This document shows positions 1 through 64,000 of a DNA stretch of 64,000 bases, piece after piece. A model generated the notes under the pieces. It saw only the letters and a program-made list of their open reading frames with translations, had not been told where the DNA came from and did no database searches. Each line of letters opens with the position of its first letter. Within the stretch, counting starts at the first letter, position 1. The translations under genes and the position numbers were made by a program. The stretch is from NCBI RefSeq assembly GCF_902713615.1, contig NC_052154.1, positions 80,703,072 to 80,767,071 on the forward strand, given 5' to 3'. This DNA comes from Scyliorhinus canicula. Taxonomy: Eukaryota.

Positions 1-544
1 CCCGGATGGCCCAGTGCCATCAGCTGGAGGACCTGCAGGAGAATGGACATGTGGCCAGTGGAAGGATGGGTCAGACTGTATGGCATTAACAACTCACGTT
101 TGACAGGTCCTCTAGGTGGGGCTCGGTGGATCCTCATCTCTGCAGCGTGTGCCAACCTCTGCATTGGTGACCGCTCTGTCCTTGGCTATCCCTGTCACCT
201 CCAGGGCCTGTCCCTCAAATATCATGAGGATTCTTGTGCCCGACACCGCAACATCAGTCTGGGCCCTCTCCTGGAGCTTGTGGGTGAGCTTCTCCCTCGG
301 AGACACAGAGAGGGCATCATTAGCTGCACGAATGGTTCAGAGTGGTGGTTGGGGGGGAGGGGGTAAAGGAAGGGTTCGGGGGAGTTGAAGATGGGGGTGA
401 AGGAAGGGTCCGGGGGGCACACTGTGAGTTTAGGGGGGTTGCACACATGGGGGTGGAAAGGTCTCGGAGGGAGGGGGGGTGGTGTAAACTCACTGGCACA
501 GCGGGGATATGGGGAGGACACCTGCTCCGGTGCCCATCAAGGTG

Positions 545-960
545 ATGGTTGTCTGAACCTTTATGCCACAGGGTCCTTCCAGGCGCCGAGTAGGGACCAG
601 ACAGGGATCTCACAGACCTCGGTGCACAGGTACGTCTCCGTGCTGTCACGGAGGCCCTATATGCTCAGGCATCTCATTACATCCACTTCAATGAGGATCG
701 AGCCCATCAGGATGCCCGGGCACCAGGATTCGTCGCCATTGGTAGGATGTCCTGGGTCCAGGGCGTGATCGACAGGATGCATGTCCCCCAACGGGCATGC
801 TGCAGATAACAGGCTGTTCTACACAACCGAAAGGGGCTCCAAGCAATGAACGTGCAGCAGATATGTGATCATCAGGTGCGCACCAAACATGTCTGTGTTC
901 AGGACTCAGACAGTGTGCACGACACCTTCACCCTGGCACACACTATGGTTCCTGACATGT
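545..960 (+). pseudogene. Harbinger DDE transposase fragment (HARBI1-like)
   Basis: Translates to YATGSFQAPSRDQTGISQTSVHRY and MNVQQICDHQVRTKHVCVQDSDSVHD, matching the HTH and catalytic-core motifs of Harbinger transposases; frameshifted. Confidence 0.75.
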
Positions 961-1399
961 TCGACACTGCATCCCAATCCTACACTCCCTCACTCCCCGC
1001 CACCCCCTCCCCGCCACCCCCTGCCTGCAAACTGCCTCCGTGATACAGATCTGTCGCAATTTGGGGTGGGGGCCCTGGGGTGACAGTAACACCAGGTCTG
1101 GTCCATGGATTCGAGGATAATGACAACACACTTTGCGATGAGCTCTGGCGCTCCGTATCGTATGACGACATCTGACTCCTGCTCATTGTCGCACTGTTCA
1201 CTGTCCACCTGGGTGATCCCTGCATGAGAGCGGCCATTCCATCACAAGGTCACATCGGAAACCTGGGGTGGCGGTGGTGGGGGCGGGGCCTGGTGGGCTC
1301 GGTCCACCCACAGGGTCTGCTCATTCCCCATTCCCCCCATCGTCTGCCCATTTCTACACCCCTCCGCCCGCCCAGCCCAGCCCACCCCTCACACCCATA

Positions 1400-1547
1400 T
1401 ATATATCGCCCAGGCACAGGGAACGGCAGCAGCTGGCAGCCTCCTTCCTGGATCGGGGTACAAAGTTATTCGCCGCTCCTCTACTGTGCCCAAGAGGGTC
1501 TCCAGCTCGGCATCGGTAAACCTCGGGGCTGTTTCCCTCGCTGGCAT
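1400..1547 (-). pseudogene. Harbinger Myb/SANT-like DNA-binding protein, first exon
   Basis: MPARETAPRFTDAELETLLGTVEERRITLYPDPGRR is a typical Myb/SANT-like (MSANTD/trihelix) helix 1. Confidence 0.75.
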
Positions 1548-1894
1548 CTTGTTGGCTGGGATGGTGTGTGTGGGGAGTGAGGTGTGTATGTGCGGCTGCA
1601 GCCTGTCAGCCTTTGAGTGTGAATCGCGAATCCGGTGAATACGGCACCATTTCCCATTAGAATTGATTGCATTCCACATGGTGCCAGCGCTAGTCCCTTA
1701 GCAGTAACGGAATTGGTCCAGGTGTGGCAGCAGATTTTCTATTGTGAAAGTCCACGAATTCTGCATTGGCGTCAACACTTAGTCTCAGAAACAGGGAATC
1801 CCACCCGATATGTGCAATTAAACATGAAAATCCAGAAGATGTTGAACCAAGTTGCCTTGCTCTTCCACAATCTTTGCTGCATCTCAAATATAAT

Positions 1895-2206
1895 AGTAAT
1901 AATCTTTATTTGTGTCACAAGTGGGCTTATATTAACACCGTAAAGAAATTGCTGTGAAAATCCCCAGGTCGCCACATTCCGGTGTCCATTCGGGTGCACA
2001 GAGGGGGAATTCAGAATGTCCAATTCACCTACCAAGCATGTCTTTCGTGACTTGTGGGAGGAAACCGGAGCACCCGGAGGAAACCCACCCAGACACAGGG
2101 AGAACATGCAGACTCCACACAGCTAATGACCCAAACCAGGAACCAAACCCAGGTCCCTGGTACTGAGAAGCAACAGTGCTAACCACTATGCTACCATGCC
2201 GCCCCA
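1895..2206 (-). mobile_element. tRNA-derived V-SINE-like element with (ATT)n-type tail
   Basis: tRNA-like head, core GGGTTTCCTCCGGGTGCTCCGGTTTCCTCCCAC, tail resembling GGCGCCGGAATGTGGCGAC...GTGACACAAATAAAGATTATT. Confidence 0.85.
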
Positions 2207-2686
2207 TGGCTCAGAAGGAGGCAGTTTGGCATATTTAGTGTGTGCCGGCTCTGCACAGAGCAATCTAAACAATTCCATTCCCTCACTCTATCCCTCTTCA
2301 TCAAAGGTGTTGAGTTGGATTGCGGTGACAGCAAGTTGGCCACTCAAAACCTTTAAAGTGATCTGTGTGTAGCTGTAAGCAGAGTGAATGGTGAATACAG
2401 TACTGTCACTTCTCCACTGACTACAAAATCCAGACCAAAAATTAAATCAAACTGGATTGTTTCCTTTTAATCCTAGACGTTAAGACAATAGATATGGCTT
2501 TCTCACATCACGGCAAAAGAAATTTTTTCCACAAACATTTTGCTTATGAAAACTGACCACTTTGTGAAGTAAAAGTTTTACATAAACAAATTTATAAGTC
2601 AAAAATGTTCTTTAAAAAGACTAGATCACTTGCCCCATTCAACAGTGAACAACTCCTTTTTTGTGGCACACGAAGTAACATCATAC

Positions 2687-3715
2687 TGTAGCCACCTAAG
2701 ATGGACACTGGGCTAACAAAATGGAGAACTGCTAAGACTGCAGGGAAAAAGCAGTTTAGCCAAGACAAGCAGTCTGCAAAGACTGATTAGCATTTTGCAC
2801 GCAGCAAAACTAGTTTCTGGCCAGGTGGAAGATCTCAACCAAAGGTGTTAATAGCAAAACGCTTTGCATATTAATGAGGCAATCCAGATCTGGGCACACA
2901 CAATAGCAACATTTGATTTTGAATAGACACTTTAAGTAAAGGCCCAGACAAAACGGCACCAAAAGTATCCATCTCAAAAGACCCTAGAGACCGCCCCACC
3001 CATCGAGAAGGGACCCTCAGATTGGAGAATTAGTGAGACATCGATTGAGAATTGACCCAATCAATGCATGGAAAGTAAAGCCCGCCCCGAAAAGGCACGG
3101 ACATTGGGGACCACTATAAAGATAGACCCCCACACATGGTCCTGTCTGTTTGTGCTCCGGCTTGAGCTGTTTGTGCTCCGGCTTGAGCTGTTCGTGCTCC
3201 GGCTTTGACTTCGACCCAGATCTGCTGTTGTATCCTGACTCCGACTCCAGCCGTTGATCCTGCCTTCCATCGCCAGCCGTTGAGCACCAGCCATCGTTCA
3301 GTAAGTCCCAAAACGACGCTCGCTACTTGAACTTATACAGTACTCTTCTAAGAACGAACAGAAGGTGCAGCTAAGAAAGGACCAAAGGCCTTGTCCCCTG
3401 ACCTTGCTGGTTTCCACTTAGATAAGTATTTAGTCGTTTAATAGTAGAAATAGGTATTAGTCTTTAGCGTATGCATGCGTATTTATTATATTTGTATAAT
3501 AAATATTGATCGTTGGAACTTACTAATCGGTGTATAGTTTTAATACTTTGAACCTGACCTTGGAATATTTGTGAGGTGTTTATACGACACCTGGCGACTC
3601 CCGAGCTGAAAATTACACATACAGAGCCTAGCAGTGTTAAGCACACGGCCTTTAAACGGAGGCGTGTTAATACACTCCAATAAACGCGTATTACACTCAA
3701 GTAAAACGTGCAACA
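2687..3715. mobile_element. Solo LTR (~1.03 kb)
   Basis: TGT...ACA termini, perfect 4-bp TSD ATAC (2683-2686 and 3716-3719), AATAAA near the right end. Confidence 0.8.
3148..3207 (+). repeat. 21-bp tandem repeat (about 3 copies) inside the solo LTR
   Basis: GTTTGTGCTCCGGCTTGAGCT repeated. Confidence 0.9.
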
Positions 3716-3907
3716 ATACCAATATGTAAAAATGTCAAAGTAGTTTCTAGTCTCTAAACATCTGGGCTTAATGGAGATGCCTCTCCCTTAAGAGTTGACT
3801 TATCCAGGGCAATGTTTCCACAGGCAAAGATTAACTTCCAGTGCACATGTTGTTTGGTCAATTTTAAGACTTAATATAATCGGTAAATATCATCGAACTA
3901 TTGACTT

Positions 3908-3962
3908 GTGGGGGGGGGGGGGGCGGGGGGGGGGGGGGGGGCGGGGGGGGGGGGGGGTGGGG
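3908..3962 (+). repeat. Poly-G tract
   Basis: About 55 nt of almost pure G. Confidence 0.9.
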
Positions 3963-4515
3963 TGCAACTGCAACTATTCTAATCTTGTTGCCACTTAAGC
4001 TTTCATGTGGGACAATGAATGATTTCCTATTGTGATGAATATCTTAAAGCATACCTTTCATTAAAACCAAATTATGTATCCATGCCTTGTGTAATTGCCT
4101 CAATTTGGTGACGTGCTAGTATCACATCCAGGTCCAAGGACACTGAGGTCAGTTATTGCACCTACTCTGTTCCATGTACATTAGCTCTAAGCATTGAGAT
4201 TGAGACCTTTCTATTCCATATGGTTCAGTTTTGATGGAGAGTTGTCAACTGATCTATGTGAGAAGTGAATTAATGTAACCTAAACTGATCTCAGTACCAG
4301 TGCCCATGATGCTGTCAAAACCAAGTGATCATTATCTATTCTGGCCTGTCTTTGACTCCAGTTCGAATCCAGTTCCACATGACGTGGAGTAATTGCACTT
4401 TAAAATATCTGAGCAAGCCACCCAATTAAAACAAGCTGCGCAAAGAATTTCAATGGTTCAAAGGAACACACTATTGCATTCTCGGGAAATAGCTTTGTGT
4501 AATTCAGGCTGGTCT

Positions 4516-4737
4516 GGGTGCTGCATGGTAGCGCACTGCTGCTTACGGTGCTGAGGACCCGGGTTGAATCCCGGCCTCTGGTCACTGTCCGTGTGGAGTT
4601 TACACATTCTCCCCGTGTCTGCCTGGGTCTTACTCCCACAACCCGAAGATGTGCAGGTTAGATGAATTGGCCACACTAAATTGCCCCTTAACTGGAAAGA
4701 AAATAATTGGATGCTCTAAATTTATTTAAAAAAAAGT
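4516..4737 (+). mobile_element. V-SINE-like element, short form ending in an A-rich tail
   Basis: Same head and core as the other SINEs; ends CTCTAAATTTATTTAAAAAAAA. Confidence 0.8.
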
Positions 4738-5789
4738 AATTCAGGCTGGCCTTAGTAGGAAAGACCACTCCCAAGAATGAGTAATAAAAAAACAGCACAG
4801 CTCTTCCTTTGCAGTTATATGATAAAGCAGAAGTTCCAGTTAGAAGTTACGAGAATAAACTTTCACTCTAACTGCTGTTCCAGTGATGAAAGAGTTAATT
4901 GTCAGACTACATTTCCCTTTGCTGTGTTAATAAACTGTAATCTACCAAAATGCAGCTGCAGTTTCAACTTCAATATATGTGGTTTGTATTACACTTCAGA
5001 AGCTTTTACCTTGTTCATAACTATTGCATGAAGATAATCATCTCAGGGTTAAAGAGGAAATAATCTTGTGCTACTCAGCTCTGAGCAAATGGTCAATTAT
5101 TTAGGTCACTTTGTTGCAACATAGCGGAAACAAAAATACATGTTCAATTGTTTTTGCCAGTGTTAACTTCCAAATGTAAATGCAAGAGCACAATCTCTTG
5201 TCAACTGGAATAAAACAAGTCCCATTCACACACAAAATTCAAACCCCACACACAACAATTGTAAGATCACAAAAATAGAAATCAACATCTGGTGGGGAGG
5301 GCGAGGGAAAGGAGGACTTCCTTGTGGGCCTGCTCCTGGGCACAGTCATGGTGGCCATCAACAGGTCCAGACAATGGGTGGTTGAAGGGGTCATCTGCCC
5401 CTCTAATGCAGCGATGTTCACAGCGGGTGGCCCTGGAGAGGCAGCATACAGTGTCCACCAATACACTTCAGGTTTTTTGCAACTTCTGGGTGCTGTGAGG
5501 GCTGGGTTGTGTCAACAGTCTCCAGTGGTGATATTTTGGTTTAGTTTAGTTAGTTGTTTCCAAGATATTTTGTTTTTGTCACCCCTCTCGTTTGTGTTTA
5601 ATTTGTTGATTTTTCTTTTACTAAAAGAGTACATGGAAATCAGACCCCCACACACAAAGTCAGACTCTTGATTCAAACATGAAGAAAAACTGTAAAGAAA
5701 CCCCAACACAACAATACCAAGTAGAAAATACAAACATTAGAGCCCACTTCATATCTCATTTCTCACCTTACTACTCAGCAATAACTTGC

Positions 5790-6060
5790 TCATGGATGCT
5801 CAGTTTGGGTTCCACCAGGGTCACTCAGCTCCTGACCTCATTACAGCCTTGTTTCAAACATGGCCAAAAGAGCTGAATGCCAGATGAGAGGTGAGAGTGA
5901 CTGTCCTTGATCAAGTGTAGCATCAAGGAGCCCTAGCTAAACTGGAGTCAATGGGAATCAGGGGGGGAACTCTCCATTGGCTAGAGCCATACCTGGCACA
6001 AAAGACGATGGTTGTGGTGGTTGGAGGCCAATCATCTCAGCTCCAGAACATCACTGCACT
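5790..6060 (+). mobile_element. Old CR1/L2-group LINE RT fragment
   Basis: Degenerate translation resembling HQGALAKLESMGIRG...W...YLAQK..VVVVGGQSS. Confidence 0.6.
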
Positions 6061-6283
6061 GGCCAGTGGGTTGCTGTTTTAATGAGCATGCATAATATGC
6101 AAATACATGCAAATACCGTTTGTGCCAGCTGCCAGTGAGAAGAGGCGACCCATCATTAAACCACCACTGGGAGAATTGCAATGGGGTTTAATGTCTGGGT
6201 TTCCAAGTTCTTGGTTCTCACCAGATTCATCGCAACCACCCGCCAACAAACCTGCCAGGGGCCGGTTAAGAGAATTCTGCCCA
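6060..6283. mobile_element. Harbinger MITE fragment (right end)
   Basis: Ends in GAGAATTCTGCCC, the terminal motif shared with the other Harbinger ends here. Confidence 0.5.
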
Positions 6284-6305
6284 CTGAATGCAATGCAAAC
6301 TTAAT

Positions 6306-6475
6306 CTGGGGCTGTTTAGCACAGGGCTAAATTGCTGGCTTTGAAAGCAGACCAAGCAGGCCAGCAGCACGGTTCGATTCCTGTAACAGCCTTCTCGAAC
6401 AGGCGCCGGAATGTGGCGACTAGGGGCTTTTCGCAGTAACTTCATTGAAGCCTACTTGTGACAATAAGCAATGAA
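6306..6475 (+). mobile_element. Short tRNA-derived SINE (second family)
   Basis: GGGGCTGTTTAGCACAGGGCTAAA head plus tail GGCGCCGGAATGTGGCGACTAGGGG; further copies at 8155-8310 and 50735-50910. Confidence 0.8.
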
Positions 6476-6486
6476 AGCGTATGAAA

Positions 6487-6823
6487 GGGGCAGCACGGTA
6501 GCATGGTGGTTAGCATAAATGCTTCACAGCTCCAGGGTCCCAGGTTCGATTCCCGGCTGGGTCACTGTCTGTGCAGAGTCTGCACGTCCTCCCCGTGTCT
6601 GCGTGGGTTTCCTCCGGGTGCTCCGGTTTCCTCCCACAGTCCAAAGATGTGCGGGTTAGGTGGATTGGCCATGCTAAATTGCTCGTAGTGTCCTACAAAA
6701 GTAAGGTTGTGGGGGGGGAGGGGGGTTGTTGGGTTACGGGTATAGGGTGGATACATGGGTTTGAGTAGGGTGATCATTGCTCGGCACAACATCGAGGGCT
6801 GAAGGGCCTGTTCTGTGTTCTAT
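6487..6823 (+). mobile_element. HE1-like V-SINE with CR1-type 3' tail
   Basis: GGGCAGCACGGTAGCATGGTGGTTAGC head, V core, tail GAGGGCTGAAGGGCCTGTTCTGTGTTCTATG. Confidence 0.9.
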
Positions 6824-6833
6824 GAAAGCTAAC

Positions 6834-7441
6834 GGGCTAGATTCCCCAATTTTGAGACTAAGCGCTGACGACAGCGTGGGAATATTGACGTTTTCCAGCC
6901 GAAAACCTTCCACCGTTCCTCCGTCTGGTAGGAGGCTAGAAGGCCAGCACTGTAGAGACTCTGGCTCTCGCTGCAGATACGGCCTGAGAATTGCCGGGTC
7001 GTGCAACATGGCACCAGCTGCATGCTGACTCAGCCTGCCAAATAGTGCCCCCCTTTGGCCAGGCTCGCCACACCTGGACTACCCCCCACCAATTCCCGAG
7101 CACTGACCAAAGGCCCCTGCCCGCGGATTGGCTGCCCCCCGCAAGTGTGGCGGCACTGGACTCAGTCCGCAGCCGCCATGCCGGGTTCCCAAAATAAAAA
7201 TAGCTTGAGTGACCCATGCCATCGTGAACTCGGCCCATCTGGGAGGGGAGCATCGGGGGGGGGGGGCCCAGGTGATGTCCTGAGGCTGTCCATACGGCAT
7301 GCGGCGTACTGCTGGAGTACGTCATTTTGGAGGGGGCGCAGCATCCCAAAAGTGGCACCACCCCTGATTTTGCCGCCAATGAGGATTCTCTGGCCGATCG
7401 CCGAACGTGACTTCGGCGTCGGAGACCAGAGAATCCCGCCC
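6834..7441. mobile_element. Harbinger-type MITE (~610 bp)
   Basis: Imperfect TIRs GGGCTAGATTCCCC / GAGAATCCCGCCC, GC-rich non-coding interior, flanking triplets AAC/AAT. Confidence 0.7.
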
Positions 7442-7704
7442 AATGTTTTAATTCATTTATGCATATTAGGCACAATATTTTGAGGAAACTACAATCACAG
7501 AAACCTTTGAAATTTTAATGTGACTTACATTAGAGGTATACATTAAAAGAAACAGAAATTAAGCAGCTCTCAGTGAAGATAAATTAAATAGAACAGGAAT
7601 AAAATATCATCATAATAACTTTCTCAACACTGACTTGATCAAATCAGGTCATAACTTTACGAGAGTCTTTTTGTTGGGGGTATGGCTAATTTTCTACTGA
7701 GAGA

Positions 7705-8035
7705 TGGGCGATACTGTGGTATCTGCCGCCTCACAGCGCCAGGGACCCGGATTCAATTGTGGCCTTGGGTCACTGTCTGTGTGGAGTTTGCACAATCTCC
7801 CCATGTATATGTTGGTTTCCTCTGTGTGCTCCGGTTTCCTCCCATAATCGAAAGATGTGCAAGTTAGGTGGACTGGCTACGCTAAATTGCCCCTTAGTGT
7901 CCAAAAAGACATGTCGGTTGGGTTATTGGGATAGGGCGGTAGAGTGAGCTTGGGTGAAGTATTCTTTCAGAGGGCTGGTGCAGACTTGCTGGGCCGAATG
8001 GCCTCCCTCTGCACTGTAGGGATTCTAATCTATGA
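7705..8035 (+). mobile_element. V-SINE with CR1-type tail (older copy)
   Basis: Head and core homology; tail GGGCCGAATGGCCTCCCTCTGCACTGTAGGGATTCTA. Confidence 0.8.
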
Positions 8036-8154
8036 AAATTTCGGCTGGAATGGTTGGTGGATGATGAGAATGATTGGTGGATGATGGTAAAGGATCAAGG
8101 GAATTTGTGTCTCATGTAGTATGCATCAAACTTGTTTAAGTTCAAATTTCAGTG

Positions 8155-8310
8155 ATCTTGAAATGAAAATCGCTTATTGTCACAAGTAGGCTTCAAATGA
8201 AGTTACTGTGAAAAGCCCCTAGTCGCCACATTCCGGCGCCTGTTCGGGGAGGCTGTTACGGGATTGAACCGTGCTGCTGGCCTGCCTTAGCCCTGTGCTA
8301 AACAGCCCCA
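8155..8310 (-). mobile_element. Short tRNA-derived SINE (second family)
   Basis: Reverse complement of the 6306-6475 type. Confidence 0.8.
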
Positions 8311-9814
8311 GTGATCTTTTAACTTGTGCAATAAAGTTTCCGCCTAGGTACAATATGTGGGTGCAACAGCTTCAGGATTTAGCACAGGCACAGAAATATG
8401 TGCCAACCCTAAAGGTTGTGGTTTTGATTCACTGCTCCATCTCTGGACTCCCTCCCCCAGAGACAGCAGTTAGCAAAATGAATTGATCTGGCGACAACTT
8501 CCCCCTCTCCGTTTTCAGAATGCTGTCACAAACTCAACAAAAATAAACCCTTTTTAGTGATATGTAAATGTTTTTTTTATGGCGATCTATGCAATAACTA
8601 CTGAAAAATCGATTGAGCCCCTAAAAATATTTGCAATGTTAAATTTCTCAATTATGATTAGTTGAAAGAAGCTTTATTCATGATTTTTAGTTTTTATCTT
8701 AATCCATGTATTTGCTCTGTGCTAAATATCTTATAAAGTGCTTCACTGTGCTTTTAAATTTCTGGTTGGCGGACATTGAAATCCTTCAATGTGATTGGTT
8801 GCTTGGGCAGCTTGATGACATCACAGCAGCTTCATGCTGGGAATCTATTAAAACTGAGCTCCAATCAGCATTTCGAGAGAGATGGCTTACTCTCCACATA
8901 GGTTGCTAGATCTCTTAGCACACCTTTCTGAAAGGGTCAAAGAATGGCTTTTGCTTCACCATTGATCACCACACTGAGGGCCAAATCATTTCTCTTTAAA
9001 CTTCCTGGGCTACTGCACTGTTTGGTACCAATAAAGGAAATAGCTTGTTCTCAGGCCAGGAATATTAAAGGGTTGAAGCTGACCCATTCGTCTGACCACC
9101 TTTTCACATGGGCACGATTTAGTAGTGCATTTAGTCGTGACGCATGACGTGGTGACGTGATGAAGCTGTTTCCTCTTGTGAGATTCGTGACAATTGGAGT
9201 GCCGCACGAGATCTAACGAGATCTTGCGAGACATCCCAACCTGGATCACACCCTCGCTGGACAGGTTCTCCTGAGGCCAGGAACTAAGGGCCTTGACTGG
9301 GAGACCTTGCCATTTTGCTATTTAGTAGTAGTCGACGCAAACGTGGACCAGGTGCAACGGCACTTGTGGGGGGGGGGGGGGGGGGTCTATCATGTCCTTG
9401 GAGTCCCCCAGGTGGTCGGGCTCTGGGCATAGTGGTACCCTGGCACTCTCATTGGTATCCAGCCAGCTTGGCTTGCCATCCTGACACCTTGGCATTGCCA
9501 ACTGGGCAACCTGGCAGTGCTGCCCTGGCAGTGCCACCCTGGCACTACCAGGGTGCCAGGGTGGTTCTGTTAGGCTGGCAGGTGCATAATGCCCCAGCAC
9601 CAACCCCCGTCCCACATAATTGTAACCCTGCTCCCCCCTCCCCTAGGAGTACAACTGGACTCCACCCGCCGGTGGTGTGCATGCTCCCCATCCTGCACAA
9701 CATGCCAGCACCCATACCGGCTGAAGTTGTTTCTTCTTGCCACGAAGACCACTAGCTACCCACCATGTGCTGCATACGTCCGATTGCATAACACTATGTG
9801 CTTTCAGTCTATCC

Positions 9815-11036
9815 CCAACCCTGCTCCCAGGAAAATGTGGCCCACAACCACCGAGAGAGGGAAAAGAGAGGAGGGGGACCACTGGATGTGCGGCCTCTCA
9901 CCACAGTGGATCAGTGGGCACTGGACCTGGTTGGTGGGCCCGTTGAGAGGGCAGTTGCTGAGGAGGAGGTCGGCATCAGGCAAGAAAGTGAGACCCCGCA
10001 GTGTTGCGGTTCCCATGGCACATGTGTCACCACCCGAATACCCCCAACCACCCCCCACCCCCACCACACTACCCCACAGCTACCCTCCACCACTGTCTCC
10101 CCCCCAAACCCCATACCACACCACCCTCACACACACCCACAACCCCCCTGCCATTCCCACCCTCCTCCACCGCCACGACCCCCGCCACACCATCACTCCA
10201 CTATCACCCACCACCCTAACCTGTAATCCAATGATGTGTCATGTCTTGTGTCTGGCAGGATCACATGGCGATGAGGCGGGCTCTTCTTTGTGTCCTCCAC
10301 CCCTGACCCAAAAAACCCAAGCAGAACCTCAACCCCAAGTGGATAGCAGCAAGGAAGAGGAAATGAACAGTGACGGGAGCCATTGAACGGCAGCCCGGGA
10401 CAGCATGGAGCTCCAGTCTGGGTATGATACTGACTTTCCGATACAGCTGTCTCCAACACCCTCCAACATCCCAGAGACACTCAGCTCAGTTGGGCACTTT
10501 AGCAATGAGACTCTTGAGGCACTATCTGGTGGATGGGCAGATGGTCAGAAGCAGTCCCGACCCCAGTGGCTAGCTGCTTACCAGACGTCAAGCTTCTGGA
10601 AAGGGTGGTCCCATCGATAGTGGAGATGCAGTCACAGAGCCAGAGACTGCAAGATGGGTTGTCAGCAACCATCCAGTGCCTGCAGGTGCAATTCAAAAAG
10701 TCCAATCACCTACAGGGGCAGGAGGTGGTGACGATTATAAGTGCCACAAAGGCAAAACCCGGCGGGGCGGCGTCTGCAGCGGAGGCCTTTGGGGCAAAGG
10801 TTTCGGCCGAGGGTCAAGATGTCCAAGGCCTTGAGCACTCTGTATGGGCGGTGGCCAAGGCCCAGGTCAGGGCTGCCCAGTCACATAGCACAGCGGCGCT
10901 CTGGAGCGTGGCCCAGTCACAGCGGGTAATGGCTGAGTGCGGCAGTGGCATTCCCCGGGCGTGGCTAGCCTGAGCCAGTCACAGAGGGAGGTGGCGCAGT
11001 CACAAGCTGATGTGGCATAGATCCAAATGGTGGTGG
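9815..11036 (+). pseudogene. Harbinger Myb/SANT-like accessory gene (middle and last exons), interrupted by the ERV; continues at 18767-19260
   Basis: QENVAHNHREREKRGGGPLDVRPLTT.. followed by a coiled-coil-like exon (LLERVVPSIVEMQSQSQRLQDGLS). The reading continues across the ERV as ..IQMVV|ALSPAEMEQSQ. Confidence 0.7.
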
Positions 11037-11942
11037 TGAGGATGTGAAGCAAAGGTTAATAGCCAGAAAGAGCCAGGTGGAACATCACAAATTAAAAGAA
11101 TATGTTATTGAAGCCATTGAAGGATGTTCAAGGTAAGGGAGTGCGACTATAAGCCAAACAGCCTTGAGAAACAAGGCGAATGGCCGGATGATGAGATATG
11201 AAATATGGGGGCCGTTGGCAATTATAGCTAACATTTACTAATTAAGCTAAAACTGTTACATTATCATGTGCCAATAGATAACCTCAATATCTATCTCAAT
11301 GTCTGTAAAATTATGTATTGAAAATATGACAATAACAAATTAATCATGTACTAAACATGGCCTCACGGTAGCATGGTGGTTAGCATCAATGCTTCACAGC
11401 TCCAGGGTCCCAGGTTCGATTCCTGGCTGGGTCACTGTCTGTGTGGAGTCTGCACGTCCTCCCCGTGTGTGCGTGGGTTTCCTCCGGGTGCTCCGGTTTC
11501 CTCCCACAGTCCAAAGATGTGCGGGTTAGGTGGATTGGCCATGCTAAATTGCCCGTAGTGTAAGGTTAATGGGGGGATTGTTGGGTTACGGGTATACGGG
11601 TTACGTGGGTTTAAGTAGGGTGATCATTGCTCGGCACAACATCGAGGGCCGAAGGGCCTGTTCTGTGCTGTACCGTTCTATGTTCTATGTTCTAAACATT
11701 TGGTAAAAACAAGCTGTAATCTGTACTGGAGGCAAGCTCAAGTGAATGTAAGAGACAACCCCATAAAAAAAAACATATAAAAGAAAGGTGCTTTGAGCAA
11801 GACTTTGGCACTCTCAGAGAGGTGTTTCTTTGGAATACCTAGAGAGCAGCCCCGATCGCAATAAAGAATATTCTGAAGTACGGACGTGTTCGAGATCGTT
11901 TCTTCCGGACTGAGAGACAAGTGAATTAGACATGCATTCACA
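11037..11942 (+). repeat. ERV 5' LTR (contains a SINE insertion)
   Basis: TGAGGATGTGAAGC...GCATTCACA; matches 18202-18766 once the SINE is removed. Confidence 0.95.
11359..11691 (+). mobile_element. HE1-like V-SINE inserted in the 5' LTR
   Basis: 8-bp TSD CTAAACAT (11351-11358 and 11692-11699); the empty site is visible in the 3' LTR; (TTCTATG)n tail. Confidence 0.95.
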
Positions 11943-11944
11943 TT

Positions 11945-11963
11945 TGGTGGCAGCGGTGGGATT
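11945..11963 (+). promoter_or_regulatory. Primer binding site, tRNA-Leu (AAG/TAG type)
   Basis: TGGTGGCAGCGGTGGGATT lies 2 nt after the LTR and is complementary to the 3' end (..AATCCCACCGCTGCCACCA) of vertebrate tRNA-Leu(AAG), recalled from memory. Confidence 0.85.
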
Positions 11964-14856
11964 TCAAAGAGTCTCCGCTGAGACTGACGGCGTAAGCGAC
12001 TGGTCGAGTTCGGGAGCGAAGGAGGAATTGGGCCACCACTGTGAGTAAAATTTTTGCCACTTTGGTATTCCCCTCCGCTGTACCGTCCGCGATTCGGCCC
12101 CGCTGCTAGTGCTCAGGGACGCTCCTACGAAATCCAGGTCAGTCCGGCGAACCCGTTTAAGGGAGGGAGTGTGGCCCCTACAGTTATAGCCATGGGCACA
12201 GTCAGGGACTAGTGTCTTAAGGGAGGGTGTGTAGCCCCTACAGTTATAGCTACAACAGAGGTTTCGGCATTATTATGATCCTTGCTTTTGTTTAAACGTG
12301 CCCCCGCGATAAGAGGCTTTAGAAGGGTGCGTGATCAACCCTAAGTTAAAACTATAACAAGGACGTTATAACCTTGTAGTTAGATAGGCTTTCAGGCACG
12401 GATGAGCCTGCCTGAATTGGGCAGCGGAGCAGGATAACTCCGTTTAAATTTATGATTGAATAAAGTGGTCCAGGACCATTTCGCTAAATAAACAATAATC
12501 GCAAGGATCATTAACTGCCAATAGTGTTAGAGATGGGTAACACGTTAGATACAACCTCTGATAGTGGAAGCGCGCTTCCGGAATATTCCAAGCAACTGAG
12601 ACAATTGTCAGGAGAATTGCATAAAAATTTAGAAGAAAAATGGCCACTGGGGGGAAAAATAATGCATTAAAATTGGGTATAAAATTGACAGAGAAAGAAA
12701 TAGTTAAAACAGCCAAGGTCTTAAAAAAAGGAAGGCACATATGGGAAAAGAACCAAGTCATTAGGCTATCCGCCTTGAATCTGTATATTAATCCATGTGA
12801 GTTTAAGCTTAAGTGAGATAAGGTGCTGTCAGGGACTGCGGAGTTCCCAAATCTTATCTCCCAGAATTCTGACATAGTAAACTGCTTTGTTACTGATATT
12901 CAGGCCTTTGTGTGAATATTTTCATCCCTAACATTTAGTGTAAGTCTGGAAGAATTTGCTGAGCTGGACGCCGCTCGAGCCGGTGGACAAGGCGAGTAGT
13001 CAAACCTTTGACCGCCTAAAATTAGAATCACTTGGCAAGGCGGACAGACGGTGAGGTAACATCCAATAAATCTAGTATCAAGGCCAAATTAGTAAAAAAT
13101 CAGTTTAAAATTTTTTTTTTAGGTTTTTGAAGAGCAAAATACTCTGGTAAAAAAAACAATGATCAAAGATGGGTGTGATTTCTGTGGATCAGAGAAAAAT
13201 GGTGAGATACACAGAAGTAAAGATAAGACAAATAAAGTTAGAAGCACAAATGATAAATTCAACCTTCACACCATTTGGAAGACAGGCTGGTTAAAAGGAA
13301 TTGAACTCTAACTCCTTTAAACAAAGCAATCAAGTGGGTAAAGATAATGTAAAGACCTCACAAAACTGCCAACAATTACGGCTAACAACTGTCCCGGAAT
13401 GTCTCAAGGAGAGAAAAAAAAATCAAATTAAGTGAAGTCCAAAAGATCAGAAAGGGGCTAAAACACTCAATTAGTTTTGTTCAGGAATATCTGAGGATGA
13501 CTAACCCCCCCCCTCCCAAAATGAAAAAATGGGGAGGAAAATCAATACAAGGTTACGGTTAGAAACTTAAGAATGGATACATGGCGAGAATAACTTCAGA
13601 TCGTTTCAAGCCGTCCAGATAAATTCAGCAGTAATTCAACTCATTTGAAATAAAAGAAAAATAAACATCCAAAAACCGGTTAAATAACGAACATTGAAAA
13701 TTGAAAGAAAGGATGGGTAATGTCTAAGGTCACATAGCAGACGGAGATGGCACCATGCCAAGTTCTCCAACACTTTTGATTCTGTACAAAAATTTAACCA
13801 TTTCAGCAAGCAGGTCATCTGCACAAAGAAAAGCTAATGCCTCTAAAATTAATCAGTGGAAATTGACTTAAATGGAATGACACAGATAAAGTTTTCGAAG
13901 GAGAATGAAAAATTTTGTTCAGTATTTTAATTTTGTTCCATTTTAGAGAAAGAGAGGCAGACAGAGTTACATAGAGAGAGTTACGTAGAGAGAGAGAGAC
14001 TGATAGAGACAGCGAAAATTGAGAGAGCGAAAGAGAGCGAGTCAGGGAGAGACAGAGAAGGGCAGGGGTAGTTAGATAAAGAGAAAGAGCGACAAGAGTT
14101 CCAAAGACAGACAGAGAGAGTTTTAGGCATTTAAACATTGTTCTGAACTATTCACTGTCTTTGTATTCAGACTTTGACTTCAGACATTGACTTTTTACGA
14201 GCTGTGATTATTTGAAAGCTTTGGGTTGTCTGCGCATTGTCATTGAAGGGTAATTTTGATACACAGAGAATTTTGGTCAGGGTGCGAGATCACGTGTGTA
14301 GGAATAGGAAAGTATTGGTTTTGTGGTGTTCAGCGGAGGTTGGGATGGTTGAAGTGCATGTGACAGGTGTGATCAAGCCGTGTTTCATTGATTCAGGGTT
14401 GGAACTCCCTGACACAGATAGTCTTCAGTAGGGTGAAACGAAACTGTCTCACAACGCAGATGTTTTAATTATGAGATTGCAGAATGACTTATAAACAACA
14501 GATGGGTAAATGAAATATGTCCATGAGTTTCAATAACATATTGTGTTCCTTGAAAAACTTGATAACGGGAATTTGGCAGCACTCCAACTTTTACTCCCAG
14601 CCATTTGAGTGAAAAATTAAAAACAAGTTTAGAGATGCGAATGGCATCATTCCAATTTATCCACCCACTATACGCCCCTTTTTGTCTCTGCAAGACAATT
14701 AACCCTTTCAACAAGCTTTTGTGTGTAATCCAGAAGATGTCTTGACACTCCCATACGGGTTTGCCTGTGAGCTCTGGCCTTTTAAATTCTGATAAAGTAA
14801 TGAATAGTCCACACAGTTGAAGATGCATTTTAATTGGAACTTACAAATCTTAAGTT

Positions 14857-16454
14857 TTGAATTTTCACCCTCTTAACGACCCAGACCTAACCATGTTCAC
14901 AGATGGAAGTGCTTCCATCGGTGAAAGGGGGGAGCAGTTATCAGGATATGCTATAATCAACCACGGTGGGGAGACAGTAGAATCAGCAGCATTTGAGACT
15001 CCGTTTTCAGCACAGCAAGCAGACTTGTTCGCACTAATACGCGCATGCGCACTAGGAGTAGGCAAAAAGTTAATATTTATACAGACTCCAGATATGCTTT
15101 TGGAGTTGTACATGATTTTGGACAATTATGGAAGAACAGAGGATTCTTAACATCTGCTGGCACCCCAATTTCCCATCAGCAGCTAGTAACCCAGTTACTC
15201 CAAGCTCTTATGCTCCCAGAAAAGGTAGCAGTGATAAAGTGTACTGCCCATACGAAAGGAAAAACTCCAGTAGATGAAGGAAATAGGCAGGCCAACCACC
15301 AAGCAAAAGAAGCCTCAAAGTCAAAAGCCATGGTAGTGCCTAAAATGATGAGCCAGACTAAAAGCTCAAAAGACAAGTCTCCCTCTAAAAAAAAACCTAT
15401 GCCGACCATTACTGATGTAATCCAGCTACAGGAGGACGCTCCTGCTAGCGATATAAAGTTATGGGAAGAATTGGGATGTATATATGATAAAGAAAGTAAG
15501 CTGTGGGTCACCCCAGCAGGGCAGACATGTATGCCCGTTGCTTTGGCAGCCTGGGTGACCGAATGTGTACACTTTGCAACTCACTGTGGTGCTCGCACTA
15601 TAGGTGATATATTGTTAAAAACCTGGTGGCATCCCAGACTGCAGGAGATAGCCCAACGAATTAGCAATCGCTGCTTGATATGTCAGCAGTATAACCTTGG
15701 GAAGGCTGTCCCCTGCGAGCAGGGGAAAACACCATTGCCCGAGGGTCCCTTTGAGACCCTGCAACTGGACTACATTGAGTTGGAAAGATGCCAGTGTTAT
15801 AAGCATGTATTAGTGATTGTTGACGTGTTTAGTAAATGGATAGAGGCCTATTCTACTGTAGATAATAAGGCTTCAACTGTAGTAAAAGTTCTTATGCGTG
15901 AAATTGTACCAAGATTTGGACTTCCATATCGTTTAAGCTCTGATAATAGACCTCACTTTGTGGGACAGATTAATAAAGAATTCTGCACTCAACTAGGAAT
16001 TAAACAGCAGTTACACTGTGCCTACAGACCCCACGCAGCTGGGATAGTGGAAAGAGCTAACCAGACTTTAAAGACTAAGCTTTTTAAATTACAAGCAGAG
16101 ACTGGAGCCACTTGGCTGAAACTATTACCGACTGCACTCCGCACTCCATGGGATTGTGAGATTCCCCAAGAGGTCCAGTTCCACCACATGACTACAGAAA
16201 TGGCTAATTACATAATAGCCTTGAGTCTCCACTTACAAGTACATGCCACGCAAGAGGAAGTGCCACCTTTAGCTAGCTCCGATATTGTACAACCGGGAGA
16301 TCATGTGATGATCTGCAATTGGACATGGAAGGGGTTGGAACCACGTTGGGAAGGACCGTTCCAAGTTCTCCTAACCACCCCCACGGCAGTCAAAGTTGAA
16401 GGACGCAATGCGTGGATTCACACCCACCACTGTAAACTAGTGAAGTTTTCGTGA
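14857..16454 (+). pseudogene. pol: ERV pol 3' part: RNase H + integrase
   Basis: RNase H motifs MFTDGSA and [12 protein letters not shown]. Integrase HHCC (H..TH...C.IC), [21 protein letters not shown] and C-terminal [18 protein letters not shown]. One frameshift in an A-run near 15065 and an apparent deletion after LLPTAL. Confidence 0.92.
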
Positions 16455-16510
16455 TTATTAACTTTCGTTTTCAAGTTCTAGGTACATGTGGCTGATCGTT
16501 CGACTACAGG

Positions 16511-18166
16511 ATGAGGCTGCCTTTTGTACTCGCGATCCTCGCCAGCACACTACTGTGTGCGACCACTCGAGACCGACAATGTAGACCCGGCGGACGAATT
16601 CTGCACCTTTGTAGTGATGACACTTTTAGCTGTGTTAACAGCACCACAGATGAGATCTTATGGACGGCAACTCTGGTGGATACCTGTACCACCATTATTC
16701 ATCAAGACGAGCAGAAGCCTCGGTTCCTGACTACCCGCGGATCCCTGACCTGCGATCGCTATGCTTGCCGGTGGGACTACTGGTGTACGAGGAAAGGCAA
16801 GCCACGAGTTCCTGAGTATAAGACTATTCATACTCACCCGCCTACCAGGAGGAAGCGGGCAACACACCACGTGACTGCAAATTCATTCCTGTTTATGTCT
16901 TATACTTATGCAAAGAAATTGAATGTCTCCTCTTGTTGGGTATGTACGCATGTTCCCAGCCATGCCCATGGGGGTATTCCTTTGGTCCCTCTTTCCTATT
17001 TGATCGAGGAGGTTGCAGAATGGGCTTTGCGACGTAATCATACCGATTCTGATAATGATACACAAGATATGATAGATTGGCAGTCGGCTGGGTTCAATAT
17101 GAACAGGTTTCAAGGATGGTAGTGGCCGAAGTTTAATGCAACCCGTCAGCCGCCCTACCTGATCCTCCCCAAGTATGCTAAATTTCCAAAAGGCAGTATA
17201 TGTTTTAAAAAGGATCATGCCAATGGGACCCACCCGGTAGGTACCAGCCAATGTAACCAGACCCTGATTTGGCAACCACCCATAACTAATCTTACACAAA
17301 AGGGCTTGTTCACCTTTAATTGGTCAGCAATAAAGAACCAGACTAGTGGCGGCCCCTGGAGGGGGGAACCGACTAGAATCATGATGACGGATGCCAAGGG
17401 GAACTTGAGCTCGTACAATGATACCTATTTTGTATGCGGACATAAAGCATATCCCTGGTTGCTGGAAAATTGGTCGGGTTCTTGCTATATGGGCTTTGTA
17501 GTCCCTGGTGTCGCCCATTATACAGACCTATCCAACCATCCCCATGCCCGATCCACTAGGTCCATTGTGCCTTGGGAGGTAATAGCTACTGTCCTTTGGC
17601 CGCAGTTCGGCAGTATTAGATCTCTCCAAAAAGTCACCCAGCTCCGGGATATATTGGAGCAGGTGGCCAATGATACCGCAGAAGGACTCAGTGAGGTCAG
17701 CGCAGAGTTAGTAGCTGTTCGGACGGTTGCCTTACAGAACCGTATGGCTCTAGACTACCTCCTCGCCAGCAAGGGAGGTACATGTGCTGTGGTGGGTTCT
17801 GAGTGCTGTACTTATATCCCTGATAGCTCGGAGAACATTACTCACCTAGTGGACCACATTAGGGATGGGGTAACGAGACTCCGCCAGTCCTCCTCAGACG
17901 ACTGGGGATGGCTGTGGTCTAGCTCCTGGACCACCTATCTGTTTCATGGATTTATTATCTTTATCGCTATTTGCATTTTGCTGTGTATTATTATAACCTG
18001 TGTTAAATGCTTTTGTAATCGTTTAGGCGCTTCTGTGATGCCACAGATGCTGCAGCGGCTTTCCCAATTAGACCCGCAGGACTTAGTACGTGCCGACAAT
18101 GTGTATGAGGATGTGGAGCCAAATTTCCCGGAGGCATTCCTCAGACTCTCAAGGATAAGTTTCTGA
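16511..18166 (+). pseudogene. env: ERV env (gamma-type), a single 551-codon frame with one internal TAG at 17120-17122
   Basis: ORFs 16511-17122 and 17306-18166 share a frame and the gap is open. Contains a signal peptide, RRKR, CWVC, RSTR plus fusion peptide, ISD LQNRMALDYLLASKGG, CX6CC (CAVVGSECC) and a TM anchor. Confidence 0.93.
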
Positions 18167-18190
18167 GGGCTGTGTGATCATGGAATGATC

Positions 18191-18201
18191 AAAGGGGGAA
18201 G
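18191..18201 (+). promoter_or_regulatory. Polypurine tract
   Basis: AAAGGGGGAAG immediately before the 3' LTR. Confidence 0.9.
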
Positions 18202-18766
18202 TGAGGATGTGAAGCAAGGGTTAATAGCCAGAAAGAGCCAGGTGGAACATCACAAATTAAAAGAATATGTTATTGAAGCCATTGAAGGATGTTCAAGGTA
18301 AGGGAGTGCGACTATAAGCCAAACAACCTTGAGAAACAAGGCGAATGGCCGGATGATGAGATATGAAATATGGGGGCCGCTTGCAATTATAGCTAACATT
18401 TACTAATTAAGCTAAAACTGCTACATTATCATGTGCCAATAGATAACCTCAATATCTATCTCAATGTCTGTAAAATTATGTATTGAAAATATGACAATAA
18501 CAAATTAATCATGTACTAAACATTTGGTAAAAACAAGCTGTAATCTGTACTGGAGGCAAGCTCAAGTGAATGTAAGAGACAACCCCTTAAAAAAAAACAT
18601 ATAAAAGAAAGGTGCTTTGAGCAAGACTTTGGCACTCTCAGAGAGGTGTTTCTTTGGAATACCTAGAGAGCAGCCCCGATCGCAATAAAGAATATTCTGA
18701 AGTACGGACGTGTTCGAGATCGTTTCTTCCGGACTGAGAGACAAGTGAATTAGACACGCATTCACA
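18202..18766 (+). repeat. ERV 3' LTR (565 bp)
   Basis: TG...CA termini, AATAAA, near-identical to the 5' LTR. Confidence 0.95.
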
Positions 18767-19348
18767 GTGGCACTGTCACCGGCTGAAATGGAACAGTCCC
18801 AGAAGGAGGGGTCTACTCCCTTTGCTCCATGGCTGTGCTCATTGGACCCTGGTCGTGACAGGAGCGGGCCTTCAGGACTGGCAGCGCCATGTGGCAGGGG
18901 TGCCTCGGGGGTTAGCTCCATTCACACCCCATCCCAAGGAGTAGCCCGGGGGCCATCGGGCAGCCCGAGGGAGGGAGAGGCGATATGGCCTGTGCCGAAT
19001 ACACCTGCTGGGGTGGCCAGATCACCATAGCACCTCCCCCTCCTGTCCCTGGTGCATCTGATGGGCAGCAGGTGGCACCACGCCACTTGGAACACCCGAG
19101 CAGCAGTCGGGTCCAACCAGGCCCGGTCACGCCAGAACATGGCCGCCAAATGGAACCCAGGACACATTGTGTGAACCGCACCAGGCTGCCTCCACTCCTG
19201 ATGTATTGCATGGGGATCCACCAAGGCATTGTGTTAGGGCCCATAAGGTCAGAAAGGTAGGCACCAGTTAAGTTGGCAGGGATGTAGCACACACTATAGT
19301 GATAGGGGCTAGAGCACATACCTATACATATATGTTCACAGTTTCACG

Positions 19349-22107
19349 ATGAACCGGAATGGTTGTTGCAGGTTCCGGGGTTTAGGTGTTTTAGTAAGGT
19401 CAGAGAAGGGGGCAAAAGAGGGGGAGGTGTGGCGCTGCTAGTCAAGGACAGTATTACGGTGGCGGAAAGGATGCTAGATGGGGACTCTTCTTCCGAGGTA
19501 GTATGGGCTGAGGTTAGAAACAGAAAAGGAGAGGTCACCCTGTTGGGAGTTTTCTATAGGCCACCTAACAGTTCTAGGGATGTAGAGGAAAGGATGGCGA
19601 AGATGATTCTGGAAAAGAGCGAAAGTAACAGGGTAGTTGTGATGGGAGACTTTAACTTTCCAAATATTGACTGGAAAAGATATAGTTCGAGTACATTAGA
19701 TGGGTCGTTCTTTGTACAATGTGTGCAGGAGGGTTTCCTGACACAATATGTTGACAGGCCAACAAGAGGCGAGGCCACATTGGATTTGGTTTTGGGTAAT
19801 GAACCAGGCCAGGTGTTAGATCTGGAGGTAGGTGAGCACTTTGGAAACAGTGACCACAATTCAGTGACCTTTACGTTAGTGATGGAAAGGGAGAAGTATA
19901 CCCCGCAGGGCAAGAGTTATAGCTGGGGGAAGGGCAATTATGATGCCATTAGACATGACTTAGGATGTGTAGGTTGGAGAAGTAGGCTGCAAGGGTTGGG
20001 CACACTGGATATGTGGAGCTTGTTCAAGGAACAGCTATTGCATGTTCTTGATAAGTACGTACCAGTCAGGCAGGGAGGAAAGGGTCGAGCGAGGGAACCG
20101 TGGTTTACCAAAGAAGTGGAATCTCTTGTTAAGAGGAAGAAGGAGGCCTATGTGAAGATGAGGCGTGAAGTTTCAGTTGGGGCGCTTGATAGTTACAAGG
20201 AAGCGAGGAAGGATCTAAAGAGAGAGCTGAGACGAGCAAGGAGGGGACATGAGAAGTCTTTGGCAGGTAGGATCAAGGAAAACCCAAAAGCTTTCTATAG
20301 GTATGTCAGAAATAAAAGAATGACTAGGGTAAGAGTAGGGCCAGTCAAGGACAGTGGTGGGAAGTTGTGTGTGGAGGCTGAGGAGATAAGCGAGATACTA
20401 AATGAATACTTTTCGTCAGTATTCACTCAAGAAAAAGATAATATTGTGGAGGAGAATGCTGAGACCCAGGATATTAGAATAAATGGCATTGAGGTGCGTA
20501 GGGAAGAAGTGTTGGCAATTCTGGACAAGGTGAAAATAGATAAGTCCCCGGGGCCTGATGGGATTTATCCTAGGATTCTCTGGGAAGCCAGGGAAGAGAT
20601 TGCTGAGCCTTTGGCTTTGATTTTTAGGTCATCATTGGCTACAGGAATAGTGCCAGAGGACTGGAGGATAGCAAATGTGGTCCCTTTGTTCAAGAAGGGA
20701 ATTAGAGATAACCCCGGTAACTATAGGCCGGTGAGCCTAACGTCTGTGGTGGGTAAAGTCTTGGAGAGGATTATAAAAGATACGATTTATAATCATCTAG
20801 ATAGGAATAATATGATTAGGGATAGTCAGCATGGTTTTGTGAAGGGTAGGTCATGCCTCACAAACCTTATCGAGTTCTTTGAGAAGGTGACTGAACAGGT
20901 AGACGAGGGTAGAGCAGTTGATGTGGTGTATATGGATTTCAGTAAAGCGTTTGATAAGGTTCCCCACGGTCGGCTATTGCAGAAAATACGGAGGCTGGGG
21001 ATTGAGGGTGATTTAGAGATGTGGATCAGAAATTGGCTAGTTGAAAGAAGACAGAGAGTGGTAGTTGATGGTAAATGTTCAGAATGGAGTTCAGTTACGA
21101 GTGGCGTACCACAAGGATCTGTTCTGGGGCCGTTGCTGTTTGTCATTTTTATAAATGACCTAGAGGAGGGCGCAGAAGGATGGGTGAGTAAATTTGCAGA
21201 CGACACTAAAGTCGGTGGAGTTGTAGACAGTGCGGAAGGATGTTGCAGGTTACAGAGGGACATAGATAAGCTGCAGAGCTGGGCTGAGAGGTGGCAAATG
21301 GAGTTTAATGTGGAGAAGTGTGAGGTGATTCACTTTGGAAAGAATAACAGGAATGCGGAATATTTGGCTAATGGTAAAATTCTTGGTAGTGTGGATGAGC
21401 AGAGGGATCTCGGTGTCCATGTACATAGATCCCTGAAAGTTGCCACCCAGGTTGATAGGGTTGTGAAGAAGGCCTATGGTGTGTTGGCCTTTATTGGTAG
21501 AGGGATTGAGTTCCGGAGCCATGAGGTCATGTTGCAGTTGTACAAAACTCTAGTACGGCCACATTTGGAGTATTGCGTACAGTTCTGGTCGCCTCATTAT
21601 AGGAAGGACGTGGAAGCTTTGGAACGGGTGCAGAGGAGATTTACCAGGATGTTGCCTGGTATGGCGGGAAAATCTTATGAGGAAAGGCTGATGGACTTGA
21701 GGTTGTTTTCGTTAGAGAGAAGAAGGTTAAGAGGTGACTTAATAGAGGCATACAAAATGATCAGAGGGTTAGATAGGGTGGACAGTGAGAGCCTTCTCCC
21801 GCGGATGGAGGTGGCTAGCACGAGGGGACATAGCCTTAAATTGAGGGGTAATAGATATAGGACAGAGGTCAGAGGTGGGTTTTTTACGCAAAGAGTGGTG
21901 AGGCCCTGGAATGCCCTACCTGCAGCAGTAGTGAACTCGCCAACATTGAGGGCATTTAAAAGTTTATTGGATAAGCATATGGATGATAAGGGCATAGTGT
22001 AGGTTAGATGGCCTTTAGTTTTTTTCCATGTCGGTGCAACATCGAGGGCCGAAGGGCCTGTACTGCGCTGTATCGTTCTATGTTCTATGTTCTATGTTCT
22101 ATGAACC
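19349..22107 (+). mobile_element. CR1-clade LINE, 5'-truncated, young
   Basis: APE-RT ORF, 3' UTR ending GAGGGCCGAAGGGCCTGT..(TTCTATG)n, flanked by the direct repeat ATGAACC (19349-19355 and 22101-22107). Confidence 0.93.
19363..22002 (+). CDS. CR1 ORF2 (APE endonuclease C-terminal part + reverse transcriptase), uninterrupted but lacking its N-terminus
   Basis: 879 open codons; GGGVALLVK, MGDFNFP, SDHN, GVPQGSVLGP, FADDTK, RPHLEYCVQFWSP. Confidence 0.9.
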   Translation: MLQVPGFRCFSKVREGGKRGGGVALLVKDSITVAERMLDGDSSSEVVWAEVRNRKGEVTLLGVFYRPPNSSRDVEERMAKMILEKSESNRVVVMGDFNFPNIDWKRYSSSTLDGSFFVQCVQEGFLTQYVDRPTRGEATLDLVLGNEPGQVLDLEVGEHFGNSDHNSVTFTLVMEREKYTPQGKSYSWGKGNYDAIRHDLGCVGWRSRLQGLGTLDMWSLFKEQLLHVLDKYVPVRQGGKGRAREPWFTKEVESLVKRKKEAYVKMRREVSVGALDSYKEARKDLKRELRRARRGHEKSLAGRIKENPKAFYRYVRNKRMTRVRVGPVKDSGGKLCVEAEEISEILNEYFSSVFTQEKDNIVEENAETQDIRINGIEVRREEVLAILDKVKIDKSPGPDGIYPRILWEAREEIAEPLALIFRSSLATGIVPEDWRIANVVPLFKKGIRDNPGNYRPVSLTSVVGKVLERIIKDTIYNHLDRNNMIRDSQHGFVKGRSCLTNLIEFFEKVTEQVDEGRAVDVVYMDFSKAFDKVPHGRLLQKIRRLGIEGDLEMWIRNWLVERRQRVVVDGKCSEWSSVTSGVPQGSVLGPLLFVIFINDLEEGAEGWVSKFADDTKVGGVVDSAEGCCRLQRDIDKLQSWAERWQMEFNVEKCEVIHFGKNNRNAEYLANGKILGSVDEQRDLGVHVHRSLKVATQVDRVVKKAYGVLAFIGRGIEFRSHEVMLQLYKTLVRPHLEYCVQFWSPHYRKDVEALERVQRRFTRMLPGMAGKSYEERLMDLRLFSLERRRLRGDLIEAYKMIRGLDRVDSESLLPRMEVASTRGHSLKLRGNRYRTEVRGGFFTQRVVRPWNALPAAVVNSPTLRAFKSLLDKHMDDKGIV

Positions 22108-22699
22108 CCTGTGCAGAATGTTTTGACCAGTCTTGGTGCTGTCAGAAGGGTATGAAGGATGGGCTGGACTGGGCTGGCTGCATAGATGGGCTGGGGGGTG
22201 GGGTGGAGGGGGAGATGGGCAGACGTTGGGAGTGTGCTTGGCCCAGTGACGCCAATTCAGCCACCTCTGAGGTGCCCCACCCTCATCCCGCACTACCCCA
22301 TATCCCCCCCTGCCTTACCCCCACCCCCACCGTCCCGACATGCGCCACCCCAAGGGTTCAGTGGGACCTTGTGTTAGAATGGCCAGTTCACATGCAAGAT
22401 CCCCCAGGTGGACGGTGGAAAATGCTTCCATGGGCAGGAGTCAGATGTTGTCAAACAGTGAGGTGCACCATAGCTCATCGCAGAGTGGGCCGTCATCATG
22501 CCCTCAAACCCAGGGCTTGCACCCATTGTGAGGCAGGTAGGAATCACGTAGGGGGTTGCGAGGCGGGGTGGGGGGGGGGGGGGGGGGAGGTGGATGTGGT
22601 GCAGAGAGGTGTTCATGAGAGGGGGTAATCGACTGGCAGGGGTGGGGTGGGGTGGTGTGCGGGTAGGATGGATTGTCCGTGCCGTTGGCCAGGCCCTCG

Positions 22700-23887
22700 A
22701 GTCGGTGAACCTGGAGTTGATTAGAGTGTCCCATGCGCGCTGACCCAGGTGTACTCATTGCCCGGGCTCCTGTGCCTGTCCAGGCCCAATTTTCTGCCCA
22801 TCCTCGCCCTTCTGCCATTTATTCTCCTCTTCCAGCACGTTGTCCCTCTGCTGCACGATGTTATGGAGAACGCAGCAGGCCACCATGATGTGAGAGACCC
22901 TACTAGCGCTATGTGGGAGGATCCCTCCAGAGTGATCGAGGCACCTGAATGCTGGACCAGGATGCTGAGGGACTGCTCGCTCACGCTCCTGGCTGCTGTA
23001 TGGGCATCGTCATAGTGGGCCTCTGTGTCAGTCTCTGACCTCGGGATAGCCATGACCGTAGCAAATAAGCCCTGTCACCCAGGAGCCGACTCCTCAGCAG
23101 GGATTGCGCCAAAAAGAGGTCAGGAAACGTTGAGTGTGCCAGGCTGAATGCGTTGTGCACACTGTCTGTGTATTGGGCGCAGATGTGCATCATGCGCATT
23201 TGATTGCCACACACTGGCTGCACATTCAACGAGTGGAACCCCTTTCAGATGTGAAGACCGACCCGTCATGGGCCTGTGCTCGTGGGTGGACATGTATCCC
23301 GCCGATCACCCCCTGGACCTGGAGCATCTCGATGATGACGGTGAACCCTACCTGGGAATCCTGGTGGGCTCGGTCCACATTGAATTCGACATATTGTGCC
23401 AACTGGGCATTTGGGCCTTTGTGATGGTGCGGATACACCTGTACACCAAATTCCATGAGATCCTGGACCGGTCCAAAATTGGTGCCTTGATGGCTACCGG
23501 GAGCAGGTGTCCTCCCCAATTCCCCCATGGTGCCAGGTGCACCATGATCTTGCACGTATGTCGCACTGACCGCCTGCTCAGACGGTGCCTCCAAAGGCAT
23601 GCCCGGTCCGGCAGGTCCTTGGATGGCAGGCACTGCCAGCGGACAGGAGACCTCATGCCGTGACTCCTTCCCACCTCCTGCTTGGCCTGTTAGGCGGCCG
23701 GCTCTCCATCCTCACTGGCTGCTTCCTGTTCCTCTGGGGCAGGCTCCACTACTGCAGGGTCCTCCTCGAGCAGCTCCTGCTCGTACAGCCTCAGTGCATC
23801 CCTCAGGGCTACGGCGGCTAGGATGAAGGCCACCATTCCCAGTTGGATTCCGATAGCCGTTGTCCGCAGGGGGTGAAAGTTAGACAT
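22700..23887 (-). pseudogene. Harbinger DDE transposase, decayed
   Basis: VQGVIGGIHV, MNVQPVCGNQMRMMHICAQY.DSVHN, LLGDRAY, EAHYDDAHTAARSVSEQ; stops and frameshifts. Confidence 0.85.
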
Positions 23888-24066
23888 GTTACCATGCCGG
23901 ACCAGGTCTAATAGGCTACACTGTGCCCCTGCCCCCTCCTGCCCCCCTCCAGGACGCCCCCACCCCCGGCTGTTCCCCCTGGCACTCTGCCCTCTACACC
24001 CTTGGTCCTGACGGAGTTGGCACCATGAGGGCCTCTGGCCTAGGTGCCTGTCCCAGCTGCCAGGGG

Positions 24067-24841
24067 TGTAAGAGCATTTTCAGAGACTAAGTATTGAACT
24101 GGCTTTTACACGGAGAATCTCCCCATCTAATTACAGTTCAGCTAACACAAAGACTCGTGGAGACAGCAACTCTGGTTATGACAGCTTTACATTCCAAGCT
24201 TGGTCCAATGTATGAGGGAGAGTGATTTGGATAAGTGCCAAAACCACTCTGCTTTACATTGCTTTAGGTTCAACAGTGAGACAATTTCCAAAAATCAGTA
24301 GCCCTGTCTCAGCTGGACTCGGTCCAATCCTTGTAGCTATACAATATACCTTGAACAATTAGTTTTACTTTAGGCAGCATGGTAGCTGCATGATCAGCTC
24401 ATGGTTTAGCCATGTCATGTCCCCTGGCCATCTATTGTTTTTTAAAATCCTCGCATCCACTGTTGTTCACTCTCCCGTACTCCCATTTCCCTTATCATCG
24501 TGTGGTTCCTAGCTGTGCCATTGTCTGTCTGTGTACAGATTGCCTAAGGCTGCTGAGAAGAGCTGCTTCCTCTGGATGTGTTTCTGCTGACCACATAATT
24601 TCTGTGTGATTCTGTCTTTCTTAGGAATGTGGTCAAGTTAGTTCGCTTAAATCCCATTCTACACTACTATTAGGAAGAGTTTAAATGTGTCTTACTACTA
24701 TGTTCTAAGAATACATGTTTAATGGTTAATAATGATTATTGGATATATTTTCTGTGATTAGTTTCAGTCCTCAATAAACTAATTTATGTTGAGCTATTCT
24801 ATTGTTATCCTAGCTATCTGTTGTTAAGGGGTCTCATCTCA
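24067..24841. mobile_element. Probable solo LTR (~775 bp) inside the Harbinger terminal region
   Basis: AT-rich block with TGT...CA ends and an AATAAA near the right end, interrupting GC-rich Harbinger sequence; TSD not clean (GGGG vs GGAT). Confidence 0.5.
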
Positions 24842-25364
24842 GGATCCCCCCCTTCAAGGGATACCATTGGCTGGCACTACCCATGCCAGTAGTATCCTCC
24901 ATGATTCCCATCCAGTGCCCTCCTGCAGGGGCTACTGTGGACACCGCCCTTGGGTGGGCCACATGCTGTCCAGCCGGTGGGTGACGGCCGGTTCTCTGAG
25001 GTGGGGGAATTGTTGGTTGGGTGCGGGGTGGAGTGTGGGGTGATGGGGTGGAGGGTGAGGGCTGGGGTGTGGTGGTGGTGTGATTGGAACACCCATACAG
25101 CCGGTGTCACCCTGCATAACCATGGACCATGGTGGGCGGTCAGTGGTGTACGCAGCAAGGTGGCTGCCTTACAGGCTACGGCAATGGCAGTCTCTGCCTG
25201 GAGGTTGCAGAATGGTAGAATGCATTTGACACCACTGTTGAGGCATTGGAGCATGGCATTCTGTCAGGTGGCCAGCGCCGGCTATGATCTTGGCTTCATG
25301 ACTGATTCTCCGCCCAATCAACTTTCCCGATTCTGGCATCGGCCAACGGAGAATTCCACCCCAG

Positions 25365-26117
25365 GGGCGCGATTCTCCGCAAAGGCGGAGAGTCGTGAAG
25401 GCTGCCACGAAACCGGCCGTGTTTCACGGCAGCCTCCACGCCCCCTCCCGGGACCCGATTCTGCTCCCCGGTCGGGGCTAGCATCGCGGCCCCGTGAACT
25501 CCGGCATCACGGGCGTAACGAATTTCGCTAAGCCCGCGCGCCAAAGTTAGCGACGGCTGACGCATATGATAACGTCAGCCGCGCATGCGCGGATTGGACG
25601 ACTCCAACCCGTGCATGCGCGGATGACGTCATCCGCGCATATGCGTCAGACCCGCGCCTGCGTTGTCCATAATGCCCCTCAGCCGCCCCGCGGACTTATC
25701 CTGTGGGGCGGCGGAGGGAGAAAGAGTGCGCGGGAATCGGACCTGCTGCCCGCGATCAGTGCCCACCGATCGCGGGCCCATGCCACCCTTGGCACGGCCG
25801 TGGTGCGGCCATGCCAATCGGTGGCATGGTTGTGCAGAACGGCACTTTGCGGTTGTTTTTACGAACTGGTATAGTAGGTGTATTAAAAATCGTGAAAACG
25901 GCCGTAAAGGCCTTGGAAATCGACCCATCGGCCAGGGGAGAATCGCTGCTCGCCGTAAAAAAACGGCGAGCAGCGATTCGTGTCGGGGGGCGGGTGTTGG
26001 GGGGGGGGGGGGTTGGGGGAGGGGGAGAATAGCGGGAGGGCGTCGGACCAGCGTCGCAGTAAAAATTTGCGCCGCCCACTATTCTCCGCCCCGTCGTGAG
26101 TGCGGAGAATCGCGTCC
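25365..26117. mobile_element. Harbinger-type MITE (~750 bp), CpG-rich and young
   Basis: 17-bp TIRs GGGCGCGATTCTCCGCA / TGCGGAGAATCGCGTCC (1 mismatch), 3-bp TSD CAG on both sides. Confidence 0.88.
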
Positions 26118-26459
26118 CAGGTGTTTTCCAACAAGTGAGGAAGTAAAATCTGTCAATCATTAATTGTTTCGGGTGCCTGTTCCTGAATATTTGCAGAATC
26201 AAGTTTCATTTTGAGGCAATGTCCATTTTCCTCTTACTACAAAACAGGAACAATATTCATCCCAAAAGTAGCATGAGCGTTGTTCAATTTAGAAACTGAT
26301 GTTTTTGTTCTTGCAGGAAACCACAGGCCTTCCAAATGCTGTGCGATGTGGCATCTACTGATAGTGAGGCCAGATCTTTCATGTGAATTGCATTTAGTGA
26401 TGCTCATCATCCACACAATGATTTATTAAAACTAAACTGGATGCTGGCACTTGGATGGA

Positions 26460-27060
26460 TGAATGGGGGCTTGGAGAGGTTGGAATTGGTTAGTTGGAAC
26501 AACGTGTGGGAGAGTGGCTCTTGAAAACAAGAGTACTCAGCCAGTTGGTGAACAACCTCTTGATGCTGGAGGTGTAGAGTTGCCGAAAACTGCACCTCTC
26601 CTGCCAGTTGCAGATCTTTCTGTAATGATGATGGACAACCAAGGTCCCATTGGCATTGATGGACATCTGATGTCAGTTCCATTGAAGGCGGCCTTGGTCC
26701 TTAACTGCTGCACCTCCAGTTTATTGTGGTGGCCCATTGGGGGCATGTGTGACAGCTCCCTATCAGCAGCATGCCATTGCATCAATATGGTGACCAATGC
26801 CCTCATCAGGAGAACCAGCCAATATATGGCACCTAGAGCACCATGTGGTCATCATATTGACCATACAGAAGCACAAGGTGACACTGGATGCATATGTGTG
26901 ACTTTTTAACAGTGGTAAAGGGCATCGCTGGAGGGTGAGGATGGAACTTTATTTGACTAGAAGGATAATGTGGGAAGCGTCATCTGACAGGTGTATCATT
27001 GAGCACTTCCAGTGCCTCCATACTGCCTATTTCATTGCACCTTCCATGCAACCCCTCATG
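26460..27060 (+). pseudogene. Old Harbinger transposase fragment
   Basis: KAALVLNC...ACHCINMVTNALIRRTSQY, QGDTGCICV and CIIEH resemble degenerate HARBI1-type motifs. Confidence 0.55.
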
Positions 27061-27129
27061 TCTTTCAGGAAGCTGGTCCTCAGCATCCTCATCATGGCTA
27101 CTCAGTTGAGCATGACGCACTGTATCCTC

Positions 27130-27620
27130 ATAGGTCAGAGCCCCTTCCCCTTCTGCACCACCAAGTTGTGCAACGTGGAGCAGACCACCAAGAGCGAGAT
27201 TTTTGCTGGGACATATTGATGGGCCCCACCAGACTGATCCAGGAATCTAAAACTTATCTTCAGGAGACCTCTAGTCTTTCTGATGGTGATTTGGGTCACC
27301 ACATAGCAGATGGTGTGCTCGCCATCTGCTTCTGTCCTAAGGACCCTCACTGAAGTTAAGAGTCGCCTATTTAATGGGTAGACCTTGTCACCAAGAATGC
27401 AATCCTGATGGCACATGAGGAGGGGATGAGCTTGGGAATTTGGAGATACCCGCGTAGAAGGATACTGAGCACACACCTGAAGGACCTGTTGATGGTTTTC
27501 AAGACCATTTGAATTTTGATAGATAGGACTCCCTTCCTGTTAACGCAGGCCCCAGCGTGGCCTGGGGGAGTTGTGAAGGGCATATGTGTGCAGTTTAAGA
27601 CACCTTTTATACCTGGGCGA
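27130..27620 (-). pseudogene. Old Harbinger transposase C-terminal fragment
   Basis: CVNRKGVLSIKIQMV and FRFLDQSGGAHQYVPAKISLLVVCSTLHNL. Confidence 0.75.
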
Positions 27621-27860
27621 ATCCAGCAATTGCTCCAAAATCAATGGCTCTTTCAGACTGACTGCCCAGATCAGGGCAATAATAATAATAATCTTTGTCA
27701 CAAGTTGGCTGACATTAACACTGCAATGAAGTTACTGTGAAAATCCCTAGTTGCCACACTATGGCGCCTATTCGGGTACACTGAGGGAGAATTCAGAATT
27801 TCCAATTCACCGAACAAGCATGTCTTTCCGGACTTGTGGGAGGAAACCAGAGCACCCGGA

Positions 27861-30800
27861 TGATGGAACCATCAATTCACCAGACACGTGTTTCCGATAT
27901 GAATATAGGCTTTAATCGACTTACTACAGAGCCAGCCTGTTACCCGTTGATGAACTCTCAGTGAACTGCAGGCTGACTCAGGACAAGGGTATTTATACAG
28001 CAGCACTAGGGGGAGGAGTCGTGGGCGGAGAGAAGGGTGGAGCCCTATACAAGCTCCTTAGCATTCCCAGAGCTACTCCCCTTAGTGGTCGGATAACGCT
28101 ACTGCGCTTACAAAGACATAATGTGGATTATCATATTACATTCACTACATTCACCCCCTGCAAAAAAATCAAGTCCGGCGGGGGTGGTGGTCTACAACGT
28201 CAGTCTGTCCGGTGGTTGAATTGTCTGCTGTGATCTGCGGAGCATCGGGGTTGCAGCCTCTTGCGGTGGTTGGATGGGTGTTGTGTGCTGGGGTACGATG
28301 GCGGACTTCAGGGAGGGTTGTATCCGAGCTTCATACTCTCCTGGTTCGACCGGGGATTGGGGGCGCTGGGGGCTGGCCGGCGCGGGTGCGCAGAACTGGT
28401 GGAGCGAGCTCGCGGGCTCGGGAGTGCGAGGGGGCGGCAGCATGGGGTGTAGGGTGAGAGGTCCTTCTGTGGGGGGAGAGGGGGTGCTGGATCCGGCGGG
28501 TGCCAGATCCCAGAGGGATACTGTGTCCTGACGGCCGTCAGGGAACTCGACGAATGCGTACTGGGGGTTGGAGTGGAGCAGGCGCACCTTTTCAACAAGG
28601 GGGTCAGTTTTGTGTGCCCTGACGTGTTTCCTCAGAAGTACGGGACCCGGTGTCCTCAGCCATGCCGGGAGTGAGGCCCCCGTGGTAGTGCCCCTGGAAA
28701 AAATGAAGAGCCTCTCGTGAGGGGTCTGATTGGTCGCTGTGCACAAAAGGGACCTAATGGCGTGAAGCGCAGCTGGAAGGACTTCCTGCCACTGGGAGAC
28801 TTGGAGCTTTCTAGACCGGAGGGTCAGTAGGACGGTCTTCTAGACCGTCACGTTCTCCCTCTCCACCTACCCGTTCCCCCTGGCGTTGTAGCTGGTAGTC
28901 CTGCTCGAGGCAATGCCCTTGTCGAGCAGGTACTGATGCAGCTCGTCGCTCATGAAGGACGAACCCCGGTCGCTGTGTACGTAGCTGGGGAAACCAAACA
29001 GGGTGAAGATGCGAAGCAGGGCCTTAATGACTGTGTGGGAGGTCATATCGGGGCACGGGATAGCGAATGGGAAATGGGAGAACTCGTCTACGACGTTTAA
29101 AAAGTAAACGTTCTTGTTAGTTGAGGGGAATGGCCCTTTGAAATCAATCGCGAGGCGTTCAAAGGGCCTAGAAGCCTTGACCAGGTGGGCCCTGTCTGGT
29201 CTATAGAAGTGCGGTTTGCACTCCGCACAGATCGGGCAGTCCCTGGTGACCGCTTTTATCTCCTCGTTGGAGAAAGGCAGGTTTCGGGCCCTGATGTAGT
29301 GGGCGAGCCGGGTGACCCCCGGGTGGCAGAGGTCATTGTGGATGACTTTCAATCGGTCAATCTGCGTGCTGGCGCATGTCCCGCGGGATAGGGCATCCGA
29401 AGGCTCGTTGAGCTTCCCGGGTCGATACTTAATGTCGTAATTGTAGGTGGAGAGTTCGATCCTCCACCTCAGAATTTTGCCCCTTTGCGAGTTGTCGAAC
29501 ATGAAGGCAACCGATCTTTGGTCGGTGATGAGGGTGAACCAACCTGAGGCCTGCGAAGTAGTGCCTCCAGTGACAAACAGCCTCCACAATGACTTGTGCT
29601 TCTTTCTCGACTGAGGAGTGTCGAAGTTCTGAAGCGGAGAGGGTACGGGAGAAAAATGCGACTGGTCTCCCTGCCTGATTTAAAGTGGCTGCAAGAGCTA
29701 CCTCTGAGGCGTCGCTCTCTACCTGAAATGGAGTGGATTCATCCACCGCCCGCATGACCGCTTTGGCGATGTCCTCCTTGATGCCATCGAAGGCCTGGCG
29801 TGCTTCGGCTGACAGGGGAAATCGTGTGGCCCTAAAGAGTGGGCGGGCTTTGTCCGCATATTGAAGGACCCACTGGGCGTAGTAGGAAAAGAAACCCAAG
29901 CACCGTTTGAGGGCCTTGGGGCAATGGGGGAGGGGGAGCTCTAAGAGGGGGCGAACATGGTCTGGGTCTGGGCCCAGGACTCCGTTTTCCACGGCTTAGC
30001 TGAGGATGGCTAGTCTGGTTGTGCAGAAAACGCATTTCTCCTTGTTATACGTGAGATTCAGTTTCTGTGCCGTCTGGAGAAAACGGTGGAGGTTGGCGTC
30101 GTGGTCCTGCTGGTCATAGCCACAGATGGTGACATTGTTCAAGTACGGAAACGTGGCCCGCAGCACGTACTGGTCCACCATTCGGTCCATTGCTCGTTGG
30201 AACACCGAGACCCCATTAGTGACGCCGCAAGGGACCTGGAAGAAATGGAAGAGGCGGCCATCGACCTCGAATGCCGTGTAGTGGCGGTCCTCCGGGCGGA
30301 TCGGGAGCTGGTGGAATGCAGACATCAGATCCACCGTGGAAAAGAGCCGGTACTAGGCGATCTGGTTTACCATATCTGCAATCCTGGGGAGGCGATACGC
30401 GTCGAGGAGCGTAAATCTATTTATGATCTGACCATAGTCGACAACCATGCAGAATTTTTCCCCGGTCTTAATGACCACCACCTGAGCTCTCCAGGGACTA
30501 TTGCTGGCCTCTATAATCCCCTCACTGAGAAGCCTTCGTTCCTCTGCTCTGATAAATACCCTATCCTGCAGGCGATACCGCCTGCTACGAGTGGCTACGG
30601 GTTTACAGTCCTTTGTGAGATTGGCGAAGAGAGGGGAGGGGGGATTCGCAGAGTAGCGAGGCTGCAGATAGTGAGTGGGGGCAGGGGCCCGCTGAAGCTG
30701 AGGGTGAGACTCTTGAGGTTACATTGAAAGTCTAGGCCTAATAAGAGTGGCGCGCAGAGTTCGGGCAAAACGTAGAGTTTGAATTTTGAGTAGCTAGCGC

Positions 30801-32484
30801 CTCGGATTGTGAGTGCCGCGGCGGTGCGTCCCTGGATCTGGATGGAATGGGAGCCTGAAGCGAGCGAGATAGTTTGCTGCACGGGGAAAATGGGGAGCGA
30901 ACAGCGTCTTACCAGGTCCGGATGTATGAAGCTCTCAGTGCTCCCGGAGTCGAAGAGGCATGGCATTTTGTACCCGTTGATATGGACCTCTGCCATCGAA
31001 TTTCGCAGATGCTTCGGGCGTGATTGGTCCAGAGTGACTGCGCTGAGTTGCGGGTAGTCGATCAGCTGTGCTGGAGTGGCCCGGTGATGACTGCCCTCTG
31101 AGTTCATAGTTGTATTCTTCCAATGAGTTGTCCGAGCGCGGAGTTGCAGGTCGGGCCCGTGGATCGCACGTGGCGGGCGGCGAGGAAGATGGTGTCCAAG
31201 ATGGTGGACCCCATGAGTTGCACGTGGCCGGCCGCGTGGTGGAGGTTTGCCAAGATGGCGGCCCCCATGGATCGCACGTGGCTGGAGGGGGCGGAGTCGG
31301 GGCATAGGCCGCAGCGTTTTGTGCCCCGTGGGTCTGCGGTTGAGGGGAGCGATTACTTCATGCTGCTGGGTAGCTGGAAGCAGGGGCCCTTTTAGCGAGG
31401 CACACTCTTGCATAATGGCCGGTCCGCCCGCAGCTGCTGCAGGTCGCGTTGCGGGCCAGGCAGTGCTGCCGTGGGTGCTGGTTCTGGCCGCAGAAATGGC
31501 AGGCTGGAGCAGCATAGTAGCTGGCTGGGGCAGCATGGTGGCTGGGCGGCCGCGTAGCACAGGCCTGGGGGAGTCGCTGGTCGGGGGCCCATGATTGGGT
31601 CGCGGGGTCTGCGGGGAACGAGTTAAGGCTGCGGAAGGAGACCTCCATCGTGGTAGCAGCTTCCACAGTCGTTTCTAAGTGTTGGGCCCCCTTTTCCAGC
31701 AATCGTTGGCGCACATAATTAGACCTGAGACCCGCTACAAAAACATCGCTCACAGCAAGTTCTCTGTGTTTAGCCACGGTAACCGCTTGATAATTACAGT
31801 CATTGGACAAATTATTGAGTTCCCTTAGAAATTCGGCGAGTGATTCTGTAGGCCACTGGCGGCGAGTCGTGAACACATGGCGTGCGTAAACTTTGTTAAT
31901 GGGCCTCACATATATCTTATTGAGTACTGCTAGCGCTGCAGTATATGAACCGGCCGAGTTTAGTTGTGTAGAGATTCTGTGGCTCACCCTTGCGTGCAAT
32001 AGACTCAACTTCTGTTCCTCTGTCATTTCGGCTTTGCTCGCTTCTGCCAGGTAGGCCTTGAAGCACCGCAGCCAGTTGGAGAAGATTTATTTAGCCTCTG
32101 CATCCTGTGGGTCGAGTTCCAGGCATCCAGGCTTGAGGGTCCAGGCTTGAGGGCTGATTCCACGATCGATCTTGACTGTTCTTAAGTCGATTAAATTGAT
32201 GGAACCATCAATTCACCAGACACGTGTTTCCGATATGAATATAGGCTTTAATCAACTTACTACAGAGCCAGCCTGTTACCCGTTGATGAACTCTCAGTGA
32301 ACTGCGGCTGACTCTGGACAAGGGTATTTATACACCAGCACTAGGGGGAGGAGTCGTGGGCGGAGCCAAGGGTGGAGCCCTGTACAAACTCCTGAGCATT
32401 CCCAGAGCTACTCCCCCTAGTGGTTGGATAACGCTACTGCGCTTACAAATATATTGTGTGAATTATCATATTACATTCACCACA
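27861..32484 (-). mobile_element. Full-length Ty3/Gypsy LTR retrotransposon (Mag-like features), decayed
   Basis: LTRs of about 289 bp at 27861-28149 and 32197-32484, 5-bp TSD CCGGA/CTGGA, PPT CAGGGGGTGAA (minus strand), domain order gag-PR-RT-RH-IN. Confidence 0.93.
28190..32165 (-). pseudogene. Gypsy gag-pol (frameshifted)
   Basis: Gag double Zn-knuckle (CHFCGQNQHPRQHC..CSSCGRTGHYARVC), PR LFDSGS, RT FPYLNNVT (degenerate YLDN), RH ESDASE, IN H..LCH..C.IC, AIDFKGP, HSDRG, TPGPVLLRKH. Confidence 0.9.
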
Positions 32485-34869
32485 CTGGAGGAAACCCACA
32501 CAGACACGGGGAGAATGTACAAACTCCGCACAGAGAGTGAGCCATACCGGGAATCGAACCTGGGTCCCTGGTGCTGTGAAGCAACAGTGCTACCCACTGT
32601 GCTATTGTGCCGCTTTATAGTCCATCCTAAACAACCCTTTGGGAAAGTCAGAACACCCCTGCACTTGTGGAAGGTTGTTAGTTGTAGATTGAAATGTTGA
32701 TATACCCACCTCAGCTTGGCTACAAACATGAGCCGATGCAAGCAATAACTCCTTTCCCATCTATTCACCCATGAAGCTCAAGTGCATCTAACGGATCCTT
32801 TGAATTCCTTTGTAAGTGTTCCTGTGCGATGTTCTCCCTTTCCTGCACCTGCAGGGGTGGCAAGCTGCTGACCATGCTGCTTCTGGGCCTGCAATGACGG
32901 TGGCAGCCATTTTCTGACCATCCGATGCCTGGATGGCCCCAGCATACTGAAGAACTACAACACAGGTGCAAAATCCTCCGCTGCTTTCATTGCAACTTGA
33001 AACCCTGGCACCATTGGCAGAGAGGTGGAGGAGTGGCTGTCTAGATTCGGAACACCCTGACAGGAGTCTTCGGAAGACAGTTGCTTCTACTCTCTCTTGA
33101 AGCACACCTATACTTTCCATCAGGCCTGAGGTGGATGACAGCCTGAAGAACATTCTAAGCACCTCAATCCACATCTTCACTTTTCACTGCTGCGCTAAGC
33201 TTATAGACAAAGTGATAGCAAGTTGGTCTACACACATCACTGTCACCCACAGATTGATCAGCTGGATCTGCCTCTTAATGAGAGTAATCAGTCTCTGAAA
33301 TAGAGGAAGCCACATGTGCAGATAAGAGGAAAACAAAAGCATTCATGGTCTTAATGGACTCACCCATGCCAAACCCAAGGTGTGCATATCTTCTGAAATC
33401 TCTACCAGGCATCCACACACCTCACGCAACGTACCCAACATCTTTTGGCTGACTGACAACTAAAAAGTCACATCATTAACCTAGGGCCCAGCATCAGCCT
33501 GGCCTCCCACATGCCTCCACGTGCCCATTACCTTATCTGTCGCAGCCTCCGACAGCTACACAGCATGTGTGTGGTCATCTCACAGGCTCTGTATCCAAAT
33601 CTAACAGCAAATGCATACCACCAAGGTGACAGATTCCGCACTGGTGGAAAATGCTGGGGGATCAATGTGGCAATGTGCCCATGGAATTCGCCTTCTGTTC
33701 CTCAGAGATGGTAGGCTGTCCCCTAGAGATGAGTGCACTCTGTTCAGGGGAAAACCTGCACTAGAGAACTGAAAGACCAAAGAGATTTGCCCTTCTAAAC
33801 ATGGGATTCTGGAATCAGCTATTGCTTAGATCAACGTATGTAGAATGTAGGACACAAGAACAACATCCTTTGTGCTCCGCATGCCTTATGCCCAGTCATG
33901 AATGTCCACACATTCTTTCAGCTGCACTTCATCCTCACCATAAAGCAGTCACCATACTGCTCTGCCAGATCCCTTTCCATGGGTGTGAAGTTGGCAAGAA
34001 ATTACATCCTGCCACGAGTCTGAGCCCTTGGCAAAACAGTTCCAGGGCAGCTAGAACATGGTTCAAGCTTTGCTTGTGCCGTAGTTCACTCTAGTTTGCA
34101 TAATGGTCTGTTTTGGTGTTGGAACTTCTGTGTAGTTTTATCTTTTCTCCTTTTTCTGACCCCATCATTATGCTTGTCTGGCCCTTATTTTATAGTCATA
34201 TATAGAACATGAATCCATAATGTTGATTTTGAATTTGAAACATTGACTTGACGTTGTGCTTCTTTCCAGCGATTATGGTTGACCTGCTGTGTGTTTGCTT
34301 TCTGTTTTGTTTCAAGGTCAGAGAATTTTGATTTTAACTACTGACACAAACAAAGAATGGTCAAGCAACATCTGGACTAGTGAATGTTTGGCATGATGCA
34401 TATGACATCTTGGATCAAGGGTTGCCATTGGAAGTATCCCACAGTTACCTGGTAAATTGAATACTGCAAATGGAAATGGTGGTACAGCTGGACGCCAGCA
34501 CGCCTCGGGTGGTTGAATTCAATGTGACCTGGGTTAGATCAATAATGAAGATTGATGCTCTTGAAAACAACATTAAAAGCTGCACATGAAAGGGACCACA
34601 GAAATGCAACTTGGTGTTGTTTTCATATGTTTAAACCAGCAAAAGCAAATTTAGTTTGTACGTTGTTTTTAATGCAGGAAAAAAGCAACCAACAGTGTTT
34701 TACAGGGTGCAAAACAGCAAATCCAGTAAAAGCCAAGTGACGTAGGGAGAGGAGACTAAATGCCTGGCTGAAAAGCTATTTCCGTGTCGGGGATCGGAAA
34801 ATCCAGCCCAAAATCAACTGCAGTCATGATGCAGATGTGTGGAAATTTAGATATTTAGACTAAAATAAA

Positions 34870-35470
34870 AACAAAATACTGGGGATTCTTGAATCGGAAA
34901 CAGAAAACAGAAAAAGTGCTGGGAAAACTCAGCAGACCAGGCAGTATCTGGAGGAGAGAAAATAGAATGAACGTTTCAAGTCTCCAAGACTCTTCTTGAA
35001 ACAAAATCGATATGTTTTTCCAGGTCCGGATGACGCAATCACTGATGTAATGGAAAATGGGTTGCAGAACTTGCGGGAGTGGGCCAGAATTGGGCTGGGA
35101 CAAGGAGTGCCCCATATAACCCACAAAAACAGGGATAACTGGGGAAACTGCACGTAGCCATAGTGACACCTTTTATTTGAGGAAGTGAGACAAGTTAAAG
35201 GAGAAACTGTTGAGTGACATAACTAGGTAGAGGAGAATGGTAGTAGGTAGGGATTGTTCAGGCCCCTGCTCGTGGGAGAAGCAGAGAGCCCTCAGATCCT
35301 CATGATGGAAGATGGTGGTGTCGAGGCACTGGGCATCCATAGTGAAGGTTAGGGCCAGTGAACTGGAAATTGGTGTTATGCCTGGACTTGAAACGTTAAC
35401 TCTATTTTTTCTCTCCATGGATGCTGCCAGAGCTGTTGAGATTTTCCAACATTTTTCTGCAGATATTTAG
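34870..35470. mobile_element. Penelope-like element relic (inverted pLTR-like arms)
   Basis: Arms of the AAACAGAAAA.GCTGGGAAAACTCAGCAG.. type in opposite orientations, with degenerate hammerhead-like cores. Confidence 0.55.
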
Positions 35471-35659
35471 ACAAATGGATTTTACACAGTTCAATCACAC
35501 TCGCTTTTGGGCAGTTCTAAGTTATTAAAATGTAGTTTCAGCTGCATCTTTCCTAAAATAAATGGAAATTTTCCATCATGCTCCTGACTTGCAGTGGTGT
35601 AGATGCTTTAGGGAGGCATAAGGTGAACCAGTAACTGCAAAATATTAAGATAAAAGCAA

Positions 35660-35885
35660 ATAACTGCGTATGCTAGAATCTGAAGGAAAACAGAAAATGC
35701 TGGACACTCAGCAGGTCTGACAGCATCTGCGGAGATGGACGGAACTAACATTTCAATGAATTTGACAAGAGTCACCCAGTTTCGACATTGTAGCTCAGTT
35801 CTCTCTCCACAGATGCTGTCAGACCTGCTGAGAGTGTTCAGCATTATCTGTTTTGCTGCAAAATACTCGTCTCTGATATGCTCCA
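35660..35885. repeat. Palindromic Penelope-like short element (~200 bp hairpin)
   Basis: Left arm AACAGAAAATGCTGGACACTCAGCAGGTCTGACAGCATCTGCGGAGA is complementary to right arm TCTCCACAGATGCTGTCAGACCTGCTGAGAGTGTTCAGCATTATCTGTT. Confidence 0.7.
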
Positions 35886-37429
35886 GTGGCGGAAGCAATT
35901 ATTGCTATTTCAGTTCATGTCCCAGTCACTGGTGACCGCCAGGCCAATGATAGTGGAGGACGTTGGAACTGTCATTCAGTTAACTGTCAAGGGAAACTGA
36001 AGATGCTGCTTACCTGGACCTTGTATGGTACGAACCTTGTACACTATCAGCCGATTCATATTCATTGTCCAGGTCTTCCGTGTGCAAGAATGAACTACAA
36101 ATGAGGATTTGCAAGTAAAACTGACCACTGTACAAGCATTGGCAAACAGCCCCACTGCTGACCTGGTAATGGAGGGAATTTAATTTATTAAGTAGATGAA
36201 GGTTGCTGGGCTGAGAATAGTGCTTTGTGGAACTCTTAGAGTCCAGGGGATGAGATTAGTTTCAAACAACCACAATAATTTTCCTGCCAAGTTTGACTGC
36301 AATTACAGTAAGGAATTCCCCCAATCCCTATTGTCTTTAATTTCATTGGGGCTCCTTCTTGAGCTTGGAGATCTGCAGATGTATAATTGTTTAGGAAAGG
36401 AATTTTGGGCTACAGGTTTAACCAGTTAAAGTGTTGCCACCCGTGCCAGCATGAAGTTCAGCCAATTAGTTTAGTCAGTGAGAAGCATGCTGGGTGCAAG
36501 AAGTGACGTAAGGTTGGAGGAGCTTGTAAAGATAGAGTGGGTGAGTTTATGGAGTGGATTGAACATTGGAAAGAAAGTTTAAAATCCATGCTTTGTGAGC
36601 AGCAAATTTGTGGCCTGCTCCGCCAACACCTTTACTTCCATTCACTTCCCTTTGGGGATTGGCAATACTGAAGTTTAGGGGTGAAGGCTGAACAGGACCT
36701 AGTGTAGGAGGTGGGAAAGTAGCAGAGTTTTAACAAGAGTGACTTTATGGGACGAAGGTTATAGAGAACTCCTGAGGAAGACATTGAAGATATTAAATTG
36801 AGATGTGATGGAAGAGGAGCAACTGATTCTGGGACCAAAGACAGTGAAGTTAGAGAGAGAATATAAATGTTACAGTGGGAGAAGTCAGTCTGGGTGATAT
36901 GATATTTGCAGCTGTCTCTGTTTTAAACAGGAGATCCAGTTTTTGCATGGGCTGTTTTGAACTGGATGACTGATAGGGGAGTAGTTGTAATCAGTGTCTA
37001 TTAACGGAACAATATATATGGTGATATTTAAGTCCTCCCAGGTCAAATAGTGGAAATATTGGCAGACCAATAACTTTGTGCCTGTCAGGCATCCCAGGAA
37101 CATAGATATGGGGTCCTGTGAAGTGGTGGAGAGATATGATCAGCATATTAATGACCTTTAACCCTGTGACTGCAAATCCTCCCAGCTGGGAGTAATTTTT
37201 TGGTAAGCAGGTGGAGGGTAGAAGAGGTCATGGGGTGATAGCAAGGGCCATGTCATCCGTGGCGATAAAAACAAGAATAAAAACCTGGCTGGTGTCGCTT
37301 TAAACTTTCAGATTGAATTTTCTCAACCTTTCAGTGTTTTTCTAACACCGTTATTAGTTAGTTTCATCAAGTATAATTTGACTTTATTGTAATGGTGCCC
37401 AGGTTATGCGCTGAATTTCATCTGACTTC

Positions 37430-37780
37430 ACGGTAGCATGGAGGCACAGTGTAAGCACTGCTGCCTCACAGTGCCAGGGATCATGTTCAATTCAGCCTTG
37501 GGTGATTGTCTGTGTGGAGTTTACATTTTCTCCCCGTGTCTGCATGGATTTCCTCCGGGTGCTCCGGCTTCCTCCCACAGTCCAAAGATGTGCATGTTAG
37601 ATGGATTGGTCATGCTAAATTGCCCCTTAGTGTCCAAAAGATTAGGTAGGATTATGTTGATAGGGTCGGGGCATGGGTCTAAATAGGGAACACTTTAAGA
37701 GGGTCGGAGCAGACTCAATGATCCAAATGACCTTCTCCTGTACTGTAGAGAGTCTATGATTCTATTCTATGATTCAAGCA
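37430..37780 (+). mobile_element. V-SINE with CR1-type tail (diverged)
   Basis: Head, core and tail homology. Confidence 0.8.
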
Positions 37781-37929
37781 GTAGATATTTCAATGAATGA
37801 ATGCCTCACTCACTCCCACCCATTCTCCTTTTCAAAGATTATCTACATGCAGGAGAGTGCATCCTCTTTAAAGCAGGTTGTAGCTGCAGACCAGACTGAG
37901 GTCAATCTACTTTATTTTAAATGTTTCAT

Positions 37930-38720
37930 AGAATATAGAACATAGAACAGTGCAGCACAGTACAGCCCTTCAGCCCACGTTGTTGTGCCGACCATTTATC
38001 CTAATCTGAGATCAACCTACCCTGCACCCCTTCAATTTACTGCTGTCCGTGTGCCTGTCCAAGAGTCACTTAAATGTCTATAATGATTCTGACTCCACCA
38101 CCTCTGCTGGCAGTGCATTCCACGCACCCATCACTCTCTGTGTAAAGAACTGACCTCTGACATCTCCCCTATACCCTCCTCCAATCACCTTAAAATTATG
38201 TCCCCTCGTGACAGCCATTTCTGCCCTGGGGAAAAGTCTCTGGCTATTCACCCTATCCATGCCTCTCATCACCTTATACACCTCTATCAAGTCACCTCTC
38301 TTCCTTCTTCACTCCAGTGAGAAAAGCCCTAGCTCCTCCAACCTTTCTTCATAAGACATGCCCTCCAGTCCAGGCAGCATCCTGGTAAATCTCCTCTGCA
38401 ACCTCTCCAAAGCATCCATATCCTTCCTATAATGAGGTGACCAGAAGTGGACACAATATTCCAAGTGTAGTCTAACCAGGGTTTTATAAAGCTGCAGCAA
38501 AACCTTGTGGCTCTTAAACTCAATCCCCCTGTTAATGAAAGCCAACACACCATATGCCTTCTTAACAACCCTATCAACCTGGGTGGCAACTTTGAGGGAT
38601 CTATGTACGTGGACCCCAAGATCCCTCTGTTCCTCCACACTTCCGAGAATTCTGCCTTTAACCCTGTATTCAGCATTCAAAGCTGACCTTACAAAATGAA
38701 TCACTTCATCTGATGTGAAA
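37930..38720 (-). mobile_element. CR1 LINE 3' fragment
   Basis: EEQRDLGVHVHRSLKVATQVDRVVKKAYG..., plus 3' tail (..TTCTATGTTCTA). Confidence 0.9.
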
Positions 38721-39940
38721 TTCGCAGACAGGATTAGCATAGGTGCCCAAACCTAACTGTCCTTGTGAAGGTACTGTGAGTTGTCATCTTGAACCACTGC
38801 AGTCTACCTGGTACAGGTACACCCACAGTGCTGTTAGGAAGGGTTTCCAGAGTTTTGACTCAGCAACAGTGAAGGTAAAGTAATTTGCACAGAGGTAATC
38901 ACGTCCCCATGCAGCTGCTGCCCTTGTCCTTCTACATGGGAGAAGTTGCAGCTTTGGAAGATGCTTTTGAAGGAGGCTTGGCACTTTTCTGCAGTGCATC
39001 TTCTATATGGTACACACTGCTGCCAAAATGGGCCAGTGGTGGTGTGAATGAAGGTTTAGGATAGTGGATGGGATCCCAATATAGCTGACTGTTTTGTTCT
39101 GGATTGTCTCTATCTTCCTGAGTATTGGCAGAGTCTCAAAAAATCAAGACAAGTGGAGAGTATTCCATTACTCTCTGACTTATAACTTCAGGATAGTGGA
39201 CAAGCTTTGGGGAGCAGGGAGTAAATTACTTGTTGCAGAATCCCCAACCTCTGACCTCTTATAAATAGAGTATTATAATGCTGGTCCAGTTAAGTTTCTA
39301 GCCAATAATAGCCTCCAGGATATTGACGGTGAGGGACTAAGCAATGAAAATACTTTTGAATGTCAGAAGATAATTCGATTCTCACTTGTTGGTGATGATA
39401 ATTTCGGGCAGTTGTGTGACATTGATGCTATTTTCCAATAATCAGCCCAAGCCTGAATATTGTTTTGGTCATGCTACATATTGGATGTAAACTGCTTCCA
39501 TGTCTGAGGAGTGGTAAATGGTACTGAATGTTGTGCAATCATCAGCAAACGTCTTCATTTCTGACCTTATGATGGAGGGGAGGTGACTGATGAAATAGCT
39601 GACGGTGCATGAGCCTGGGAAACTACCATACATGACTCCTGCAATTATGTTTGCAGGCTCAGATGATTGGCCCCCAGCGACAACACCTTCCATCACTTTG
39701 CTGAAAATTAGAGGATAGGCTGATGGGTCAATAATTTGCTAATTTAGATTCATCCTGACTTCTGTTGGCAGGACATGTCTAGGAAAGTTTCCACATTCTA
39801 GTAGATGCCAGTATTGTATCTGTACTCGAAAAGCTTGGCTAGGGGAGCAGCAAGTTCTGGTGCATACGTTTTCAACATTATTGCTGGAATGTTGCCAGGG
39901 TCGATCACCTATGTTCTGTCCATTGCCTTCAGCCATTTGT
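38720..39940 (-). mobile_element. Old CR1/L2-group LINE fragments
   Basis: TFADDCTTFSTIYHSS-like RT motif; heavily decayed. Confidence 0.6.
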
Positions 39941-41555
39941 TTATATGAACTGTGCTTCAGAAACCAAGTCATTTATGCTTGAAGGAATATCTGATTCCCT
40001 GTCACTAGTTGAAGCTATGTGTTCAGATGTTGCAACTACAGGCAGTACAGATACGGGAACAAGGAAGCCAGAAGAAATATTGGGCCTGGGTTGATTAGTA
40101 ATGGATGCACTTGTATTTGTCTCTACATTCAAAGTAGCTCTTCTCTGTTCTTGTAACTCGCATGTCATTGCATCATCACCAGGAGCATTGTTTCTTGCTT
40201 CTTGATTATTTGTTGCAGAACTGGATATTGATGTGGATTGTGCTTGTGGTATTATAAACTCTGCAATAGGCCTGCATTGCTTGGCTGATTCCTTCCTTTC
40301 TGCTTCTTTTTGTTCTTTGCGTTTTAGTGACCCAGATTTATGCTTTTTCTTTTCCATGCTGGTAGGGGTAATATTCCTGAAATAAAAACTTAATTAAAAA
40401 TAGCCCACATTGGGAAAAATGAATATTGATGGTTGCAAGAATAACTTGAAGGAACGCCAGATAAACCCCAACTTGATAAAAAATATAAAATAACTTACTT
40501 ACACTTCAATAGGCTATGTTCATTAGTCAATACTATTGTGGCCTATGCAGCTTCAGAAGAGGAGACAATCCACTGTCCAGTTTTCACACCATCAAGCAAC
40601 TGAGACAACTGTTGAAACTTAGAAGTTTGGTCCGACTATAGTGAGACATTAAGAATGGTCCCACGACCAAAGTTAACATGCCCAGTTTGATACCAGTGTA
40701 GTGTTACAAGTCGCAACCCTTTGAGTTTACTGATCATGGCTTATCACTTCAATATCTTTGACCTCATGATTCACGGTCAAAGGTACCGCTTCTCCTTTTC
40801 AGTGACCTCACGACCCTATGTACTGCTTGATATCCTTTCAAGTTGCCGACCATCTCAAATCACGAACTGTAACTTTATCTTTAAATTCACACACTCTTGC
40901 TGAAAACGTGGATTTCCAACTATGTCCGACCCTGGTGAACCAGCCCTCCTCCCCCCTCCACTCCTTTTCACATCCGTTTAACACTGCTTCGTTCCTTCAT
41001 ACACTGAGTGATTATTTGTTTGTTTCTTTATTGCATTTTTATTTGGTATTGCTCTTTTTAAAAACAATTATACTTTATTAAGTTAGAATACAAATCTCAG
41101 GAAAGAAGTTGGAGATTTATTTATCTAATTAATTATAATTTTTAAGGGCCCTTCAGAGATTCACGGGCCCCTTCTTGGCTCTCCGGGCCCCGGACCAATG
41201 TACCGGCTGAACCAAGACTACTGCTTGATATCCTTTGAAGTTGCCGACTCTCTCAAATCACGAATTGTAACTTTATCTTTAAATTCACACACTCTTGCTG
41301 AAAACATGGAATTTCCTTAATTATGCCCGACCGGGGCCCCCCTATTCCACATCCTTCCACTACCTCCCCTGCTTCGTTCCTTTTCATGCACTGATTATTT
41401 GTGTCCTGTTCTCTTTTTTTTCTTATTCCTTTTTATTACTAAAACAGTTGTCTGTATTTGTTTCTTTATTGCATTTTTATTTGATATAGGGGGCCCACTT
41501 CATCAGGGGCCCACTTGCCATCGGGCAAGCTGACACCCTGGCCAGTCCGCCACTG
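39941..41555 (-). mobile_element. hAT-like DNA transposon end carrying a transposase N-terminal remnant
   Basis: Terminus CAGTGGCGGACTGG (as reverse complement, ending at 41555), repeated GGGCCC subterminal motifs, and ORF MEKKKHKSGSLKRKEQKEAERKE.. typical of hAT/ZMYM1-type N-termini; the other end was not found. Confidence 0.6.
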
Positions 41556-41652
41556 GATATCAGTGTGGATGATGCTGGAATATATGTCTGCAAGGTGACA
41601 ATTGAAAACAAAGTGGTTGGAAATGGGTCCGGATCTTTGCTGATTGTGCACG
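41556..41652 (+). pseudogene. 3' part of an Ig V-set (VJ-type) exon
   Basis: DISVDDAGIYVCKVTIENKVVGNGSGSLLIVH contains DxGxYxC and a J-like GxGxxLxV G strand. Phase-1 end, but the donor reads ATACGT instead of GT. Confidence 0.8.
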
Positions 41653-42498
41653 ATACGTGGGATTGTAGGGAGGAGATGAATGAAACGGGACTGCCTCAGA
41701 TTACTGTACAGCATCAGTGCAGAGGACATTATTTCAGAAAGATGCCCTTCGGCGCTTCGTGTCTGCGCCAGCCATCAAGCACATATTTATTCTAATCCCA
41801 TTTTCCAGCACTTGGTCCCTAGCCTTCTTCAATGTTAACTTGCAAAGGTGAAACTGAAATACGATTGGAAAGGGGGGAAATGCATGGCTCTGATAAAAGA
41901 GTAGGAGATTGGGATTAATTGGATAGATCTTGTAAAATGACGGAACGGCCACAAGAGGCCAAAATGCCTCCTCTGAACGGGAAGGTTTTTAGAGTCGGCG
42001 AGACAAAATTTGTCGATACATTTTTAAAATGATGAACGTATTTAGCTTATTTTTTTCTCCAATCTCAAAATTTATGACAGCGTGAAGTTTCTGAAATGTT
42101 CTTTTTTGGTGAGTGCCCCGACGACACGACATCCAGAGCCCAAAACGCCCATGTCCAAGCACAGACACGAGGTGCTGAAATGTGGCTGGCTTTCCTGTAC
42201 TCAATGATAGAAAGGGTTCATGGTCTTGCTGAAAAGGATTGGGCGCAGCACATCCCCATCGAGTTTTGACACTCATCCGATTTTTACCATTTTTAAAACT
42301 AGATTTTTACAATGTTTGCAAGAGATGAGAGTGCATCAATGTCAAATAATGGATTGTATGAAGGAATGGTTTGAAATATATTAACGTATAAAACAAAAAA
42401 GACAAATTTAAATGTTTTTGATAAAATTATGTTAAAAGCTATGCTGAAGATAGGAATCGAATGTAAGTCGGAATAATGTTATGTTAAATCTCCATCAG

Positions 42499-42801
42499 CA
42501 CCGCCAACTCCGTTAAAGGTGTCTTCCTCAGCACCTGAAGATGGTTTGTCTACTTCTCGTTTGCTTGTATGTAAAACGGCTGAATTTTATCCGGTGGAAG
42601 TTTCAATTACTTGGTATAAGAATTATGACATTTTCATCTCCACAAGTACTATCAAACAACAGAACTCCGATGGACTTTATGAAGTCTCCAGCAATTTGGT
42701 AGAGGACCGACCTGTCCAAATTGGTACTATTTATACCTGCCTGGGGTCTCATGTCACTCTCGTGGTTCCAGCTAGCACCAGCCTTACTTTTCATAATGCC
42801 G
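42499..42801 (+). CDS. Ig C1-set domain exon (phase 1-1, open frame, canonical splice sites)
   Basis: Acceptor CTCCATCAG, donor G|GTAAAT; APPTPLKV..LLVCKTAEFYPVEVSITWYKN..QQNSDGLYEVSSNL..YTCLGSHVTL shows the C1-set signature (C..FYP..I..W, N.DG.Y..S.L, Y.C..SH). Confidence 0.85.
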
Positions 42802-43929
42802 GTAAATTGCAAAATCATCTAAAATACTGTAATTACAAACCATGCACTCTTGCTGGACTAGATTTCGAAATGCTGGGCAATAATGCAACCATGTGGGGGA
42901 GCAGCAAGACAGGGGTTGTTGATGATTATAGTAACAATTATGAATTATTGAAGATAAATGACGAATCCAATGCAATAGTGAAAATGTAACATATTGACTA
43001 TTGTGTGAAAATGCATATAGTAAGAATACATGACATACAATATGAAATATACACAGGAATGCATGGGAAAAGGACCTGGAACTCGATACTAGAATTACCT
43101 CTTTCTTTGTCTAGGCAATGAGGTAGAATTATTGATAGACCGAATATAAATATAGCCAGATCTGCAAATATACTGAGACTGTTCTGGAGCTTCTTCAGGA
43201 TTTGGTCAGGCCACACTGGAACTACTCTGTATATTTGTGACCAATATTCCACAAAAAAGAGGCATTTCCACTGGAGTGGATGAATTTAGTTAATAAGGAA
43301 TTATTAGTACAGCACAAACTCTGGGTTTGTGGAAGCTATTTGGCATAGATTAGATACGTTTGGAATATTACTTCAGAGTTGATTCAGGTTGTAGGGCCAG
43401 ACCACATTAAATGAAATTGGTAAAAAGTGATTGAAAACCTATATTTATTCAAATCGTGATAGAAAATCTGCAAGTTTAATTAAGGGTGAGTGCTAGCCTT
43501 GGTCAGCTAGAGTCGTGAATGAGTGAGTTCGGAACCTTTTCTGGCCTTGACTAAGATGGGATATTTTTGACACTAGTTCCTTCCATATTGAACATCGATT
43601 TGCATTATAGAAATGTATTGTAAAATAATTGTGTTTCAGTTGCATATGTTGCGCACAAGGAATGCTAAAGGACTCTATTTAAAAACTGACAGTCCTTTCC
43701 ACTTATTAAAAAAACTGATTTTGAATATATAAAAACAAAAATATGTATTTCATACCATGATTACATTTAACAGTTTCATTAACTTTTGTGTCACATAGTG
43801 TATTTATTAATATAATATATTCTTAAAATTTTTATTTGATGACCTCAATCTATTTCAAAAGCCAAGTTTGAACATCATTTTTATACAGAGCTGTTATGCT
43901 GTTAGCTGAAATAGATTCTTAGGCTGTGC

Positions 43930-46020
43930 TATGAGTCCATGTGCCTCACCAAACCCCTATAGAATTGCAGTTTAACATCTCTATTCCTACAGTCAGTCCT
44001 CTCACTATGAAGGCCAACATATCATTTGCCTTCTTTACTGCCTGTTGTACTTGCGTGCACACTTTCAATGACTGATGCACGAGGACACCAAGGTCTCGCT
44101 CAGTATCCACTTCTCTCAATTTACACTCTTTCAAATAATAATCTGCCTTCCTATTTTTGCTACTGAAGCGGATAACCTCACAATTATCCACATTATACTG
44201 CATCTACCATGCATGTTTCCACTCACTCTGCCTATCCAAATCCCGCTGAAGCATCTCTGCATCCTCCTCACAGCACACCCTCCCATGCAACCTTGTATCT
44301 TCTGCAAATTTGGAGATAATACATGTAGTTCTCACATCCAAATTATTAACATATAATGTGGACAGTTGGGGTCCTATCACAGATCCATGCGCCACCCCAC
44401 TAGTCACTGCCTGCCAATCAGAAAAAGGCCCATTTATTCCAATGTTTTGCTTCCTGTCTGCTAACCAGGTTTTTATCCATCCTAAAGCACCACCTGTAAT
44501 CCCATGTACTTTAACTTTACATATTAATCTGCTACATGAGACCTTGTCGAAAGCCTTCTGAAAGTCTGAATAAATCACATCCACTGGTTACCTCTGGTCA
44601 ACTCTACTAGTTACATCTTCAAAGAATTCTAGTAGAGTTGGCGAGCATGATTTTCCTTTGATAAATCCATGCTGACTTTGCCTGATTATAACACTGCTTT
44701 CCAAATGCTGTGCTATGAAATCCTTGATAATGGAATCCCGCAACTTCCCTACAACCAACGTTAGGCTCTCTGGTCTATGGTTCTCTGTTTTCTCTCTACC
44801 TCCTTCTTTGAATAGCGGGGTTACATTCACTACTCTTCAAAGGTATGAACCATTTCAGAGTCCAAAGAATTTTGGAAAATGGTCACCAATGGATCTACTA
44901 TTTCTAAGACCACTTCCTTAAGTACTCTGGGATGCATTTATCAGGCCCTGGAGATTTATCCATCTCCCATCCCATTAATTTCCCCAAAACAATTTCTTTA
45001 CTAATACTGATTTTCTTCCGCTTCTCACAAAAATTTGTATTCTCCGAACTTCTGTACATTATTCATGTCTTCCTTTGTGAACACAAAAGCAAAGTACGAA
45101 TTTAGTTACTCAGCCATTTCTTTGATAACTATTATGAAATCCCCTCTTTCTGACTGTAAGGGGCCTACATTCGTTTTTTGATCAATCTTTTTCTCTTTAC
45201 ATAATCATATAAACTTTTATAGTCAGGTTTTATGTCCCCCGCTATTTTAATTTCAAATTGTATTTTCCCCTTCTTAATCAATCCCTTGGTCTGCTTTTGC
45301 TGAATTTTAAACTGTTCCCAATCCTCAGGTCTATTGCTTTATCTTGCTAATTTGTATGCCTCTTCTTTGAATCTAATGCTATCTCTAATTTCCCTTGTAA
45401 GCCATGGTTTGGCCACAGCTCCCTTTCTGCTCTTGTACCAAATAGGAATAAACAACTTTTGGAGATCATCTATTTGTTTCTTGAATGCCTGCCATTGCCT
45501 TTCAGTAATGTTTCCCAGTCCGTCATTGCCAGCTCATGGCTCATACCATCATAGTTAGCGTTATTTTGGTTTAGGACCTTGGTCTCAGAGGCAATTACCC
45601 CACTATTCATCTTGATAAAGAATTCTACCATTATGGCCACTCATTCCCATGTTTCTCACAACTAGGTTGCCAACTAATCCTTTCTCATTGCACAACACCC
45701 AGTCCAAGATAGCCTGTTCCCTTGTTGATTCCTCAACATACTGGTCCAGACAACTATCCTGTATACACTCCAGAAATTCCTCCTCTATTGTATTGTGACT
45801 AATTTGAGTCACCAAATCTATATGCAGATTTGAGTCACCCATAATCACAGATATTCCTTTATCACTTGCATCTCTGATTTCCTGTCTAATGCTTTTCCCA
45901 ACATTACCACTTCAGTTTGGTGGTCTGTATACCACCCCACGAATGTTTTTTGCCCCTTGATGTTTCTTAACTCTACCCAGACGGATTCCACATCATCTGT
46001 ACTAATATCTTTCCTTACAC
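43930..46020 (-). mobile_element. CR1 LINE (endonuclease to RT), decayed
   Basis: MGDSNLH, DFQKAFDKV, SGVAHGSVIGP, FAEDT, ERDLGVLVHQSLKV. Confidence 0.9.
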
Positions 46021-46481
46021 CAGTTTACGCGTGTTAACCTCTTTAATTTCTTTTTCAAAATGGAGCTGACTTTCGAAGTAAACATGGAACCTGTAAGCAT
46101 CTCATCTGTGCTTTTGACAGAAACTTAAATATTCTCCAAAACGTTTCAGTGGCATTGAATGAAAGACAGAGATACATGCATACAGATAGAAAGATAGAGG
46201 TAGACAGAATTGTTTCCTTGTCTGTGTAGACACAAGTTGAAACTGCAATCACCAGCAGCTTATTTTACGTGGCCTTAAAGAAAATAACAAACAAAGTAAA
46301 AGACAGAGAAACAGAAAAAAGAGGGAGAAATAGCATGTGTGTATCTGTGAAGAGAGATAGAGGGAGAGAGAGATGGACGCAGAGATAAGCAGGAAAAGAG
46401 AAGCGGGACAAAAGCAGAGCCAGGAATAAATAGCGACAGGAAGACAACAGAAGCAGATATAAGAAATCAGTCTTCCAAGAG

Positions 46482-46815
46482 CGCACAGTAGCACAGTGGT
46501 TAGCACTGTTGCTTCACAATGCCAGGGACCCGGGTCTGATTCCCCCTTGGGTCACTGTCTGAGCGAAGTCTGCACATTCTCCTCGTGTCTGTGTGGGTTT
46601 ACTTCAGGCCCTCTGGTTTCCTCCCACAAATCCCAAAAGACGTGCTTCCTAGGTGTCCTAAAAAAGTAAGGTTGTGGGGGGTGGGGGGGGGGGGGGGGGG
46701 GGGTTGTTTGGTTACGGGTATAGGGTGGATACGTGGGTTTCAGTAGGGTGATCATTGTTCGGCACAACATTGAGGGCCGAAGGGCCTGTTCTGTGCTGTA
46801 CTGTTCTATGATCTA
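46482..46815 (+). mobile_element. V-SINE with CR1-type tail
   Basis: Head, core and tail homology. Confidence 0.85.
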
Positions 46816-46819
46816 TGAG

Positions 46820-48440
46820 TACTTAAGGAAGTAGCCCTAGAAATGGTAATTCCATTGGTGGTCATTTTCCTAAATTCTTTGGACTCTGGAATGGTTTCTA
46901 CAGATGGGAGGGTAGCTAATGTAAGCCCCTATTCAAAAAGGGAGGAAAAGAGAAAACAGGAACTGACACAATAAAAGGCTATTATTATTATTATAGACCA
47001 GTGAGCCTAACATCGGTAGTAGGGAAGTAGCTACAGTTCATTTTCAGGGATTTAGTAGCACCACATTTGGAAAGTAGTGGCATAATCAGAGAAAGTCAGC
47101 ATAGATTTACGAAAGGGAAATCATGCTTGACAAATGTATTGGAATTGTTTGAAGATTTAATGAGTAGAGTTGACCATGGAGAACTAGAGGATGCAGTTTA
47201 TTTAGACTTTCAGAAGGCTTTCGAAAAGGTCTCACATTGCGGATTACTATGTAAAGTTAAAGCACATGAGATTGCAGGTATTTTCTTGAGATGGATAGAA
47301 AGCTAGTTAGTTGACAACAAGCAAAAAGTTGGAATAAATGGGTCTTTTTCCGATTGGCAGGCAGTGACTAGTGGGGTACCACATCAATCTGTGCTAGGAT
47401 CACAACTGTTCACATTATATATTAATGATTGGACAAGGGAACTAAATGTATTTTCTCCACATTTGCAGATGAGACAAAGTTGGGTGGGAGATGGAGCTGT
47501 GAGAAGGATGAAGAGATGCTTCAGCATGATTTGGACAGACTGAGTGAGTGGGAATATGCATATGAGATGCAGCGTAATGTGGATAAATGTGATGTCATCC
47601 ACTTGCAGTATAATGTGGATCAATGTGATGTCAGTCACTTCGGCAGCAAAAATAGGAAGGCAGATTATTATTGGAATTGGAATTGAAATTGAGAGAGGTG
47701 GATAATCAGCGAGACCTTGGTGTCCATGTGCATCAGTTGCTGAAGGTGAGCATGCAGGTGCAGCAGGCCATAAAGAAGGCAAATGATATGTTGGCCTTCA
47801 TAGAGAGAGGATTTGAATGTAGGAATAGGGATGTTTACTGCAACTGTATAGGGCTTTGCTGAGGCTACACCTGGAGTATTGTGTATAATTTTGGTGTCTT
47901 TATCTGAGGAAGGGTGTTCTTGGTTTGGAGGGGGTGCACCAAAGGTTTACCAGGTTGATTCCTGGGATGGTGGGATTGTCTTATGAGTAGAGACTCTGCC
48001 GGTTAGGATTCTATTCATTGGAGTTTAGAAGAGTGAGAGTGGATATCATAGAAACTTATAAAAATCTACCAGGATTAGACAGTGTAGATTCAGAAAGCAT
48101 GTTCCCGATGGTGGGGGAGTCCAGAACTAGGGGCCATAGTTTGAGGATAGGGCACAACATTTTAGGACTGAGGTGAAGAGAAATTTCTTCACCCAGAGAG
48201 TGATAAATCTGTGAATTCACAAACACAGAATGTAGTTGAGGCCAAAACATTGTGTATGATTTCAGGAAGGAATTAGATAAAGCTCTTGGGTCAAAAGGGA
48301 TCAAGGGATATGGAGAGAAGGCGAGACCTGGGTATTGAATTTGATGATAAGTCATGATCATAATGAATGGCAGAGCAGGCTGGAAGGGTTGACTGGCCTC
48401 CTCCTGCTTCTATTTTCTATGTATGTTTCTATGTATTTAT
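46820..48440 (+). mobile_element. CR1 LINE 3' half, decayed
   Basis: RT motifs (DFQKAFEKV, FADETKLGG) and tail TTTTCTATGTATGTTTCTATG. Confidence 0.9.
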
Positions 48441-49384
48441 GTTACGCGTGCTTTCAATTTCTCCACAGGATGGCACTGCATTCACTTAAGCAGTCATAAA
48501 ACGCCCAATGCCATTCTGAATTGTTTCACGGGTGGGGCTGTAACCTCTCTGTCAGTTACAACAAGGCACCTAAAAGAGATTTGATTTCTTCCCAGCAGGA
48601 GTGTGTCTGGCCAGGGTAGACCTGCTACTATATTATAATCAGTCCAGATTTATCAGTTATGTTTGATCAGGCCATGAGTTTGTTAACTGAAATATGATGT
48701 GTATATGACAATTACATTAATTTAACGAGGCTCTCAGATGAAGAAAAGATTTAGATATCCACGACAAAGCATGTGAGCTTTGAAATCTAACTGTGTGATT
48801 ATTCAAATGAATCAGACATTGCTGTCATATTGCTTTGACAAATTCTATCAGGCGCATTTGTTAGTTTTGTTTAAACATGGTACCACCGCTCTAAAGTAGC
48901 ACAATGGCTAAACCACGGTGATTTATGCATCTGATTTATTTCAGAAAATAACACATGGGTACATGGCATATAGGTAATTTGAGACATGACATGCAATAAG
49001 TGTAGTGTGTTTGAGAGGAACAGGTGACTTTTGACTCACGTCAGAACCTTTATGGACTGATTGATCGAGTTTGATTATGATGATTAATCAATGTGTCCTG
49101 TGTCATTGTATCATGCCATTGTGGGCTAGTAGGTTAGAAGAGCCCTGTCCTTTTTCACTACATTCTATGTAAATATCTTTTCACTACATTATTTGTGAGT
49201 CTTCAATTAACTTGTAGGGTTTACATGTATTGCAGGTAAATTCAGGTCAATTGGATGAAGTTCATGTAATGTTCGGGTTTTGCTTTACTTTCGTATATCT
49301 TGTCGGGTCTAGTATTACTTTCAGTTATGGAGTCGCTAATATCGTTGTAGCTTCACTGGTAATCGTAACGTTGCTACTTATTTA

Positions 49385-49725
49385 GAATTTAGAACAGTAC
49401 AGCACAGAACAGGCCCTTCGGCCCTCGATGTTGTGCCGAGCAATGATCACCCCACTCAAACTCACATATCCACCATATACCCGCAACCCAACAACTCCCC
49501 CTTAACCTTACTCTTTAGGACACTATGGGCAATTTAGCATGGCCAATCCACCTAACCCACACATCTTTGGACTGTGGGAGGAAACTGGAGCACCCGGAGG
49601 AAACCCACGCACACACGGGGAGGACGTGCAGACTCCGCACAGACAGTGACCCAGCCGGGAACCAAACCTGGGACCCTGGAGCTGTGAAGCATTGATGCTA
49701 ACCACTATGCTACCGTGCTGCCTCC
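49385..49725 (-). mobile_element. HE1-like V-SINE, young, CR1-type tail
   Basis: Near-identical reverse complement of 11359-11691. Confidence 0.92.
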
Positions 49726-50734
49726 TTGCTGATCATTTTATGGCACGTAGCTGTACAGGTAAGACTCACGGCTTTAAGAAAACTAATCAAATTCAATAGC
49801 TTAAAAGGGGATTGTTTTTTTATTGATCATGAATAATTGCCTATGTAACATTACAATGTTGGAAGTGGACAGATTTTTTTTTCAAATACGTCACTCCTGG
49901 GAGCCGGGAGATGCAACGTTATTCTGTTGACCCCATAACCTATTAAAGCATGTTTTTGTTTCGCTCAGAACTCTGCTTCCTGCCAAGCTAAATTCAGTCA
50001 GCTCAATTACATTGTAGGTATACCAGCCCTTTGCCAAAATTAGAATGTTTCAAGAGGAAGTCAGAAAGTTCTGTAATTTTGCTTTTTTCTAATTGTAGTT
50101 AAACGGCAACAGTCACTCAGCTAAAGTTTTACTTAGCTCCAAAGATGCTTGCTGGTACATAATTTGACATATCAGGAACATTTCAACCTTCATTTATAAT
50201 TATTTCTGGTTTTTATCTGACCCATTTAATATTTTCTAATATTTAACCAGAACATAGACACTCAGGAACTAAGTTTTATCAAAGCAGACACTCAGTTATT
50301 GAAGAGTATCATTGCTTTGTCTGGTCAGGGAACGGGCCAACATAGGGGCATATGATTAGGAACAAAAGGAGGCGTTTCAGCCCTTTGAGCCTGTTCCCTC
50401 ATTCAATAAGATCATGGCTGATTTTCTTATAGTCTCAACTCCACTTTCCAGTCCTCCGCCCCCAAGAACCTTGACTATAAAAACAATCTGTCTTAATCGG
50501 TTTTGAATAAATTCAATGACCCAGCCTCCACGCCACCTGGAAAGGAGAATCCACAGACCCTCTGAGAGAAGAAAGAGTCTCCTAATCTCTGTCTAATTCT
50601 TAAATTATGTCCCCTAGTTCTAGTCTCTCCCACAAGTCGAAACATCATCCTGGTATCTATCCGGTCAAGTCCTCTCAGGGATTTTAATGTTTTAATATGA
50701 TCATCTCTTATTATTCAGAATCCCAAAGGCTATC

Positions 50735-50910
50735 AACCCAACTTGATAAAAATCACAAGTAGACTTCAACAAAGTTACTGTGAAAACCCCTAGTTGCCAC
50801 ATTCCGGCACCTGTCTGGGGAGGCTGGTACGGGAATCAAACCGTGCTGCTGGCCTGCTTGGTCTGCTTTAAAAGCCAGCGATTTAGCCGAGTGAGCTAAA
50901 CCAGCCCCTC
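50735..50910 (-). mobile_element. Short tRNA-derived SINE (second family)
   Basis: Homologous to 6306-6475. Confidence 0.8.
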
Positions 50911-51089
50911 TTGATTTAACCTTTCTTCATTGGATATTCTCCTTGCCAACACTTACGGCTTTCAGTGATGGGGATGTGCTGAGCAGACGCATGCAGGTGG
51001 CTCCCATCCAAAGGACTAGAAAATAGGCACTTTAAATTGAAATTAGTCTGCAAAAATCAGACAAAACATCCCTTCACCCTCAATATCAC

Positions 51090-54000
51090 AAGAACAAAAA
51101 TAAATGCCAGGACCTCCAGATGCCACAAAGAAACAAAAAGCTGTGGCAAAAGACAGGAGAAGCGAGCAAGCAGGGGACCCCAGCCATACCCAAGAGAGTG
51201 GGACCAGCAACCATAAGGCGAACTCCACCTCCTCGACCAGAGGATGGTTGGAAAACGTTCCTCATGAAAGAGCTGAAGGAGCTAAATGATGAAAGCAAAG
51301 TTGAGATCAAGGCAGCAGACAAGGTGGCGGTAACTGAAGCGCTGACCATCATGCAGGTGACCCTCAACAAGATGGAAAAGAGACGGAGGCCCAGGGAAAC
51401 ACAATAAAAGACATGGAAAAAGTCTCGACGGATGAGAGCGACCGAATCGTCGCCCTGGAGGTGGAAATAAATATATTGGTGGTGAACCAGGGGAACCTGA
51501 AAGGAAAGATTGAGAACCACAAGGAGAAGGCAGCATGTGGCACAGTAGTTAACACTGGGACCATGGAGCTGAGAACTCAGGTTCGAATCCCGGCCCTGGG
51601 TCACTGTCCATGTGGAGTTTGAACATTCTCTCCGTGTCTGTGTGGGTTTCACCCCCACAACCCAAACATGTGCAGGTTAGGTGGATTGGCACACTAAATT
51701 GCCCACTTATTGGGAAAAAAATAAATGGGGACTCTAAATTTAAAAAAAAGAAAAAGAGAACCACAAGGATGGGTTGAGATGACAGCCCCTCAGGATAGTT
51801 GGCCTGGCAGAGGGAACTGCGGGTAAGACCCTATGGACTTCATGGCCCAGATGCTGAGAGTGCGTCCCAACCCACCGGAGATCAACAGGGCCCATTGGTC
51901 ACCCAGGACAAAACCCAAGGCTGCGGAGCAGTCGGGACTGATTATCGCCAAGCTACACCAGTACCAGGACCAGGAGAAAATCCTCCCCCGGGCCAGTCAA
52001 ATGAAGGCTTGCAACCGGCAGGGACACACATTCAGGATGTACCAAGACATTGGGGCAGACCTAACAAAGTGGCGGGCAGAATTTAATAATGCAAAGTCAG
52101 ATCAGTACAGGAGTGAAGTCAAGCTCTGGATGGTGTACCCAGTCAGAATTTAGGTCACATACCAAGACATGGAACATTATTTTACCACCCCTGTGGGCAC
52201 GGATGAGTTTGTCCAAAAGAAAGGGCTGGACATACAGCAATGAAGACAGCAATGAGGCAGACACTGGAGAGGCGAATAATGTTAAATGACAATCTGCATA
52301 TGACTGTTCCGCCTCATTCTGAACTTGAGAACTAGTGCACTTGTGTACGAGGGGTGTGGAGGGGGGGGGGGGGGGGGAGGGAGGCGAGGGCAACATAGCG
52401 CAGGAGAGGGTAAGGAGGAGACAGAGGAGAAAACGGAACTGCGTGCATAAGAGAGGGTTGGGCCGACCTTCAGAGGGGGGGCCATCACACTAGCGGGAAA
52501 CCTAGCACCAGGAAATCCAAGTGTGGCGGTGGGGGGGGGGGGGCTGCAGCACATCTCCCAATGGGGAGCGTACACCTGGCGACAGGAAGGAGAGTACACC
52601 ACCAACGAGGCGATAACTAGGGGGGACAGACGGGGGTGGGAAGATCAGAGGGAGAGGGACAAGAGAGAAGGGAGGCAGCCGAAGGGGAGAGAAGCATTAC
52701 CACAGGGGGAACAAAGGGACATGGAGGATGAGGGTTCTAGGCTTGCTACAACAAGCCACATGAGGTAATACAGAGCAAAATGGCACCACAAGCAGCCACT
52801 TCAGAGGGTCCCCAAACAAAGGTAAATGCCGGATTGCAAGGGCTCACCTACATTGAATTCACATAGTTGACGGCCATGTTGGGTGGCCCCTGGACAAATG
52901 GAAACCACAAAGTGCAGGGGCCTGGCCTCATGGTGCGTACTGTGATCCTGGACATTTTGTATGGCCCCCTAACAAAGGGAAACCTCGGAGTGCAGGGGTG
53001 CATCCACAAGGTAGGAATGGCTGATCCCGTGGGGGAGCGGACAGATTAAAAAACCCCATCAGGATAGTCACCCGGAATGTCAGGGGACTTAACGGCCCAG
53101 TGAAAAGATCCATAATCTTCACCCACCTGAAAAGTATGAAAGCCGACAGTCTTCCTCCAAGAGACGCACCTGAAGGAGAAGGACTGACTGCGGGTGAGAA
53201 AGGGATGGGTGGGATGGACGCACCGTTCATGTTACAGGATGAGGAGGGGGGGGGGGGGGGGGGGGGGGGGTTGCCTTACTACTTAGAAAGAGGATTGCAT
53301 TTACCGTGATGAGGATGGTTACAGACCCAGGGGGACGGTACATCATGGTTAGTGGCGCTCTGGACTGGGCACCCGTGGTCCTGGTGAATGTATACATGCC
53401 CAACTGGGATGACACAGAATTTAGAAAGAAGACCATGGCAGAAATCCCCAACATAGACACCCACACACTAATCATGGAGGGGGGATTTTAACTGTGTACA
53501 GGGCCCACTGAAGGACAGGTCAAACCCCAAAATGGGGAAAATGGCAAACATGGCAAGAGAACGAGGACATTTATGGAGCAGATGGGGGCAGTTGATACAG
53601 GGATGTCCATGCACCCAGGAGAGATGGTGTTCTCATTTTTCTCATAGGTACACAGGGTCTATACCCGTATCAATTTATTTGTGGTGGGGAAATCGGTGCT
53701 TCCAGAGATAGTAAGAGCGGAATATTCTGCAGTCGTAATCTCCAACCGTGCTCCACGCTACATGGATGTGAGGTTGGAGACAGGCCATGCCCAACATTCC
53801 CCTTGGAGGTTGGACATGGTCCTCCTGACCGACAAAGTCATCAATGTGAAAGTATCAATTAACAGCTGGGATGTGGAGGTCTCGCTCTCCGTGTTCTGGG
53901 AGGTGCTGAAGGCTGTGATCAAGGGAGAGATTAACACTTACAAAGTGTGCAGAGACAGGGAAGAGAGGGCATCTAGGCAACAACTGGTCAACTCCATACT

Positions 54001-56080
54001 GGAGGTAGACAGGTGGTACTCCAAGGCCCCAAACATAACGATTCTAGTTGTGAGGAACTAGCTACAAATGGACTTTAACCTGCTGTCCACCAGGAAAGCA
54101 GTGCACCAACACTACCAGACAAGGGGGACCTTCTACGAAAATGGAGAAAATGCCAGCTGCCTGCTGGCTCAGCAGTTGAGAAAGCAGGCAGCCACCAAGG
54201 AAATATGACAAGTTAAGTTAAGGACAACAATGGCAGGCTAGTAGCCGAGCCAAAAAAGTTCAATGAAGCATTCAAGGCCTTCTCCCGGGGCCTGTACACC
54301 TCTGAACCCCTCAACTGGAACTGGGTTAGAAACAGTTCCTCGATGGACTGGACATGGTGGAGGAAGATAGGAGGAGGGGGCTGGAAGCACCGTTAGAACT
54401 GGGAGAGGTCATGGAGAGCAACAGCTCCATGCAGATCAGGAGGATGCCGGGGGGTTGTGGGGTGGGGGGGGGTTTGCTGGGGAAGAATTCAAGGATCCCC
54501 AAAGATATCCCAAAGAGAAAAAGAAGCATTGGGGGCTTAGCCCTCCCAACCCTACAATGCTACCACTGGGTAGCCACAGCAGAAAGAGCGGCAGGATGGG
54601 TGAAGGACCAGAAGCAGAATGGATGAGGATAGAGATATGTCTGCACAGAGATATGTCTCCGAGCCCTCGCCACAATGGCACTCCCATCCTCAACAGCCAA
54701 ACACTTAACAAGCCCACTGCTATTAGCAACACTCCGAACCTGGAACCAAATCAAACAACACTTCAGCCTGACCAAAATGTCATCTATGGCCCCTATCTGT
54801 GGCAACCACAGGTTCGCGCCAGCAACGATGGACACATCCTTTAAGAGTTGAAGACAGGACAGAGGGACGCTTAGAGTTAGGGACTTCTACATGGAGAACA
54901 GACTAGCAACATTGGAGGAACTGACAGAAAGGCTACCACTGCCCAACTGTAATGTACTGCGACACCTACAAGTAAAAACTTCCTCTACAAGAAGATAACA
55001 TCATACCCACGGACACCGAAACATTCAATGTTAGAGGAACTGTTGGACGCGGGCAACCTGGGTGGGAGGAACGGCACCGACTGCATGGGTGATTGTTAGA
55101 AGGGGCACGCTCCCGACTGGACAATACATGGGAGAAATTGGAGGAAGAACTAGAATAGAAATAGGGTGGGGACTCTGGAGTGAAGCACTGAACAGGGCCA
55201 ACTCCACATGCGCAAGGCTAAGCCAAATGCAACTGAAGTGGTGCACAGAGCACACCTAACTATGACCCAAATGAGCAGGTTCTTCTCAGGGGTGGAGGGC
55301 AAATTTGACCTGTGCAGGGAGGCGACATGTTCTAGGCCTGTCCAAGACTTGTTAGGTTCTGGACAGTATTTTATTGAAACAATGGCCAAAGTTGTGGGGT
55401 GAGGGTGCAGCCAAGCCAGATAGGGCAGTCTTCGGGGTGTCAGACCAGCCGGAACTATTCATGGGGAGGGGGGGGGGGGGGGGGGGGACGGCGATGCCCC
55501 AGCCTTTGCCTGGGTCATGGCCTGCTGAAGAATCCTGCTTGACTGGTGATCAGCAGCACCACTCAAAGCTGCAGACCGGCATGTCGCCCTGTCTGAATTT
55601 CTCCTCCTGGAGAAAATCAAATTCACCATCCAGGCGCTGAGAAGAGTGTCACAGAGAAAGGACCTGACGGCAGTGCCAAAGGGTCCCAGGTCAAATGGGG
55701 ACCAGCACAGGCGGAATTAACCCTGTACGGCGACACCCCCCCCCCCCCAAACTGGACAGAAACGTGCAAATAAAACGGGCGAACGAACCGAGCCATTGCA
55801 CTCCCAAAGGTAAAGATGCAAAACACTGTAAATACGTAAGAAACTGACGCCAATGAAACACTAAATAGCTAAGGGGAGGGGGGGGGGGGGGGGGGGGGTG
55901 AGGGCTCGGAGACATGTCTCTGTGCAGGAACTCTCTTCCATCCTCATCCATTCTGTTTCTGGTTATTCGACATTGCGGAGAGGGGGCTATGCCTAATGTT
56001 TGTAAGTGCATGACCGTTTTGTAAACTTTGTAACAAAAGTCGCCAAAATCTTAATAAAAATATTTCAAAAAGAAAAAAAG
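51090..56080 (+). mobile_element. L1/Tx1-clade LINE, near full length, heavily decayed
   Basis: ORF1 remnants (EINRAH, IIAKLHQY, RMYQDIGADL), APE (VTRNVRGLNGPVKR, LVNVYMPN), RT region largely deleted, C-terminal region, AATAAA plus A-tail near 56050-56080. Confidence 0.85.
51533..51755 (+). mobile_element. V-SINE short form with A-rich tail, inserted in L1 ORF1
   Basis: Same type as 4516-4737. Confidence 0.8.
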
Positions 56081-56899
56081 ATAAGCTCCTCACCCAAGAA
56101 TCCAGTGAAACTTCTCTGAACTGATTCTAACACAATTATATCTATTTTTTTTCCGAACACGAAGACGTATATCACAGTCGCTCTGTGTTCGAGATGGGGG
56201 CTCCCAAAATAATTATTCAGCGTCAGGTCACATCCTATCCACTGCGCCAGGCTGTGCAGAATAAAGGACACTACCACGAGAACATAAAGACATAGGAAAT
56301 AGGGGCCAAGAGTAGCTTGAAGTCGTTTTTAATCGTCAATGTGTGCCTTCAGTTCCCCAGGAACCCGAAAGCTCCCATTTGAGTTAAACCTTGTAGTTTA
56401 ACAGTTAACCATCAGATGTTAAAGTTAGCTTGTTCCATTTCCTGTTCCTAAGCTGCAAGTACATTTTGTCTCATATTGACAAGAAGTTTATAACTTTGCA
56501 CATCGTGTTTCGTTCACAGGTTCATCGACGGATCAGAATTAATCAGAAACAGGCAAGTTACTTATAAATTGCATGCAAATGTTGGAAAATGTGAGATGAG
56601 GCAAAGTTTGGCTTGTATTTTATCTTTCACTTTCCTGAAAGCATATTTATTAAATAAATCATAAATACAAAACAGTAATCAATGTTGACGGTCCCTTTTT
56701 ATGCTTGTATCAAGTTTATATATTTCCTATTTGCTGGCATGCATGGGACTGTTAATTAGGTTCTATGCATAGACATCGCACGTGGTGCGCACGAGAGATA
56801 GTCAGACAAGCATAATGCGGTAAGATAACATAGCCCAGTTTAAATAAGTTTTAAATGTGCAAATTGCTCTGTGTAATTTTAATGTAAAATCTCTGAAAG

Positions 56900-57565
56900 A
56901 GTAGGAAGAATTAACTGGGAGAAAGTCAATTTCGAAAGGTTAAGGGGAGATCTGCCTGAGAGAAATTGGAATCAAATGTTGGCAAGTAAGACGATAACTG
57001 AGAAATGGGCTGCCTTGAAAGGAAATAGAGTTTGGGTAGTTATGGTATATCCCCGCGAACGGGAGAAGTTGGACAAAGAAATAGAGAGCTACCTTGATGG
57101 CAGAGAAGATAAAGTTTAAGATTACAAAGAATAGCTTTGACAAAGAGTCATCGGATTCGAAACGTTAGCTCTTTTCTCTCCCTACAGATGCTGCCAGACT
57201 TGCTGAGATTTTCCAGCATTTTCCCTTTCGTTACAAAGAACAAGTGTTTATCACAGATGAGCAACCCAATCGCAGCCACCAACTGCACCGCCGACAATTG
57301 AGAAATCATTCGTCTTTCTGAAAAGGTGTTCTGGATGTTTATACGGCTCTGATGGACCCCCCTCCACCAGAATCCGCCCACCAATAGAGTCCATTGAATG
57401 TCTCCATTCCCGTTACCTACAAGGGAATCAAGTTTTATCGGGAAGACAGGCAGGGGTATGAAGATAAGGCGACTATCAAGTTCCCCATAATCCTATTGAA
57501 TGGTGGTGCTTTCTCGAGGGGCCAAATGGGCCACTCTTGGCCCCTATTTCCTATGTATGTATATT
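56900..57565 (+). mobile_element. CR1 fragments interrupted by a Penelope-like relic (57135-57240)
   Basis: LNWEKVNFERLRGDL...-type ORF2 piece; CR1 3' tail near 57520-57565; hammerhead-like motif at 57136-57166. Confidence 0.65.
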
Positions 57566-58933
57566 CTCGTGGTAGTGTCCTTTATTCTGCACAGCCTGGC
57601 GCAGTAGAGAGGATTTGACCTGTCGCTGAATAATTATTTTGGGAGCCCTGATCTCGAACTGAGAGCGATGTAAATTGACATGAAAAATACACAAGCGTGC
57701 GATTTTCTTATCCGTTCTAGATTCAGCTGACACACCCCAAGTGCCACGAATGGACCAGAACTATACGACTCCTTGTGGATACCCGCCTGCTGGATACCCG
57801 CCAGCCTTTTCCATGGGCTGCAGCTCCATGTCACTGCACCATGCCATCACACCCTGAGGGAGTCTGAATACCATGAGATGTTGATGTAGGCAGGAAGTAC
57901 ATGTTGAAGTGAAGAAAGAAAATACACATTGCCAGAGGTGACGTAAAGGCAACCCAGAGTGATCTATTTTGTGGCTGTATTTAACCGTTCACTTCTGGCT
58001 GTGTCTGCATTGTTTTTCATTGTAGTTGGAGCTGACGTAGAGGCAGGCTGCTGGCCTCGTGCATGAGAGCATCAGCTGTTTATGGTGCACAACCGATCAG
58101 TCGCTCAGCCCGTGAGGAGCATGGCATATTTTGGGTCACCTGTATCTGTACAGGTACAGCCTTTTTTTTATTGGTGTGGGATTCAACGATAGTATTATAG
58201 CCAGAAGGGCTGAGTTGTTGCCATTAAAGCAGGAAATGTCTTGGAAAGAACCCCAGTGCCTTCAGCTATCAGTTGCTTGACCCTTTCATGGCCCACTTGC
58301 ACTCCCCTGTTTACTGAGTGCGGACCTGTCTTGCAAGGTCAGGAGTCTCTAAGCCATCATGCCAGCCCAGCATTCAACAATGCTCAACGTTGGTGCCATT
58401 CTGCTGATACCAGTGTGCACCTGCCGGATGTGGTTCTCCAGGAAAGTCACCACTCTCTCAATGGAGGAGACCACGCACCTATAAGCAGGAGACATGGTGT
58501 AGCTCATGGCATGAATTGGGATATCCATCGGACTTGAATGGGAGTGAACTACCTTTGGGAACTCGGAGATTAGTCGTCAAATTCCCCCCTCCTGTTCCAT
58601 GAGTACCGGCTTCACTGATGACCACAGAGGCTCAGCATCTGCGTCGGGCTGAACATTGGCCGATCCTCTCCACAATACTTCGATGAGAACAGGCTGCAGA
58701 TATCGCCGCCTCCATCACTTGTGCCTGCGTCTGGGTGCTGCATTCATCAGCCAGTGCCATCCATTCAAACTACATGTGATGCTCTCCTGATCTGATAATA
58801 TCTGTACTGGCTGCTGGTCTTCTGGAGAGATGATGGAACATCCTCTGATGGCGCCTCTGAGGTCCCTGCTGGCTTTGATGCCTTCTGTGATTTATCCTCT
58901 GCCACTGGCCCTTTGGGAGAGTCGGGTTCATTG

Positions 58934-61900
58934 TTTTTTTTTAAATAATTTTTATTGAAATTTTTCGATACAAACATTTACCCCTACTACATTTTAAATT
59001 ATAACACAACAAATCCCCCCTGGAAAATCCTCCCCACGCCCTCCCCCGCGCGCACCCCCCACCCTCTCCCCCCCCCCCCCCCCCCCCCCGCGCTACCAGT
59101 CTAGCAACCAAACCGTTTTTCCCTTTCTGCCGATGGCCTCGGGCAGCCATTGCCCGCGACCCCCCGCTGACGTGCTCCCTTCGTTGCTATCCCCCCCCCC
59201 CCTCCCTTCCCCCCCCCCCCCTTTCTCCCCGGGTTGCTGCTGTTTCGGCCTCCAGTTCCTATCTCTGATCCAGAAAGTCAAGGAAGGGCTGCCACCGCCG
59301 GAAGAACCCCTGTACCGACCCTCTCAGGGCGAATTTGATTCTTTCCAATTGGATGAAGCTTGCCATGTCGTTTAACCAGGTGTTAACACTTGGTGGCCTT
59401 GTGTCCCTCCACTGAATCAAGATCCTTCTCCGAGCTACCAAGGACGCAAAGGCCAATATTCCGGCCTCCCTTGCCTCCTGTACTCCTGGCTCCACCCCAA
59501 CCCCAAAAATCGCTAGCCCCCACCCTGGTTTGACCCTGGTTCCCACCACTCTCGATACCGTCCCCGCCACCCCCTCCCAGAACTCCTCCAGTGCCGGACA
59601 CATCCAGAACATATGTGCATGGTTCGCAGGGCTTCCCGAACACCTGACACACCTGTCCTCACCCCCGAAGAACCGACTCATCCTAGTCCCCGTCATATGG
59701 GCTCTGTGCAGCACCTTAAATTGGATGAGGCCCAACCTTGCGCACGACGACGACGAATTGACCCTCTCTAGGGCATCCGCCCATGTCCCATCCTCTATCT
59801 GCTCTCCCAGCTCCGCTTCCCACTTGTCTTTCAGCTCCTCTATCGGTACCTCCTCCACCTCCTGCATTATTCTGTAGATGTCCGAGACCTTCCCTTCTCC
59901 GACCCAGGCCCCTGACAGCACCCTATCACTCGCCCCTCTATCGGGAAGCAAGGGAAATCCTTCCACCTGTCGTCTGGCAAATGCCTTCACCTGCAGGTAT
60001 CTAAACGTGTTCCCCGGGGGGAGCTCAAATTTCTCCTCCAGCTCCCCCAGGCTCGCAAACCTCCCCTCTATGAACATGTCCCTCAGTTGCCTGATGCCCG
60101 CCCTGTGCCAGCTCTGGAATCCCCCGCCAGTGTTCCCCGGGACAAATCTGTGGTTCCCTCTCAGTGGCGCTGCCATCAGACCCCCCACTTCCCCCCTGTG
60201 TCGCCTCCACTGCCCCCAGATTTTAAGGGTGGCCGCCACTACCGGACTCGTGGTATACCTTGTGGGGGGGAGCGGCCATGGTGCCGTTACTAGCGCCCCC
60301 AGGCTTGTATTGCCGCAGGACGCCCTCTCCATACGTTTCCAAGCTGCCCCCTCCCCCTCCATCACCCACTTGCGCACCATCGATGCGTTCGCCGCCCAGT
60401 AGTATCCGGAAAGATTGGGTAGCGCTAATCCTCCACTGTCCCTACTCCGTTCCAAGAAAATCCTTCTCACTCTAGGGGTGCCATGTGCCCACACATAGCC
60501 CATAATGCTGCTAGTTACCTTCTTGAAGAAGGCCCTGGGGAGAAAGATGGGCAAGCACTGGAACAGAAACAAGAACCTCGGGAGGACCGTCATTTTGACT
60601 GACTGCACCCTCCCTGCTAGCGACAGCGGTACCATGTCCCACCTCTTGAACTCCTCCTCCATCTGCTCCACCAGCCTTGAAAAGTTCAGCTTGTGGAGGG
60701 TCCCCCAGTTCCTTGCCACCTGCACCCCCAAGTACCTGAAGCTCTTTACTGCTCTCTTAAAGGGGAGCCGCCCAATTCCCTCCCCCTGATCTCCTGGGTG
60801 TATCACAAAGACCTCACTTTTACCCACATTTAATTTATATCCCGAAAAGTCCCCAAACTCCGCTAGTATTTCCATTACCTCCGGCATTCCCCCTTCCGGG
60901 TCCGCCACATATAACAACAAATCATCCGCATAGAGTGATACCCGATGTTCCTCCCCTCCCCTTGTCAGTCCTCTCCACCCCCCTGAACCCCTCAGTGCCA
61001 TCGCCAACGGTTCGATCGCTAATGCAAATAGTAAGGGGGATAGGGGGCATCCCTGCCTGGTACCTCGATGGAGCCCAAAATACTCTGACCTCCTCCCGTT
61101 TGTAACCACACTCGCCATCGGGGCCGAATACAACAGCTTCACCCACTTGATAAATCCCTCCCCAAACCCAAACCGTTCCAGCGTCTCCCACAGGTATTCC
61201 CACTCCACCCTATCGAATGCCTTCTCCGCATCCAGTGCTACCACTATCTCAGCCTCCCCCTCCACTGCTGGCATCATAATCACATTCAACAGTCTCCGGA
61301 CATTTGTGTTAAGTTGTCGTCCCTTTACGAACCCCGTCTGGTCCTCATGGATTACCCCTGGCACACAATCCTCTATTCTGGTTGCCAGGACCTTTGCCAA
61401 CAGTTTGGCATCTACATTCAAGAGGGAGATGGGCCTGTAGGACCCGCACTGTACAGGGTCTTTGTCCCGCTTCAGGATCAAGGAGATCAGGGCCTGTGAC
61501 ATTGTCGGGGGCAGAACCCCCCCTCTCGCGCCTCATTGAAGGCTCGCACCAGCACTGGACCCACCAAGTCCACATACTTCTTATAAAATTCCACCGGGAA
61601 CCCATCCGGCCCCGGCGCCTTCCCCGCCTGCATCTGGCCTATCCCTTTAACTAGCTCCTGCAGCTCTATCGGCGCCCCCAGCCCCTCCACCCGCTCCTCC
61701 TGGACCTTTGGGAACCTCAATCTATCGAGGAAGTTCTCCATTCCCCCCCTCCTCCTGGGCGGCTCAGACCGGTACAATTCCCTGTAGAAATCCCTGAAGA
61801 CCCCGTTCACCTCTTGCCCCTTCTGCACTACGTTCCCTCCCTTCTCTCTCACTCCCCCAATCTCTCTGGCTGCATCTCGCTTGCGCAGCTGGTGTGCTAG

Positions 61901-64000
61901 CATCCTGCTCGCCTTTTCCCCGTACTCATAGACCGCGCCCTGTGCCCTTCTCCATTGCGTCTCCGCCTTCCTAGTGGTTAGTAGGTCAAACTGGGCCTGT
62001 AAACTGCGCCGCTCCCTCAACAGCCCCTCCTCTGGTGTCTCCGCATATCTCCTGTCCACTTCTATAAGTTCCCCCACCAGTCTCTCCCTCTCCTGCCTCT
62101 CCTTCCTTTCTCTGTGTGCCCTTATGGAGATCAGCTCTCCTCTGATCACTGCTTTCAGGGCCTCCCAGACTACCCCCACCTTCACCTCGCCCGTGTCGTT
62201 CGTGCCCAGATATCTCTCAATGCCCTTCCGGACCCTTCCGCACACCTCATCGTCCGCCAGCAGCCCCACATCCAGGCGCCACAACGGGCGCTGGTCCCGT
62301 GCTTCCCCCAGTTCTACCTCTACCCAGTGTGGTGCATGGTCCGAAATCGCAATGGCCGAGTACTCCGTGTCCTGCACTCTCGAAATCAGCCCCCTGCTCA
62401 GTACAAAAAAGTCTATTCTGGAGTACACCCTGTGGACGTGGGAGAAAAAAGAATACTCCCTCGCCCTTGGCCTGCCAAATCTCCAAGGGTCTACCCCCCC
62501 CATCTGCTCCATGAACCCCCTTAGCACCTCTGCCGCTGCCGGCCTCCTATTCGTCCTGGAACTCGATCTGTCCAGCCCAGGGTCGAGCACTGTATTGAAG
62601 TCCCCCCCCATGATCAGGCCCCCTGCCTCCAGACCCGGAATGAGGCCCAACAGACGCCTCATAAAACCCGCGTCATCCCAATTCGGGGCATACACATTCA
62701 CCAGCACCACATTCTCTCCCTGCAGCCTATCCTTCACCATCACGTACCTACCCTCCTTATCTGCTACCACCTGCGCCGCCACGAACGACACCCTCTTTCC
62801 CACCAAAATCGCCACCCCCCGGTTCTTTGCGTCCAAGCCTGAGTGGAACACCTGTCCCACCCACCCCCTTCTCAGGCGTACCTGGTCTACTACTCTCAAG
62901 TGAGTCTCCTGCAACATTGCCACATCCGCCTGCAGTCCCTTTAGGTGTGAAAAAACCCTTGATCTCTTGACCGGCCCATTCAGCCCCCTCACGTTCCAAG
63001 TAATCAACCGGGTCGCGGAGCGACCCGTCCCTTTCCCCTGTCTATTAGCCATGTCCTGTCCCCTGTTCGCCCCGGGCCGACCCTCCCCTTCTGACCCGTT
63101 CCCCATGGCGATGGCCCCCCCCCCCTCTCTCCTCCCGTTCTTCCCTTCCCGTCCTCGGCCTTTCCAGCAGCAACCCGGTATCCCCCCCTAACCCCCCTTC
63201 CCCCCACCCCCCCCCTGGCTAGGACCCCTCCTAGCCGCGGTGTATCCACCATCGTACTCCCGAGAGTCAGCTGGTTTTCGCTGACCCGGCTGCCCCTGCC
63301 ACACTCCGACTCCTCCCGATGTGGGCGGGGAGGGGCCTCCCCCCCCCCCCTTGCCATCCCTCTCTGACCCCGCTTCAGCGCGGGAAAAGCCGCCATTGCT
63401 GGCCACACCCCACTCTTCTCTCCTCCCCCTTCCTCCGTCCCGCACGCGGGAAACAGGGGAAAGCCCGCGCTTTCGCCCGGCCACACCCTACCCCGCCATC
63501 TTCAATTCCACCCCCGTCCCCATCCAAGCCCCTAAAAAAGCCCCCTTAAAACGAGAGGAAGAAAAAAGAGAAAAAGAAAACACGCATAACCAACTTGCAC
63601 CCCCCCCGTCCCGCCTCCCCAACTTAACAATATAACAATATAAATAACAAATCTCAAATAAATACATAAATACATAACTATGCCTGCATAACTAAATAAC
63701 TACCCAATAATAACGTATTTAACCATCACCCTCCATCGAACAGAACAGTAACCATAACCCTTAAAGAACAGACCAAAAAACAGTAAAAAAGCCCCCCCTA
63801 CAACAACAATAATTAAGGGAAGTTGGCAACGGGAAGAGACACACACAAAGGAACAAAGAAACCCCCCATAACACAAGTTTCAAAGAAACCAAACGATCCA
63901 TCAACTTTAACCAAGTTCCGACCTGGCCTAAGAAAGACATGGGCCACTTGATCAGTCAAGGGTACTCGGGCGGCCTCGACCGCCGGCGTTCCCAAGTTCT
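58934..64000 (-). mobile_element. L1/Tx1-clade LINE, young, running off the window at its 5' end
   Basis: Poly(A) tail near 58934-58945 (T-run on +), G-rich 3' UTR and inter-ORF spacer, near-intact ORF2. Confidence 0.93.
59259..63106 (-). CDS. L1/Tx1 ORF2 (APE + RT + C-terminal Cys-rich region), split by one +1 frameshift in a G7 run near 61517-61523
   Basis: ITWNVRGLNG, MLQETH, GGDFN, SDH, RPISLLNVD, LDAEKAFDRV, GTRQGCPLSP, YADDLL, CVRC...HMFWMC. Confidence 0.9.

What the first reader, a model, noticed from the sequence alone, without database searches (positions are those of the whole stretch)
41556..42801. Relic of a non-rearranging VJ-C1 immunoglobulin-superfamily receptor gene
Seen: a V-exon end with a germline-joined J-like strand (YVCKV..VGNGSGSLLIVH, reminiscent of NKp30 YVCRV..GTGNGTRLVV), followed 850 bp later by a clean C1-set exon. 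The V exon is cut at its 5' side by a hAT end and its donor is GT>AT, whereas the C1 exon is still open with canonical splice sites. Established: C1-set domains are largely restricted to antigen receptors, MHC, tapasin, SIRP and B7H6-like proteins. Germline VJ-C1 genes are discussed as antigen-receptor precursors (PRARP and shark UrIg, recalled from the literature). Inference: this is a member of a possibly undescribed chondrichthyan VJ-C1 multigene family, and the C1 exon may still be used in a V-skipping transcript.
Basis: partly seen in the sequence, partly recalled or inferred. Interest (0 to 1): 0.7.

Follow-up and report, generated by a model that had tools for sequence, protein, structure and literature searches.

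The report
Broken catshark V-C1 receptor gene remnant
This is a dead, two-piece leftover (the tail of a V exon plus one intact-looking C1 exon) of a gene from a large shark, ray and chimaera family of antibody-like surface receptors that need no rearrangement. It is an ordinary pseudogene with no sign of use, not a new kind of gene.

Summary
At 41556-41653 (+) lies the last 33 codons of a V-set exon (…YVCKV…VGNGSGSLLIVH). They are cut on the 5' side exactly at a transposon end (41555), and the exon's splice donor reads AT instead of GT. An 845-bp intron follows. At 42499-42801 lies an open, phase 1-1 C1-set exon with AG/GT borders (Pfam C1-set, E 6e-10).

Both pieces match one family best. It is a large chondrichthyan V-C1-TM receptor family, and about half of the members with a membrane segment carry ITIM-type tails. 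RefSeq models it under inconsistent automatic names (SIRP-alpha-like, tapasin-related-like, Ig lambda-like, CD276, NCR3LG1-like). It is not UrIg, true SIRP or tapasin.

The exon borders equal those of an annotated bamboo-shark relative. The C1 exon keeps 20 of 23 family-conserved residues, but it has no relative above about 55% identity.

The window holds no leader exon, V front half, membrane exon or tail exon. Three RNA runs show zero depth over the C1 exon, and no indexed RNA run holds it, so the "V-skipping transcript" idea finds no support.

This scan has already reported the same family several times on this chromosome and on other DNA, including a gene and a pseudogene 30-140 kb upstream.

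Verdict: a real pseudogene fragment of low novelty.

The parts
41529..41555 (-). Terminal stretch of a repeated transposon (reads CAGTGGCGGACTGGCC... on the minus strand). It marks the point where the V exon is cut.
   Evidence: It is the only copy in the window. An RNA-run contig of the repeat ends exactly at 41555, and read depth from other copies stops there. The hAT class is only a lead.
41556..41653 (+). Remnant of the V-set exon: the end of strand E, strand F (DDAGIYVC) and a J-like G strand (VGNGSGSLLIV). V and J are joined in the germline.
   Evidence: It is 45-58% identical to the same segment of family proteins. It contains no CACAGTG or CACTGTG heptamer (read).
41654..41655 (+). Dead splice donor: AT where the family has GT.
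   Evidence: One search compared with the annotated Chiloscyllium relative L001, which reads TTCG|GTAAGG at 10750-10757. The next GT, at 41658, would give phase 0 and break the frame with the C1 exon.
41654..42498 (+). Former V-C1 intron, 845 bp.
   Evidence: The corresponding intron in L001 is about 1.24 kb.
42499..42801 (+). C1-set exon of 101 codons, phase 1-1, open, with AG acceptor and GTAAAT donor.
   Evidence: C24, W38, C80 and H84 are kept. Three of the 23 conserved positions differ: I7V, G47S and V82G.

Best explanation
This is a non-functional remnant of one member of the chondrichthyan V-C1 receptor family.

The ancestral gene was organised as leader, germline-joined VJ exon, C1 exon, membrane exon and cytoplasmic exons. 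It encoded a type I surface receptor whose closest relatives carry ITIM-type inhibitory tails.

A transposon landed in the V exon between strands E and F. The front of the V exon, the leader and the promoter are gone from at least the 41.5 kb upstream, which is filled with LINE, LTR and retroviral debris. The V donor mutated from GT to AT. No membrane or tail exon remains in the 21 kb downstream.

The C1 exon has so far escaped stops and frameshifts but is not detectably transcribed.

Shown: the two exon pieces, their family, their borders, the transposon boundary, the missing exons and the lack of RNA in the runs examined.

Inferred: the order of events, the origin by local duplication within the receptor cluster on this chromosome, and the ancestral inhibitory function.
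For: Family and borders:
- Both pieces match the same family.
- Their exon borders and phases are identical to the annotated Chiloscyllium gene in L001.

Disruption:
- The V exon is cut at the transposon end at 41555.
- The donor reads AT.

Missing exons:
- tblastn with about 190 family proteins found no other family exon in the 64 kb, even at E up to 5 over 30-64 kb.
- No usable membrane-like open segment lies within 13 kb downstream.
- The surroundings are LINE, LTR and ERV sequence.

Expression:
- Depth is zero over 41876-43845 in three oligo-dT RNA runs and one contig set.
- Only DNA runs hold the C1 exon.

State of the C1 exon:
- It is an ordinary family member: 113.7 bits against 104-159 for members, median identity 43% against a family median of 43.6%, and root-to-tip length 0.81 against a median of 0.89.

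Ancestral function:
- The relatives in its clade are ITIM-tailed receptors (P0025, P0014).
Against: - The C1 exon is surprisingly clean for a dead gene. It is open, has good splice sites and keeps 20 of 23 conserved residues. Either the inactivation was recent or some constraint remains.
- The tissues of the three RNA runs are unknown, and no positive control from an intact paralogue was laid, so the lack of reads is weak negative evidence.
- RefSeq predicts V-less forms in this family: a V-less model in another shark (P0025) and a V-skipping isoform of a catshark paralogue (P0191).
- Leader exons are too short and variable to be found by similarity.
Confidence: 0.87

Rival explanations
1. The C1 exon is still in use. 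It would serve as an alternative or V-less exon of a transcript that starts far upstream or belongs to a neighbouring family gene, giving a leader-C1-TM product.
For: The exon is open, has an intact AG acceptor and GTAAAT donor, and keeps the core residues. V-less models exist in the family: P0025 in Heterodontus and the catshark isoform P0191. A copy about 95% alike seems to persist in a second organism (share 0.18).
Against: Three RNA runs and one contig set gave zero reads. No indexed RNA holder exists. No leader, membrane or tail exon was found in 64 kb. V82G replaces a position that is only V, A or I in 89 members.
Confidence: 0.07
2. Assembly artefact. The gene is intact in the animal, and the junction with the transposon at 41555/41556 is a mis-join.
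For: The region is repeat-rich. Only the C1 exon, not the junction, was checked in independent DNA runs.
Against: The donor mutation and the absence of all other exons in 64 kb are independent of that junction. The transposon end is a clean terminus, not a collapsed repeat.
Confidence: 0.03
3. It is a fragment of a named, well-understood gene: true SIRP, tapasin or TAPBPR, UrIg or UrIg2, B7H6, or an Ig light chain.
For: Automatic names of the relatives. The C1 domain gives weak PDB hits to Ig kappa, MHC II beta and UrIg2 at E about 1e-6.
Against: Single-domain family members score about 80-90 bits, against about 31-33 bits for every solved protein. The family's ectodomain is equally distant from SIRP gamma and alpha, B7H6, IgM and light chains, at E 1e-15 to 1e-12. 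The architecture is V-C1-TM, not V-C1-C1 (SIRP) or V-C1-C2-C3 (UrIg2).
Confidence: 0.03

Closest known systems
Chondrichthyan V-C1-TM receptor family. It has no name in the papers I could search. RefSeq examples are XP_038662024.1 and XP_038663088.1 (Scyliorhinus canicula), XP_067853506.1 (Heptranchias perlo), XP_007902825.2 (Callorhinchus milii) and GCC18889.1 (Chiloscyllium punctatum).
   Same: The G strand is GNG(T/S)GS.L.V, encoded inside the V exon. The C1 exon shows PPTPLK, LVC.TA.F.P, ITWYKN, GLYEVSS and YTC..SH. It has phase-1 borders and the V-then-C1 order. Identity is 45-55% in C1 and 45-58% in the V tail.
   Different: Only two exon pieces are left. The V exon is truncated by a transposon, the donor is dead, and there are no leader, membrane or tail exons and no RNA. 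No close orthologue is annotated (the best is about 55%).
Tetrapod SIRP alpha, beta and gamma (PDB 2wng, 4i2x)
   Same: A V domain with a J-like strand followed by a C1-set domain. Family members carry ITIM-type tails, like SIRP alpha.
   Different: SIRPs have V-C1-C1, whereas this family has a single C1. Similarity to a family member (E 3e-14 to 4e-13) is no better than to B7H6 or IgM. No SIRP chain is among the 60 best solved matches of the relic's C1.
UrIg and UrIg2, the non-rearranging shark antibody-like genes (PMC12227049; PDB 9dmx)
   Same: A non-rearranging VJ exon followed by C1, found only in cartilaginous fish.
   Different: UrIg2 has the V-C1-C2-C3 layout and forms disulfide-linked dimers, and it is linked to the antigen-receptor complex. 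UrIg is MHC-linked. The relic's C1 scores only 31.5 bits against UrIg2.
NKp30 (NCR3) and PRARP, other germline VJ genes (named in PMC10751288 and PMC11599192)
   Same: A joined VJ-type V domain with a GxG bulge.
   Different: By general knowledge NKp30 has no C1 domain; this was not tested here.

Membership tests
Chondrichthyan V-C1-TM ('SIRP-alpha-like') receptor family | C1-set domain with the family signature | tested here: met
   Pfam C1-set E 6.1e-10. It scores 113.7 bits on a profile of 89 member C1 domains, whose own range is 104-159. It keeps 20 of 23 columns conserved at 80% or more.
Chondrichthyan V-C1-TM ('SIRP-alpha-like') receptor family | Germline-joined VJ exon ending in GNG(T/S)GS.L.V | tested here: met
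   The sequence VGNGSGSLLIVH is contiguous with YVCKV. It matches 49 members. Only the last 33 codons survive.
Chondrichthyan V-C1-TM ('SIRP-alpha-like') receptor family | Exon layout: V exon then C1 exon, both with phase-1 borders | tested here: met
   The borders are the same as in L001, but the V donor is mutated to AT.
Chondrichthyan V-C1-TM ('SIRP-alpha-like') receptor family | Complete gene: leader, full V exon, membrane exon and tail exons | tested here: not met
   None was found in the 64 kb. It is therefore a pseudogene fragment of the family, not a working member.
Chondrichthyan V-C1-TM ('SIRP-alpha-like') receptor family | Transcribed and spliced | tested here: not met
   Depth is zero over the C1 exon in three RNA runs and one contig set, and there is no indexed RNA holder. 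The tissues are unknown, so this is weak evidence.
SIRP (SIRP alpha, beta, gamma) | V-C1-C1 ectodomain and specific sequence kinship | tested here: not met
   The family members inspected go from one C1 to the membrane segment. SIRP is no closer than B7H6 or IgM.
UrIg and UrIg2 | V-C1-C2-C3 layout with specific C1 kinship | tested here: not met
   UrIg2 (9dmx) scores E 1.7e-6 and 31.5 bits, against about 80-90 bits for single-domain family members.
Rearranging antigen receptors (Ig and TCR) | Separate V and J segments flanked by recombination signal sequences | tested here: not met
   The V framework 3, the loop and the J-like strand are one open stretch, and 41556-41653 holds no CACAGTG or CACTGTG heptamer.
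PRARP (Fu et al. 2019, cited in PMC10751288) | Sequence kinship to the chicken VJ-C1 pair | not testable with these tools
   No PRARP sequence could be fetched. Among 39 profile hits the only one from outside the cartilaginous fishes was a cuckoo SIRP beta at 58 bits.
hAT transposon (the element that cuts the V exon) | Terminal inverted repeats, 8-bp target duplication and a hAT transposase | tested here: inconclusive
   Only one end is present, with no partner repeat and no second copy of the 8-mer. The upstream ORF has no Pfam hit. The atlas lead to a hAT-type protein scores only 0.79.

The most novel reading that the evidence does not exclude
The lone C1 exon may not be dead. Selection could be keeping it, and it could be spliced into V-less transcripts of a neighbouring receptor gene of the cluster or of a distant promoter. 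That would give a leader-C1-TM product like the V-less models predicted in other sharks.
Probability: 0.06. Interest if true: 0.35.

Novelty: new member of a known kind. Interest (0 to 1): 0.17.

Why it matters
On its own it matters little. It is one more decayed copy in a fast-turnover receptor cluster.

It does add a data point to a family that deserves attention. Sharks, rays and chimaeras hold many germline VJ-C1 receptor genes that public annotation scatters under five or more wrong names, and no paper I could find describes them. Pseudogene relics like this one document birth-and-death evolution in that family and show transposon insertion as one way a copy is lost.

The relic has no close annotated relative (about 55% at most). 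It may therefore be the only trace in this species of a separate branch of the family.

Tried and rejected
- Other family exons. I searched the window with the two peptides and with about 190 family proteins. The weak hits at 37031-37135 (+), 51019-51090 (+) and 57850-57936 (-) were translated and read. They lack the second cysteine and any flanking similarity, so I rejected them as chance.
- Membrane exon. A hydrophobicity scan of 42.8-56 kb on the + strand gave one segment, at 49320. The printed stretch ends with the hydrophobic run and shows no basic anchor, so I rejected it.
- Closer relative. I ran three word-index searches, one of them with a mixed alignment so that the relic's words were paired with full-length candidate sizes, and one exhaustive HMMER search. 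Nothing exceeded about 55% in C1.
- DNA of catshark paralogues. It could not be fetched because the chromosome files are too large. No DNA-level comparison or dN/dS was possible.
- Partner transposon end and target duplication. Neither is in the window.
- Literature. Searches for a name for the family gave nothing specific. PMC10530332 is not held.
- Bacterial promoter and terminator scan. It is irrelevant for a shark genome.

Full report
**What is there**

On the + strand, 41556-41653 translates to DISVDDAGIYVCKVTIENKVVGNGSGSLLIVH. This is the end of strand E, strand F (D.A.Y.C) and a J-like G strand of a V-set domain. Pfam aligns it to positions 79-109 of the 109-position V-set model (E 0.003, under the cut-off only because 33 residues are left). 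Forty-nine family proteins hit exactly this spot by tblastn (best E 1.7e-7).

The frame continues with one more base (G, 41653), and then the sequence reads AT where a donor GT is expected.

After 845 bp, an AG at 42497-98 opens a 303-nt exon (42499-42801). It is phase 1 at both ends, is closed by GTAAAT, and has no stop. It is a C1-set domain. Pfam gives E 6.1e-10 and 39.8 bits against a cut-off of 21. The solved proteins nearest to it are Ig light-chain constant domains, MHC class II beta-2 domains and UrIg2, all near E 1e-6.

**Which gene family**

An exhaustive HMMER search of 1.8 billion representatives with the C1 exon returned 110 proteins at E 1e-10 or better. The single-domain hits are 45-54% identical and mostly about 120-420 aa long. 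Their architecture is leader, V, C1, membrane segment and tail.

Their sources are all cartilaginous fishes: Callorhinchus, Amblyraja, Chiloscyllium, Heptranchias, Heterodontus, Scyliorhinus canicula and S. torazame, Mustelus, Cetorhinus, Mobula, Hemitrygon, Pristis, Narcine, Hypanus, Leucoraja and Stegostoma. Their names are a jumble of automatic labels: SIRP-alpha-like, tapasin-related-like, Ig lambda-1-like, CD276 homolog, NCR3LG1-like and MHC class II beta-like.

The family shares these features:
- the G strand GNG(T/S)GS.L.V inside the V exon;
- a C1 domain that begins PPTPLK;
- the motifs LVC.TA.F.P, ITWYKN, GLYEVSS and YTC.VSH.

The relic has all of them.

Of 87 members examined, 67 have a membrane segment after the C1 and 35 have at least one ITIM-like motif in the tail.

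The family's ectodomain is about equally distant from SIRP gamma and alpha, B7H6, IgM and light chains, at E 1e-15 to 1e-12. The 'SIRP' label is therefore a resemblance in architecture, not orthology. True SIRPs also have two C1 domains. UrIg2 (V-C1-C2-C3; PMC12227049) scores only 31.5 bits with the relic's C1, so this is not a UrIg relative in any specific sense.

**Same gene, same layout**

A bamboo-shark contig (L001) carries an annotated member, P0009, which is the relic's best C1 match at 52.5%. Its V exon ends ...GTGTTCG|GTAAGG. Its C1 exon runs from TTTAG|TCCCTCCGACT to ...AAATTGG|GTAGGT, with a 1.24-kb intron between them.

The relic has the same borders, the same phases and the same order on one strand. 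The two pieces therefore belong to one former gene, and the AT at 41654-55 is a mutated donor. The next GT, at 41658, would give phase 0 and break the frame.

V and J are contiguous, and no RSS heptamer lies in the piece, so the gene was of the non-rearranging kind.

**How it is broken**

The V exon is cut at 41555/41556. To the left lies a repeated element. RNA reads 95-99% alike (that is, from other copies) cover 40300-41555. A 280-nt contig in one run ends exactly at 41555.

On the minus strand the element ends CAGTGGCGGACTGGCC. The window has no partner end and no second copy of the flanking 8-mer GATATCAG, so the element is itself truncated.

Its hAT class is plausible but not shown. The terminal CAGTG fits the hAT consensus as I recall it. 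The ORF upstream on the minus strand (39944-40357) has no Pfam hit and only a 0.79 atlas lead to a hAT-type zinc-finger protein.

I searched the window with the two peptides and with about 190 family proteins (the whole 64 kb at E up to 0.01, and 30-64 kb at E up to 5). No front half of the V exon, no second C1 and no membrane or tail exon turned up. Three weak spots were read and rejected. A hydrophobicity scan of the 13 kb downstream gave no usable membrane exon.

The surroundings are transposon debris: retroviral RNase H-integrase and env ORFs at 15-18 kb, LINE ORF2s at 19-22 kb and 59-63 kb, and gypsy-type protease and integrase at 28-31 kb.

**State of the C1 exon**

It is in good shape. 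It keeps 20 of the 23 columns that are at least 80% conserved in 89 family C1 domains, including both cysteines, the tryptophan and the histidine. The exceptions are I7V, G47S and V82G, and the last is a position that is only V, A or I in all 89 members.

Its profile score is 113.7 bits, which lies at the low end of the members' range of 104-159.

Its identity to members (median 43%) equals the members' identity to each other (43.6%). Its root-to-tip length in a tree is ordinary (0.81 against a median of 0.89), although its terminal branch is long (0.51), because nothing close is sampled.

It groups, with support 0.81 on about 100 sites, with a Heterodontus ITIM-tailed model (P0025), in a loosely supported wider grouping with Heptranchias P0014 and Chiloscyllium P0009.

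Four protein searches, one of them built so that the relic's own words were paired with full-length candidate sizes, found no relative above about 55% in C1 (58% over the short V tail). The relic therefore represents a separate branch of the family with no annotated orthologue.

**Expression**

Three oligo-dT RNA runs of the species (1.3-1.5 billion letters read from each) and one contig set gave zero depth in every bin from 41876 to 43845. That span covers the C1 exon and both its splice sites. The only reads nearby belong to repeats.

A word-index search with the exon alone found it in DNA runs of two individuals of the species. It also found it at a share of 0.18 in DNA runs of a second organism, which points to a copy about 95% alike in a relative. 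No RNA run held it.

The tissues are unknown and no positive control could be laid, because read laying allows one call per session. This is therefore moderate, not conclusive, evidence of silence.

RefSeq does predict V-less products in the family: P0025, and the catshark isoform P0191.

**Context and novelty**

Earlier notes of this scan say the genome is the small-spotted catshark. They place members of the same family 30 kb and 140 kb before this window (the latter an intact gene plus a broken copy next to OGFOD1), further clusters 6 Mb before and 11 Mb beyond, and more on other pieces.

I did not re-test those loci. My searches independently recover the family and show catshark paralogues on a 198.8-Mb chromosome.

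I found no paper that names the family. The open literature discusses UrIg, NKp30, PRARP and SIRP as germline VJ genes (PMC10751288, PMC11599192, PMC12227049).

**Verdict**

It is a real, correctly described pseudogene fragment of a known but poorly named family. It is a new member of a known kind, of low interest in itself.

Noticed in passing
window:15045-18163 (+): Pieces of an endogenous retrovirus. One is a 469-aa ORF with RNase H, integrase core and an MLV-type integrase C-terminal domain. The other is a 286-aa ORF matching the TLV_coat envelope family. I only described them.
   Followed up: partly
window:19363-22628 (+) and 59262-63106 (-): Two LINE elements with long open ORF2 parts. 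The first is an 879-aa endonuclease plus reverse transcriptase ORF. The second is a reverse transcriptase ORF of 747 aa and an endonuclease ORF of 539 aa that overlap by a few bases, as after a frameshift.
   Followed up: partly
window:42499-42801: DNA runs of a second organism, from two studies, hold 18% of the exon's 31-mers. This suggests an orthologous copy about 95% alike in a related species.
   Followed up: no
window:41787-41826: A piece of about 40 bp inside the former intron draws RNA reads with unrelated sequence on both sides in two runs. It is therefore a fragment of an abundant repeat or transcript from elsewhere (tables 6 and 7).
   Followed up: no
window:2036-2119, 6560-6637, 7774-7854, 11436-11516, 46550-46645, 49565-49651: The last ~30 residues of the RefSeq catshark model P0055 (XP_038663089.1, 'SIRP-alpha-like isoform X3') match six dispersed repeat copies in this window. 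That isoform's C-terminal end is therefore probably an exonised transposon piece.
   Followed up: no
window:40821-40915 and 41219-41313: A 95-nt direct repeat, 94% alike and 398 bp apart, lies inside the transposon that abuts the V remnant. It is either two partial tandem copies or a subterminal repeat structure.
   Followed up: no
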